A stretch of DNA of 64,000 nucleotides, taken from the NCBI GenBank assembly GCA_963664485.1, contig OY761459.1, positions 69,275 to 133,274 of the forward strand. Reading direction: 5' to 3'. Source of the DNA: Syntrophales bacterium. Lineage in GTDB: Bacteria; Desulfobacterota; Syntrophia; Syntrophales; UBA2210. Below, piece by piece: positions 1 to 64,000 of this stretch. Numbering within the stretch: the first letter of the stretch is position 1; every line of letters starts with the position of its first letter. A program made the translations under genes and the position numbers. A model generated the notes under the pieces. It worked only from the letters and a program-made list of their open reading frames with translations. It had not been told where the DNA came from and did no database searches.

Positions 1-10611: not shown

Positions 10612-11445
10612 TTGGCTGAAAGCACAAACGGACTAATTGCCTTTTCAAAGATGTCGGGGCATGGAAACGATTTTATTATCATAGATAACCGTTCCGGTAC
10701 CGTCACCGCAAACTGGAGTGAACGCGCCGCCGCGTGGTGTAAAAGGCGCACCTCCATCGGGGCTGACGGGCTTATCATAATAGAGCCGGGTACGACCGGC
10801 GATTTCCGGATGCGGATATTCAATGCCGACGGAAGCGAGGCGGAGATGTGCGGAAACGGCGCCCGGTGCGCCGCGGGATTTGCCGTGAGAAAAGGGTTCG
10901 CTAAAAACCGGATGGTCATGGAGACACTGGCGGGAATGGTCGGCGCCTCAGTAAAAGATGAAATGGCGGCCATACAGCTTACAGACCCTTCTTCTCCGAA
11001 AGACAATATCTCCCTGCGCATAGGTGAGGCGACCTTTTACGTTTATTCCATAAACTCCGGAGTTCCTCACGCCATACTGTTCGGTGAAGAGATCGCCGGG
11101 ATGTCGGCGGATGAACTGGTAAAGACCGGACGTGCCGTCAGATTTCACCCGGCATTCGAACCTGCTGGAACAAACGTGGATTTCGTGGAGATCCTGGGCC
11201 CTTCCCATATACGCGTTCGCACATATGAACGAGGAGTGGAGGGAGAAACGCTGGCATGCGGTACGGGAGCTGTGGCATCCGCGATCATAAGCAGCCGGTT
11301 TCACGGCGCCGGAGATCCGCCGATTCAGGTAGAGATGCCCGGCGGAACGCTTATCGTCGATTTTAAAAAAAGTGGCGATTCTTTTAAGGATGTATGGCTC
11401 AGGGGAACGGTCGATTTCATCTACGAGGGAAGAATAGCACTGTAA
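10612..11445 (+). CDS. dapF: Diaminopimelate epimerase
   Basis: FSKMSGHGNDFIIID, catalytic Cys motifs MCGNGARC and ACGTGAVA. TTG start a few nt after AAGGAGA. Confidence 0.9.
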   Translation: MAESTNGLIAFSKMSGHGNDFIIIDNRSGTVTANWSERAAAWCKRRTSIGADGLIIIEPGTTGDFRMRIFNADGSEAEMCGNGARCAAGFAVRKGFAKNRMVMETLAGMVGASVKDEMAAIQLTDPSSPKDNISLRIGEATFYVYSINSGVPHAILFGEEIAGMSADELVKTGRAVRFHPAFEPAGTNVDFVEILGPSHIRVRTYERGVEGETLACGTGAVASAIISSRFHGAGDPPIQVEMPGGTLIVDFKKSGDSFKDVWLRGTVDFIYEGRIAL

Positions 11446-11467
11446 CAAGACAAATATAAAACCTGAT

Positions 11468-13012
11468 ATGGGACATGATATGGAAGAAATTGTTGTTGTT
11501 CTTGATTTCGGCTCACAGTATGCGCAGCTTATCGCGAGACGCATACGTGAACTGGGCGTTTACTGCGAGATAGTGAGGCATGATATCTCAGAGGAAGAGG
11601 TATCGAAACTGGGACCCGCCGCGATCGTACTTTCCGGCGGTCCTTCATCCGTTTTCCAACAGGGTCACCCCAGGCTGGACCGACGCATACTGAAAATGGG
11701 AATTCCCGTTCTGGGCATATGTTACGGAATGCAATTGATCGCCGAAATAATGGGCGGAAAGGTAGAGAAGGGAAAGGGAGGAGAATACGGACCCGCCCGG
11801 ATAAAAGTGGAAGAATCTGCCGGGATATTCAAGGACATGCCCTCGGGTCTCGATGTCTGGATGAGTCACGGAGACCATGTGACGACTCTCCCCGAAGGGT
11901 TTCGTATAATGGCAGGGACCCCTTCATGCCCGATATCGGCGATGGCCTCCGGTACAATATACGGGATTCAGTTCCATCCCGAAGTGATCCATACACCGAG
12001 AGGCGCCGACATCATCCGAAACTTCCTGTTCAACGTCGCCGCATGCAGCGGTGAATGGACAATGGGTAAATTCGTAGACGAATCGGTAGAAAAGATCAAG
12101 ACCATCGTGGGAAATCATAACGTCATCTGCGGCCTTTCGGGCGGAGTGGATTCTTCGGTTACGGCGGCACTTATACACCGGGCCATAGGGGATCAGATGA
12201 AGGCGATCTTCGTGGACAACGGGCTCCTCAGGGAAGGAGAAGTCGAGGGAATACGCCACATGTTTACCCACGATTACCCCCTCAATTTTCGAATCGTGGA
12301 CGCGGCCGATCTGTTTATCGACGAACTTAAGGGTGTAGTCGATCCCGAAACTAAACGCAAGATTATCGGGAAAACCTTCATCGACGTATTTTACGAAGCC
12401 GCATCCGATGAACAGGGCGCGAAATTTCTTGCACAGGGTACACTCTACCCTGATATTATAGAAAGCCGGTCGGCATTCGGAGGACCTTCCTCCACCATAA
12501 AGAGTCATCATAACGTGGGAGGATTACCGGAAGATCTCAACTTCGAACTGCTCGAACCCCTTAAAGAACTTTTCAAAGACGAAGTAAGGCTCCTCGGAAA
12601 AGAGCTGGGCCTTCCCCCGAAACTTCTTTCCCGCCAGCCATTCCCCGGACCGGGGCTGGGCGTACGCATAATAGGTGAAATCAACAGAGAAGATCTTGCA
12701 ACGCTGAGGGCCGCGGACCTGATCGTGCGGGAAGAAATAGAGCGCTATGACAAGCATAACGAAATATGGCAGTTTTTCGCGGTTCTGCTGCCGGTCAAAA
12801 GCGTCGGGGTCATGGGCGATGAACGTACTTACGCCAACGTGGTGGCACTGAGAGCCGTAACGAGCACGGACGCGATGACGGCGGACTGGGCCAGAATACC
12901 TTACGATGTTCTGGGTTGTATATCCTCGAGGATAATCAACGAAGTAAAGGGTGTGAATCGCGTCGTATACGATATCAGTTCGAAACCGCCGAGTACGATA
13001 GAATGGGAATAG
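11468..13012 (+). CDS. guaA: GMP synthase (glutamine-hydrolysing)
   Basis: GATase domain (GICYGMQ, FHPE), ATP-pyrophosphatase P-loop SGGVDSS, C-terminal PPSTIEWE. Start could also be the ATG at 11480. Confidence 0.93.
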   Translation: MGHDMEEIVVVLDFGSQYAQLIARRIRELGVYCEIVRHDISEEEVSKLGPAAIVLSGGPSSVFQQGHPRLDRRILKMGIPVLGICYGMQLIAEIMGGKVEKGKGGEYGPARIKVEESAGIFKDMPSGLDVWMSHGDHVTTLPEGFRIMAGTPSCPISAMASGTIYGIQFHPEVIHTPRGADIIRNFLFNVAACSGEWTMGKFVDESVEKIKTIVGNHNVICGLSGGVDSSVTAALIHRAIGDQMKAIFVDNGLLREGEVEGIRHMFTHDYPLNFRIVDAADLFIDELKGVVDPETKRKIIGKTFIDVFYEAASDEQGAKFLAQGTLYPDIIESRSAFGGPSSTIKSHHNVGGLPEDLNFELLEPLKELFKDEVRLLGKELGLPPKLLSRQPFPGPGLGVRIIGEINREDLATLRAADLIVREEIERYDKHNEIWQFFAVLLPVKSVGVMGDERTYANVVALRAVTSTDAMTADWARIPYDVLGCISSRIINEVKGVNRVVYDISSKPPSTIEWE

Positions 13013-13091
13013 CGCGATGGCTCTTCATAAACGGCGCCGGCGTCAATAAGACAAATTTTTCTTAAAAACAGATAGTTCGGGAGAACGTGAC

Positions 13092-14249
13092 ATGAATAAA
13101 ATATTTTCTTTTACAGGGGCAGGAAAAATAGTGTTCGGTAACGGAACATTCGAACAACTGGCTGAACACATAAGGAACCTCGGCGGCAAAAAACCGCTGG
13201 TAGTCCTCGACAACAGCCTTTCACTGGCCGGACTCAGGGACAGGGTGTCGGCTTATTTTGAAAAAATGGACATGGATGTAACGGTCTTCGACAAGGTGGC
13301 GGGAGAACCCCCCCTGGAACTGGCCGATGAAGGCGCCGCGGCAGCCGCGAACGGACAGTGTGACACGGTGGTTGGAATCGGCGGGGGAAGCACGATGGAT
13401 GTCGCAAAAGCCGTGGCGGTAATAACGGCCAACAAGGGAAAGGCCAAAGACTATCTCGGCCTTAACAAGGTACCTGGTCCAGGTCTTCCAACAATAATGG
13501 TTCCGACAACCGCCGGTACCGGGAGTGAAGTGACCTTTACCTCCGTTTTCATAAGAAAAGATCTGAACAAGAAAGAAGGGATGAACAGTCCGTATCTGTA
13601 CCCCGATATCGCCCTTCTCGACCCCGAACTGACGCTGACCATTCCGTCGGCTGTCACCGCGACCACCGGTATCGACGCCCTGTGCCACGCCATAGAATCA
13701 TATACCTCGATTATAGCAAGCCCCATGAGCGAGATGGTGTCACTGGAAGCGATCGATCTGATCTCATCGAGCCTCCGGACGTGCGTCCATAACGGATCCG
13801 ACCTGGAAGCGAGGGGGCAGATGCTCCTTGGAAGCTTATACGCTGGATTGGGCCTGGCAAACGCCGGCGTCACGGCCGTTCACTCTCTCTCCTACCCGCT
13901 CGGGGGTGTGTACGGGATCCCGCACGGCCTGGCAAACACACTGCTGCTTCCCGCGGTTATGAATTTCAATCTCCCCGGGGCACTTGAAAAGTTCGCCGTG
14001 ATCGCGGAAGTAATGGGCGAGCCGACAGACGATCTTTCCCTGAACGAAGCCGCGGGTCTCGCCGTCGGCGCGGTAGAGAACCTGATCGACGACTGCGGCA
14101 TATACGACAGCCTGGAGACACTCGGCATAAAGGAAGAAGATTTCCCGAAGCTGGCGGAAGCCGCTATGACCGTAGCCAGGCCGCTCGCAAACAACCCGTG
14201 TAAAGTAACAAAAGAAGACGCTATAGCGATATACAACGACGCATACTAG
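13092..14249 (+). CDS. Iron-containing (group III) alcohol dehydrogenase family protein
   Basis: 385 aa with GIGGGSTMDVAKA and downstream His-rich metal-site region (CHAIESY, VHSLSYPLGG..PHG) typical of Fe-ADH. Confidence 0.8.
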   Translation: MNKIFSFTGAGKIVFGNGTFEQLAEHIRNLGGKKPLVVLDNSLSLAGLRDRVSAYFEKMDMDVTVFDKVAGEPPLELADEGAAAAANGQCDTVVGIGGGSTMDVAKAVAVITANKGKAKDYLGLNKVPGPGLPTIMVPTTAGTGSEVTFTSVFIRKDLNKKEGMNSPYLYPDIALLDPELTLTIPSAVTATTGIDALCHAIESYTSIIASPMSEMVSLEAIDLISSSLRTCVHNGSDLEARGQMLLGSLYAGLGLANAGVTAVHSLSYPLGGVYGIPHGLANTLLLPAVMNFNLPGALEKFAVIAEVMGEPTDDLSLNEAAGLAVGAVENLIDDCGIYDSLETLGIKEEDFPKLAEAAMTVARPLANNPCKVTKEDAIAIYNDAY

Positions 14250-14274
14250 ATAAAAGAAAGCCGGAGGCAACAAG

Positions 14275-15477
14275 ATGGCAGGATCTGAACTGATCGGAAA
14301 AGAAGAAGCAAAGGAAGTAATGGACATACTGGAGACCGGGATCTTCATGCGTTACGGATTTGACACGGAGAGAAAGGGAGTATTCAAGGTACGGGAATTC
14401 GAAAAGGCATTCGCGGAATACCTGGGCGTAGGCTATACCCTAGGCGTAACCTCCGGTTCGGCTGCGCTGAAGGTCGCATTGACGGCAATGGATGTAGGGC
14501 CGGGAGACGAAGTCATCGCACCGGCATTCGACTTTATCGCAACCTACGAAGCTATACTGGAAGTGGGCGCGATACCGGTCATGGGTGACATAGATGATTC
14601 GCTTAATCTGGACCCCGACGACATCGAATCGAAGATAACGCCTTACACGAAATGCGTGATCCCGGTTCACATGTGCGGAGCGGCCGCGCGAATCGACAAG
14701 ATCATCGAGGTCGCGAAGAAACATAACCTGCTCGTTCTCGAGGACAACGCGCAGGCATGCGGCGGAAGTTACCACGGGAAAAAACTGGGGACATTTGCCG
14801 AGATGGGAATTCTGAGTTTCGATTACTACAAGACAATGACCACCGGCGAGGGAGGAATGGTTCTGACGAACAGCAAGGAACTCTATAACCGGTCGGACTG
14901 GTATCACGACCACGGACATGACCATAACCCTGCCGTCGGCAGAGGAGAGGAAGGAAGATCTTTTCTCGGATTCAACTTCCGCATGAATGAATTCCAGGGA
15001 GCGGTCGGACTGGCACAGCTGAGGAAACTGGACTACATAATCGAAGAGCAGCGGAAAAATAAGGCGGTTCTTAAGAATGCCCTGGGCGAAGTCAAGGGAA
15101 TCGGTTTCAGAAAGCTGTTCGACCCCGACGGCGATACCGCTACTTTCCTGGGATTCAACCTTCCGGACGAAGAAACCGCGAAGAGGTTCCAGAAGCTGCT
15201 ATCTTCCAAAGGCGTAAACACTATATATTACAGAGATAACGCCTGGCATTACGCCCCCAGATGGGAGCACCTCATTGCCCGTGCAACCGCCAATTCTCAG
15301 CGGTTCCCCTTCACCAACCCCGTGTACAAGGGGAAGGTCGAATACCGGGTGGAAGACATCCCCCGCTCGGAAGCCGTCATGAGCAGGACACTTTTCATGA
15401 TAATGCCGGTCAGGATGACCGGAGAGAAAATGAATAAGACGACAGACGCAATACAGGAGGCGGCGAAAGAACTGTAA
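14275..15477 (+). CDS. DegT/DnrJ/EryC1/StrS-family PLP-dependent aminotransferase-like enzyme
   Basis: 400 aa; GSAALKVALTAMDVGPGDEVI and PLP-lysine region SFDYYKTMTTGEGGMV. Adjacent to kdsB (cell-envelope sugar context). Confidence 0.75.
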   Translation: MAGSELIGKEEAKEVMDILETGIFMRYGFDTERKGVFKVREFEKAFAEYLGVGYTLGVTSGSAALKVALTAMDVGPGDEVIAPAFDFIATYEAILEVGAIPVMGDIDDSLNLDPDDIESKITPYTKCVIPVHMCGAAARIDKIIEVAKKHNLLVLEDNAQACGGSYHGKKLGTFAEMGILSFDYYKTMTTGEGGMVLTNSKELYNRSDWYHDHGHDHNPAVGRGEEGRSFLGFNFRMNEFQGAVGLAQLRKLDYIIEEQRKNKAVLKNALGEVKGIGFRKLFDPDGDTATFLGFNLPDEETAKRFQKLLSSKGVNTIYYRDNAWHYAPRWEHLIARATANSQRFPFTNPVYKGKVEYRVEDIPRSEAVMSRTLFMIMPVRMTGEKMNKTTDAIQEAAKEL

Positions 15478-15498
15478 GATCGCCGTATTGAAGAAACC

Positions 15499-16251
15499 GT
15501 GCCGAACGTAATATGTATCATACCCGCCAGATGGGGCTCGTCCCGTTTTGAAGGCAAGCCTCTGGCGGATATCTGCGGCAAACCCATGATACAGCATGTC
15601 TACGAAAAGGCGGCCGGTATCGAAATGGTATCTTACGTCGCGGTGGCCACCGACGACAAGCGTATATTCGACAGCGTAAACGGGTTCGGAGGAAGGGCAG
15701 TCATGACATCCCGGCGTCACCGCTCCGGAACCGACAGGATTGCGGAAGCCACGGAAAATCTCGGTCTTGAAGATTCGGATATAGTCGTGAACATACAGGG
15801 AGATCAGCCGCTTTTTGTGCCGATCCAGATAGAAGAGGTGGCCCGGCCCCTTATCGACGATACCTCACTGGATTTTTCCACCCTGATATACAGGATACAA
15901 CGGGAAGAGGAGATTCATCATCCGAACGCCGTCAAGGTTGCCTTCGACAGGGACCATTTCGCCCTCTATTTCTCGCGCTCCACGATCCCCTACGACCGGG
16001 ACTGCAGGGAACCGGTATCATATTATAAACACCACGGCATCTACGGGTATCGCCGGTCGTTCCTGCGAGTATTCGCCTCCCTCGAAACAGGGGTGCTGGA
16101 GAGAATAGAGGCCCTCGAACAACTCCGGGCGCTGGAAAACGGTTACAGGATAAAGGTCGTCGAAACCCCTCACGACTCCGTCGAGGTGGACACCCCCGAA
16201 GAACTCGAACGGGTGAGGACAATAATAAGAAACGGTCGGCAAAACACTTAG
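15499..16251 (+). CDS. kdsB: 3-deoxy-manno-octulosonate cytidylyltransferase (CMP-KDO synthetase)
   Basis: IIPARWGSSRFEGKPLADICGKPMIQHVYE and NIQGDQPL motifs; GTG start. Confidence 0.87.
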   Translation: MPNVICIIPARWGSSRFEGKPLADICGKPMIQHVYEKAAGIEMVSYVAVATDDKRIFDSVNGFGGRAVMTSRRHRSGTDRIAEATENLGLEDSDIVVNIQGDQPLFVPIQIEEVARPLIDDTSLDFSTLIYRIQREEEIHHPNAVKVAFDRDHFALYFSRSTIPYDRDCREPVSYYKHHGIYGYRRSFLRVFASLETGVLERIEALEQLRALENGYRIKVVETPHDSVEVDTPEELERVRTIIRNGRQNT

Positions 16252-16341
16252 ATTGCAATCCTCTGCCGAAAACAGCTTGAACGCAATCAGTCTGTCGACC
16301 GTCGGCGGATTGCGGCAGAATTCTTTCAGTAATCCGGGAAT

Positions 16342-16371
16342 TTGACATATCTTTTTGTGAATGTGTATGAT
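16342..16371 (+). promoter_or_regulatory. Candidate sigma70-type promoter for the aldehyde:ferredoxin oxidoreductase gene
   Basis: Consensus TTGACA (16342-16347), 18-nt spacer, TATGAT (16366-16371), about 60 nt upstream of the ATG at 16433. Confidence 0.4.
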
Positions 16372-16432
16372 AGGCATCGTAACGCGGATGTTTACATTAA
16401 CATAATCACAAACCATTCAAAGGAAACAGGAA

Positions 16433-18166
16433 ATGAAAGGCTTTTACAATAAAGTGTTGCATATCGACCTCAGCCGGAGATCATTTGAAGAACAACCGGT
16501 CGATGATGAGGTATTCCGGAAACTTCTGGGAGGCAAGGGACTGGCCACGCACCTCCTCCTGGAGAATATAAAAGCGGGGATCGATCCCCTGTCGGAAGAT
16601 AATGTAATTATTTTCCCGACGGGTCCGTGTCACGATACCAGGGTTTTCGGGTCATCCAGACACGCGGTGATCACCAAGTCGCCACTTACCGGCATTTACG
16701 GCGAAGCTTACGGCGGAGGCAATGTCGCGGAACCGCTCAGCATGACCGGTTACGATGCTGTCCTGATCAGGGGAATATCGAGCGAGCCCGTCTATCTGGA
16801 GATTTCCCATCAGAAGGTAGTATTTCACGACGCCTCCCATATCTGGGGCAAAGACACGTACGAAGCCGACGATATCATCCGGCAGGAGCTGGGAATCAAG
16901 AAAGCCGGGGTCATGGTTATCGGACCGGCCGCCGAAAACCTGGTAAAGTTCGGCATAATCGCGAACAACTACTGGAGGTCACTGTCGAGGACCGGCCCGG
17001 GAACCGTCCTGGGCTCGAAGAAAGTCAAGGGAATAGCCGTCTACGGGGATCAGAAGAGAAAAATAGCCGATCCCGATGCACTGGAAACATTCTGGAAGGA
17101 TACAAGAGGAAGAAACAAGGAAAATGCCAGGATAGAGAAGTACCGCGAACAGGGTACCATAATGTCGGTGGAGTTGACTAACAAGGCCGGCGCCTTCCCT
17201 TCAAAGTACTGGTCGAGTGGAACCTATGACAAATGGCGGAATCTAAGTATTGAAGGACTGAAGGAAAAATGCACGTTCAGGGCTTCGGCATGTCCGAAAT
17301 GTTTTATTGCCTGTGGGAATAAAACACAGGTCACCGTGGGCAGGCACGCGGGACTGGAGATCGAGGGTCCGGAGTTTGCAACTATCAACGCCCTCGGCGG
17401 ACAGTGCATGATCGACGACATTACCGAGGTGATCTACCTTAACGACCTGTGCGACAGGCTCGGCATCGATACGGTAAGCGCCGGCAATGTCGCCGCCTTC
17501 GCGATCGAAGCTTCCCACAGAAAATCAATCGGATATAAGCTTGAATACGGCGATGTCGACGGTATAGCCGCCCTGCTGAACCAGGTTGCACGCAGAGAGG
17601 GGATCGGAGAAATCCTGGCTGAAGGTGTACGGCATGCGGCAAAGGAGTGGGGTCTGGAAGACCTGGCCGTTCATGTCAAGGGGCTGGAGATGTCGGATTA
17701 CGAACCCCGCGTTCTTAAGGGGATGGCATTAGCCTATGCCACATCGGACAGGGGGGCATGCAATCTGCGTTCAACCGTCTATTCCCCGGAGCTTTCAGGT
17801 AAGATACCCCCGGAGCAGGTTGAAGGCAAGGCGGAAGCGGTTGTCGACCTGGAGGACCGCCATAACATCTTCGACTCCCTGATACTGTGCAGGTTTTTCC
17901 GGGATCTGTACCTGTGGGAAGAAATGTCGCTGATTATCAGGGCAACGACCGGAATGGAGTTCGATAAGGAGCAGCTGCAGAAGATCGCTTCGAACATTGC
18001 TAACAAGACCAGAGAATTCAATGTTCGTGAAGGAATAACAGCCGCCGACGACACGCTTCCCGAGAGACTCTTCAAGGAGAAACTCGATGACAGCGGTAAA
18101 GGTATTACGAAGGCCGAGTTCGAGAAGATGCGATCCGAGTACTACCAACTGAGAGGCTGGGATTAG
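16433..18166 (+). CDS. aor: Aldehyde:ferredoxin oxidoreductase family (tungstopterin enzyme)
   Basis: 577 aa. N-terminus MKGFYNKVLHIDLS is typical of AOR N-terminal domains; Cys-containing segment ACPKCFIACG; overall AOR-like length and layout. Confidence 0.82.
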   Translation: MKGFYNKVLHIDLSRRSFEEQPVDDEVFRKLLGGKGLATHLLLENIKAGIDPLSEDNVIIFPTGPCHDTRVFGSSRHAVITKSPLTGIYGEAYGGGNVAEPLSMTGYDAVLIRGISSEPVYLEISHQKVVFHDASHIWGKDTYEADDIIRQELGIKKAGVMVIGPAAENLVKFGIIANNYWRSLSRTGPGTVLGSKKVKGIAVYGDQKRKIADPDALETFWKDTRGRNKENARIEKYREQGTIMSVELTNKAGAFPSKYWSSGTYDKWRNLSIEGLKEKCTFRASACPKCFIACGNKTQVTVGRHAGLEIEGPEFATINALGGQCMIDDITEVIYLNDLCDRLGIDTVSAGNVAAFAIEASHRKSIGYKLEYGDVDGIAALLNQVARREGIGEILAEGVRHAAKEWGLEDLAVHVKGLEMSDYEPRVLKGMALAYATSDRGACNLRSTVYSPELSGKIPPEQVEGKAEAVVDLEDRHNIFDSLILCRFFRDLYLWEEMSLIIRATTGMEFDKEQLQKIASNIANKTREFNVREGITAADDTLPERLFKEKLDDSGKGITKAEFEKMRSEYYQLRGWD

Positions 18167-18454
18167 CCGTCGTTCGTTCACCCGTAACCGGGCCGGACGT
18201 AACATATGGTATCAAGAGCGCGCGAAGGCGTGAGAAATAACATATGACTTCGTGTCGTCTTTTTCTCTTGGCTTGATTAAAGTATCTTTCGCCACTCTTG
18301 CAGCAACTCCCGTAACAAGGCAAAAGAACCGACTCGATCCGGGCCAGGGTCCGGGTAGCGCGCTATTGTTTGCAACTTGAGCGGTTATATGATAGAGACG
18401 GCGGAAATCGTATCACCGGATAACGATTCCAGCCGGTGAGCAGGAGGATACGGA

Positions 18455-18742
18455 TTGAAGATAACAAGTAAGGAAGTGGGGTATGTGGCCCATCTCGCCC
18501 GCCTCGACCTGAGCGAGGATGAAAAGACTAAAATGACCTCGCAACTCAACGATATACTGATGTACATGGATATATTGAACAGGGTGGATACCGCGGGAAT
18601 CGAGCCGATGACGCATGCCACTTCGATGGGTAATGTGTTCCGGGATGATGAAGAAAAGAAATCTATAGGCGTCGAAACGGCACTCGCCAACGCACCGGAA
18701 GGGGAGATGGGATTTTTCGGCGTTCCCAAGATCATAGAATAA
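18455..18742 (+). CDS. gatC: Asp/Glu-tRNA amidotransferase subunit C
   Basis: 95 aa, VAHLARLDLSEDE..; TTG start 8 nt after AGGAGG; followed by gatA and gatB. Confidence 0.87.
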   Translation: MKITSKEVGYVAHLARLDLSEDEKTKMTSQLNDILMYMDILNRVDTAGIEPMTHATSMGNVFRDDEEKKSIGVETALANAPEGEMGFFGVPKIIE

Positions 18743-18816
18743 CCGGAAGACCTGTCTGAGAACGGCGACCTGTTCCGAAAAAATCTATTTCCGAATTGAA
18801 ACTGGATTATAAAGAT

Positions 18817-20274
18817 ATGGAATTGAATCAACTGACTATTCATGAACTGCAGAAACGGCTCAGAGATGGAGATACTACATCCGTCGAAATTACCGAGTCC
18901 GTTTACCGTAGGATAGCATCCGTGGAAGAACGGGTGCACTCGTACATAACCCTGACAGAGAAAACCGCTATCGATCAGGCACGCGAAGCCGACAAGCGAA
19001 TACAGGCGGGAAACGGAGAAGCGCTGACGGGCATACCCATAGCACTCAAGGATGTCATGTGCACGCGGGGCATCAGGACAACGTGCGGATCTCGGACCCT
19101 CGAAAATTTCATTCCTCCCTATGACGCCACGGTCATCAGAAAGCTGAAAGACGCCGGCGCGGTATTTGTGGGGAAAACCAATATGGACGAGTTCGCCATG
19201 GGATCCTCGACCGAAACTTCCCGGTTCGGGATCACGAAAAACCCCTGGGATCTCGATCGTATTCCAGGAGGCTCCAGCGGAGGGTCGGCCGCGGCGGTTG
19301 TCGCCGACGAGTGTATAGCCTCCCTGGGCACCGACACAGGCGGTTCGATCAGACAACCCGCGGCCCTGTGCGGTGTTGTCGGTCTGAAACCTACCTATGG
19401 CAGGGTCTCGCGCTTCGGGCTGGTTGCATTCGCCTCTTCCCTGGACCAGATAGGACCTATCACGAAAGATGTCGAAGACTGCGCCATTATGATGAATGCA
19501 ATCGCCGGTCACGACGCCTGCGATTCCACCTCCTTACCCAGGGCTGTCCCCGATTACAGAGACTTTCTTTCCAGGGATATCGGCGGATGGACTGTCGGCA
19601 TCCCTGAGGAATATTTCGTCGAGGGAATCGACCCGGAGATAAGGGCTTCCATAGACACAACCATTAAAACCCTGGAGGGACTCGGCGCCCGTTGTATCGA
19701 CATATCCCTCCCCCATACCGAGTACTGCGTAGCAACTTACTACATCATAGCACCTTCGGAAGCCAGTTCGAACCTGGCCAGGTATGACGGAGTCAGGTAC
19801 GGATTCAGGGCGCCGGGCGGAGAAAACCTCCTGGATATGTATAAAAAGACGCGCTCCGCAGGTTTCGGACCGGAGGTCAAGAGGAGAATAATGATAGGCA
19901 CCTATTCGCTTTCCTCCGGATATTACGACGCCTACTATAAAAAAGCGTCGCAGGTGCGGGCTTTGATCAGAAGCGACTTCGACCATGCGTTCACCGAATG
20001 CGATGTCGTTATTACCCCTACGACACCGACCCCGGCATTCAGGATCGGAGAAAAAATGGACGATCCCCTGCAGATGTATCTCTACGACATATTCACTCTT
20101 TCAACAAACCTGGCGGGTGTACCGGGGATCTCCGTCCCTTGCGGATATACAAAAAGCGGCCTTCCCATAGGGGTTCAGTTCATGGCAAGCCATTTCGACG
20201 AGGGAAAACTGCTTCAGATAGCCTCCGCGTACGAGAAAAATTCAAAAACAGAGACAAGGAGACCCAACTTGTAA
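18817..20274 (+). CDS. gatA: Asp/Glu-tRNA amidotransferase subunit A
   Basis: Amidase signature [11 protein letters not shown] and [14 protein letters not shown] at 18817 ([12 protein letters not shown]) preferred over TTG at 18796. Confidence 0.92.
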
Positions 20275-21707
20275 TGGAATATGAACCGGTTATAGGGCTC
20301 GAGGTACACGCCCAGCTTCTTACCAAAACGAAAATATTCTGCGGATGTTCTACCCGGTTCGGCGAGGAACCGAACAGCAATACCTGTCCCGTATGCCTGG
20401 GGATGCCCGGCGTTCTCCCGGTTCTGAACAAAACGGTGGTAGCATACGCGATTAAGATGGCTATTGCCACCCACTGCACGGTGCACCCCAAAAGCACCTG
20501 GGCACGGAAAAATTATTTCTATCCCGACCTCCCTAAGGGATATCAGATCACACAGTTCGCCCACCCCCTTGCGGAAGGCGGATACGTGGACATAGAAAAG
20601 GACGGCGGGAAAACGCGGATCGGAATTACCCGCATACATATGGAGGAGGATGCGGGCAAATCCATCCATGACGAAACAAGCGGTTTCAGTTACGTCGACC
20701 TGAACAGGGCGGCTGTTCCTCTGATCGAGATCGTCAGTGAACCGGATATGCGCAGCCCGGAAGAAGCGGTTGCTTACCTGAGAAGGTTGCATGAGATCCT
20801 GGTCTATCTCGAGATATGCGACGGCAACATGGAGGAAGGAAGCTTCCGCTGCGATGCAAATATCTCGCTCAGGCCGAAGGGACAAAAGGCGTTCGGCATA
20901 AGGTCGGAACTCAAAAACATGAACTCCTTCCGCAACGTGCAGCGCGCACTCGAATACGAGATAGAGAGACAGGGCGCCGTCCTGGAAGGAGGGGGAACCG
21001 TTATCCAGGAAACAAGGTTGTGGGATGTATCTCAGGGGGCTACCTTTTCGATGAGAGGGAAGGAAGAGGCGCACGACTACAGGTACTTCCCCGAGCCCGA
21101 TCTTGTTCCCGTCGTCATATCCGACGAATGGCGCGAGGAGATAAGGAGCACCCTGCCCGAACTGCCCATGGAAAAGAGAGAACGCTTTATCAAAGAATAC
21201 GGCATTCCTCCCTACGACGCGGGTGTCCTGACGGCAAGCCGCAGTCTCGCGGATTATTATGAAGAGGCTGTGCGTCTCTGCGGAAAACCCAAGATCGCCA
21301 GTAACTGGGTCATGGGCGATTTTCTCGCATTTCTCAACGAAGCTAAGCTGGACGTGGCGGAAAGCCCGGTATCCCCGTCAGCCCTGGCGGAACTGATCGG
21401 TATCATGGAAGATGGAACGATCAGCGGGAAAATCGCCAAAGAGGTTTTCGACGAAATGTGGAAATCGGGGAAAAATCCGAAGAAAATCGTCGAAGAAAAA
21501 GGCCTCATTCAGATCAGCGATACCGGAGAACTGGAAAAGATAGTGGAAGAGGTCCTGGCGGCAAGCAGCAGGCAACTCGAACAGTACAAAAGCGGCAAGA
21601 CGCAGCTTTTCGGTTTCTTCGTAGGACAGACGATGAAAGCTACCGGGGGCAAGGCAAATCCAAAGGTTGTAAACGAGCTGATAAAAAAGAAACTCTCTGA
21701 GCTATGA
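20274..21707 (+). CDS. gatB: Asp/Glu-tRNA amidotransferase subunit B
   Basis: [15 protein letters not shown].., [12 protein letters not shown]; ATG overlaps the gatA TAA by one base (TAATG). The track ORF from 19998 is an upstream run-on. Confidence 0.92.
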
Positions 21708-22738
21708 TAAAGACTATCTCCTGGGATGGGGACACGGTGGTAATGATCGACCAGAGAGCCCTTCCCCGTGAAGAAAGGTGCATCACCTGCCGGAATTACC
21801 ATGACGTAACGGTCGCGATCAGAGATATGGCCATACGGGGGGCGCCTGCCGTGGGAATAGCGGCCGCGATGGGTATCGCCCTCGGCATGTTGAACTCCTC
21901 CGGGGAACATATGAAGGATGACTTTTCCCGTATCTGTTATGAGTTTTCACGGACCCGCCCCACCGCCGTAAACCTGTTCTGGGCAATAGACCGGATGAAA
22001 GCCCGTTTCGACAGGGAGTTCGCTTCCACCCCCGACATCAGGCCGGATGCCTTAAAAAACGCCCTGAAAGAAGAAGCCCTGCGTATCCACGAGGAAGATA
22101 TCCGTGCAAACCGGCAAATGGGAATACACGGACGGCACCTTATAAAGAACGGGTATACCATCCTGACGCACTGCAACGCCGGGGCCCTGGCAACCGGCGG
22201 TTACGGAACGGCGCTGGGGATTATACGCGCCGCCCATGAAGAGGGGAAAAAAATTCATGTCCTGGTGGACGAAACCAGGCCGCTTCTCCAGGGAGCGAGA
22301 CTGACCGCGTGGGAAATGAGAAAAGAAAGCATTCCGGCAACGCTTATAACCGACAGCATGGCCGGTGCCTTCATGGAGCGCGGGATGGTCGATCTGGTCA
22401 TCGTGGGTGCGGACAGAATAGCGGCCAATGGTGACACGGCTAACAAGATCGGCACATATACCCTTGCCGTCCTGGCCGGGGAAAACGGTGTCCCCTTCTA
22501 TGTTGCCGCACCTGTTTCGACAATAGACCGCAATGCGCGAAACGGCGGAGAGATACCCATCGAAGAAAGAAGCGAAAGGGAGGTCCTGGAATTCCGGGGC
22601 ATACAAATCGCCCCCGAGGGATTCGCCGCCCGCAATCCCGCCTTTGATGTGACACCAAACCGGTACATAACCGCCATCATAACAGAGCACGGGATTATCA
22701 CTGCGCCGTTCGAAGAAGGACTCCTGAGCCTGATGTGA
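21704..22738 (+). CDS. mtnA: S-methyl-5-thioribose-1-phosphate isomerase (eIF-2B alpha/beta/delta-like family)
   Basis: 344 aa; MIDQRALP.., [45 protein letters not shown] overlap with gatB. Confidence 0.82.
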
Positions 22739-22796
22739 TTATTTATTGTGAATGCCGGGTTTCCCGCGGAAGCCGCATATAACAGATTATTACCTG

Positions 22797-23417
22797 ATGC
22801 ATATGATGAAAATGTTTCTTTTCGATTTTGACGGCGTTATCGCGGACTCCCTGAACTTTTACGAGAATCTTGTGAAAAGATGTCTCGAACAGACAGGGGC
22901 TCCCATTATAAAAACACGTGAAGAATATCTCGACCTCTTCGACGGCAACTTCTACGACTCTCTTCGCGAAAGGGGAGTGGACACTACGGTGTTCAACAAT
23001 GTCGCGATGACCATCTCTCCGCAGATGGACTACAGCAGCATCGTTCCATTCAATGATATGTTGCCCGTCATTCGCGAACTCGCCAGGGACAATACCCTGC
23101 TGGTCGTATCGTCGAACACATCACCACCCATAAAAGCATTCTTCTCGCGATATGAATACGATGGAATTTTCGATGATATTCTGGGTGCGGATTTCATGCT
23201 GAGCAAGCGTAAAAAGATAGATCATGCGCTGGGGAAATGGCAAGTGCCCAGGGAGAGAACATACTACGTGGGAGATACCGCAGGCGATATCAGAGAAGGG
23301 AAAGAAGCCGGGATCAAAACGGTAGCGGCAACCTGGGGATGGCATTCGAGGGAAAGACTCGAAAAAGTGAACCCGGATTACATCATCGAAAACCCCGGTG
23401 ATCTGCTTCGTATCTGA
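22797..23417 (+). CDS. HAD-superfamily hydrolase (phosphoglycolate-phosphatase-like)
   Basis: HAD motif I FDFDGVIADS, motif IV-like VGDTAGDI. Start chosen at the ATG cluster MHMMKM (22797). Confidence 0.72.
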   Translation: MHMMKMFLFDFDGVIADSLNFYENLVKRCLEQTGAPIIKTREEYLDLFDGNFYDSLRERGVDTTVFNNVAMTISPQMDYSSIVPFNDMLPVIRELARDNTLLVVSSNTSPPIKAFFSRYEYDGIFDDILGADFMLSKRKKIDHALGKWQVPRERTYYVGDTAGDIREGKEAGIKTVAATWGWHSRERLEKVNPDYIIENPGDLLRI

Positions 23418-23441
23418 CGGTCCGGACATATTTCATGGAGC

Positions 23442-23476
23442 AAAAAAAGAGGCCCGCTGCCGTGGCAGCGGGCCTC
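23442..23476 (-). terminator. Rho-independent terminator after groEL
   Basis: 13-bp GC-rich stem GAGGCCCGCTGCC/GGCAGCGGGCCTC, followed on the minus strand by seven T. Confidence 0.65.
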
Positions 23477-23517
23477 TTCAGGGACAACATACTATTTGCT
23501 GCTGTTTTATCAAAATC

Positions 23518-25182
<1,665 letters not shown>

Positions 25183-25473
25183 TTATTTTTCAATTATTCC
25201 GAGTATGTCGTCTTCACGCATTATCAAATGCTCGACGCCATCTATCTTGACTTCCGTTCCGGCATATTTACTGAACAGCACTCTGTCACCGGCCTTGACA
25301 TCCATCTTAAGAATCTTTCCGTCTTCTGTTTTCTTACCGTTTCCTACGGCTATCACCTTACCCTCCATGGGTTTTTCTTTGGCGCTGTCGGGGATAATAA
25401 TCCCGCCTTTCGTCTTTTCCTCTTCTTCGAGGCGCTTGACGATGATTCTGTCGTGCAATGGTCTGATATTCAT
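25183..25473 (-). CDS. groS: Co-chaperonin GroES
   Basis: 96 aa, [35 protein letters not shown]; directly upstream of groEL. Confidence 0.96.
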
Positions 25474-25584
25474 CCTTCTTATTCTCCTCCTTTAAACAAG
25501 TTTTTTTATAGTTAAAAACCCCTTTGGCTTCAATACAACATAAAATAAACATCAATCCAACGCTGTCAAGTACAGCCAGCAAAA

Positions 25585-26190
25585 TTACGCCCGTTTTATA
25601 TAAACAGGCACCTCGCAAAGGTTCTTGAATTCTTCGGCATCCTCTTTCGAACCTACGATATCACCATAATGAATGGGAATCGCCGCTTCGGGTTTTATCA
25701 TATTGACTGCCCGGGCGGCTTCTTCTGCATTCATCGTGTAGGTTCCTCCGACGGGAACTATAACGATATCGGCGTGTATACCTTCCATCTCCGGTATGAG
25801 ATCCGTGTCGCCGCAATAGTATATCCGTTTACCCATCACCGTTACCACGAACCCCAGCCAGTTATTTTTCTTCGGGTGAAAAGCCTTGCCGATGTTGTAG
25901 GAACGTACCGCTTCGACCTCTATACCACCTGCCCGAATCACATCACCCGGCTCCACTACCCTTACATCTCCCGTAAGTTCGGCGGCACAATCCTGCGTAG
26001 TAACGATAAAGGTATCGTCTTTCCGTATCTTTTCGACATCCCCGGGAGAAAAGTGATCGTAATGAGAGTGACTGATCAGAACAAGATCCGCTTTTTGAGG
26101 GTCTTTGAGTTTCCAGGGATCGATATAAATTATCTTCTCACCATCTATCCTGATACTTGAATGTCCGAGCCAGAATATATTTTCCAACAT
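25585..26190 (-). CDS. Metallo-beta-lactamase-fold hydrolase (UPF0173-like)
   Basis: MLENIFWLGHSSIRI.., HSHYDHF metal motif. ATG at 26190 sits 6 nt after AAGGAGG; the track start at 26232 is an extension. Confidence 0.75.
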   Translation of the reverse strand: MLENIFWLGHSSIRIDGEKIIYIDPWKLKDPQKADLVLISHSHYDHFSPGDVEKIRKDDTFIVTTQDCAAELTGDVRVVEPGDVIRAGGIEVEAVRSYNIGKAFHPKKNNWLGFVVTVMGKRIYYCGDTDLIPEMEGIHADIVIVPVGGTYTMNAEEAARAVNMIKPEAAIPIHYGDIVGSKEDAEEFKNLCEVPVYIKRA

Positions 26191-26255
26191 GGCAAACCTC
26201 CTTATAAATCCCGGGTTGAAAGATCCATACACTATCGAAACGCGAACCCTCGTAA

Positions 26256-27863
26256 CTACCGTTTTCCTATATGCAATATACCCTTTGTGATATTACACAG
26301 ATGATCGTTCATCCTGTCGATAGCCGTGAGGACATCGGAATAGACGAGACCGGCGTCACTGATACATTCACCTTTCCCGAGCCGTTCTACATGATTCGTC
26401 CGGTACTGTTTCACCAGAGCATGAACCTCTCTATTTATGTTCAGTGTGATGGCGGCGGCGGTGTGATCATCGCTTTCTATGGCCTTTTTTGTCTGGGACA
26501 TCAACGCGCGGGACTTTTCAAAAAGCTTATTGAGTTCTGCATTCGCATGCTGGGAAAAATTCAGGTTATGCTCATAGCCTCTCTGGGAAAATTTAACGAT
26601 GCTCTCACAATAATCCCCTACCCTTTCAAGATCGTTAACGCTGTGGAGCAGCGCGGGAATCAAATTTCTCTCCCGGTCGGACAGATCCCCCTTGGTAATC
26701 TGAACCAGGTACTCGGTAATGTTCTTCTGCATCTCGTCGACGGAATCTTCATCGATGGTAATCTCGTTTCTGATTTTGTGATTGTACTCACTGACACACT
26801 GTTCGGCTTTTTCAAACATTTCACGGCAGAGATTCAGCATTGAGACCATTTCCTTGATAGCAGCTTCGATGGCAAGCTTGGGTGTTATCAGCAGGTTTTT
26901 ATCGAGGTGTTTCATTTCCCTCTTCTCGTAGTCCTTTCCGGGTATCACTTTATCCAGAATACGAACGAAAAAGGGGATGAGCGGAATGAACAGCAACGCA
27001 TTGATAAGATTGAAGACCGTGTGGGTATTCGCGATCTGTCTTGCCAGATCACCGGAGGTCATGGGGATATAATGCAGGTAAAGCGGGATAAAGGGCAGCA
27101 TGATCAGGGTCCCTATTATATTAAACAGCGAGTGCCCGAGGGCGAGTCGCTTACTGGACAGATTGCCGCCGATACTGGCTAGTCCCGCGGTAACGCACGT
27201 ACCGATATTGACACCGAAAACGAGATAAACAGATCCCGGGAGGTCCAGCAACCCTGCGGCCGCGAATGCTATAATCATTCCGGTAGTGGTGCTGCTGCTC
27301 TGCAGGATGGCCGTTACCGTCAACCCCGTCAATATCCCCAGGAACGGACTTGTACCGAACCGTATGAATATCTCTCTTATCGCGGCGTCACCGGCCAGGG
27401 GCTTGACCGCGGAACTCATCAGTCCGAGTCCCATGAACAACAGGCCGAAACTCAGGAGGGCCAATCCCTTGTTCTTGTTCTTATCCTTCTTTGCGAAAAG
27501 AAAGATTGCGGTTCCGGCAAACAGAAACAGGGGCGCCACCGTTGTAAACTTGAAGGCGATGAGCTGCGCCGTAACCGTGGTGCCCACATTGGCCCCGATC
27601 ATTATCGCGAGCCCCCCCGCCAGGGGAATAAACCCCGCATTGAGAAATCCTATGATTATGACCGATGTCGCGCTCGAGCTCTGTATCACGGCAGTCACAA
27701 GGGCACCCATAAACGCGGCCCTGAACCTGCCTGCAGTTATCTTCTCGAGCATCGCCTTCAACAGGCCCTGTGATAATTTTTTCAGGGAATCACTCAGGAG
27801 ATACATCCCGAATATAAACAATCCCAGGCCGCCGATCATTCCCGAAACAACTTGAAAATCCAT
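26256..27863 (-). CDS. Na/Pi-cotransporter family protein with C-terminal PhoU-like domain
   Basis: 535 aa; multi-pass membrane N-terminal half with duplicated QSSSAT/QSSSTT motifs, then a soluble helical PhoU-like C-terminal half. Confidence 0.85.
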   Translation of the reverse strand: MDFQVVSGMIGGLGLFIFGMYLLSDSLKKLSQGLLKAMLEKITAGRFRAAFMGALVTAVIQSSSATSVIIIGFLNAGFIPLAGGLAIMIGANVGTTVTAQLIAFKFTTVAPLFLFAGTAIFLFAKKDKNKNKGLALLSFGLLFMGLGLMSSAVKPLAGDAAIREIFIRFGTSPFLGILTGLTVTAILQSSSTTTGMIIAFAAAGLLDLPGSVYLVFGVNIGTCVTAGLASIGGNLSSKRLALGHSLFNIIGTLIMLPFIPLYLHYIPMTSGDLARQIANTHTVFNLINALLFIPLIPFFVRILDKVIPGKDYEKREMKHLDKNLLITPKLAIEAAIKEMVSMLNLCREMFEKAEQCVSEYNHKIRNEITIDEDSVDEMQKNITEYLVQITKGDLSDRERNLIPALLHSVNDLERVGDYCESIVKFSQRGYEHNLNFSQHANAELNKLFEKSRALMSQTKKAIESDDHTAAAITLNINREVHALVKQYRTNHVERLGKGECISDAGLVYSDVLTAIDRMNDHLCNITKGILHIGKR

Positions 27864-28067
27864 ATGTTCCCAACCCGGACAAACCGCAATTCCGCGAAAT
27901 TAATCTATTCCGTATTTAAAATACAAAATCGCGGAAACAAGATCCGATCTCGTAATTTTTCGTAGTTTTTTGATCATATTTAATTCTTTTACTGTTTCCG
28001 TAAGAACTTCATAAACAGAAATTTAAGAGAGAAAAGGTTGCGGAATTAATTCCTGAACTGACATTGG

Positions 28068-28919
28068 TTATTTGCTGTGAGCGTATGAAGAGTTCAATGT
28101 GTTTCTGAGCAGCATTGCGATCGTCATAGGCCCCACCCCTCCAGGCACAGGGGTAATGTACGAAGCCCTTTCACATGCATCGTCAAAAGCGACATCTCCC
28201 ACCAGCTTACCCGTATCGAGACGGTTGATTCCCACATCGATCACCACGGCGCCTTTTTTTATCATATCGCCGCTTATCATCCCGGGCTTCCCTGCCGCAG
28301 CCACGAGGATGTCCGCCCTTCTCGTAACCCCGGGAAGATCTTTTGTCCTTGTATGACAAACCGTAACCGTCGCATGTCGTTCGAGGAGCATCATTATGAG
28401 CGGTTTTCCCACTATATTGCTTCTTCCCACGATGACCGCCTCTTTACCCTCTATCTCTATACCATACCTGTCCAGAAGCTCGATAATACCGGCCGGTGTG
28501 CATGCCTTGTGATACGGATTCCCTGAAAAAAGCTTGCCGACGTTATAAGGATGGAATCCGTCGACATCCTTACGGGGATCGATCGCCTCGATAAGGGCAT
28601 CCGTCTTTATATGTTTCGGAACCGGGAGCTGTACCAGAAAACCGTGGATCTCGTCATCGCTATTCAACCCTTCAATGATAGAGAGCAGCTCCGCCTCGCT
28701 CGCATCGGCGGGAAGTCTGAATTCTTTTGACAGGAATCCCGCTTCCCCACACGCGTTCTTTTTCCCCCGGACATAAATCTGTGATGCCGGATCATCACCC
28801 ACAAGAATAACGGCGAGTCCGGGCACAATATCTTTCTCCGCTTTCAAGCGCAGGGTTTCTTCCCTGATTTCGTTCCTGACATCCTGTGCTATTTTTTTGC
28901 CATCGATTATTGTCGGCAT
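28068..28919 (-). CDS. folD: Bifunctional methylenetetrahydrofolate dehydrogenase/cyclohydrolase
   Basis: 283 aa, [42 protein letters not shown]. Confidence 0.93.
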
Positions 28920-29128
28920 ATTTATTCACCCATACGTTTTCTTTGCGGCGTTTCGATTCCCAAATCGGAGTTTGACACTTATCTTATACCGCACCAGATT
29001 GTCAAGATAATCAGTCCGTCAATTTGTAACCGATGAAATATTGTCACTTTCTTTAATTCAGTTGAAGTAAACTGTCTGTTATGATAGTCGAAAAATTGTT
29101 CCTAATCATAGAAACGGAGGTGTTATCC

Positions 29129-30589
29129 ATGGAACAGAATCTGGGAGAAATGCTGGAGTACACCTGCAACAGGTACCCGGACAGAACCTCGCTGATATAC
29201 AAAGAAAAGGACATTTCCTATGCGGAGTTGAACAAAGCGGTTAACGCCTTCGGGAACAGCCTGCGGGATCTGGGTATCGTAAAAGGGGACAAAGTGGCGA
29301 TCATGCTCCCCAATATACCGGAATTCATAATATCCTATTTCGCCATACTGAAACTGGGGGCGGTCGCGGTAACCATCAACGCCCTTTCAACTTCCCATGA
29401 GCTTCTATATCTTCTCAACAACTCCGATGCCAGGGCATTTATCACGATCCCCTCGTCGGCGAAGCGGTTCGAAGAGATACGCGAAGAGGTGCCGCAGTGC
29501 AGGCATATGATAACGACCGATGACCCACACGGCAATCTTTCAATAAACGGATCCATGGAAAGAAACTCCTTCGAACTTGAAATGCCGGAGATCACCGGAG
29601 ATGACCCCGCGGTTATGATCTATACTTCGGGCCTTACGGGAAAACCGCTTGGCGCGGTACTTACCCATGGCAACCTGTCCACACAGGCTCCCCTGCTCCG
29701 CGATATCTGCGACGGAACGGAGCATGACCGGGGACTCTGTATTATCCCCCTCTTCCACTCCTTCGGGGCCGTGGTCAACATGCTGATTATAATAAATACA
29801 GGCGCCAGCGTCGTCCTGGTCGATCAATTCAAGCTTGAAAGCATCTTCAGAGCGATAGAGGAAAAGAAGGTGACATATATCGCGGCGGTTCCACGGGTAT
29901 TTCTGGGAATGCTTCTGCTCGGAGGAGCGGACGATTACGACGTGAGTTCCCTGAGATTCTGCATCACCGGCGGATCGACGATGCCGCCGGAGTACATACC
30001 GATGTTCGAAGACAAGTTCGGGGTCACCCTGATCCAGGGGTACGGCCTCACCGAGGCATCCCCGGTATGTTCGGTAAGCAGGATAAACGAAGAGCAGGAA
30101 CCGGGTTCCATAGGTCCGCCGATAAAGGGGGTCGAAGCAAAAATATTTGATGAAAACGGCGCAGAAATGCCCTCGGGAGATACCGGAGAGCTCGCGATCA
30201 AAGGGCTTAATGTCATGAAAGGATATTACAAAAACGAGCAGGCGACAAAGGAGGTGATAAAGAACGGATGGCTCTATACCGGGGATCTGGCGAGGATCGA
30301 CAGTAAGGGACATATTTTTCTGGAAGGACGCAAGAAGCGGATGATCATTACCAGCGGTTTCAACGTATATCCCATGGAAGTTGAAAATGTCCTCCGGATG
30401 CATCCGGAAGTACGTGATGCGCGGGTGACGGGTAAAGAAGATTTCATAAGAGGTGAAATCGTAAGCGCTCTTATCATAAAAGAAAAAGGGTCCTCCGCCG
30501 ACGAGAAAGATATAATGAAACACTGCAGGAAATATCTCTCTTCTTACAAATCCCCCCGGGAGGTGAATTTCACAGAATCATTTGATTGA
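29129..30589 (+). CDS. AMP-dependent acyl-CoA synthetase/ligase
   Basis: AMP-binding motif IYTSGLTGKPLGA, YGLTEA, TGDLARID, KSPREV. ATG at 29129 follows GGAGG. Confidence 0.86.
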   Translation: MEQNLGEMLEYTCNRYPDRTSLIYKEKDISYAELNKAVNAFGNSLRDLGIVKGDKVAIMLPNIPEFIISYFAILKLGAVAVTINALSTSHELLYLLNNSDARAFITIPSSAKRFEEIREEVPQCRHMITTDDPHGNLSINGSMERNSFELEMPEITGDDPAVMIYTSGLTGKPLGAVLTHGNLSTQAPLLRDICDGTEHDRGLCIIPLFHSFGAVVNMLIIINTGASVVLVDQFKLESIFRAIEEKKVTYIAAVPRVFLGMLLLGGADDYDVSSLRFCITGGSTMPPEYIPMFEDKFGVTLIQGYGLTEASPVCSVSRINEEQEPGSIGPPIKGVEAKIFDENGAEMPSGDTGELAIKGLNVMKGYYKNEQATKEVIKNGWLYTGDLARIDSKGHIFLEGRKKRMIITSGFNVYPMEVENVLRMHPEVRDARVTGKEDFIRGEIVSALIIKEKGSSADEKDIMKHCRKYLSSYKSPREVNFTESFD

Positions 30590-30628
30590 GACAGTTCCGT
30601 ACAAATAAACAAACAAAGGAGCGATGCG

Positions 30629-31924
30629 ATGAAGGATGTGGTTATTGTAGATGGAGCAAGAACCGCAGTTGGAGTCTTCGGAGGTTCTCTCCGCGATGTA
30701 AAGTGCGCCGATCTCGGCGCGCTTGTTATCAGGGAAGCTATCAAGCGAGCCGGTTTAAGGCCGTCCATTACCGATTTTATCAAAGCATGCCGCGTTGATA
30801 TGTTTGGAAAATTTGACAAAACGGAAACTAACGAAAAGTATTACGATTATGACAACTCCCTGACTCCAGTGTATTTCGACGAGTGCATCATGGGAAATGT
30901 TATCCAGGCCGCCCAGGGACAGAATCCGGGACGCCAGGCATCCATGTATGCAGGGCTGCCCGAAGAAACCACGGCAATAACGGTCAACAAGGTTTGCGCA
31001 TCGGGAATGAAGGCGATAGCTCTCGGCGCCCAGGCTATCAAGGCGGGTGACGCCGAGATAATTGTTGCCGGCGGCATGGAATCCATGAGCAATGCCCCCT
31101 ACGCCCTGCCGAAAGCCAGGTGGGGTTACCGGATGGACATGCCGTTCGGTCAGATCATAGACACCATGGTGTACGACGGACTCTACGAGATATTCAACAA
31201 ATACCACATGGGAGTTACCGCCGAAAATATCGCCGCCGACTACGGAATAACCCGCGAAGAGCAGGACGAGCTGGGACTCCTCAGCCACCAGAGAGCGATG
31301 GCCGCCATTGCCCGGGGTGAATTCAAGGATGAGATCGTCCCCGTCGTCATACCGCAGCGAAATGGTGACAGTACGGTCTTTGAAGTAGACGAACGCCCGA
31401 GGAATACGACACTGGAAAAAATGGCGAAGCTCCCCCCCATGTTCAGGACGGACGGGAAGGGAACGGTAACCGCCGGCAACTCCTCCGGTGTCAACGAGGC
31501 GGCCGCGGCCGTTATTCTGATGAGCTCGGACAGGGCGAAGGAACTGGGACTGGACCCGCTGGCGAAAATAAAAGGATACGCGTCCGGCGGTGTTGATACC
31601 GCCTATATGGGTCTGGGAGTTATTCCGGCGACAAGAAAGATCATGGGGCAACTGGGACTGAAGATACAGGACTTCGATTTCATCGAACTGAACGAAGCCT
31701 TCGCTTGTCAGGCGATCGCCTGCATGCGCGAGCTGGATATCAGTCTCGACAAATGCAACCTTAACGGCAGCGGAATTTCCATAGGCCACCCGATCGGATG
31801 TACCGGAGCCAGGATCACGTACAGCCTCGCCATGCAGATGAAAAAAAAGGACCTCGATCTCGGCCTCGCCACACTGTGCATAGGCGGAGGTCAGGGAATG
31901 GCAATAGTTCTTGAAAGGATATAG
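30629..31924 (+). CDS. Acetyl-CoA C-acyltransferase (thiolase) with ~35-aa insertion near the N-terminus
   Basis: VNKVCASGMKAI (active Cys), NEAFACQ, GHPIGCTGARI, CIGGGQG. Confidence 0.88.
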   Translation: MKDVVIVDGARTAVGVFGGSLRDVKCADLGALVIREAIKRAGLRPSITDFIKACRVDMFGKFDKTETNEKYYDYDNSLTPVYFDECIMGNVIQAAQGQNPGRQASMYAGLPEETTAITVNKVCASGMKAIALGAQAIKAGDAEIIVAGGMESMSNAPYALPKARWGYRMDMPFGQIIDTMVYDGLYEIFNKYHMGVTAENIAADYGITREEQDELGLLSHQRAMAAIARGEFKDEIVPVVIPQRNGDSTVFEVDERPRNTTLEKMAKLPPMFRTDGKGTVTAGNSSGVNEAAAAVILMSSDRAKELGLDPLAKIKGYASGGVDTAYMGLGVIPATRKIMGQLGLKIQDFDFIELNEAFACQAIACMRELDISLDKCNLNGSGISIGHPIGCTGARITYSLAMQMKKKDLDLGLATLCIGGGQGMAIVLERI

Positions 31925-31990
31925 AAGGTAACCGGAGAGAAGAGCGAAAACTCTGCGATCTTTATTACTACGGCAATTAAACACATCAAA

Positions 31991-32063
31991 TGTCATGCCG
32001 GCCCCAGACAAGCCTGCCCCGTACTCGATACGGGCCACCCGTCACCCCGGCGAAAGCCGGGGC
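31991..32063. repeat. Intergenic hairpin-repeat cluster (module AAGCCTGCCCCGTACTCGATACGGG plus CCCCGGCGAAAGCCGGGG hairpin)
   Basis: Same modules recur at 57761-57786 and 62498-62685. Confidence 0.6.
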
Positions 32064-32231
32064 GGGAGAAACGACGGCTTTGACAAATATTGTTGACGAA
32101 GTCCCTGCCCTCTCCCGGAAAAGTATGTGAATGCCGGTTTACCCGGGAGAGAGCCGGGCAGAAAATTTTATGACTGTACCAGACGATAAATTGATTCGGA
32201 AAACTCAAATCAGGCTGAAAGGACACTTCGC

Positions 32232-33380
32232 ATGAATTTTGCGCCGACAGAAGAACAGCAGATGGTAAAGGACATGGTAACGCGGTTTGTCAATGAAGAG
32301 ATCAAACCGGCAGCAGCGGAACTGGACCGTACCCACCGGCATCCGGAGGAGATATGCCGTAAACTCGGCAAAATGGGACTCATGGGCGTATCCGTTCCGG
32401 TGGAATTCGATGGAGCGGGCATGGACAACGTGACATACGTCCTGGCTCTCACCGAGATCTCGAGAGGCTGCGCCAGTTGCGGTCTTATTACTTCGGTTAA
32501 CAATTCCCTGTACGGCCATCCCCTGAAAACATACGGCACGGATGAACAGAAGAAGAAATTCCTGGCACCCGTGGCCGGGGGCGAGGTAGAGGGATGTTAT
32601 GCCCTTACCGAATCGGGAGCGGGTTCCGACGCGGCGGCGCTCCGCTGCAGGGCGGAGCTGAAAGGTAATAAATATATCGTAAATGGTGTCAAAAAATTTA
32701 TTACCAGCGGTAACGTGGCAAGGTACTGTGTTCTGGCAGCGAACCAGGACCCCTCAAAAGGGTATAAGGGGATCATCAATCTCATAGTAGACCTGCAGAA
32801 TACTCCGGGTTTTTCCGTAGGCACGATAGAAGACAAGATAGGCATACTCGCATCCGGAACGGCAGAGCTGGTATTCGAAGATGCCGAGGTACCCGCAGAA
32901 AATCTCCTCGGGAAACCGGGTGAAGGATTACGCCAGATGATGGAAGGGCTCAACGCAGGCAGGATCGGTATCGGCTGCCAGGCACTCGGCATAGGGAGGT
33001 CCGTACTCGAAGATTCCCTGGAGTATGCAAAGGAAAGAGTTCAGTTTGGGAGTTCCATCACATCGTTCCAGGCAATCCAGTGGAAGCTTGCCGATATGGC
33101 AACCGAGCTCGACGCGGCGGAGATGCTGCTGCTGAAAGCCGCATGGCTGGAGGATAACGGCCGTAACTTCGAAAAGGAATCGGCGATGGCGAAGATGTAT
33201 GCATCCGATGTAACCATGAGGGCCGCGATCGAAGGCATACAGATATTCGGGGGATACGGATACTGCAAGGATTATCCTGCCGAACGGCATATGCGTGACG
33301 CAAAGATATGCCAGATATACGAAGGAACTAATGAAATCCAGCGGGTCGTCATTGCACGGAAACTGCTGGGGGCGAGATAG
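32232..33380 (+). CDS. Acyl-CoA dehydrogenase
   Basis: 382 aa; typical ACAD layout with YALTESGAGSD and C-terminal IYEGTNEIQRVVIAR. Confidence 0.9.
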   Translation: MNFAPTEEQQMVKDMVTRFVNEEIKPAAAELDRTHRHPEEICRKLGKMGLMGVSVPVEFDGAGMDNVTYVLALTEISRGCASCGLITSVNNSLYGHPLKTYGTDEQKKKFLAPVAGGEVEGCYALTESGAGSDAAALRCRAELKGNKYIVNGVKKFITSGNVARYCVLAANQDPSKGYKGIINLIVDLQNTPGFSVGTIEDKIGILASGTAELVFEDAEVPAENLLGKPGEGLRQMMEGLNAGRIGIGCQALGIGRSVLEDSLEYAKERVQFGSSITSFQAIQWKLADMATELDAAEMLLLKAAWLEDNGRNFEKESAMAKMYASDVTMRAAIEGIQIFGGYGYCKDYPAERHMRDAKICQIYEGTNEIQRVVIARKLLGAR

Positions 33381-33428
33381 TACCGACCGTTTTCAGGCCG
33401 TAACCCGCGAACCGGAGGAAAAACCGCA

Positions 33429-35125
33429 ATGCATTTCAGACTGAACAGATTACCCGGCTATGGAGGAATAAAAGGGCCCCTTCTCCTGATCATAATGGAC
33501 GGTATCGGCCTGTACCGGGGGGAAAAGGAAGAGTACCCCGGAAACGCCCTCGATATGGCGAAGCCGCGAAATCTCTATTCCCTGATGGGAAACGAAAAGA
33601 TAGTAACCCGGCTCAAGGCACATGGAACGGCCGTAGGCATGCCCTCGGACAAAGACCAGGGAAACAGTGAAGTCGGGCATAATGCCATCGGGGCCGGCAG
33701 GATATTCGAGCAGGGATCCAAACTCGTAGATACCGCGATCAATAACGGCAGTATCTTCGAGGGAGATACATGGAAAAAAATAATTTCCAGCGCATTGACG
33801 AAAAAAACCGCTGTGCATTTAATAGGCCTCATATCGGACGGAAACGTTCACAGCAGCATATCACACCTCTTCGCGCTTATAGGCGAATGTGACAGGAGCG
33901 GCGTGGAAGAGGTTTATATACACGGCCTCCTGGACGGACGGGATGTGCCTCCGGTCAGCGCTCTACGCTACTTCGGCGAGCTGGAAGACTATCTCTGGTC
34001 GCTACGCGCGCAAGCCGTAAAATCAGGCGAAAAACGCCTGTATTTCGTCGCATCCGGAGGCGGCCGGATGGTAACCACGATGGATCGCTACGAAGCGGAC
34101 TGGTCTATCGTAGAGCGGGGCTATAACGCCCATACGCTTGGGAAAGGCCCTCTTTTCCCCGACAGTCTGACAGCAATCAGGAAACTGCGTGAAAAAGAGC
34201 TATCCGATGATCAATACCTCTCACACTGGGTAATACACGATCCCGGCAACCCCGGCAAACCACTCACACAATCATGGATGGAGACAGCGTGATACTGTTC
34301 AACTTCCGGGGCGACCGCGCGATCGAGATCAGCCGCGCGTTTGTCGAAGACGATTTCAAAGGATTTAAACGTGACTACCATCCCTCCGTAACATACGCCG
34401 GAATGCTCGAGTACGACGAAGACACCAGGATGCCGCCGGAATATCTCGTCTCACCCCCGGCCATCGATCGAACGGTGTCGGAATATCTCGCAAAAAACGG
34501 CGTTTCTCAATACGCCATAAGCGAGACTCAGAAATTCGGTCACGTCACATATTTCTGGAACGGGAACAATTCCGCAAAATTCGACGAAAAAACAGAAGAG
34601 TGGGTGGAGATCGAATCGGACCGCATACCGTTCGACCAGGCACCGGAAATGAAGGCCGCCGAAATTGCATCCCGGGCAATCGCCGCGATGCAATCCGGGA
34701 AATACAGATTCCTTCGTCTGAATTTTCCAAACGGGGATATGGTGGGACATACCGGATCGCTGCCGGCAACGGTGAAAGCCGTGGAAGCCGTCGACAGGGA
34801 ACTGGGCAGGTTGATCGAAGCAGCCGACAGACTGGGAGGCACGGTTATAGTGACCTCTGACCACGGGAACTGCGAACAGATGATAGCGGTCGACAAAAAG
34901 ACCGGCAAACCCGTAATGGAGGCAGGCGGAAAGTACAAACCGCAGACAAGCCACACACTGAATCCGGTCCCGTTCATTATCCATGGTCCCGACACCGGCC
35001 GCTACGAACTTGCCGATATACCGGAACCGGGACTCGGTAACATAGCCGCGACCATACTGCTGCTTCTCGGATATGAAAGGCCGGAAGACTACCTTGAACC
35101 ACTGATAAGGGTTCAAGGGGTCTAG
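33429..35125 (+). pseudogene. gpmI: 2,3-bisphosphoglycerate-independent phosphoglycerate mutase, split by a 1-nt frameshift near 34265
   Basis: ORF 33429..34292 has LLIIMDGIG and GNSEVGHNAIGAGR. ORF 34274..35125 continues with DGDSVILFNFRGDRA and TSDHGNCE. The join GKPL(H)TIMDGDS needs one extra base. Confidence 0.85.
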
Positions 35126-35349
35126 GGGTCTAGGGGTCTAGGGGTCTAAACATTCAAGGCCATGTCTATCTTGAATTGTGAGTTTTTAATTAAGGGAATT
35201 CAAAAATCGCTGTACCTGATCTAGGGGCCGAGGGGCCGAGGGGTCTAGGGGTCTAGGGGTCAAGGATGTATCGCCCTGGCAAAGATAGAAGCTTTCGTTG
35301 AAGTTTCATTAAACTCGAAGCTTTTCACTCGAACCCTCGACCCCTTGAA
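35112..35349. repeat. Palindromic intergenic element built from GGGG-N4 octamer repeats (G-quadruplex potential)
   Basis: GGGGTCTA x4 (35117-35148). GGGGCCGA x2, GGGGTCTA x2 and GGGGTCAA (35224-35263). Inverted ends TTCAAGGGGTC (35112-35122) and GACCCCTTGAA (35339-35349). Confidence 0.75.
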
Positions 35350-35359
35350 TTAAACCTTT

Positions 35360-35824
35360 TCAGTAAATTCCCGCCTCGCAACCGCCGGCGATGGTCTGCC
35401 CCAGTTCCCGGCAACGCGCGAGAATCCCGTTCGTTACGCCTCCCTCCGAGGCCCTTGCGATAACGGGCTCATAAACCTTCTTGAACCGATAACCCAGCGC
35501 TATCCGCTCTATACTGTTGACAGCGCCCGTGCCGTCGTTCCCGGCACTGACAAAAACGACATAGGGTTTTCTGAAAACCTTTCCTTCGGCGGGATAAAAG
35601 GTACGGTCGAAAAAATCCTTAACGGCGCCGGACATGTACCCGAAATTTTCAGGGGTTCCTATCGCCAGACCGTCACAACGGAGAAGATCCTCCAGGGACG
35701 CATTCCCCACTCTCTTTAAAACGGCCTCCGCACCCCTTATGCTCGCCACCCCCGCCGCAACAGCCTCTGCCATCTTTTCGGTATTTCCCGTCTGTGAATG
35801 ATAAACGACCAATATACTTATCAT
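35360..35824 (-). CDS. Flavodoxin-like FMN protein
   Basis: 154 aa, MISILVVYHSQTGNTEKMAEAVA (flavodoxin FMN-phosphate loop). Confidence 0.75.
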   Translation of the reverse strand: MISILVVYHSQTGNTEKMAEAVAAGVASIRGAEAVLKRVGNASLEDLLRCDGLAIGTPENFGYMSGAVKDFFDRTFYPAEGKVFRKPYVVFVSAGNDGTGAVNSIERIALGYRFKKVYEPVIARASEGGVTNGILARCRELGQTIAGGCEAGIY

Positions 35825-35956
35825 TATGTCTCCGGCCGACTAACCGCTATTACAACTCTATCGCGCTTGCAAGGAAATTCATTCCATGTCCAAACGAATT
35901 CGGGCGGAAGAAAATATCCCCGCCCGAATCGTTATATCTCTGTTCCCACGACCTGT

Positions 35957-37657
35957 TTATCCCTTACCCCGTTTTTCCATTTCCTCTTTCTTGAGATCTT
36001 TCCGGAGGATTTTACCGATATTGGTTTTGGGGAGCTCTTCACGGAACTCTATCTCCGTCGGAAGTTTGTATGTGGCCAGTTTTCCCTTGCAGAATTCTAT
36101 CATCTCTTCCTCCGTGGCACTCTCACCGGCTTTTAATACCACAAAGACCTTGATGTTCTCACCCCGTTTGGGATCGGGAATGCCGATGGAGCAGGCCTCC
36201 TGCACTTTCGGATTCTCATAGAAGACCTCGTCTATATCCCTCGGATACACATTAAAACCACCCGATATGATCATATCCTTCTTGCGATCGACTATATAGA
36301 AATACCCTTCATCATCCATTGTCGCTATATCACCCGTGTAACACCAGCCGTCCCTAAGAGTGTTTGCCGTTTCATCGGGCATATCCTTGTAACCCCTCAT
36401 AACCTGCGGCCCCTTGATTATAAGTTCTCCCGGCTCGCCTATAGGCATATCCGTTACGCCGTTATCCAGATCGACGATCCTGGAGAGCGTATCGGAGATT
36501 GGAACTCCGATACTGCCTACCTTGCGTACTCCACCGGCAAAGGGGTTCACATGCGTGACGGGTGTCGTCTCCGTCATCCCGAATCCCTCGATGATAACGG
36601 CTCCCGTAGCCTTCTCGAAATCATGGATGACTTCGACCGGCAACGGTGCGCTTCCGGAGAAACATCCCTTTAAGCATTTCATATCGGTCTTCTTGACATC
36701 GGGATGGTTCAACATACCTATATACATGGTCGGCACCAGCGGAGCGAAGGTAGGCTTGAATTTGCTTATCGCCTCGAGGAGAGGCGCCGCCTGGGGTTTC
36801 GGCACCAGGATATCGGTCCATGCCAGATAAACAGAGAGATTCATGACCGTGGACAGCCCGAAAACATGGAAGAAAGGAAGCGCTCCCAGTATTCTTTCCT
36901 CTCCACGTTTAAATGTCGGTATCCAGGCACCTATCTGCTGCACCTGCTTGCTCAGATTGGCATGGGTAAGCATAACCCCCTTGGAAACTCCTGTAGTTCC
37001 TCCGGTATACTGGTACATGGCAACATCTTCAAAACCGATTTTTACGGAAGGCGGCGTAGCCGCGTATTTGTCGATACATGATTTCCATTTGTAGACATCG
37101 GGAGCGTCCTTGACATCCGCCGCCAGTTTCTTTTTCTTTGCCACAAGTGGGAACAAGAGACTTTTGGGGAAAGGAAGATAATCTCCTATGGAAGTGTAAA
37201 CAATCTGTTTGATCTGCGTCTTCGGACGAAGGTCGATCATCCTGTTGCCGAGGAGATCCAGGGTTATCAGTATTTTTGAACCGGAATCGTTAAATTGATG
37301 CTCAAGCTCACTATCCGAATAAAGCGGGTTGTTCATTACCACTATCCCGCCTATCTTCAATACAGCGAAGTAAGCCGCGACACAGGGAATCAGGTTGGGC
37401 AGCAGTATCGCTACGGCATCCCCTTTTTTTACGCCAAAATCCGCGAGACAGTGCGCGAAACGATCCACCATCTCCTTGAGCCCTTTATAGGTTAATTTAT
37501 ACCCCTGAAAAACAAGCGCGTCTAATTCGGGAAAATCACGAGCAGCCCGATCGAGCATATCCGGCATGCACACTTCCTCATAATCGACGAACTCCGGAAC
37601 TCCTTTTTCATACGACTTCAGCCAAGGTTTGTCCTCATATTTGATTGCATTTGCCAT
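35957..37657 (-). CDS. fadD: Long-chain-fatty-acid--CoA ligase
   Basis: 566 aa; YTGGTTGVSKGVMLTH, GFGMTET, TGDIATMDDEGYFYIVDRKKDMI, KLPTEIEFREELPKTNIGKILRK. Confidence 0.85.
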   Translation of the reverse strand: MANAIKYEDKPWLKSYEKGVPEFVDYEEVCMPDMLDRAARDFPELDALVFQGYKLTYKGLKEMVDRFAHCLADFGVKKGDAVAILLPNLIPCVAAYFAVLKIGGIVVMNNPLYSDSELEHQFNDSGSKILITLDLLGNRMIDLRPKTQIKQIVYTSIGDYLPFPKSLLFPLVAKKKKLAADVKDAPDVYKWKSCIDKYAATPPSVKIGFEDVAMYQYTGGTTGVSKGVMLTHANLSKQVQQIGAWIPTFKRGEERILGALPFFHVFGLSTVMNLSVYLAWTDILVPKPQAAPLLEAISKFKPTFAPLVPTMYIGMLNHPDVKKTDMKCLKGCFSGSAPLPVEVIHDFEKATGAVIIEGFGMTETTPVTHVNPFAGGVRKVGSIGVPISDTLSRIVDLDNGVTDMPIGEPGELIIKGPQVMRGYKDMPDETANTLRDGWCYTGDIATMDDEGYFYIVDRKKDMIISGGFNVYPRDIDEVFYENPKVQEACSIGIPDPKRGENIKVFVVLKAGESATEEEMIEFCKGKLATYKLPTEIEFREELPKTNIGKILRKDLKKEEMEKRGKG

Positions 37658-37899
37658 AAGTTCCCGCCCCCCTTCAGATTAAGATGTTAAAAGCTGAGAA
37701 AACAAGCAGTTACAACTAAACAGCCCCTGTCATGCACCCGCTGTACCGCATTTCTTTCAAGCCTACCCCCCCGGTTGCAATAAGGGAATTATTAATACAT
37801 TTTTCCCGAAAAAGCCACAAAAACCGTTTTTCACGAGTCTCCCTGCCCTGGCTTGGCCGATGCAACAGGCGAAACCGGTTAATTCTTCCCGGGAAAGGG

Positions 37900-38290
37900 A
37901 TTTGTCTTCCGGAGTTTCTTCCTCGACGCTCTTTTCTTCCGGAGTTTCTTCCTCGGCACCCTTTTCTTCCGGAACCGTTTTCTCCCTTCCGGAGTTTCTT
38001 CCTCAACACCCTTGTCTTCCGGAGTTTCCGCCTTCGGCACCCTTTTCTTCCGGAGTTTCTCCTTCGGGGCACCCTTCTTCTTCCGGAGTTTCTTCTTCAA
38101 CACCCTTGTCTTCCGGAGTTTCTTCCTCGGCACCCTTGTCTTCCGGAGTTTCTTCCTTCAACACCCTTGTCTTCCGGAGTTTCTTCCTCGGCACCCTTGT
38201 CTTCCGGAGTTTCTCCTTCGACACCCTTGTCTTCCGGAGTTTCTTCCTCGGCACTCTTTTCTTCCGGAGTTTCACCCGGCATATCCTCTG
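37900..38290. repeat. 30-nt tandem repeat array (~13 units) covering the 3-prime end of the FeS oxidoreductase gene
   Basis: CTTCCGGAG anchors at 37906, 37936, 37966, 37986, 38016, 38047, 38080, 38110, 38140, 38171, 38201, 38231, 38261. Spacings are 30,30,20,30,31,33,30,30,31,30,30,30. Confidence 0.9.
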
Positions 38291-40454
38291 CCGGGGCAAC
38301 CGCCTCAGTGCTCTCTTCTTCCGGGATTTCTACGGAAGCTTTCTCGATATTCATGGCATCCCAGACTATTTCGGCTATATCGAGGGCTGCCATTTTCTCC
38401 TCCATCCCCCGGTCCTTGATACCGTCGGACATCATTGTCAGGCAGAACGGGCAGGCAACCGCTATCGTATCCGCTTTTACGGCTATAGCCTGATCCGCTC
38501 TCATATCATTGATTCTGTCGCCGATATCCTCCTCCATCCACATTCTTGCCCCGCCGGCACCACAACAGAAACTCTTATTGAGATTACCGGCCATCTCGGA
38601 CAGTCTCATGCCGGGAACGGAGCCGAGTATCTTCCTCGGCTGCTCATAGATATCATTGTATCTGCCGAGGAAACATGAATCATGATACGTAAACAAACCG
38701 CTTGCCGGTTTCTTCAATACCAGTTTGCCGCGGGCGATAAGATCAGCGATTATCTCCGTGTGATGATAGACCTCGAAATTGCCGCCGAAATGAGTGTAAT
38801 CCTTCTTGATAGTATTATATCCGTGCGGACAGGTACAGATGATCTTCTTCACGCCATATCCGTTCATGATGTCTATGTTCATCTGCATGAGGGTCTGCGA
38901 CAGATATTCGTTTCCACCCCTCATGGCGGAATCGCCGCAACAACTCTCTTCCCCGCCCAGGATACCGAAACTGACGCCGGCCTCCATCAGGAGTTTGGCA
39001 AAGGCAATCGCGACTTTTTTCCCCCTGTCGTCAAACGACCCGGAGCAACCTACGTAATAGAGATATTCCACATTCGAATCCTCAGCCAGTGTCTTGACGC
39101 CCAGCTCTTTCGCCCAGTCTCCTCTCGTGTGAGAACCGATTCCCCAGGGGTTGGAGTTGTTCTCCATGTTCCTGTAGGTCAACTGCAACTCCTGGGAGAA
39201 ATCCGCCTCCATCAGTACCTTGTACTGCCTCATGCCGATGATCATCGGAACATGCTCGTTAAATACAGGACAGACTTCCATACAGGCCATACAGTTTGTA
39301 CACGCCCATAACTCGTGCAGATCAATAACCTCGCCCACCATTATCTTTCCCGGGTCGGGGATTGCAGGCTGTCCACCCTCCCCGGCATTACGCTTCGCCG
39401 CCATCACGGCAGGCGCTCTCTCCAGCCAGTATTCCTTGATATCCTGGTGGAGCTTCTTCGGGGAGAGCGGTTTGCCAGACAGGTAAGCGGGACACACATC
39501 CTGACACCTTCCGCACTTCAGGCATGCGTCCGCGTTGAAAATCTGCTTCCAGGTAAAATCCTCGAGCTGCCCGACACCGAACGACTCGGCGGTCTCAAAG
39601 TCGGAAATCGGTTCAAGATACCCTGTCGGTTTCAACGATCTCATGTACTGGTTAGCCGGAGCGAGAAGAATGTGTATCAGCCTTGAATAGGGAATATAAG
39701 CGATAAAGCCGAAGGCCACAAACGCGTGTATCCACCAGGTCCATTTATGAAGAATTTTAACCGTATCGTAGCTTATACCGGTCAGGGGTTTCGAAAGGGC
39801 GTATCCGACAAACGACCAATTGCCCCATGAGTAACCATCCACATTTACGTTAACATACAGCCTGAACGCCTCGAGCAGAAATCCCGTTACGATAATACCG
39901 GCTATCAAGAGTAATCCGATCGCATTATCCGGAGTGTTATCCGATTTTCCCCGGTATTCCAGCCGTTCGGGTTTCTGGATGTATCTCCTCCACACCGCCA
40001 GCACAACCCCGGCGAGAACGGCCAGGCCGAACACCTCCATAACGAAAGAGAACCACAGATAGAATCCGCCGTTAAAAAAAGGAATAAGAAACGGAAGATG
40101 AAAGTGTGTGGCATCGAAGGCCGCCCCGAATATAAGGACAAAAAACCCGAAAAATATGAGGGCGTGCATAATGCCTGGATATCCGTCCTTGAATGTTCTT
40201 ACCTGCAGAAGGGAATTAAGGAGAAGGGATTTGATCCTTTCCGAAGGCTTATCGGTCCTGTTTTCCGGCAGGCCGATCGCCTTCCACATCTGCCAGCGTC
40301 GGTAAAAACCGTAGACACATATCGCTATCGCGATCCCGGCGAATATAAAAAGGATCAGTTCCGACGGGAAGGGGGCGTTCCAGAATATTTCTCTCCCTTC
40401 ATTACCTACAACGTATGCGCCTGCATCGTGTGCCATAATGCTTTTTACCTCCAT
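38097..40454 (-). CDS. Membrane-anchored FeS oxidoreductase (NarI/DsrM-like membrane domain, 2x[4Fe-4S], two CCG domains); candidate EtfAB:quinone oxidoreductase with acidic repeat tail
   Basis: N-terminal ~250 aa contain about 5-6 hydrophobic helices. Ferredoxin motifs CLKCGRCQDVCP and CTNCMACMEVCP; CCG-type motifs ESCCGDS and FCCGAGG. Lies directly downstream of etfBA on the same strand. The C-terminus as given depends on frame-shifting repeat units. Confidence 0.8.
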   Translation of the reverse strand: MEVKSIMAHDAGAYVVGNEGREIFWNAPFPSELILFIFAGIAIAICVYGFYRRWQMWKAIGLPENRTDKPSERIKSLLLNSLLQVRTFKDGYPGIMHALIFFGFFVLIFGAAFDATHFHLPFLIPFFNGGFYLWFSFVMEVFGLAVLAGVVLAVWRRYIQKPERLEYRGKSDNTPDNAIGLLLIAGIIVTGFLLEAFRLYVNVNVDGYSWGNWSFVGYALSKPLTGISYDTVKILHKWTWWIHAFVAFGFIAYIPYSRLIHILLAPANQYMRSLKPTGYLEPISDFETAESFGVGQLEDFTWKQIFNADACLKCGRCQDVCPAYLSGKPLSPKKLHQDIKEYWLERAPAVMAAKRNAGEGGQPAIPDPGKIMVGEVIDLHELWACTNCMACMEVCPVFNEHVPMIIGMRQYKVLMEADFSQELQLTYRNMENNSNPWGIGSHTRGDWAKELGVKTLAEDSNVEYLYYVGCSGSFDDRGKKVAIAFAKLLMEAGVSFGILGGEESCCGDSAMRGGNEYLSQTLMQMNIDIMNGYGVKKIICTCPHGYNTIKKDYTHFGGNFEVYHHTEIIADLIARGKLVLKKPASGLFTYHDSCFLGRYNDIYEQPRKILGSVPGMRLSEMAGNLNKSFCCGAGGARMWMEEDIGDRINDMRADQAIAVKADTIAVACPFCLTMMSDGIKDRGMEEKMAALDIAEIVWDAMNIEKASVEIPEEESTEAVAPAEDMPGETPEEKSAEEETPEDKGVEGETPEDKGAEEETPEDKGVEGRNSGRQGCRGRNSGRQGC

Positions 40455-40547
40455 ATATAGATTTAAGATATCTGGTATGATAAACAGTACGGGAATAGAG
40501 TAATTATGTATTATAACTCGGTCAATACCGCTACTTTTTTCTGAAGA

Positions 40548-40574
40548 AACGGGGGTGGGTTACCCACCCCCGTT
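40548..40574 (-). other. GC-rich intercistronic hairpin between etfA and the FeS oxidoreductase gene
   Basis: AACGGGGGTGGGT/ACCCACCCCCGTT stem, 7 nt after the etfA stop. No U-tract follows on the minus strand, so it is not a classic terminator. Confidence 0.45.
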
Positions 40575-40580
40575 CACACA

Positions 40581-41555
40581 TTATGATAATTTCTTTGCTG
40601 CAGCGGTAATTTCAGGCACTATCTTGAAGAGATCATCTACAATACCGTAATCGGCCCTGGCAAAAATAGGAGCTTCGGAATCCTTATTAATCGCAACAAT
40701 ATATTTTGAAGAACTCATACCGGCCAGGTGCTGAATGGCACCGGATATACCACAGGCAATATATAGAGTTGGAGAAACTACCTTGCCGGTCTGTCCTACC
40801 TGGTCCGATTGAGGTCTCCATCCCGCATCGACGGCTGCACGTGAAGCGCCGACCGCCGCGCCGAGAACATCGGCCAGTTCCTCAATGATTTTGTATTCAC
40901 CAGGACCTTTCATTCCACGTCCGCCGGAAACGATGATGTCCGCTTCCGTAAGATCGATCTTCCCGCTTTTATCTTTCTGCGTCTCAAGCACCTTGGTCTT
41001 GAGCACGTCCGCCGCGATACCCGGATCGAACTTTACCACTTCGCCTGCCTTGGGATTCTCCACCGCAGCAAAAACCTTCGGCCGGAGAGACGCCATCTGG
41101 GGATAACTTTCCACAACGACTTCACCGAAGCATTTACCCGCATACATCGGCCTGATGGCAAGAAGTTTGCCGTTTGATATCTTGACTTCCGTGCAGTCCG
41201 AGGCCATTCCCGTGGCCAGTTTTCCAACCAGTCTGGATGAAAGATCCTTGCCCTGTACCGACGCCGCAAGCAGCAGAATGGATGCGTCATTTTCCTTTAC
41301 AACGTTTGCAACCGCCGCGCTGTAAGCATCCGTCGTATAATCTGCAAACATGGCGTTATCCGCCAGATAGACCTTGTCAACACCGTATTTACCCAGTTCC
41401 GGGGCCATTCCTTCCACTCCCGATCCCAGCAGAACCGCGCATACTTCCTCGCCAAGTTCATCCGCGAGTTTTCTCGCAACGCTCGCAACCTCGAAGGAGA
41501 CATTGCGCAGAGCGCCACCCCTCTGTTCAGCAACTATCCATACGCCTTTTGCCAT
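40581..41555 (-). CDS. etfA: Electron transfer flavoprotein alpha subunit
   Basis: 324 aa; C-terminal FAD-binding region VGQTGKVVSPTLYIACGISGAIQHLAGM. Confidence 0.93.
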   Translation of the reverse strand: MAKGVWIVAEQRGGALRNVSFEVASVARKLADELGEEVCAVLLGSGVEGMAPELGKYGVDKVYLADNAMFADYTTDAYSAAVANVVKENDASILLLAASVQGKDLSSRLVGKLATGMASDCTEVKISNGKLLAIRPMYAGKCFGEVVVESYPQMASLRPKVFAAVENPKAGEVVKFDPGIAADVLKTKVLETQKDKSGKIDLTEADIIVSGGRGMKGPGEYKIIEELADVLGAAVGASRAAVDAGWRPQSDQVGQTGKVVSPTLYIACGISGAIQHLAGMSSSKYIVAINKDSEAPIFARADYGIVDDLFKIVPEITAAAKKLS

Positions 41556-41579
41556 TTTTTTATCCTCCTCTTTTCTCCG

Positions 41580-42341
41580 TTAAATTACCTTGGCCTCTTC
41601 CCTCAACAGCCTGACCAGCTCGGAGGCCTTTGCGGCCGGATCATCGCCGCCGATGATCTTTCCCGGAGCTCTTTTAGGAGGGGGAATCATTTTGACAACT
41701 TTTGCCTTGGGCTCAACGGATATACCGAGGGCCGCCGCGTCTTTGACATCGACAGGTTTCTTCTTCGCCTTCATAATTCCCGGAAGGGAAGCGTATCGCG
41801 GTTCATTCAAGCCCTTCTGGGCGGTAATAACACAAGGCATTTCGCTTTCTATCACGAGTTGAGCCCCTTCTATGGGTTTCACGGCCTTGGCCTTGCCACC
41901 CGAAACTTCAAGCCCGGTTACGATTGTAATCTGCGGCATTCCAAGCAGTTCGGCGAGTATGGATCCTACCTGGCCGGAATCGCCATCAATGGCCCGTTGT
42001 CCGCAGAAAATGATATCCGGGTTAATATCCTTTATGGCTGCCGCGATAGCAACCGCCGTGTTGTACGCGTCCGCCTTGTCGATAGTGACATGAATACCCT
42101 TCTCCGCACCCATGGCAAGTGCGGTCCGGATCGTCTCCATCGCCCGCGGGGGACCGAGTGAAACAATCGTTACCTCTCCACCGTTTGCCTCTTTCAACTT
42201 GAGGGCCGCTTCGACGCCATACTCGTCGTAGGGGTTCATCACCCATTTGATACTACCCTCTTCGATGCCGGAGCCATCCGGTTTTACCCTGATAAACGCC
42301 TCTGTATCAGGAACCTGCTTTACACATGCAACTATGTTCAC
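41580..42341 (-). CDS. etfB: Electron transfer flavoprotein beta subunit
   Basis: 253 aa, MNIVACVKQVPDTE.., NPYDEYGVEAALKLKE. Confidence 0.93.
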   Translation of the reverse strand: MNIVACVKQVPDTEAFIRVKPDGSGIEEGSIKWVMNPYDEYGVEAALKLKEANGGEVTIVSLGPPRAMETIRTALAMGAEKGIHVTIDKADAYNTAVAIAAAIKDINPDIIFCGQRAIDGDSGQVGSILAELLGMPQITIVTGLEVSGGKAKAVKPIEGAQLVIESEMPCVITAQKGLNEPRYASLPGIMKAKKKPVDVKDAAALGISVEPKAKVVKMIPPPKRAPGKIIGGDDPAAKASELVRLLREEAKVI

Positions 42342-42425
42342 GTTGACCTCCTTTTGAATACGGTCAGGACAATAACCGTATCACGTTTTATTGTTTTATG
42401 AAAAGTTGCAAGCCGTGATTGAATC

Positions 42426-42512
42426 TCCCCGCAACAAGTTGCGGGGAATCTCCGACTGTTAAGGAATTTTTTATTTTTTTATTCGCTCGCTGACCCCGCC
42501 GCAAGCAGCGGG
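42426..42512. repeat. Two REP-like GC hairpins (CCCCGC..GCGGGG) in the acs-etfB intergenic region
   Basis: TCCCCGCAACAAGTTGCGGGGA (42426-42447) and CCCCGCCGCAAGCAGCGGGG (42493-42512). Confidence 0.5.
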
Positions 42513-42673
42513 GAATGCGCTAGCTGTTCAGTTCAAAGGCTTAAAGACAAGAGGTCTGTCTTATCGCGGGTTACCGGAAGTTAAACAGGCCGGCACCTCT
42601 TCCCGTTCGAAGGATTAAGGACGAGAGATTCATCATCCCTCCATCCTTAATCCCTCTTTCACCTTTGGGCTTC

Positions 42674-44644
42674 TTATAACCTGTTTTTAACAATATCATC
42701 AACCACCGAAGGATCGGCGAGCGTTGAAGTATCACCCAGATCACCGACATCGTTGGCGGCAACCTTCTTCAGGATACGGCGCATAATCTTTCCGCTCCTG
42801 GTTTTGGGAAGGGCATCCGCCCACTGTATCTTCTCGGGGGTTGCAATGGGCCCGATCTCTTTACGAACATGAACTGCCAGTTCCTTCTTAAGAGCATCAG
42901 ACTTTTCCACCCCGGTATTCAGCGTGACATAGGCATAGATCGACTGCCCCTTGATTTCATGCGGATATCCGACCACGGCCGCCTCGGCAACCGATTCGTG
43001 TTTGACCAGGGCCGACTCGACTTCCGCGGTTCCCATCCGGTGACCGGATACGTTGATAACATCATCGATACGTCCGGTAATCTGATAATAACCGTCGGCA
43101 TCTCTTCTGGCGCCGTCACCCGCCACATAGTAACCGGGGAACTGCTCGAAATAAGTCTCTTTGAATCTGTTTGGATCGCCATAGACGCCCCTCATGATGC
43201 CCGGCCAGGGTTTCTTCATGCAGAGAGCACCCGAAGCCACTGTTTCCGTTAATTCTTTTCCTTCATCATCCAGGAGTACCGGCCATACACCCATAAAAGG
43301 TACTGTAGCCATGCCCGGTTTAATGTCCGTGGCACCCGGAAGCGGTGTAATCAGAATACCACCCGTTTCAGTCTGCCACCATGTATCTACGATGGGGCAC
43401 TCGCCGCGTCCGATAAGGTTGTAATACCAGTTCCAAGCCTCGGGATTGATCGGCTCACCCACTGTACCGAGAATTCTCAGCGAGGATATATCGGCTCCCT
43501 TCACCCATTCATCCCCTTCCTTGGCGATCGCACGAATGGCGGTCGGAGCGGTATAGAAGATATTAATCTTGTACTTTTCTACGATCTTCCAGAAACGGCT
43601 CATATCGGGATAGGCGGGAACCCCTTCAAACATTACAGATGTTGCGCCATTGCAGAGCGGTCCGTAGACAATGTAACTGTGCCCCGTTACCCAGCCGATA
43701 TCAGCAGTGCACCAGTAGATGTCTTCTTCATGATAGTCAAAGATCATCTTGTGTGTATAAGCCACATATACGAGATATCCACCCGTAGTATGCATGACTC
43801 CCTTAGGCTGTCCGGTGGAACCGGACGTATACAGGATAAATAGCGGATCTTCCGCGTCCATCCATTCGGGCTCGCAGTTGGCATCGACCTTTGCCATTTC
43901 GTCATGCCACCAGAGGTCCCGTCCTTCCGTCAAGTTGCATTTTATCTTGTCTCCGACACGATTGACAACGATTACCTTTTCAATCGAAGGACATTCCTTA
44001 AGGGCCTCGTCCGCACTCGTTTTCTGCGGCACAGCCTTGGCTCCGCGGAAGGTTCCGTCACATACCACGAGAACCTTGGCCTCGCTGTCCTGTATACGGT
44101 CCCTCAGCGCGTCCGAAGAGAATCCTCCGAAGACGATGGAGTGGATCGCGCCGATGCGCGTACATGCCAGCATGGAGATAGCCAGCTCAGGAACCATAGG
44201 CAGATACAGGGTGACCCTGTCGCCCTTCTTGATCCCGTGAGACTTGAGTACGTTGGCGAACTTGCAGACCTCCGCATGCAGTTCACGGTAGGTATATGCC
44301 CTGTCTTCACCAGGTTCATTCCCTTCCCACTGGATCGCCACCTTGTCGCCCCGCGTGGCGAGATTCTTGTCGAGACAATTATAGGAAACATTCAGTTTGC
44401 CGCCGGCAAAATACTTGACATAAATGTCCCCCTTGCGGTGGTCAAAGTTGTAATCCTCGACCTTGTCCCATTTCTTGAACCATTCCACATATTCCCCTGC
44501 GATTTCCCCCCAGAAACCTTCAGGATCCGTGATGGAACGTTTGTAGAGCTGTTCGTACGCCTCTTTGCCTTTAATGAAAGCCCGATTCTTTACGGCTTCA
44601 GGCACAGGATAAATCTCTTTCAACTCAACCTTCTGTTCTGCCAT
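42674..44644 (-). CDS. acs: Acetyl-CoA synthetase (AMP-forming)
   Basis: [70 protein letters not shown] at 44644 preferred over TTG at 44650. Confidence 0.95.
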
Positions 44645-44799
44645 TTTCAACTCCCTCCCTAAGTATTATTTTCGGCACACAGTAATAGTACCGGTTCTCA
44701 ACAGGAATATTACATGCCGAGGCTCCAGGATATAACTGAAGCCATATATACCATGGCGGACTAACAAAAAAAAGAGGTCGATGTCAAGATAAAACGTAG

Positions 44800-44836
44800 A
44801 AAAAAACAGGCCGGGAGAAAAATTTCTCCCGGCCTG
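44800..44836 (-). terminator. Rho-independent terminator after the porin-like gene
   Basis: 14-bp stem CAGGCCGGGAGAAA/TTTCTCCCGGCCTG, followed on the minus strand by a run of seven T. Confidence 0.7.
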
Positions 44837-44877
44837 TATTAACTTATACTGCCAAACTTCTTTCCGGTATTCCGGGA

Positions 44878-46200
44878 TTAGAAGCTGAGTGACAGCTGCG
44901 TACCGATTTCATAGGCATCTTCCTGATCCGCACCTCCGCGGACCTGTTTGTAGGTAGCATCGCCTGTGAAGAGATAGGCAGCCACGATGTCCAGGTTCAG
45001 GTTATCCATGATCTTGTAGGAAGCTTTGAGGTCGATTTCGGTTCCCAGATTGGTTTCGCCGTTGCTGTCGTCTTCGTTCAGCTTAGCGTACCACAGGTCA
45101 CCAGTGAATTTCAGTTTCGGGGTAGCCTGGAAGGTTACACCCGCATTGATCGCCATGATATTGGAGATAGCATCCTTACAGGAATTGGATGAGGCCTGGT
45201 TGTCAAACATCCCGAGACCCATGATTTCCGACCAATAGTAGGACTGGCCATCGGGAACCCAGAAGGCATCAATTTCTTGAGAATTGGTACCATCGTCACC
45301 GCTGGCGGTGAAGAACTGCCCGTGGACTTCAACCGGTCCTACAGGAGCGCTAGCACCGACTGCCAGCAGGTAGCCATTCAAGTCATAATCAGGGTAACCT
45401 GAGTAGCCATGAGCCGTCATCTTGTCATCCGCAGATCCGGTCGCATAAATACCCGTGAACCATGCCTTGACATCGCCGAACTTCGCATCGATATCGGCAC
45501 CGAGGTACCAGAGGTCAAACTGGCCAAACCCATCCGTGGGGCCATCCCATTTTTCTGCAGATTCGGATGTGATCCACAGTACAAAAGGTTTCATTGCAAC
45601 ATTGCCCAGCATGAACGAGGGAGCGAGAGCGTAGTAATCTACGTCGAATTCATTCCTCTCATCTTCGATCTTGCCATTATAGCCTGTGCCACCTTCGTAC
45701 GCTTTTATCCACGTGAAGGGAACGGTTACCGCGTCACTCTTGTAAGTAACCACGGCGGCGGCGGCATCATCCGCGAACAGGAAACCGCGCGAGAAGACGA
45801 GATACTGGACACCAACCTTGAAGTTCATCGGTCCTACCGTGAAGTCGGCATAGGAGTTTTTCACTTCTACTTTGATTCCGTCGGCGCCTATATCGCCATA
45901 ACCGCTCGTATCAACGTGACCATCAGAACCTTTTGTGGCACCCCACGTGGCATCCATCTCGAACTTGTTTACGAACTTGAAGCTGTCGCTGAACTTGGCG
46001 GTATAGTAAAGACGTGTTCTGGTATCCACCTGGGTCGTATCTTTGTTGCTGCTGTTTTCAGCATCATAACCCGTGAAATCCTGCTGCATATAGGCTCTGG
46101 TACGCCAGTAGCCGCCGAAAATATTTTCTATTGCCATCGCCGGTGCCGTAAACATGAATACCAACACCGCCACGAAGGCCACGAATGCAAACTTTTTCAT
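44878..46200 (-). CDS. Outer-membrane beta-barrel porin-like protein
   Basis: Signal peptide MKKFAFVAFVAVLVFMFTAPAMA, alternating-hydrophobicity beta-strand pattern rich in Y/G/D, C-terminal ..GTQLSLSF (terminal Phe). Confidence 0.6.
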   Translation of the reverse strand: MKKFAFVAFVAVLVFMFTAPAMAIENIFGGYWRTRAYMQQDFTGYDAENSSNKDTTQVDTRTRLYYTAKFSDSFKFVNKFEMDATWGATKGSDGHVDTSGYGDIGADGIKVEVKNSYADFTVGPMNFKVGVQYLVFSRGFLFADDAAAAVVTYKSDAVTVPFTWIKAYEGGTGYNGKIEDERNEFDVDYYALAPSFMLGNVAMKPFVLWITSESAEKWDGPTDGFGQFDLWYLGADIDAKFGDVKAWFTGIYATGSADDKMTAHGYSGYPDYDLNGYLLAVGASAPVGPVEVHGQFFTASGDDGTNSQEIDAFWVPDGQSYYWSEIMGLGMFDNQASSNSCKDAISNIMAINAGVTFQATPKLKFTGDLWYAKLNEDDSNGETNLGTEIDLKASYKIMDNLNLDIVAAYLFTGDATYKQVRGGADQEDAYEIGTQLSLSF

Positions 46201-46524
46201 AACTTCCCTCCTGAATTTATTGTTGTTAATCAGCTTAAACCCTTGTTTTTAACCACGTTTTACTTCTTTCCACACACCCCCTTTCTCCGTACAAATGGTA
46301 CTTACAGACCACACGGCATTTTGCAGTACGCTAACACTAACAAAACACCGATGTCAAGCTATTCCTGAAAAAATTTTTACAGCATTCAACAATCTGAAAA
46401 TATTTATAAAAAAGCGTTATTTCCTATTATATATCGCCTCGAACCGTATCCGGCGTGATTAATCTTCCCCTTTCGGCACATCTGCAGTCCCGGCCGCGAA
46501 TAAAAACGTTATTTCGGATGATTA

Positions 46525-47739
46525 TCATGCCCCCCTCCTCAGGGATCGCATGAGTATCTCCGAGGGATCATGCGCCGGGATACCCGAAAAATGCGACAGC
46601 TGCATCATGCATGCACCGCAGTCGGACACCAGCATGTCCGGATCGACAGCCGTCACCGCCCGTGCCGCTATATTGCCCAGCCGTACCGAACTGTCTTCGT
46701 TGCCCCTTTTAAAACCGTAGCTCCCGGCGAGCCCGCAGCAGTTATCTTCAAGTATATGAACCTCCAGGCCGGGGATTTTTTCAAAAATCATGGCAGCCGG
46801 ATATCCGATTCCCAGCGCCCTGAGATGGCAGGGTATATGATATGCCACTCTTCTATGAACGGGCTCGAAGACCGGATCGATATAATGTTCCTCCATGAGT
46901 TTCAGCACATATTCGTGTAGATTATAAGAGTTCTCGGCTACTTTCTGGCCGTCCGGCACATCCAGTATCCCGGGATAATCCTGCGTAAGCGACAGGCCGC
47001 ACGAGGTGCAGGTGTAGACGACATCATACCCCCGGTCTATGTAACCGGCGAGAATCCGGGCGTTTCTCATCGCAAACTTCCTGGCGGTATCGATATCCCC
47101 ATTACCAAGTGCGGGCAGGCCGCAACACACCTGCTTGGGCATAACGACACGAACTCCGAGAGACGCCAGGAAATCCCGTATGCGCCTCCCCAGGTCGGGA
47201 CGGTTGTAATTCAGAAAACAGCCGTAAAAGAACACTACTTTTTTCCGGCTGTTACGTTTACCCTTCCATTTCCAGCTTCTGCTCAAAGTGCGGATATAAA
47301 ACCGGGGAAACGGAAGGTAGGTGGATATCCCCAACACGTTACATAACGCCCTCTTTACGAACCGTACGTCGGCAAGCCTGTTGACCAGGGGGGCTATCAG
47401 CGAATTCAAGGCCCCGAGCCAGTAAATATTCGCAAACATACGTGATACGGGTGATCTGAAATGCCTTCCGCCGTACCGGGCCTGTTCCCTGAGTATGATC
47501 AGGGCCGGGTTGACACCGTACGGACATGCGACCTCGCATCGCTTGCACTGGCTGCAGAGTCTTATCCACTTGTCCAGCGACGTCTTATTGTCCGAGCGAA
47601 ACCGCTCCGCATCCGGACCGGCCTGCTTGGGACCCGGAAACCGGGCGTTCACCCGGTATACGGGACAGTTTGCCACACAGGCGGTACAACGGATACAGTG
47701 CTGAAAATCAGATTTCACGATACCAGTCTCCACACGCAT
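46525..47739 (-). CDS. glpC: Anaerobic glycerol-3-phosphate dehydrogenase subunit C (FeS, CCG domains)
   Basis: CIRCTACVANCPV and CSQCKRCEVACP ferredoxin motifs, then two Cys-rich CCG-type regions. Follows glpA-glpB. Confidence 0.78.
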   Translation of the reverse strand: MRVETGIVKSDFQHCIRCTACVANCPVYRVNARFPGPKQAGPDAERFRSDNKTSLDKWIRLCSQCKRCEVACPYGVNPALIILREQARYGGRHFRSPVSRMFANIYWLGALNSLIAPLVNRLADVRFVKRALCNVLGISTYLPFPRFYIRTLSRSWKWKGKRNSRKKVVFFYGCFLNYNRPDLGRRIRDFLASLGVRVVMPKQVCCGLPALGNGDIDTARKFAMRNARILAGYIDRGYDVVYTCTSCGLSLTQDYPGILDVPDGQKVAENSYNLHEYVLKLMEEHYIDPVFEPVHRRVAYHIPCHLRALGIGYPAAMIFEKIPGLEVHILEDNCCGLAGSYGFKRGNEDSSVRLGNIAARAVTAVDPDMLVSDCGACMMQLSHFSGIPAHDPSEILMRSLRRGA

Positions 47740-48908
47740 TCGCGGCCGCGACCCCCGTTGCTATGGCCATGCCGTGCCCGCATCTGTACTTCATCACCTC
47801 CGAAAAGGCCAGTATGCTGCCGCACACGAAAGAGATTCCCGACCCTGCTGTCTACGGGCCTGAACGACCGGTCCACACATATCCCGGATTTTTCTATCGC
47901 ATGCCCCGGAGCGAAGAAATCGTCATTAAACCAGATATCCCTCCTCCCCGGGAGATATACCGGCAGATCGAATACCGTCTCGCCGGCTGTTTCCATCGCG
48001 GCGTAAAGCCCGCCGCTGATGAACGAACCCGTAGCCAGGATAAACGCGTTCCCCTGCACGCGAGTGGCCCTCCCGGCGCCGGCAAGGGTAACCGCCTCGA
48101 TAAGGTCGGCCGATTTTTCGACACTGTATACCTCTTTTCCCCAGTATAGATTGCCCCCCCTTTTCAGCAGGGCATTCTTCAGGCCGCCGAACAATCTCAT
48201 CCCCGGCATCGAGGGAGGCAGCGTCGGTATCTCGAAAACATCTCTGCCGAGTTCACCCGATATTTCGGCACACACATCCACGGCGAAATTCATACCGAGC
48301 ACCGCCGGCAGCGCTATCTTACCCTCCGGGATATCGAGTCCCCGCAGCCACGAAATAAACCTTCCACGGAACTCTTCATTTTCAAAGCACGCCGCGATAC
48401 CCGCGGTAGTGGAAACTCCGGCGTTGAATATGGAACAGCCTGCGTTACTGTAATTCGACGTAATGTAATTCGGGTAGAAATCTTTCATTTTACTGAACGA
48501 TATCAGGTGAATATATTCATCGGGATGAAAATCGGCACACGCCATGCTCGCCGGCACGAGGCACGTAATTTTCTGCCTGCCCAGCGGCGTCACTATCCTT
48601 CTGTTAATATGCGCGTCACCCACATACACTCCGCCCTCCCGGGCCATGACATCCCTGAACATCTCGAGGGATCGCTCCACGGCGGTTTCTCCCACCAGGC
48701 TATAGGGATGATTCTCCGGCAGCGAACCGATACCCGCGAGGGGATCGTCGCCTGCCGCCAGCAGATCGATACATCCTGTCGAAAGACAACAGAGGGGATT
48801 CCCGCGCGAGATAACCGCGACCTTCCTGCCCGTATCAGCAAGCGTGATCGCCGCCATCATTCCCGACATTCCCCCGCCGATTATAACGACATCGTACGTA
48901 CCGCTCAT
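47708..48908 (-). pseudogene. glpB: Anaerobic glycerol-3-phosphate dehydrogenase subunit B, with a 1-nt frameshift near 47828
   Basis: N-terminus YDVVIIGGGMSGMMAAITLA. After ..SRVGNLF the listed frame becomes RVRQHTGLFGG.. The +1 frame reads VCGSILAFSEVMKYRCGHGMAIATGVAAANACGDWYREI and stops at 47708. Confidence 0.72.
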
Positions 48909-50407
48909 TACTCCCGTCCCATTCCCAGAATACCCAGATAGATACTTTCCACAAGCTGCTCTTCCCGGAGCTGATCACCCCACAGCGCCGGTTTGATTCC
49001 TCTGAATCTCCGCTCCAGGAACTCCCTTAGAAGACGCACAGATTCCTCCGGCGTCATATTCCCCTTTTCCTGCATGATTCCCAGCGCACGGTATGTGCAG
49101 AAACCTCCCTGGCACGGGCCCATACCCAGCCGTGTCCTGTGCTGAATGTCTTCGATACGCCCGGCTCCGGTCTTCCCGGCGACCCTTTCCACATCATCCG
49201 CCGTTACCAGCTCGCATTCACAAACGATGTTTTCGAGTGTCTTCAGCCGCTTGGAGAGAGGGTAACCGCTCAGCTCCTCCTGCCCTTCGAGGGGAAGTTC
49301 CGCCGTCCGGCAGACAGTCTTAAGGCCCAGGATCTCCGCCACCCTGTCCGATATCTTTTCCGCCATCAGCCGGTACGTACTAAGTTTCCCTCCCATGATA
49401 CTGACCATACCGTTGTTGTGATCGATTATTTTGAAACCCCTGGATATTTTCCTGTCGTCCCGGACATCATCCTGAAGCAGGGGCCGCACACCCGCATACG
49501 TTCTGATCAACCGTGTACGTTCAAAACCCGGGATCATCAGTTGCGCCTGGGTCGCGATAACATCCACTTCCACCGGGGTAACGGTATGCTCGTCGGGATC
49601 GCCGACCGGTATAGATGTCGTACCGGCAAGACATACCGCCTCGTTAGGCACTATGATATCCCCGTCCGATGCCGGCCGCAGCCTGTTAATTACCATATTG
49701 GTCAGGCGGTGATTTGTAACGATAAGACTTCCCTTTGAAAGCGTCATCGGCACTCCGCTTCCTGCCAGAGACGCTATCCTGTTTCCCCACGCACCCGCGG
49801 CATTGATGATAACCCTGCCACGTATCTCCCTGATCTCGTCCGTCGATTCATCCAGGATCTTTACACCGGCACACCTGCCATGCTCCCGCATGATGTCGAC
49901 CACCTTGCTGTGCCTCAGGACCGTCCCTCCTCTTTTCAGAGACGAGGTTATGTTAAGCATGCATAACCTGAATGGATCGATGGAACAATCCGGAACCTTT
50001 ACCGCCTCTTCGATAAACGGATTCAGATTGGGAACGAGGTCGAGCGCCCTGCTCCGTGACAGCGTTTCGGTAGCGATCCCTGCCTCCTCACAGCGCTTCA
50101 GAAATATATCCCTGAACTTCTTCGAATCACCCGGAAGACGTACGAACAATCCGCCCGTCCTCTCCACGCATTTCACACCTATCTTACGGAGAATCATGTT
50201 CTCGGATATGCACTCCGCCGCCATTTCGGGATCATTCACCACATACCGGGCGCCGCTGTGCAGCAGACCGTGGCACGCCCCCGTCGCCCCCGCGGCGAAA
50301 TCGCCCTTTTCAATAAGACAGTGAGGGATACCCCGCAGCGCCAGATCCCGCGCTATGCCACAGCCCGTTGACCCGCCACCGATAATAATCACATCCGTCT
50401 TGATCAT
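48908..50407 (-). CDS. glpA: Anaerobic glycerol-3-phosphate dehydrogenase subunit A
   Basis: DVIIIGGGSTGCGIARDLALRG, GATGACHGLLHSGARY, AECISEN, C-terminal BFD-like CECELV..CQGGFC. Confidence 0.88.
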   Translation of the reverse strand: MIKTDVIIIGGGSTGCGIARDLALRGIPHCLIEKGDFAAGATGACHGLLHSGARYVVNDPEMAAECISENMILRKIGVKCVERTGGLFVRLPGDSKKFRDIFLKRCEEAGIATETLSRSRALDLVPNLNPFIEEAVKVPDCSIDPFRLCMLNITSSLKRGGTVLRHSKVVDIMREHGRCAGVKILDESTDEIREIRGRVIINAAGAWGNRIASLAGSGVPMTLSKGSLIVTNHRLTNMVINRLRPASDGDIIVPNEAVCLAGTTSIPVGDPDEHTVTPVEVDVIATQAQLMIPGFERTRLIRTYAGVRPLLQDDVRDDRKISRGFKIIDHNNGMVSIMGGKLSTYRLMAEKISDRVAEILGLKTVCRTAELPLEGQEELSGYPLSKRLKTLENIVCECELVTADDVERVAGKTGAGRIEDIQHRTRLGMGPCQGGFCTYRALGIMQEKGNMTPEESVRLLREFLERRFRGIKPALWGDQLREEQLVESIYLGILGMGRE

Positions 50408-50415
50408 GCTCTCCT

Positions 50416-51157
50416 AAATAGGGACACTCCCCTATTTTTTCGGCCGTCCTTTCTTCCCAACCAACAATTTCCGGGAAAGTAAGTTCTCCAGGCTTTTCAC
50501 AAAATCGACACTTCCCAAAGGGCGTCCCGTCGATGTCGCCCTTCGAATCTTATCATCCATCGCCGGATCCTGCCGAACCAGGAAACGCCCATAATCCGCC
50601 CGTTCGCTTGCGTCGAACCATAACGATGATTTTACCAGCTCGTCTTCCACACCCTCCACCGTTGCGCGGCAACTCGACCACGGATATGCCAGGGGATCCT
50701 TTACAATGCCGGCTTTAACCGGATTGATTTCGATGTATCGCATGACAGACCACAGGTATATGTCATCACTTACAATAGAGGAGTAAAACCGGTTCTGCCA
50801 CAATCGACCGCTGCGGTGATATTTTCGATTTACATACTGAGTATATATAAGATTTGTTCTGCCCACACAACGTGCGAGGGCATCCTCTTCCAGAGGTACG
50901 GCAAGCAGATGAACATGATTGCTCATCAGGCAATAGGACAAAATATTAACCCTGCACGAATCGCAGTAGTTTTTGAGCGTGGACTTGTAAAAGTTTCTGT
51001 CTTTGTCGTCAAAAAAGACATCTTCTCGATTGTTACCTCGCTGAGTAACATGATGAGGATAGCCGGGCAATGTAACGCGTGCTATTCTTGGCATGTGTCA
51101 CCTCTATACTCATTTATTTTTATTATCAACGTAAAAATGGGGGAGTGTCCCTATTTT
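50416..51157 (-). mobile_element. RAYT unit: REP-associated tyrosine transposase gene bracketed by inverted REP hairpins
   Basis: AAATAGGGACACTCCCCTATTTTTT (50416-50440) and its inverted copy AAAAATGGGGGAGTGTCCCTATTTT (51133-51157) flank the ORF. Confidence 0.8.
50432..51094 (-). CDS. IS200-like Y1 HUH transposase of the REP-associated (RAYT) type
   Basis: 220 aa; HHVTQRGNNREDVF, HUH motif CLMSNHVHLL, catalytic-Tyr region MRYIEINPVKAG. No adjacent tnpB-like gene. Confidence 0.85.
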   Translation of the reverse strand: MPRIARVTLPGYPHHVTQRGNNREDVFFDDKDRNFYKSTLKNYCDSCRVNILSYCLMSNHVHLLAVPLEEDALARCVGRTNLIYTQYVNRKYHRSGRLWQNRFYSSIVSDDIYLWSVMRYIEINPVKAGIVKDPLAYPWSSCRATVEGVEDELVKSSLWFDASERADYGRFLVRQDPAMDDKIRRATSTGRPLGSVDFVKSLENLLSRKLLVGKKGRPKK

Positions 51158-51944
51158 CGGCGCGTTGAGGGAAGTCCGTAATCAGGCCGGCCGCGCCCGC
51201 TTTTGCGAACCTTAGCATTTCGTCCGCTTCATTAACGGTAAACAGGTTAATTGCTATCCCCTTCTCTCTCATTGCCTGAATCTGTGCTTCGTCAATAAGC
51301 GTGCTGCGGAGATTATATGTCGCGAACTCCGGGTTCTCCCAGTCCAGCGACCGGATTTCAGCATAACTGACCAGAGCCTGCACCTCAAGAGAGGGATTCC
51401 GAACCCGGATATCACGGAGCCACTCGTGATTAAACGAGGAAACAACGACATGCCCACATCCGATCCCGGCATCGTCTATCGCCTTCAGTACACGTTCGAC
51501 CAGGGGGAAATCACCCAGAGGTGTGGACAGCCTTTTCAGTTCCAGATTGACACGGAAACCGGCATCCCTGGTAAAATGAAGGCCTTCCGCCAGCGTGGGT
51601 ATCCGCTCGCCCTTGTAACCCGAAAGTTCTTCCCCGGTTACCGCCTCCGCCGCAATCATGCCGAAGGGGTCGTCCCTGACGAACCAGGAGCCCGCATCCA
51701 GCACGCGGATCTCATCCAGTGTAAACATCGCGACGCGCCATGGATCGCGGCCGGGAAAACGATCCCTGACATCGGTGGTACGAACCAGGGAATCGTCGTG
51801 AAACAGTATCAGCTCCCCGTCACGCGTCACCATGACATCCGTCTCCCAGAGATCGGCACCGACCGCCAGCGCCTTGCGGGCCGCCGCCAGCGTGTTCTCT
51901 GGAGCGAGGCTTCGAGCCCCCCTGTGAGCTATGATAAGTGCCAT
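51126..51944 (-). CDS. ugpQ: Cytoplasmic glycerophosphodiester phosphodiesterase
   Basis: MALIIAHRGARSLAPENTLAA..WETDV..HD; no signal peptide. The last 10 codons (ENRDTPPFLR) are encoded by the REP at 51133-51157. Confidence 0.82.
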   Translation of the reverse strand: MALIIAHRGARSLAPENTLAAARKALAVGADLWETDVMVTRDGELILFHDDSLVRTTDVRDRFPGRDPWRVAMFTLDEIRVLDAGSWFVRDDPFGMIAAEAVTGEELSGYKGERIPTLAEGLHFTRDAGFRVNLELKRLSTPLGDFPLVERVLKAIDDAGIGCGHVVVSSFNHEWLRDIRVRNPSLEVQALVSYAEIRSLDWENPEFATYNLRSTLIDEAQIQAMREKGIAINLFTVNEADEMLRFAKAGAAGLITDFPQRAENRDTPPFLR

Positions 51945-51950
51945 AATTAC

Positions 51951-54900
51951 TTATAACATCTTCTTGATGGCGCCCAGGTAAGGACCCGAACGATCCAGGT
52001 AGAACGACAACGCCCCGGAAAAGTTTCTCCCCACAATACCGTCGACAAACAACTGGCTTATCTCCCTGTTCCGTTCGAGAACCGACTGGACACGAACGAA
52101 TATCCGGCGTTCTTCGGCAGACATTCCCTTCATAATAGCGCGCAAAGCGACCACGGCACGGGGCTGGTACATCCAGAAGTACAACAGGTCGAGTGCATTG
52201 ATAATCACTATTTTTTCCAGGTCGCGCGCCTCGGCCTGTATGGTAAGAATGAAATTCTCCGGTGATTCAAGCATCTCGCATACGTCGGATTCGGGGAAAA
52301 GCATCTCCATGCGGTCATATGTATCGAATACCTGCCCGATCTTACTTCGATAATCCAGCATGCGGGTACGTATATTCTGGTAACGGTCGGAAAGCCCCTC
52401 GATAAAACCGGCCACACAGTCGGATGCGCCTTTGGAAATCACGGCCGCCCATTTCTGGAGAACGGCATTCACATCCACGATACCGTACGCGGAGAGCATG
52501 CTTCCCGCCGCCATGTTGAAGAGAACGGCGATGGGAATAGACAGGATGGTCCGGAAAAAGTTTCCTAACACAGCGCCCCGGGACAATCCGCGAAAGGCAT
52601 TATGCGTAGAGATATACAGACCGTTTGCGATAGCTATCACGGTATACATCATGACGGGACTGGTAGCGGCCGTAACACCGAACATCCTGTCGAGGAGAAG
52701 CGTTTTGACCAGGTAATCGAGCAGGGGAACGGAAAATCCCGTAAAGAGAAGAGAATCCGTCAGGCGATCCCAACTGACATAATCGTTCCACTTCAACAGC
52801 GGCGAGCGCCGGATACCGCCGCCGCCCATGACGGATTGCAGTATGTTGCGCGCCCCGGTGATGCCGAACCATATGAATGCTCCGAACCATGCCAGCAGCC
52901 ACCAGTCCTTGGTAAGGTAAAACGTAAAAAACGCCGGCACGAATCCGATCAGCACCTTCAGCCAGTTCTTCAACCCGCTGTTGAGATATTCCCACGATAT
53001 CTTCCGGGGGTTCTCCGACAGATCGGGAGATCCGAGATAGCGCCTATTGTGGAGTTCCTCGTCGAACCCGCCGAGCGTGACGATATTGCCCTCCGTCTCC
53101 GTACCCATGTGCGTGGAAAATCTGTTGATTTCCCATTCGTTCCGCCTTTTTTTCCCTACAAGGCGCAGCCCCGGGATACAACAGGCGATCCGGTAAAAGG
53201 CATTCACCAGCCTGCTCGAACTGCTGTGCGGAATGTAGCTGGTACGCAGATAAACACCCGTATTGACAGGAATCGTAAGGCGTGAAGCAGGCGGCGATTT
53301 CTTTATCTCCCTGCGCGCCCTGATCGGAAGCGTATCCGTGATAACAAGCCCCATCCCGTAGAGATGGTGTGAACGCCCGGTGGAATCACTGCCGATGCGG
53401 CTCTTTAAAAGCATTCCCTGATAATAAGACCGGAACGTCGATATATCATGCAGGATCTTTGTGAGCTTGTCGACTCTCCCGGGATCTTTGGGACGCAGGT
53501 GCCGGATGGATTCCCGTATAATACGTTTCAACGCTATGATATTGTCTTCGTTTATCGCACCCTGTAACTCGCTGATTTCCACATTATGCGGCTCCCTGCC
53601 GGTCACATAATCCTTGAGATTGAATATCTCCAGGTGAGTTATCATCCCCTTGCAGTCATAGAGCAGTTCGATCACATCTTCGACACCCAGATTGCCCAGG
53701 GCAAGCGTAATGCTGTAACCGGCATTCAGATATCCCAGCCGCCTGAGGAGCTCGAACGGCGACAGCGTCAGCAACCCGGGGACATCCTCACCGTCGCGCG
53801 GTATAGCGGGATCCGGCACGGAAGGATTGCGACACGGACGAAGATACCCGTCGACAATAGCCTCCGAATCCAGCCTGTTCAGCGCATCCGTAATACCGGT
53901 TATCCGCCGGCGCTCTTCATCCTCCGCCCCGGCATATCGCACCCTGAGACCGGCAACATAATCCTTCATAACCGGCAGCATCTTTGCGTGCGCGTACTCG
54001 GCCAGATGCAGCAGGGACGCCTGACCGACCCCCACAAAAGACATGAACTCACTGCGATCCAGGAGCGGCGGGGAAAACCCGTAACGCTCTTCTATCGCGC
54101 AGCGGTGCCTGTTATTAAACTCGTCGAGAACCGCCATTATGTAACGCCGCTGGTACTCGGAAACTTTCCGGCCCTCGGCCATGAAAGACTGGACAGGCTC
54201 TTCCTTCAGAAAATTAAGGTAATCCTGCGTATCCAGGAGACCCCGCGGCGCCCAGATAAACAGGACATACTTGTCGTGAAACCTCGCGGAGAACTCGACG
54301 CCGACCCTTACCCTGATACCCATGATCTCGGCCGCCTTAAGGAGTTCCTCGGCGACGTCCGCCTTCACATTATTATAATAAATCACCTTGAGCCTTCGGA
54401 TCCCCTTGATCCAGGCATCCATTATCAGATGCGTCGGAGATTTTCTGCCCTTGGTGTTGACATCGTGGACATGATCGTCGGTCGCGACCTGGTTCCATTC
54501 CTCCGGCATCTCCAGCAGGTGATAACGCCGCAATTGCTCCCGCACGATACGCGGTTTCCCCGAAGCCGTGATACGGAAATCATGCGCGAGTTCGAGCTGC
54601 CGGCGATAGTCTCCGCGGGACTGGACCAGCTTCTTCATGATCTGCAGGAGAACCCGCGCGGTATTCTTGCGAAGAAAACTCTGGGCGCTGTAAAGCACCT
54701 CTTCGCGAAGAGAACGCAGGGCACCCAGGCGATCCTCCGCCTCGCCCATCTCCAGAGAATTAAGCAGATGAATTACCGCGTAAGCGACGCGCAACTCCTT
54801 CGACGCCGCCATCTCCTTGATCCCGTGAGGGTGCAGATACGGATTCAGAAGAGTCTTGAGATACTCCCTCGACTTGTCCCTGTTGAGAACCTCATTGACA

Positions 54901-54965
54901 ATAACCAGCAGGTCATGATCCTGCTTGTCAAAAAGTATCCTCGAAGCACCGCTTTCCATCATCAT
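51951..54965 (-). CDS. Large uncharacterised protein: ~660-aa soluble N-terminal region plus a C-terminal multi-pass membrane domain
   Basis: Long ORF with no frame breaks. Hydrophobic helices include WLKVLIGFVPAFFTFYL, WWLLAWFGAFIWFGITG, SPVMMYTVIAIANGLYI and FFRTILSIPIAVLFNMAAG. I recognise no family signature. The track start at 54998 lies inside a MITE, so the MMMESG start (54965) is preferred. Confidence 0.6.
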   Translation of the reverse strand: MMMESGASRILFDKQDHDLLVIVNEVLNRDKSREYLKTLLNPYLHPHGIKEMAASKELRVAYAVIHLLNSLEMGEAEDRLGALRSLREEVLYSAQSFLRKNTARVLLQIMKKLVQSRGDYRRQLELAHDFRITASGKPRIVREQLRRYHLLEMPEEWNQVATDDHVHDVNTKGRKSPTHLIMDAWIKGIRRLKVIYYNNVKADVAEELLKAAEIMGIRVRVGVEFSARFHDKYVLFIWAPRGLLDTQDYLNFLKEEPVQSFMAEGRKVSEYQRRYIMAVLDEFNNRHRCAIEERYGFSPPLLDRSEFMSFVGVGQASLLHLAEYAHAKMLPVMKDYVAGLRVRYAGAEDEERRRITGITDALNRLDSEAIVDGYLRPCRNPSVPDPAIPRDGEDVPGLLTLSPFELLRRLGYLNAGYSITLALGNLGVEDVIELLYDCKGMITHLEIFNLKDYVTGREPHNVEISELQGAINEDNIIALKRIIRESIRHLRPKDPGRVDKLTKILHDISTFRSYYQGMLLKSRIGSDSTGRSHHLYGMGLVITDTLPIRARREIKKSPPASRLTIPVNTGVYLRTSYIPHSSSSRLVNAFYRIACCIPGLRLVGKKRRNEWEINRFSTHMGTETEGNIVTLGGFDEELHNRRYLGSPDLSENPRKISWEYLNSGLKNWLKVLIGFVPAFFTFYLTKDWWLLAWFGAFIWFGITGARNILQSVMGGGGIRRSPLLKWNDYVSWDRLTDSLLFTGFSVPLLDYLVKTLLLDRMFGVTAATSPVMMYTVIAIANGLYISTHNAFRGLSRGAVLGNFFRTILSIPIAVLFNMAAGSMLSAYGIVDVNAVLQKWAAVISKGASDCVAGFIEGLSDRYQNIRTRMLDYRSKIGQVFDTYDRMEMLFPESDVCEMLESPENFILTIQAEARDLEKIVIINALDLLYFWMYQPRAVVALRAIMKGMSAEERRIFVRVQSVLERNREISQLFVDGIVGRNFSGALSFYLDRSGPYLGAIKKML

Positions 54966-54971
54966 ATCCTT

Positions 54972-55135
54972 AAATAGGGACACTCCCCTATTTTTCATTA
55001 GCCACCCGTCTCGTTATTCCAACTCTCTTTTTGTCATTCCGGTGAAAACCGGAATCCAGTTCTTTTTACCTTCTCATCAAACACCAAAAATTCAACATTA
55101 AAAATTGGTAAAAAAAATGGGGGAGTGTCCCTATT
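54972..55135. mobile_element. REPIN/MITE-like element, copy 1 (REP forward, ~115-nt spacer, REP inverted)
   Basis: REP units at 54972-54995 and 55110-55135. The spacer contains the hairpin TCATTCCGGTGAAAACCGGAATCCAG. Near-identical to copies at 59342 and 60737. Confidence 0.85.
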
Positions 55136-57680
55136 AAAAGAATTTTTCCAGGAGCTTTTGCGCGCCTTTCTGTATGTAGTAGGATGAAAGCGCGTTGAGC
55201 ACATATTCGGTATCGAGGAAGGGTATCGGCTTCCTGATCGACCCTTTCAGGGTAATCGGCAGCACCATGTTGCCCTGATTGTTAAGCAGCGCCCTGAGAA
55301 TATCCGCCTTTTCAACCAGTTGCAGGGAATGGCGTTTCGACAGGATCACCGTCCCCTTCAGATCGAGCGTTTTAGCCGCCCGGTCCACGGTACCTTTCAG
55401 GGACGCCACCGAGTCGGTCGCCTTGCTGGTCTGTATGTTTCTCAGGTTCAGCGACTCTACCCGTATAATATTGTCTTTCATGTCGAATGTTCCGTCCAGG
55501 GAATCGAAACGCGTCGATTCATGCCGGGCCACCTCGCCGCCCTGATAGCTGAGGAACCGGCCGATGCCTTCCAGCCCGAAGAGACTGTCCAGGACACTCT
55601 CAACCAGGTTGAAATTCTTCCATTCTCCCTTCGCGAGCAGCACGGACCCCCTGGCGCCGAGCTTCGGCTGCCTGGCCGCTCCTCCCTCCGCGTGCAGTTT
55701 CCCCGAAAGGGTTCCTGCAAAAGTATCCTTATGTTCGGTCAGGGTATCCAGCACCGTACCCACGTCGACCCCCTGTATCGACGGATCAAAAGCCCATCCC
55801 TTTTCCCGGATATCGTAGAACCCCGTGCCCTGTATACCGCCGTCGAATGCTTTGACGTTAAGAGAATCGATGGTTACCCGGCCGGGTCTGTAGCTGAAAT
55901 CCGACTTCGCGGCAGCGAAGGGAATCGCCGCGACAGTGCCTTTACCGATGGCAAGCGTTCCCCGTCCCAGCAGATCTTTTTTACGTGTTCCGCTGATGTT
56001 CAGTTTCATCCCTTCGAGAAGGCATGTCTTCGGCGGATTCGCGGCATCTTTCGCCTGGGGCAGTTGGAATCCGATCCGGCCGGACTCCGCACGCACGTTC
56101 AGAGACAGATTGTCCGGCGGCCCTTTCGCGGAAGCGTTCAGAGCTACCGCACCCTTGAGCGCGTACGCTTCCATAGCGGGAATCAGCGCGCCCCAGCCAT
56201 CCAGTTCCGTCCCGCCTGTTTCCAGGGTAACGTCTACGGACGGTCCCGGCTTTCCCGTTCTCACCTTTCCCGCGGCGTGCGCGGCCAGGTTATGCAGCCT
56301 GCAGTCGATTTTTTCGAACGAGAGATCCCTGCCCTTCTTCATCCCCGCTATATCGAGCGAAAGCGCAGTTCCCGGGGGTTTTCTGAACGCGTTCCCGTAC
56401 GCGATGTTCATGGCATCGGTGTTAATACCGGCATCGATCTTAAAATCTGAAACGCTTCCCGACGAAGCGAACCGCAGGGAGGCCGGACCATCAATGACAA
56501 GCGCCTCCGGCATGGCGCCGATGTATGGGGCAAGCAGGGCGATTAACGTTTTGGGCATCAGTTTTTCGGACGTGCCCGTGATATTCCACTTCGGGCCGGC
56601 AAGAAACCCATCGACTGTTCCGGAGAGGTTTATACTGTTTTCATTTACCGTAATGACCGCCGGCTCTACCGAAAGATGTTGTTTCGCCCAGGCAAGGGAT
56701 AAATTCGCCTTGAGACCGGCGTCGATTTTCCCCGACGGCACGGGCGCTTTCTTTTCAGCTTTTTCCTGAAAAACGAGATCACGCACGGATATCACAGTAT
56801 CCGCGGTCAGGATGTCGCCCAGCGATCCCTTTCCCTTTATATCAGCGGTAACGGCACCCGATTGGACCGCTGCCGGCAGAAGAGCGGATATCCGGGCAAG
56901 AGGGAATGATTTGACGCCCAGATCAATCGAGATTTGCATGTTTTGCACATTAACCGGAGCGCCCAGCGGCCCCAGAGTTCCCTCTATGGAAAAATTTTCC
57001 GATCCGCTTTCGAAAAGATCCGCACTCAGATCGACGGAGACAGGCCGATCGAAAGAAACATCTTCCATGGTGAGATCCAGGGCGTCAACAACCAGGTTGC
57101 CGGCGCCGGGCAGCAGCATCTCGTCGCGGTACAGAACCCTCCCATCCACAATCTGAAGCTCCCTCACGCTGAGAGGCGGTGCCGCGGATTTTGAAGCTCC
57201 GGTATCGGAGGCATCCCCGGCCGCCCAGGCGACGGAAGGCCCTATATGACGAGTTGACGGTGTTCCGGAGGTGTTTCCCTTCTTCTTCAGGGAAGCGAGA
57301 ATATCGTCGAAACTGAATTCCCCGGCGGCATTGCGCGCCACGGAAATTACGGGCCGCTTCAGAACAATCTTCTTGACCTTGATCTCTTTCTTCAGCAGCG
57401 GAAAGAATTCGACCTGCACCTGAAGGCTGTCGAGCGAGACGAAATCGGCGGAAGAAAACCGGGGATTATCCGCAACCCGCAACCCTTGAAGCTCCGCGCC
57501 CAGACCGGACAATATCGTCAGCTCGATATGCGCGAAATCGACATCACGATCCAGATAAGGTTTTATCTGAGCCAGGATCGTTCCCTTGTAACGGTCGAGA
57601 TTAACAAAGAAAGGCGCGAGCATAACGAGAACCAGACAGATAACCACAACAACGATAACACCTGCGATAATCTTCTTCAT
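55134..57680 (-). CDS. AsmA-family outer-membrane biogenesis/lipid-transport protein
   Basis: MKKIIAGVIVVVVICLVLVMLAPFFVNLDRYKG (N-terminal anchor), then a long beta-rich region typical of AsmA-like proteins. The track start MGECPYF lies inside a REP and is rejected. Confidence 0.78.
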   Translation of the reverse strand: MKKIIAGVIVVVVICLVLVMLAPFFVNLDRYKGTILAQIKPYLDRDVDFAHIELTILSGLGAELQGLRVADNPRFSSADFVSLDSLQVQVEFFPLLKKEIKVKKIVLKRPVISVARNAAGEFSFDDILASLKKKGNTSGTPSTRHIGPSVAWAAGDASDTGASKSAAPPLSVRELQIVDGRVLYRDEMLLPGAGNLVVDALDLTMEDVSFDRPVSVDLSADLFESGSENFSIEGTLGPLGAPVNVQNMQISIDLGVKSFPLARISALLPAAVQSGAVTADIKGKGSLGDILTADTVISVRDLVFQEKAEKKAPVPSGKIDAGLKANLSLAWAKQHLSVEPAVITVNENSINLSGTVDGFLAGPKWNITGTSEKLMPKTLIALLAPYIGAMPEALVIDGPASLRFASSGSVSDFKIDAGINTDAMNIAYGNAFRKPPGTALSLDIAGMKKGRDLSFEKIDCRLHNLAAHAAGKVRTGKPGPSVDVTLETGGTELDGWGALIPAMEAYALKGAVALNASAKGPPDNLSLNVRAESGRIGFQLPQAKDAANPPKTCLLEGMKLNISGTRKKDLLGRGTLAIGKGTVAAIPFAAAKSDFSYRPGRVTIDSLNVKAFDGGIQGTGFYDIREKGWAFDPSIQGVDVGTVLDTLTEHKDTFAGTLSGKLHAEGGAARQPKLGARGSVLLAKGEWKNFNLVESVLDSLFGLEGIGRFLSYQGGEVARHESTRFDSLDGTFDMKDNIIRVESLNLRNIQTSKATDSVASLKGTVDRAAKTLDLKGTVILSKRHSLQLVEKADILRALLNNQGNMVLPITLKGSIRKPIPFLDTEYVLNALSSYYIQKGAQKLLEKFF

Positions 57681-57692
57681 CCTTACACCCCT

Positions 57693-57893
57693 AAAATAGG
57701 GACACTCCCCCATTTTTCACTATTTCTCATTAAAATAGGGACACTCCCCCATTTTTTCCTAAGCCTGCCCCGCACTTGATAAGGGGTTATTCCATACCGA
57801 TAGAGATCCGGCTTCCGCTGGAATGATAAAGAAACAGGATTCCGGTTTTCACCGGAATGACTAAGTAAGAAAAAATAGGGGAGTGTCCCTATT
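57693..57893. mobile_element. Rearranged REPIN/MITE-like element, copy 2 (two tandem forward REPs, different spacer, one inverted REP)
   Basis: REP at 57693-57717, 57732-57757 (same orientation) and 57870-57893 (inverted). The spacer carries AAGCCTGCCCCGCACTTGATAAGGGG and the CCGG hairpin in flipped orientation. Confidence 0.8.
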
Positions 57894-59088
57894 ATTTTTT
57901 GAGTTTTTTGCGCAGGAGATCGCCGAGTGTTCCCATTGAGGAATGTGTCTTTCCAAGATATTCGCGATAGTCGTCGTCTCCGGGCGCATCCGGTTCGCCT
58001 TTTCCCCTTGCTTCGCGTTCCGGCACCAGCGTTATACGTCGTTTCTCGAGATCGATACCCTGTACGGTCACTTCCACCGTCTGTCCCTGTACCAGTACTT
58101 CACTCGGATGGTTAAGCCGCTTTCCACCGCCCAGTTTTGATATATGAATCAGTCCGTCCACGCCGCCCTCGAGGGTTATGAAAGCTCCGAACTTTGTCAG
58201 CCGCGCGACCGTTCCGGTATGGGAAGACCCAGCGGGATATTTAGCTTCAACATTATCCCAGGGATCGGGGAGCGTTGCCTTACGGCTGAGAGACACACGG
58301 TTCTTCTCCCAGTCCAGTTTCAGAATGACCGTTTCCAGTTCCTGGCCGATGGAGAGCACCTCGCTAACATCCTCAACCCTGGTCCATCCGATCTCCGAGA
58401 TGGGAAGCAATCCCTGCATTCCGCCGATATCTACAAACGCTCCGAAATCCTGGATCGAAGCCACAGTCCCTTTGATCTTCATCCCCTCGCGCAATTCTTC
58501 CTTCAGCTCCTCGAGCCTGACACGCATTTCCGCTTCCCGGATCGCCCTGTTGGACAGGATTACGTTACGGCCCTTTTCGCCATATTCCGTAATGATAAAG
58601 AGCATCCGCTGCCCCACATATTCGGCGGTAGCTCCCTGCCCTCGAAGCCCCATCTGGGAATACGGGCAAAATGCCGCAGTGTCTCCGGCTATCTTGACCT
58701 GAAATCCCCCTTTTATTTCCTTTTCGATCACCCCTTCGACCGGGATATCGTTACGCATCGCCTCTTCAAGAAAGTTCAATCCGGTTGCGCCCCTGGTAAT
58801 GCGGGTGGTAAACATCAACTCATCGTTTCGCGACGACAGGAAATAGGCCATGATCGTATCGCCGACCTTCACGTTGAGTTCACCGCTTGCATCGAGCATT
58901 TCCTTTTTATCAAGGATACCCTCGCTTTTTCCGCCGAGGTCCAGAAAAATCCAGTCCGCACCGATATCGACCACCCTGGCTTCCATACGCTGGCCAGGCT
59001 CCAGCCATCCGGGTCCGGTAACGCTTTCATTCAGGAGTTCTTCGAACGAGACTTTATTGTTGTTTTCTTCGACAGTCATATCACTCAT
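57892..59088 (-). CDS. S1 RNA-binding-domain protein (four S1 repeats, ribosomal protein S1-like)
   Basis: 398 aa with repeated S1 signatures (GxxVxGxVxxIxxxGAFVDIGG, GLIHISK). Confidence 0.8.
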   Translation of the reverse strand: MSDMTVEENNNKVSFEELLNESVTGPGWLEPGQRMEARVVDIGADWIFLDLGGKSEGILDKKEMLDASGELNVKVGDTIMAYFLSSRNDELMFTTRITRGATGLNFLEEAMRNDIPVEGVIEKEIKGGFQVKIAGDTAAFCPYSQMGLRGQGATAEYVGQRMLFIITEYGEKGRNVILSNRAIREAEMRVRLEELKEELREGMKIKGTVASIQDFGAFVDIGGMQGLLPISEIGWTRVEDVSEVLSIGQELETVILKLDWEKNRVSLSRKATLPDPWDNVEAKYPAGSSHTGTVARLTKFGAFITLEGGVDGLIHISKLGGGKRLNHPSEVLVQGQTVEVTVQGIDLEKRRITLVPEREARGKGEPDAPGDDDYREYLGKTHSSMGTLGDLLRKKLKK

Positions 59089-59230
59089 CCTACCTCATCA
59101 CTTTTTTAAACCGTGACTTTCTACAAACATGCTAATACTAATTCTTTTAAAAACATAAGGCAACCATATTTTCCCCGCCTCCGGATCGGTTTCCTCGAAC
59201 GTACACCTGCGGCCACAAACCATCCGGGTC

Positions 59231-59268
59231 AAAAAACAAAAAGGGCAACCGGATTTAAACGGTTGCCC
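59231..59268 (-). terminator. Rho-independent terminator downstream of the ATPase gene and MITE copy 3
   Basis: Stem GGGCAACCG/CGGTTGCCC, followed on the minus strand by TTTTTGTTTTTT. Confidence 0.55.
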
Positions 59269-59341
59269 CACGCGGAAAAAATTCGCGAGCAAGCTCGCTC
59301 CTATTCACTTTTCAAACCTTCAGTCTTCAGCCTTACACCCT

Positions 59342-59507
59342 AAAAATAGGGACACTCCCCCATTTTTCATTAGCCACCCGTCCCGTTATTCCAACTCTCT
59401 TTTTGTCATTCCGGTGAGAACCGGAATCCAGTCTTTTTGCCTTCTCATCAAACACCAAAAATTCAACATTAAAAATTGGTAAAAAAATAGGGGAGTGTCC
59501 CTATTTT
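59342..59507. mobile_element. REPIN/MITE-like element, copy 3
   Basis: REP units at 59342-59367 and 59481-59507; spacer is the same as in copies 1 and 4. Confidence 0.85.
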
Positions 59508-60657
59508 CCCCGCATCACGCCAACCTACAACGTTCACACCTTTATGCTGATAATTTTCTGTTCCACCGTAGATCAGCGTCGGATTGATCGCCGCATCGCC
59601 CGCCAGGGCCATCCACCTGTCCAGACCGGAGAAAAAATGACCGGTAACGGTCCTACCGGATTTGATCTCAACAGGGGTAATCCGGTCCACCGTGTTCAAT
59701 CAGAATATCCACCTCGACACCATTGCTGTCGCGCCAGAAATGAATGTTAGGACGCTCGCCCCTGTTGAGGAATAATTTCATCAATTCTGCGACTACAAAG
59801 GTTTCAAAAATGTTTCCCCTGAGAGGGTGGGTTTCCATCTGTTCGGGCGTCTGTATGCCCAGCAGCCAGGATACGAGGCCAACATCATAAAAATAGAGCT
59901 TGGGGGCCTTGACCAACCTCTTGTTAAAGTTCACATGATGCGGGCGAAGCTGGAACAGAATGTAGCTGGCCTCCAGCACCGATATCCAGGCCTTAACTGT
60001 ATTGTGGGAAATACCGCATTCCGTGGCAAGAGATGAATAGTTCAGCAGTTGCCCCGTACGTCCGGCGCAAAGACGCACAAAGCGCTGAAAGGCCTCCAGT
60101 TCCTGCACCTTGAGAACCTGCCGGACATCGCGCTCCAGGTACGCCGTTACATAAGCGCCAAACCATGCCCGTACAGGGACATCGCGATCATAAAGCGGAG
60201 GATAGCCGCCGGTATACAGCATCTGGTCAATATTTTGTGGTTGCTTAGGAGACTTTGCAAGTTCCTCCAGCGAAAAAGGAAGCAACTCCACAAAAGCGGT
60301 TCTTCCAGCCAGCGACTGAGTGATGCCGGACATAAGTCCAAACTGCCGGGAACCGGTCAAGACAAAAAGCCCCATGCGTCCATCGGCATCGATCAGAGTC
60401 TGTAGATAAGAAAGGATTTCGGGGCAGCGCTGTACCTCGTCCAGAACAGCGCCATCGGGAAAGCGTTTCAGAAAAGAGCGGGGGTCCTCCCGGGCCATCA
60501 GCCGCGCATCCGGGTCCTCCAGCGACACATAAGGCTTGTCAGGGAACACGATCTTCGCGAGAGTAGTCTTGCCTGACTGACGCGGCCCGTTAATGGTCAC
60601 GACGGGAAAACCCCTCAGCAGGGAGTGAATTGTACTTTCGGCTTTACGTTGTATCAT
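59469..60657 (-). pseudogene. AAA-family ATPase with DUF4143-like C-terminal region, frameshifted near 59684
   Basis: MIQRKAESTIHSLLRGFPVVTINGPRQSGKTTLAK (Walker A). The first ORF ends ..DILIEHGGPDYPC, and ORF 59469..59699 continues VDRITPVEIKSGRTV. Removing one C gives IEHGGRITPVEIKSG. The last 12 codons read into MITE copy 3. Confidence 0.75.
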
Positions 60658-60736
60658 GAACAATATGCTATTCAGATTTATGTATATTGTCAATCATTTT
60701 GTCAATCTGCATAATCACGCAACCCTTCAGCCTTCT

Positions 60737-60905
60737 AAAAATAGGGACACTCCCCCATTTTTCATTAGCCACCCGTCTCGTTATTCCGACTCTCTTTTTG
60801 TCATTCCGGTGAAAACCGGAATCCAGTCTTTTTGCCTTCTCATCAAACACCAAAAATTTAACATTAAAAATTGGTAAAAAAAATGGGGGAGTGTCCCTAT
60901 TTTTG
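60737..60905. mobile_element. REPIN/MITE-like element, copy 4
   Basis: REP units at 60737-60762 and 60876-60905; spacer as in copies 1 and 3. Confidence 0.85.

Positions 60906-64000: not shown

Follow-up and report, generated by a model that had tools for sequence, protein, structure and literature searches.

A probable TIRtron in a Syntrophales genome: a subclass 2.1 Y1/HUH transposase gene between inverted repeats, with a local cluster of repeat cassettes

The 64,000 nt of Syntrophales bacterium DNA analysed here, called the window below, carry a locus that is probably a TIRtron, a single-copy, vertically inherited Y1/HUH gene of subclass 2.1 between inverted copies of its cognate 25-nt repeat. 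Further copies of the repeat lie on one side of the gene, most of them paired in REPIN-like doublets (Table 1). Arrangements of this kind have been described before, and the locus is a clear example of them and no new kind of system. What it adds is a subclass 2.1 gene accompanied by REPIN-like cassettes that are clearly amplified and were exchanged, most likely recently.

Table 1. Features of the transposase locus and of the repeat cluster, with positions in the window.
Feature	Position	Strand	Remarks
Downstream TIR/REP unit, T variant, AAATAGGGACACTCCCCTATTTTTT	50416..50440	+	Holds the transposase TAG stop; glpA start codon 9 nt beyond its end
Y1/HUH tyrosine transposase-like gene, 220 aa	50432..51094	-	RAYT family, subclass 2.1 / Group 1 / TIRYT type
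AT-rich 38-nt leader, upstream TIR to ATG	51095..51132	-	TTGATA ... TATAGA hexamers, AGAGGTG RBS; putative assignment from the sequence
Upstream TIR/REP unit, C variant, AAAAATGGGGGAGTGTCCCTATTTT	51133..51157	-	Last 9 GDPD codons read through the unit
REPIN-like doublet, 117-nt type-1 interior holding second hairpin GTCATTCCGGTGAAAACCGGAATCCAG	54971..55137	.	Two inverted TIR units
Solo TIR/REP unit	57693..57717	+	
REPIN-like doublet, type-2 interior	57732..57895	.	
REPIN-like doublet, type-1 interior	59343..59507	.	Interior 96-98% identical to other type-1 copies
REPIN-like doublet, type-1 interior	60738..60903	.	Three independent assemblies of a relative break here

The open reading frame contains PHHVTQRGNNRE, SNHVHLL and MRYIEINPV. 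The preliminary description had read these motifs on the minus strand between inverted flanking repeats, and the sequence agrees with it. The HUH motif is H60-V-H62, and the single catalytic tyrosine, Y120, lies in an alpha-helix after the beta-sheet core, as in the Y1 HUH superfamily; an 80-aa C-terminal helical extension follows. The protein matches Pfam Y1_Tnp (PF01797) at 2e-16. Against the NCBIfam REP_Tyr_transpos model it scores 82.5 bits, just above the cut-off of 80, and against the NCBIfam IS200/IS605 model 21.6 bits, far below the cut-off of 55. Searched against the PDB as a single sequence it finds E. coli TnpArep (4ER8) at only E = 0.055, while with a profile of 50 homologues 4ER8 is the best match at 8e-5 and the IS200 and IS608 TnpA proteins are found at 0.003-0.015. 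The AlphaFold model (mean pLDDT 87.4) has three C-terminal helices, and its best fold match is again 4ER8 (E = 3e-8, target-normalised TM 0.68), after which come IS608, ISDra2 and IS200 TnpA. In the alignment Y120 corresponds to Y115 of E. coli TnpArep, the Y115F mutant of which is catalytically dead (PMC8266576). Residues H14, H15, H60, H62, W99, Q100, Y120, N124 and P125 are invariant across the 50 homologues, as are an N-terminal PHH.TQRGNN motif and a C-terminal GRP...F...E...G.P motif. The earlier view of the product as a Y1/HUH enzyme of the RAYT kind is upheld by the domain scores and the fold.

The class to which this enzyme is assigned is known as subclass 2.1 (PMC6006769), which corresponds to RAYT Group 1 (PMC5581495) and to most of Di Nocera's TIRYTs (PMC3733652). 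Its members are characterised by NHVH, W[EQ] and YIELNP motifs, a median length of 238 aa and a C-terminal tail with a conserved SS (PMC6006769, Table 1). When compared with that table, the window protein has SNHVHLL, LWQNRF, YIEINP (5 of the 6 positions), PWSS and a length of 220 aa, and so shares with the TIRYTs the NHVH, WQ and YIE[LI]NP motifs, the size of approximately 220-240 aa and the C-terminal extension bearing an SS motif. The Y---NP signature, the lack of TnpB and the occupation of one syntenic locus in four lineages are those of class 2 TnpA-Y1 proteins. Similarity of the C-terminus to Bac_DnaA_C, HTH_23 or HTH_28 has been described for part of subclass 2.1 (PMC6006769). Here the protein differs, as a Pfam search of its C-terminal 81 aa gave no match at E up to 10 and no HTH-like similarity was detectable among the 50 homologues either. 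On its motifs and architecture the protein is assigned to the RAYT-family Y1 enzymes of subclass 2.1. The class has been reported as prevalent in epsilon-, beta- and delta-proteobacteria (PMC6006769, Table 1), and the earlier statement that no such system had been characterised in this kind of anaerobe was therefore overstated. A literature search on RAYT in Deltaproteobacteria found no paper.

The preliminary description had likened the locus to the RAYT/REP arrangements of enterobacteria and pseudomonads, and this comparison does not hold. In the canonical RAYT/REPIN systems (Bertels Groups 2 and 3) a domesticated transposase maintains REP hairpins tagged with GTAG throughout the genome. The resemblance of the locus to these REPtrons, as represented by E. 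coli (Group 2, 4ER8) and by Pseudomonas and Stenotrophomonas (Group 3), is considerable: there is a single-copy, vertically inherited Y1 gene between inverted cognate repeats, there are non-autonomous inverted doublets nearby that can form long hairpins, the repeats are extragenic, the REP_Tyr_transpos model is matched, if barely, and E. coli TnpArep is the closest solved fold. However, the REP-associated subclasses have DHLH with YIHYNP (2.2) or DH[LF]H with YI[VI]ANP (2.5) (PMC6006769), where the window protein has NHVH and YIEINP, and the similarity to 4ER8 is slight when the single sequence is used. The GT[AG]G guide tetranucleotide is also absent. The corresponding tetranucleotide is ATAG in all 11 units of the window and TTTG, GTGG or CATA in homologues. 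Together with the weak folding of the single units and the restricted distribution of the repeat described below, this makes a canonical RAYT/REPIN system an improbable reading of the locus.

The repeats themselves fit the TIRYT pattern. TIRYT genes are flanked by TIRs with a GGGGWSAS motif and not by GTAG-tagged REPs (PMC6006769, PMC3733652), and some TIR families are moderately repeated, as dimers or clusters (PMC3733652). The two units flanking the window gene are inverted with respect to each other, with 93% complementarity over 27 nt. Approximately 45 nt separate the upstream repeat from the ATG. At the other end the stop codon is overlapped by the downstream repeat (corresponding overlap 1 nt) and falls inside it in all four lineages in which the locus was found. 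The same repeat core, GGGACACTYCCC, surrounds homologues of 56-62% identity in unrelated contexts and at the same distances from the gene. In three of these (L023, L024 and L025) inverted copies of (G)GGGACACTTCCC flank the gene, one at 43-47 nt upstream of the ATG and the other at 3 nt beyond the stop codon. The window core AGGGACAC has one mismatch to GGGGWSAS (7 of 8 positions), and the 56-62% homologues have either GGGGACAC or AGGGACAC. More distant homologues, namely L014 (39%), one on a P. aeruginosa plasmid (39%) and others on IMG/VR contigs (34-36%), have other TIRs in the same positions. Two of the three distant TIR types fit GGGGWSAS exactly (GGGGACAG, found in L014 and with the P. 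aeruginosa plasmid homologue) and the third fits at 7 of 8 positions (GGTGACAG). Across these genes, TIRs of the GGGGWSAS type are found 43-47 nt upstream of the ATG and 0-3 nt from the stop codon. The shared protein motifs and the conserved TIR architecture indicate that the locus is a TIRtron, in which what had been termed a REP is the conserved terminal repeat of the enzyme family.

The consensus 25-nt unit is AAAATAGGGACACTCCCC[C/T]ATTTTT, laid out as an A-run, the 14-mer TAGGGACACTCCCC, a pyrimidine, an A and a T-run. The preliminary description had presented each unit as a hairpin of a single form with an asymmetric loop. This holds for the left copy, the T variant, which folds as ssDNA into an 8-bp stem with a 6-nt loop (-5.2 kcal/mol, z = -2.9). 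The right copy, the C variant, folds otherwise, through AAAAT/ATTTT and GGGA/TCCC with a bulge (-4.1 kcal/mol, z = -1.9), and C-variant folds in general are the weaker ones, at -3.8 to -4.1 kcal/mol (z about -1.9). Single units are marginal, weak hairpins throughout, their folds ranging from -3.8 to -5.2 kcal/mol (z = -1.8 to -2.9). Strong pairing is found between the two units of one pair, in stems of 23-26 bp, with the 174-nt doublet element folding at -29 kcal/mol (z = -5.5) and the short doublets of relatives at -26 to -27 kcal/mol (z = -9 to -10). As the inter-unit stems are strong and the single hairpins marginal, the unit resembles a TIR with a small palindrome, GGGA-CAC(T)-TCCC, more than it does a stable REP hairpin. 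Recognition of a hairpin by the enzyme is likewise uncertain because single units fold so weakly.

Orthologues of the transposase gene with 95%, 83% and 77% identity are present on contigs of other assemblies, one of which is a MAG labelled Syntrophobacterales. In all four lineages, the window included, the gene is directly upstream of glpA, and in one of them a glutamate dehydrogenase gene has been added on its other side. In the window its neighbours are a GDPD phosphodiesterase gene and glpA of a glpABC cluster; there is no adjoining TnpB-like gene, as had been noted before. Pairwise dS values for the transposase gene are 0.14-1.2 with dN/dS of 0.11-0.18. The glpA, glpB and GDPD genes and a conserved 1000-aa gene have the same range of dS and similar dN/dS. 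The fixed site, the neighbour-like dS and the low dN/dS argue for vertical inheritance, with purifying selection, over the whole time span that synonymous sites are able to register. Such vertical, selected residency is the signature of domesticated RAYTs (PMC5581495) and the opposite of that of an active IS, and in this respect the earlier description of the transposase as domesticated is supported.

Another account would make the locus an ordinary active IS of the IS200/IS605 type, or part of a MITE family that duplicates TA targets and is mobilised by a DDE transposase whose gene lies elsewhere. The Y1_Tnp domain is present, the units in the window are flanked by TA (TA-GGGACAC...GTGTCCC-TA), and some distant relatives of the gene lie on plasmids, with one record having three places. 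With TnpA of IS608 and ISDra2 the protein shares the HUH/Y1 fold and, presumably, by analogy, single-strand cutting and rejoining through a 5'-phosphotyrosine. However, the score against the IS200 model is far below the cut-off, and the tyrosine signature is Y---NP where such elements have Y---Q. TnpB is lacking, the two end repeats are in inverted orientation and not on the same strand, and the gene is not multicopy, having been fixed at one syntenic chromosomal site across dS values above 1. Being neither multicopy nor associated with Y---Q, one-strand hairpin ends or TnpB, the locus was rejected as an IS200/IS605 element. As to the second form of this explanation, no DDE gene in the window carries such ends, and the ends of the five elements show no target-site duplications beyond A/T runs. 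The flanking TA is not kept in homologues, which have TG, CA or GT, and is therefore not a target duplication; a MITE of the Tc1/IS630 type was rejected on these grounds. Mobility of either sort is accordingly very improbable as an explanation of the locus.

The preliminary description had counted nine further units in the 10 kb next to the gene, and this count was confirmed. The 14-mer is present in 11 exact copies, all between positions 50419 and 60899, where 0.38 would be expected from shuffled sequence, and none of 100 shuffles reached 11 copies. Allowing up to 3 mismatches adds only three chance-like matches elsewhere in the window. Besides the pair that flanks the gene, the units form four inverted doublets, with the two units approximately 143 nt apart, and one solo unit. 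Every unit is intergenic or reaches no further into called ORFs than their initial or final codons, often supplying the stop codons of neighbouring genes, in a window of which only 9.3% is intergenic.

Positions 1-50400 of the window contain 25 intergenic gaps of 25 nt or more, yet none of the 11 units, and none of the seven copies of the second hairpin repeat, is located there. In the relatives, too, the units cluster on one side only, which is transcriptionally upstream of the gene. A strict 22-mer, AATAGGGACACTCCCCYATTTT, was found in five stretches each in public genome and metagenome contig collections, the source species not being among them; in the related MAG AUK149 it occurs on two contigs only, one of them carrying the transposase gene. 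Around the homologues of 56-62% identity, extra copies within 10 kb are absent or very few. These observations point to a small repeat family expanded locally, within approximately 10 kb on one side of the gene. In Group 1 the flanking 16-mers occur about 12 times (PMC5581495), and a small local family fits such low counts better than it does a genome-wide REPIN population. The empty 50 kb and the few stretches in each public collection count against the canonical RAYT/REPIN reading, in which tens to hundreds of copies are spread through the genome.

The paired units make up REPIN-like cassettes of 165 bp. Three of the four doublets share the 117-nt type-1 interior, which is 96-98% identical between copies located among unrelated genes, and the fourth has the type-2 interior. 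Near-identity of the type-1 interiors at unrelated sites indicates that whole cassettes have been copied, and not merely the units. Like REPINs (Bertels and Rainey 2011), these are inverted pairs replicated as a unit, and the same repeat flanks the transposase gene, although the 117-nt spacer is longer than is usual for REPINs.

In the relative with 95% identity every unit is found at the same sites as in the window. The junction between AsmA and the 1000-aa gene differs in content. It carries a type-1 cassette in the window and a type-2 cassette, in the opposite orientation, in the assemblies L001, L002 and L004 of the relative, with identical outer junctions in all of them. The window copy is 98% identical to other type-1 copies and that of the relative approximately 90% identical to other type-2 copies. 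As the window copy is closer to its type, the replacement was most likely recent and in the window's lineage. At least one cassette has thus been exchanged in situ after the split from the close relative. Homologous recombination or gene conversion acting on the 25-nt repeats could also have produced the exchange, with no part played by the enzyme.

Lineages further removed from the window vary in which intergenic sites are occupied, in spacer length (50-159 nt) and in the interiors. The lineage with 83% identity has its own 83-bp doublet type, which is also present on non-syntenic contigs. No clean empty site was found among the orthologous intergenic regions compared, as these carried some form of the repeat or had an altered gene order. 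Between lineages with dS near 1 the 14-mer core is nonetheless unchanged or has one base different (TTCCC), the TTCCC variant being a perfect 11-bp hairpin of -8.8 kcal/mol. For the core to be kept at near-saturated dS, there must have been selection on it or ongoing copying from a template that is itself constrained.

The first of these possibilities belongs to the main rival explanation, in which the repeats are cis-elements of the host, such as bidirectional terminators, mRNA-stabilising hairpins or a protein-binding site, that recombination has spread and kept alike. In that account the dispersed copies are not substrates of the Y1 gene product. The unit does have a short GC stem between an A-run and a T-run, and several units score as terminator-like. 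They are located exactly at gene ends, both junctions are preserved in the cassette swap, as is expected of gene conversion, and conservation over dS of approximately 1 fits selection on a function. However, the same core stands at fixed distances from homologous Y1 genes in unrelated genomes with no other copies nearby, which ties the sequence to the enzyme and not to host genes. Moreover, the stems contain no more than 3 G-C pairs, no Rfam family was matched in the window, and elements of the host should also turn up in the remaining 50 kb. Host cis-elements are for these reasons considered unlikely, and the TIRtron reading is retained.

On the best-supported reading, the enzyme of this TIRtron would act as its relatives do and recognise one strand of the repeat as ssDNA, by analogy with the TnpArep proteins of E. 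coli, Stenotrophomonas and Marinomonas and with IS608 TnpA. The central loop of the GGGA....TCCC mini-hairpin, CACT on one strand and AGTG on the other, is all that distinguishes the two. Cleavage beside the repeat by Y120 would produce a 5'-phosphotyrosine link, after which the strands would be rejoined, so that segments bounded by two units could be excised, inserted or swapped. A preference of the enzyme for acting near its own gene would account for the one-sided local cluster. Both catalysis on these repeats and their spread by this enzyme are suggested by analogy with Group 2 and 3 TnpArep and IS608. The published assays cover Groups 2 and 3 only, with no subclass 2.1 or Group 1 enzyme among them (PMC8266576).

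A bolder proposal can be made, though tentatively. The subclass 2.1 enzyme may actively maintain a small local population of cassettes bounded by its own TIRs, swapping or flipping them in situ in the manner of a single-strand site-specific recombinase. The locus would then represent a surviving halfway stage from an autonomous element with TIRs at its ends to a RAYT/REPIN system that has been domesticated. Known TIRtrons share with the locus the flanking TIRs with a GGGGWSAS-like core, the downstream repeat overlapping the 3' end of the gene and, in some TIR families, moderate repetition. The locus differs from them in that its extra units form cassettes with conserved interiors and in that one cassette was replaced, most likely recently. 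No REP-like sequences were reported near subclass 2.1 genes by Quentin et al. 2018 (PMC6006769), whereas the TIR in the window is partly self-complementary and has at least nine extra units within 10 kb.

Subclass 2.1, or Group 1, is the most widespread RAYT-like class and the largest non-IS class, and it is without a biochemical model or an agreed function. The present locus is compact and offers a cognate repeat of 25 nt, two types of cassette, a cassette replacement that is most likely recent and orthologues across graded divergence. These features suit it to the study of two questions, namely whether enzymes of this class can cleave and religate the repeats beside their genes, and by what route element ends give rise to populations of the REPIN kind.

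Two minor features of the gene may be added. The leader between the upstream TIR and the ATG is a putative promoter and ribosome-binding site of the transposase gene, as judged from its hexamers, and hexamers of the TTGAC(A/G) type are found at the equivalent place in L023-L025. In all four lineages the GC3 of the transposase gene is below that of its neighbours (0.47-0.54 versus 0.57-0.69).

Two repeat families, the 25 nt units (the TIR that flanks the Y1 transposase gene) and another short palindromic repeat, GTCATWCCGGYGARRRCCGGWATCCAG(TCTTTT), are confined to the side that is transcriptionally upstream of this gene, within approximately 12 kb of it. There are seven copies of GTCATWCCGGYGARRRCCGGWATCCAG in the window, where none are expected, and none within positions 1–55000. 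The copies at 62500–62690 are terminator-like on the + strand, although the genes on either side are encoded on the - strand. One-sided clustering of the repeats is also seen in three related lineages (contigs L001, L019, and L021).

At many sites, the gene that precedes a repeat unit terminates at a TAG inside that unit. The transposase gene itself ends at a unit-internal TAG in all four lineages, and the GDPD gene of the window extends 9 codons into a repeat unit.

Locations of the repeats and neighbouring genes (window positions unless a contig is named)
Feature	Location	Strand	Remark
Both repeat families	50.4–62.7 kb occupied; 1–50.4 kb empty
Unit TAG as stop codon	50432–50434; L019 4534, 8546, 9915; L021 2630; L001 1471
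Conserved ~1000 aa protein gene	51951–54998	-	always adjoins GDPD gene
AAA_14/DUF4143 ATPase gene	59496–60693	-	frameshift near 59671–59684
GTCATWCCGGYGARRRCCGGWATCCAG	55033, 57835, 59405, 60800		one inside each ~165 bp doublet of repeat units
GTCATWCCGGYGARRRCCGGWATCCAG	62500–62690		three copies, all same strand, between glycosyltransferase and epimerase genes
AAAGGGGACAGATTTATTTT (second TIR type)	L024 ~9700–9790; L014 1790–1860 and 975–1000; L037

The protein of approximately 1000 aa has no match in Pfam; its gene is under strong purifying selection across the four lineages (dN/dS ~0.10). The AAA_14/DUF4143 ATPase gene, whose frameshift is called against the intact 393 aa orthologue in L001, is a pseudogene unless the shift is an error of sequencing. 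Third-position GC of the transposase gene (50432–51094) is 0.51 in the window, against 0.59–0.67 for its neighbours; it is the lower in each of the four lineages, although the gene has long been resident.

Other TIR types surround more distant homologues. The second type, AAAGGGGACAGATTTATTTT, is an exact fit to GGGGWSAS, the TIR consensus of the TIRYT class, and flanks homologues of 39% identity on one metagenome contig and one P. aeruginosa plasmid. It is also present as a doublet in L024, a contig with one of the homologues at 56–62% identity; one genome can therefore hold two such systems. Homologues at 34–36% identity are carried by IMG/VR contigs of 27–32 kb classified as viral (L027–L034), with the TIR GAATTACGGTGACAGTGCACT approximately 50 nt upstream and just downstream of the gene. 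The outer flanks beyond the gene and these TIRs vary from contig to contig, which suggests mobility of the gene together with its TIRs, as one whole unit, in these elements.

Follow-up and report, generated by a model that had tools for sequence, protein, structure and literature searches.

The 64-kb stretch of DNA analysed here (the window) carries a small RAYT-like Y1/HUH transposase gene of the domesticated type, set in a conserved cluster of glycerol-phosphate genes, and beside it eleven 25-nt palindromes (REPs). Eight or nine of these make four inverted-repeat elements, E1 to E4, which as 160-200-base hairpins occupy neighbouring gene gaps. The features are:

50416..50440, plus strand: REP unit, T variant, occupying the entire RAYT-to-DAO intergenic gap
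50432..51094, minus strand: RAYT-like Y1/HUH transposase, 220 aa (Pfam Y1_Tnp, 2e-16; NCBIfam REP_Tyr_transpos; 4ER8 profile match)
51133..51157, minus strand: REP unit of the C variant, lying in the 3'-terminal part of the GDPD frame, upstream of the RAYT gene
54972..55135: E1, REP, A-type spacer and inverted REP, between AsmA and a 1004-aa gene
57693..57893: E2, three REPs around a B-type spacer, between S1 and AsmA; two REPs are direct (57693-57717 and 57732-57756, plus) and one inverted (57870-57896, minus)
59342..59507: E3, REP, A-type spacer and inverted REP, downstream of a truncated DUF4143 ATPase gene
60737..60905: E4, REP, A-type spacer and inverted REP, upstream of a DUF4143 gene
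59324..59341: flank of E3 copying the AsmA ribosome-binding-site and start region (compare 57674-57692)
60722-60736: shorter copy of the AsmA start region beside E4
55033..55059, plus strand: HP2 hairpin module (GTCATTCCGGTGAAAACCGGAATCCAG) in E1; other copies at 59405-59431 (plus), 60800-60826 (plus) and 57835-57861 (minus)
57760..57786, plus strand: HP3 module (AAGCCTGCCCCGCACTTGATAAGGGG) in E2; other copies at 62542-62568 and 32009-32042
62500..62735, plus strand: REP-free intergenic mosaic homologous to portions of the A-type and B-type spacers, with three HP2 (62508, 62613, 62651), one HP3 (62542-62568) and an AT-rich tail

With 82.5 bits the transposase passes the cut-off of 80 for NCBIfam REP_Tyr_transpos, and its translation contains the HUH motif HVH (in NHVH), the W motif WQ, the Y motif YIEINP and a conserved C-terminal tail. 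A profile comparison with the PDB puts E. coli TnpAREP first (4ER8, E = 9e-5), with the IS608 and IS200 transposases ranking below. Two REPs in inverted orientation enclose this Y1_Tnp gene (50432-51094); the gene is RAYT-like, in line with the initial annotation, and is flanked by REPs as described there. Its TAG stop codon is supplied by the downstream REP (50416..50440), with the following gene's ribosome-binding site directly behind it. Judged by motifs and length only, the protein probably falls in TnpAY1 subclass 2.1 (Table 1 of PMC6006769), which has been equated with TIRYT and with the Group 1 RAYTs of Bertels (PMC3733652, PMC6006769; Group 1: PMC5581495). The same frame of REP, 720 nt and REP surrounds the orthologous gene in the relatives L001 (95% aa identity), L014 (83%) and L016 (77%), and also a transposase copy in another gene context in L018-L020 (85%). 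Synteny of the RAYT locus holds across lineages, which points to vertical inheritance; since both the position of the gene and the local REP cluster are kept down to 77% protein identity, the cluster beside the RAYT is old.

The REP is a 'double-foot' palindrome, AAATAG-GGACACTCCC-CTATTT, with the core TAGGGACACTCCCCYAT. Scanning the window for TAGGGACACTCCCCYAT with up to 3 mismatches allowed returned 11 matches, all exact (50419+, 51137-, 54975+, 55117-, 57697+, 57736+, 57875-, 59347+, 59487-, 60742+ and 60883-). All lie in 50.4-60.9 kb and none in the remaining 53 kb, exactly as the initial annotation had counted (11 units in 10.5 kb); 0.21 matches are expected by chance, and 11 were reached in 0 of 100 shuffles. 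When the scan of the 64-kb window was loosened to 5 mismatches, the only extra matches were poor and non-palindromic. The further claim that REP elements occupy every gap is true for 51.1-60.9 kb, where the sole REP-less gene junction is one of 6 nt (51944/51951). Two variants, T (..CCCCTA..) and C (..CCCCCA..), are mixed between the arms of single elements, again as first noticed, and single REPs outside doublets are also present. The tag of the REP is ATAG, the canonical GT[AG]G being absent. The exact REP 23-mer occurs in only 3 and 4 stretches of two public collections; given this and the REP-free 53 kb of the window, a large dispersed REP population, the hallmark of classical REPINs, may not exist here.

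E1, E3 and E4, described from the start as near-identical, consist of a REP, a spacer of about 117 nt and an inverted REP. Measured from REP end to REP end, their lengths are 163, 161 and 162 nt, and any two of them are separated by 4-5 substitutions and 1-2 indels (96-97% alike). E2 is the rearranged relative that it had been taken for, with two direct REPs, one inverted REP and a different spacer; across the elements the linkers span 105-117 nt. The arms of the doublets (26-30 nt; in E4 26 nt and perfectly complementary) are able to anneal to one another when the DNA is single-stranded, or in RNA, and the resulting architecture supports their assignment to the REPIN/BIME type. The whole unit folds strongly (-65.5 kcal/mol, z = -6.5) because its REP arms pair. 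The spacer, which had been thought structured, has one 8-bp hairpin and otherwise no significant structure; folded by itself it gives z = +0.2 for one strand and -1.2 for the other. None of the copies shows a target-site duplication, as is expected for HUH/Y1 enzymes.

The suggestion that the elements are a composite of repeat families proved well founded, for the spacer is a modular mosaic of HP2 and HP3 whose modules occur without REPs at 62.5 kb. The HP2 hairpin and AT-rich tail of the spacer (74 nt) align at about 80% to the REP-free 62651-62724, and the B-type spacer of E2 combines HP3 with one degenerate and one inverted HP2, modules that recur at 62500-62575. In the more distantly related L014, L016 and L027, the orthologous gene junctions bear REP doublets with short or unrelated spacers, so that the long HP2-containing spacer is a derived state. 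A comparable layout is found in the NIMEs of Neisseria, intergenic mosaics of RS units with dRS3 repeats at their borders; there, as here, interchangeable modules lie between copies of a short inverted repeat. HP2 (ATTCCGG-N6-CCGGAAT) is similar to the dRS3 pattern ATTCCC-N8-GGGAAT, but the sequences and the host phylum are different, and we know of no link between NIMEs and a Y1 transposase.

Comparison with relatives reveals both stability and turnover. The initial annotation had reserved local duplication, rather than mobility, for elements that stand at all orthologous sites and are confined to one locus, and half of that picture is what was found: the nearest relative (about 96.5% nucleotide identity) has REPs at 4 of 4 orthologous sites, and the long A-type unit is seen only within this locus (three copies here, two in that relative). 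No clean pair of filled and empty sites was found among the relatives compared. One cassette has nevertheless replaced another between close relatives: at the E1 site the A-type unit of the window stands against an inverted B-type unit in L001, in 5 independent assemblies, and the difference between these approximately 96.5%-identical genomes is bounded exactly by the REPs. Over 161 nt, not one substitution separates the E1 of the window from the E3 of the relative, although a divergence of 3.5% predicts about 5.6; W_E3 and L1_E3, which are the true orthologues, have 5 differences. In the sister-lineage MAGs AUK149 and AUK125, five 81-nt doublets at five different sites are 94-98% identical and share one 31-nt spacer. 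Together with the three A-type units of the window, such comparisons support the view that the doublet, arms and spacer together, may be copied as a unit.

We consider it probable that the locus is a REPtron or TIRtron, in which a RAYT-like gene is accompanied by its cognate REPs and composite doublets have been copied, mostly locally. The rival that survives best, although we think it unlikely, is local segmental duplication combined with RecA-type recombination or gene conversion between REP arms, in which the RAYT would have no catalytic role but be a domesticated gene with another job, and the REPs would be passive recombination substrates. About 18 nt of the AsmA ribosome-binding-site and start region are copied outside the REP at E3 and E4 (for E3, 57674-57722 against 59324-59372, 92%). 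This indicates that more than the element was duplicated locally, and precise transposition would explain it less well than segmental duplication or imprecise copying. The long unit has all its copies within 6 kb, the nearest relative is occupied at the same sites, and the gene content of lineages differs exactly at REP junctions (ECH and GDH inserted in L016, DUF4143 placed differently in L014). Recombination of this kind, however, does not account for the REP and the 81-nt doublet at unrelated loci of the sister MAGs, or for the frame of REP, gene and REP kept around the RAYT in the other genomic context of L018. Moreover, the tract swapped at E1 takes in the variable base of the left REP. 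Outside that tract, homology on the left side amounts to only about 16 nt, a short length for RecA-dependent exchange.

A still less probable alternative is that the REPs are functional gene-end signals (bidirectional terminators, RNA-stabilising hairpins or translation coupling) whose similarity is kept by selection, not by ongoing copying. Each REP is a small hairpin between an A run and a T run that fits a terminator-like pattern on both strands, and looks like a bidirectional terminator or an RNA-stabilising hairpin; terminator-like sites in the region number 35 against 14.5 expected. REPs lie exactly on stop codons, the REP TAG being the in-frame stop at many junctions, and just ahead of ribosome-binding sites, and the genes in the region all run in the same direction. 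Function alone nonetheless leaves unexplained the 25-nt identity between sites, the 117-nt spacer 96-97% identical in three copies and the classic arrangement of REP, transposase and REP, and a distinct canonical terminator comes after E3 (59269-59242). A role at gene ends would be compatible with the REPtron/TIRtron reading as a secondary, co-opted one. Classical MITEs, which arise from a DDE-type insertion sequence by internal deletion and depend on its transposase to move, would account for the perfect 26-nt terminal inverted repeats, the size of 160-200 nt and the DDE-type insertion sequence adjoining E4 in the relative, but are scarcely credible given the lack of visible target-site duplications, the arm sequence flanking a Y1 and not a DDE gene, the solitary REPs and the fact that the relative's insertion sequence interrupts the element without sharing its ends.

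Among known systems, the TIRtron/TIRYT (Di Nocera et al. 2013, PMC3733652), with its GGGGWSAS motif and with TIR families that occur as dimers or clusters, shares with our locus a 220-aa protein with NHVH, WQ, YIE[LI]NP and a conserved C-terminal tail, a gene between inverted repeats (whose inner motif, GGGGAGTG, agrees with GGGGWSAS in 7 of 8 positions) and moderately abundant repeats, in dimers and clusters, that overlap the 3' end of the gene. REP termini providing TAG stop codons have a precedent in the same study. Unlike in the TIRtron, the flanking repeat here is itself a good palindrome and makes long composite doublets. Group 1 RAYTs are associated with about 12 copies per replicon of flanking 16-mers (PMC5581495), and Quentin et al. 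(2018) found no REPs or REP-like sequences for subclass 2.1 (PMC6006769), whereas REPs are present here; we found no documented DNA activity of Group 1 or subclass 2.1 enzymes in the literature consulted. The last two points, like the lack of the GT[AG]G tag, weigh against the REPtron/TIRtron reading. With the REPIN-RAYT systems of Pseudomonas and E. coli (Bertels & Rainey 2011, PMC3116915) the locus has in common two inverted REPs and a spacer forming a hairpin, a multi-copy doublet with a conserved spacer, and a single RAYT flanked by the same REPs at a locus syntenic across lineages. Those systems have hundreds of genome-dispersed copies, Group 2 or 3 RAYTs and a GT[AG]G tag, in contrast to the 11 copies in one 10.5-kb cluster, the ATAG tag, the Group-1-like protein and the spacer drawn from other repeat families found here. 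The initial annotation overstated the difference from usual REP doublets in spacer length, since the GII REPINs of P. fluorescens have a 110-bp spacing (PMC3116915) and E. coli BIMEs have defined linker motifs between REPs. The BIMEs/REPtron of E. coli (Ton-Hoang et al. 2012, PMC3333891; PMC6006769, PMC2817692) likewise show alternating REP orientation, REP subtypes mixed in one element and several doublets adjoining tnpAREP, but BIME linkers are short dedicated motifs, unlike the 105-117-nt linkers built here from independently occurring hairpin repeats. REPs concentrated near tnpAREP are also known from the REPtrons Ma and Mb of Marinomonas sp. MWYL1, where the clustering was read as recent arrival (Corneloup et al. 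2021, PMC8266576), whereas the cluster kept here to 77% protein identity is old.

In the reading that we propose, a single RAYT-like Y1 (HUH) gene is accompanied by a local population of cognate 25-nt palindromes, most of which are paired in inverted orientation into REPIN/BIME-type doublets. The doublet, arms plus spacer, would be the unit copied, and in this lineage its spacer would have been captured by HP2/HP3 cassettes to give composites of 161-200 nt. Spread would be mainly local, and sites bounded by REPs could be overwritten by another cassette. The likeliest agent is the neighbouring transposase, which, by analogy with E. coli TnpAREP and IS200/IS605 TnpA, may cleave and rejoin single-stranded DNA at the REPs, mobilising the elements in trans and preferentially near its own gene. 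Settled elements belong to the gene boundaries, the REP TAG ending the upstream gene and the next ribosome-binding site following the REP, with any role at the RNA level a putative addition. The kind of repeat system is not itself new; the locus is a new example of a known bacterial kind.

Eleven copies of the REP, a palindromic unit of ~25 nt, all of them exact matches, lie between 50,419 and 60,899 in a pattern search of the whole window (TAGGGACACTCCCCYAT, both strands, up to 3 mismatches), compared with 0.21 expected by chance and with none of 100 shuffles reaching 11. The same search finds no REP in the other 53 kb, and relaxing it to 5 mismatches outside the cluster gains only poor non-palindromic matches; the copies are confined to 10.5 kb, as the initial annotation had stated. 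With its flanking A and T runs (AAAATAGGGACACTCCCCYATTTTT) the unit ends in AATAGGG/CCCTATT, and a single REP is an imperfect palindrome, of which the copy between the RAYT (the neighboring Y1 transposase gene) and the DAO gene folds to a 9-bp stem of -9.6 kcal/mol. The hairpin foot ATAG...CTAT is present in 11 of 11 copies, from all of which the canonical 5' GT[AG]G tetranucleotide foot is absent. Two variants, with T or C at one position, are mixed between the arms of single elements, again as first described; a fixed Y/Z-type alternation was rejected, since orthologous arms differ at the variant base with no consistent pairing rule. Scans with the exact 23-mer REP hit three stretches in GTDB representative genomes and four in JGI metagenomes, and a 61-aa translation through element E4 has no match among 5.8 billion proteins. 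The features of the locus are as follows.

50416-50440 and 51133-51157: inverted REPs flanking the RAYT gene
50432-51094, minus strand: RAYT open reading frame, 220 aa
54972-55135: E1, REP, ~117-nt spacer, inverted REP (163 nt)
57693-57893: E2, two direct REPs, a different (B-type) spacer, one inverted REP
59342-59507: E3, REP, ~117-nt spacer, inverted REP (161 nt)
60737-60905: E4, REP, ~117-nt spacer, inverted REP (162 nt)

Alignment bears out both the near-identity of E1, E3 and E4, with 4-5 substitutions and 1-2 single-base indels between any two of them, and the description of E2 as their rearranged relative. Across E1-E4 the REPs alternate in orientation with recurrent linker motifs between them, and the element arms are 26-30 nt long and 90-100% complementary. 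The whole unit is very stable (RNA fold -65.5 kcal/mol, z = -6.5; DNA -37.2, z = -8.1) because the REP arms pair with each other. The spacer had been taken to be structured, a claim that does not survive: folded alone it does not exceed shuffled sequence in stability (z = +0.2 and -1.2 on the two strands), which also disposes of a structured spacer or small RNA as a candidate. The sole robust fold feature of the A-type spacer (the kind in E1, E3 and E4) is HP2, an 8-bp hairpin (GTCATTCCGG-TGAAAA-CCGGAATCCAG). An Rfam scan of 49-64 kb (E <= 1) returned no known RNA family and only a chance miRNA match, at 27 bits versus a gathering score of 150, and inspection by eye of the AT-rich tail of the spacer found no convincing IHF site. 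Three REP-free copies of HP2 lie in the intergenic region 62488-62713, and HP2 plus the AT-rich tail (74 nt) of the A-type spacer aligns at ~80% to 62651-62724. The B-type spacer of E2 consists of HP2, a degenerate HP2 and a second hairpin module, HP3 (AAGCCTGCCCCGYACTTGATAMGGG); HP2 and HP3 are adjacent at 62500-62575, and a further HP3 copy lies at 32009-32042. Since the spacer modules match this REP-free region at 62.5 kb, the earlier reading of the elements as composites is right; its count of two repeat families should be three. Other repeats in the window are two blocks of 8-nt tandem repeats at 35100-35277 (AGGGGTCT / AGGGGCCG; 4-5 copies each, ~110 nt apart) and a run of ~30-nt periodic repeats at 37906-38295 (CTTCCGGAGTTTCTTCCTCGGCACCCTTGT), which is probably a repetitive coding region.

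The gene between the two flanking REPs is a RAYT, as had been proposed: its product matches Pfam Y1_Tnp, passes the curated NCBIfam model NF047646 'REP-associated tyrosine transposase' (82.5 bits, cut-off 80), scores below the cut-off of the IS200 model (21.6 bits versus 55) and carries the motifs NHVH (HVH being residues 60-62), WQ and YIEINP (residues 120-125). A phmmer search of PDB with the single sequence gave no match; with a profile of 26 homologues the best relative is E. coli TnpAREP (4ER8, E = 9e-5), above the IS608 and IS200 transposases. The C-terminal 105 residues contain no HTH or other Pfam domain, even at E <= 10. The motifs, length and conserved C-terminal tail fit subclass 2.1 (Group 1), not Group 2 or 3, in comparison with Table 1 of PMC6006769. 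Quentin et al. (2018) treat subclass 2.1 as the same class as Bertels' Group 1 and Di Nocera's TIRYT, and report that REPs were not found for it (PMC6006769); Bertels et al. (2017) give ~12 genome copies of flanking 16-mers for Group 1 (PMC5581495). Di Nocera et al. (2013) describe TIRYT genes flanked by inverted repeats carrying GGGGWSAS (PMC3733652); these repeats make up moderately abundant families and, in some organisms, are arranged as dimers or clusters. Read as its reverse complement, the REP is TAGGGGAGTGTCCCTA, in which GGGGAGTG matches GGGGWSAS at 7 of 8 positions. Because the flanking repeats fit GGGGWSAS and dimers or clusters are present, the locus is a clear positive case for a class whose REP association has been disputed. 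A promoter-like match on the minus strand at 51122-51151 (9 of 12 positions) has its -35 GGGACA inside the upstream REP and its -10 at GATAAT; the RAYT's own promoter could include this REP.

All genes from 47.7 to 64 kb lie on the minus strand, in the order DAO/GlpA-like, Y1 transposase, GDPD, a 1004-aa protein without family, AsmA, S1-domain, AAA_14/DUF4143 ATPase, glycosyltransferase and epimerase, and the statement that elements occupy every intergenic gap holds for each real gap from 51.1 to 60.9 kb. Read on either strand, the REP starts with TAG, and several genes thus end in the same TAG: it is the in-frame stop of the upstream RAYT in all lineages, of the DUF4143 gene in L001, of S1 in L014, of ECH and GDH in L016, of AsmA in L027 and of three genes in L009 (all loci of relatives). 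The S1 and AsmA genes of the window have TAA directly before the REP TAG, and directly behind the REP comes the next gene's ribosome-binding site. Supply of TAG by REP termini has already been described for GTAG REPs (PMC3733652). REPs match a terminator-like pattern on both strands (35 sites in the region versus 14.5 expected), and for them we infer a putative terminator or stabilizer function. Two gene ends in the window are irregular. The AAA_14/DUF4143 gene (59510-60693, minus) ends at 341 aa with a stop at 59668; its L001 counterpart, 98% identical, has 393 aa and ends at the REP TAG, and the short window gene may reflect a frameshift, a pseudogene or a sequencing error. A 188-aa ORF without family match (60897-61463, minus) ends at the E4 REP TAG and shares 211 nt with the 3' end of the glycosyltransferase-4 gene (61252-62487, minus); perhaps a gene end was frameshifted here, or the ORF mis-called.

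The closest relative (RAYT 95% identical in amino acids, ~96.5% nucleotide identity in coding regions; L001-L006 and L021-L025, including GCA_002327865.1 and GCA_002402655.1) shares the gene order, and its four sites and its RAYT flanks all carry REPs. The REP frame of the RAYT recurs in L001, L014, L016 and L018. MAG AUK149 (RAYT 83%, labelled Syntrophobacterales) carries an 81-nt doublet (two inverted REPs around a 31-nt spacer) at the S1/AsmA junction orthologous to E2 and a second copy just upstream of the RAYT; further 81-nt doublets stand at unrelated loci, beside a CapD-like gene (L007) and between DUF4143 paralogues (L009, MAG AUK125), and the five copies from AUK149 and AUK125 are 94-98% identical. 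In L016 (RAYT 77%) a REP variant (..CACTTCCC..) closes one more base pair, doublets with 47-156-nt spacing lie at the corresponding junctions, and REPs bracket each of two additional genes, ECH and GDH. L026-L028, with an AsmA of 72% identity, have a 72-nt-spaced doublet after AsmA, no REP before it, and AbiEii instead of S1 as the upstream gene. L018-L020 have a RAYT copy of 85% identity inside a REP / 720 nt / REP frame; its gene context is completely different, with GGDEF and TM2 genes on either side. Single REPs or doublets also stand beside unrelated genes on other metagenome contigs, e.g. L012 with an epimerase and a MazF-type pair. The local cluster has persisted across deep divergence, evidence against a recent arrival. 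Several side observations concern the same loci. L010 holds another RAYT (980-2010; 39% identical) ringed by its own palindromes GGGGACAGACCCGAGGTC.GTCCCC and AAAAGGGGACAGATTTATTTT, with exact GGGGWSAS, and one REP of the window's type 700 nt off, at 321-343. Another small palindromic repeat lies in intergenic regions of the sister MAG (GTCATTTCGA...AGAAATCTTG / CAAGATTTCTC...TCGAAATGAC; L007 400-520, L014 4620-4720), and intergenic mosaics built from several hairpin families seem to be a general trait of this group. DUF4143 ATPase genes repeatedly sit between REP doublets (L009 1-2732, where each of three paralogues ends at a REP TAG; window 59342-60905, between E4 and E3; L014 1-460) and may travel with the doublets. 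The junctions around AsmA and the RAYT (L016 3748-4536 and 8706-9917; L026-L028) are hot spots of accessory-gene variation between lineages (ECH, GDH, AbiEi/AbiEii, ParE/Phd, GIY-YIG), and several of these genes are REP-bracketed.

Turnover is seen most directly at E1, where flanking genes and REP positions match in the window and the 95% relative, and where the window has an A-type spacer and five independent assemblies of the relative an inverted B-type spacer. The window's E1 and the relative's E3 show 0 substitutions in 161 aligned bases, with two homopolymer indels, compared with 5 substitutions between the true orthologues, E3 of the window and E3 of L001; a divergence of 3.5% predicts ~5.6 differences, and the chance of zero is ~0.003 by our arithmetic. 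By eye, the B-type cassette that the relative has at E1 is ~91% identical to the one at its E2, making B-type the older state, and the simplest history is that an A-type unit would have overwritten E1 in the window's lineage after the genomes split. The swapped tract includes the variable base of the left REP, leaving ~16 nt of shared sequence outside on that side. At E2 the relative has a 71-nt HP2-containing segment between the second and third REP that is absent in the window, and its E4 is cut by an insertion sequence right beside HP2 (L001 1-140; L002, L004, L022, L024); all such contigs start in the C-terminus of a DDE-type (rve-like) transposase gene, and the assemblies break there because of that insertion.

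We favor, with some reservation, a model in which the REPs are the cognate substrates of the Y1 enzyme and the doublet with its contents is the copied or exchanged unit. Copying would likely be mostly local; the doublet spacers of this lineage would have been colonized by the HP2/HP3 cassettes as a separate, independent repeat population. In vitro, TnpAREP enzymes, that of E. coli among them, cleave and transfer strands (PMC3333891, PMC8266576); by analogy with that activity, and from the precise REP-bounded swap, we infer probable RAYT catalysis. The proposed mobility of the units fares unevenly against the relatives: the E1 cassette does differ in the closest relative, all four of whose sites are REP-occupied, no empty orthologous site with the same flanking genes was found among the relatives, and the long A-type unit was seen nowhere outside the locus. 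The principal rival, duplication and homologous recombination without RAYT catalysis, seems to us unlikely. The flanks of the elements speak against simple transposition. The window sequence at 59324-59341, flanking E3, copies the AsmA ribosome-binding-site and start region adjoining E2 (57674-57722 versus 59324-59372, 92%), with a shorter copy beside E4; the AsmA leader is present in L027 without any REP and is therefore gene sequence, not element. Non-element DNA in the E3 and E4 flanks thus indicates that at least these two copies arose either by local duplication or by imprecise (one-ended) copying.

A bolder extension, which we regard as a long shot, is that REP doublets mark off DNA cassettes which a subclass-2.1-like Y1 enzyme can exchange: whatever lies between two REPs could be cut out or overwritten at such sites, short repeat mosaics and possibly whole accessory genes (AAA_14/DUF4143 ATPases, ECH, GDH, toxin-antitoxin pairs) included. 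It is suggested by the E1 swap being bounded exactly at REPs and by the doublet-bracketed accessory genes in the window, L016 and L009; if true, this would make the locus an integron-like shuffling zone, old and locally confined, next to the transposase, and a function would be at hand for a large RAYT class lacking a known substrate. A comparison of the flanks of all copies found no target-site duplication at any of them, which fits HUH enzymes and also removes a handle for defining the ends. A DDE-type MITE was rejected for the lack of a direct repeat flanking any copy, and an integron attC array for the lack of an integrase by Pfam among the neighboring genes and for REP ends of AATAGGG/CCCTATT versus the attC core RYYYAAC/GTTRRRY.

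The locus shares with the REPIN-RAYT system (Bertels & Rainey) the inverted REP pair with spacer, the predicted hairpin and the same REP flanking the RAYT. REPINs occur in tens to hundreds of copies over extragenic space; the window has 11 in 10.5 kb, and copies exist at unrelated loci in related MAGs. The locus differs in enzyme class, which is Group 2 or 3 there and Group-1-like by motif comparison here. GTAG REPs (Di Nocera 2013, Quentin 2018) have a GT[AG]G foot, whereas the foot here is ATAG, resembling the 'double foot' of subclass 2.4. Inverted repeats of the GGGGWSAS type in dimers or clusters are shared with TIRtron/TIRYT, and alternating REPs with recurrent linkers with BIMEs. Most features have published precedents, among them REPs clustered near a transposase gene in Marinomonas (PMC8266576), the 110-bp REPIN spacing of P. 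fluorescens (PMC3116915), the dimeric or clustered TIR families that surround TIRYT genes (PMC3733652) and the mosaic linkers of BIMEs (PMC2817692, PMC3333891). Particular to this case are the uncultured Syntrophales/Syntrophobacterales-like host (so judged by the names of database relatives), the ATAG 'double-foot' REP, the Group-1/2.1-like enzyme, a local cluster that outlasts deep divergence, and two other repeat families nested inside the doublets. The locus also accounts for the breaks that short-read assemblies of these uncultured Syntrophales-like bacteria show at this place. With four lineages, RAYTs of 77-95% identity and the same neighborhood, the locus provides a comparable series: along it the doublets vary in spacer content and acquire a second repeat family, and between near-identical genomes they are overwritten. 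The Group-1/TIRYT-like Y1 class is the largest RAYT group and is without a demonstrated substrate, and the obvious cognate palindrome at this locus offers direct substrates for biochemistry.
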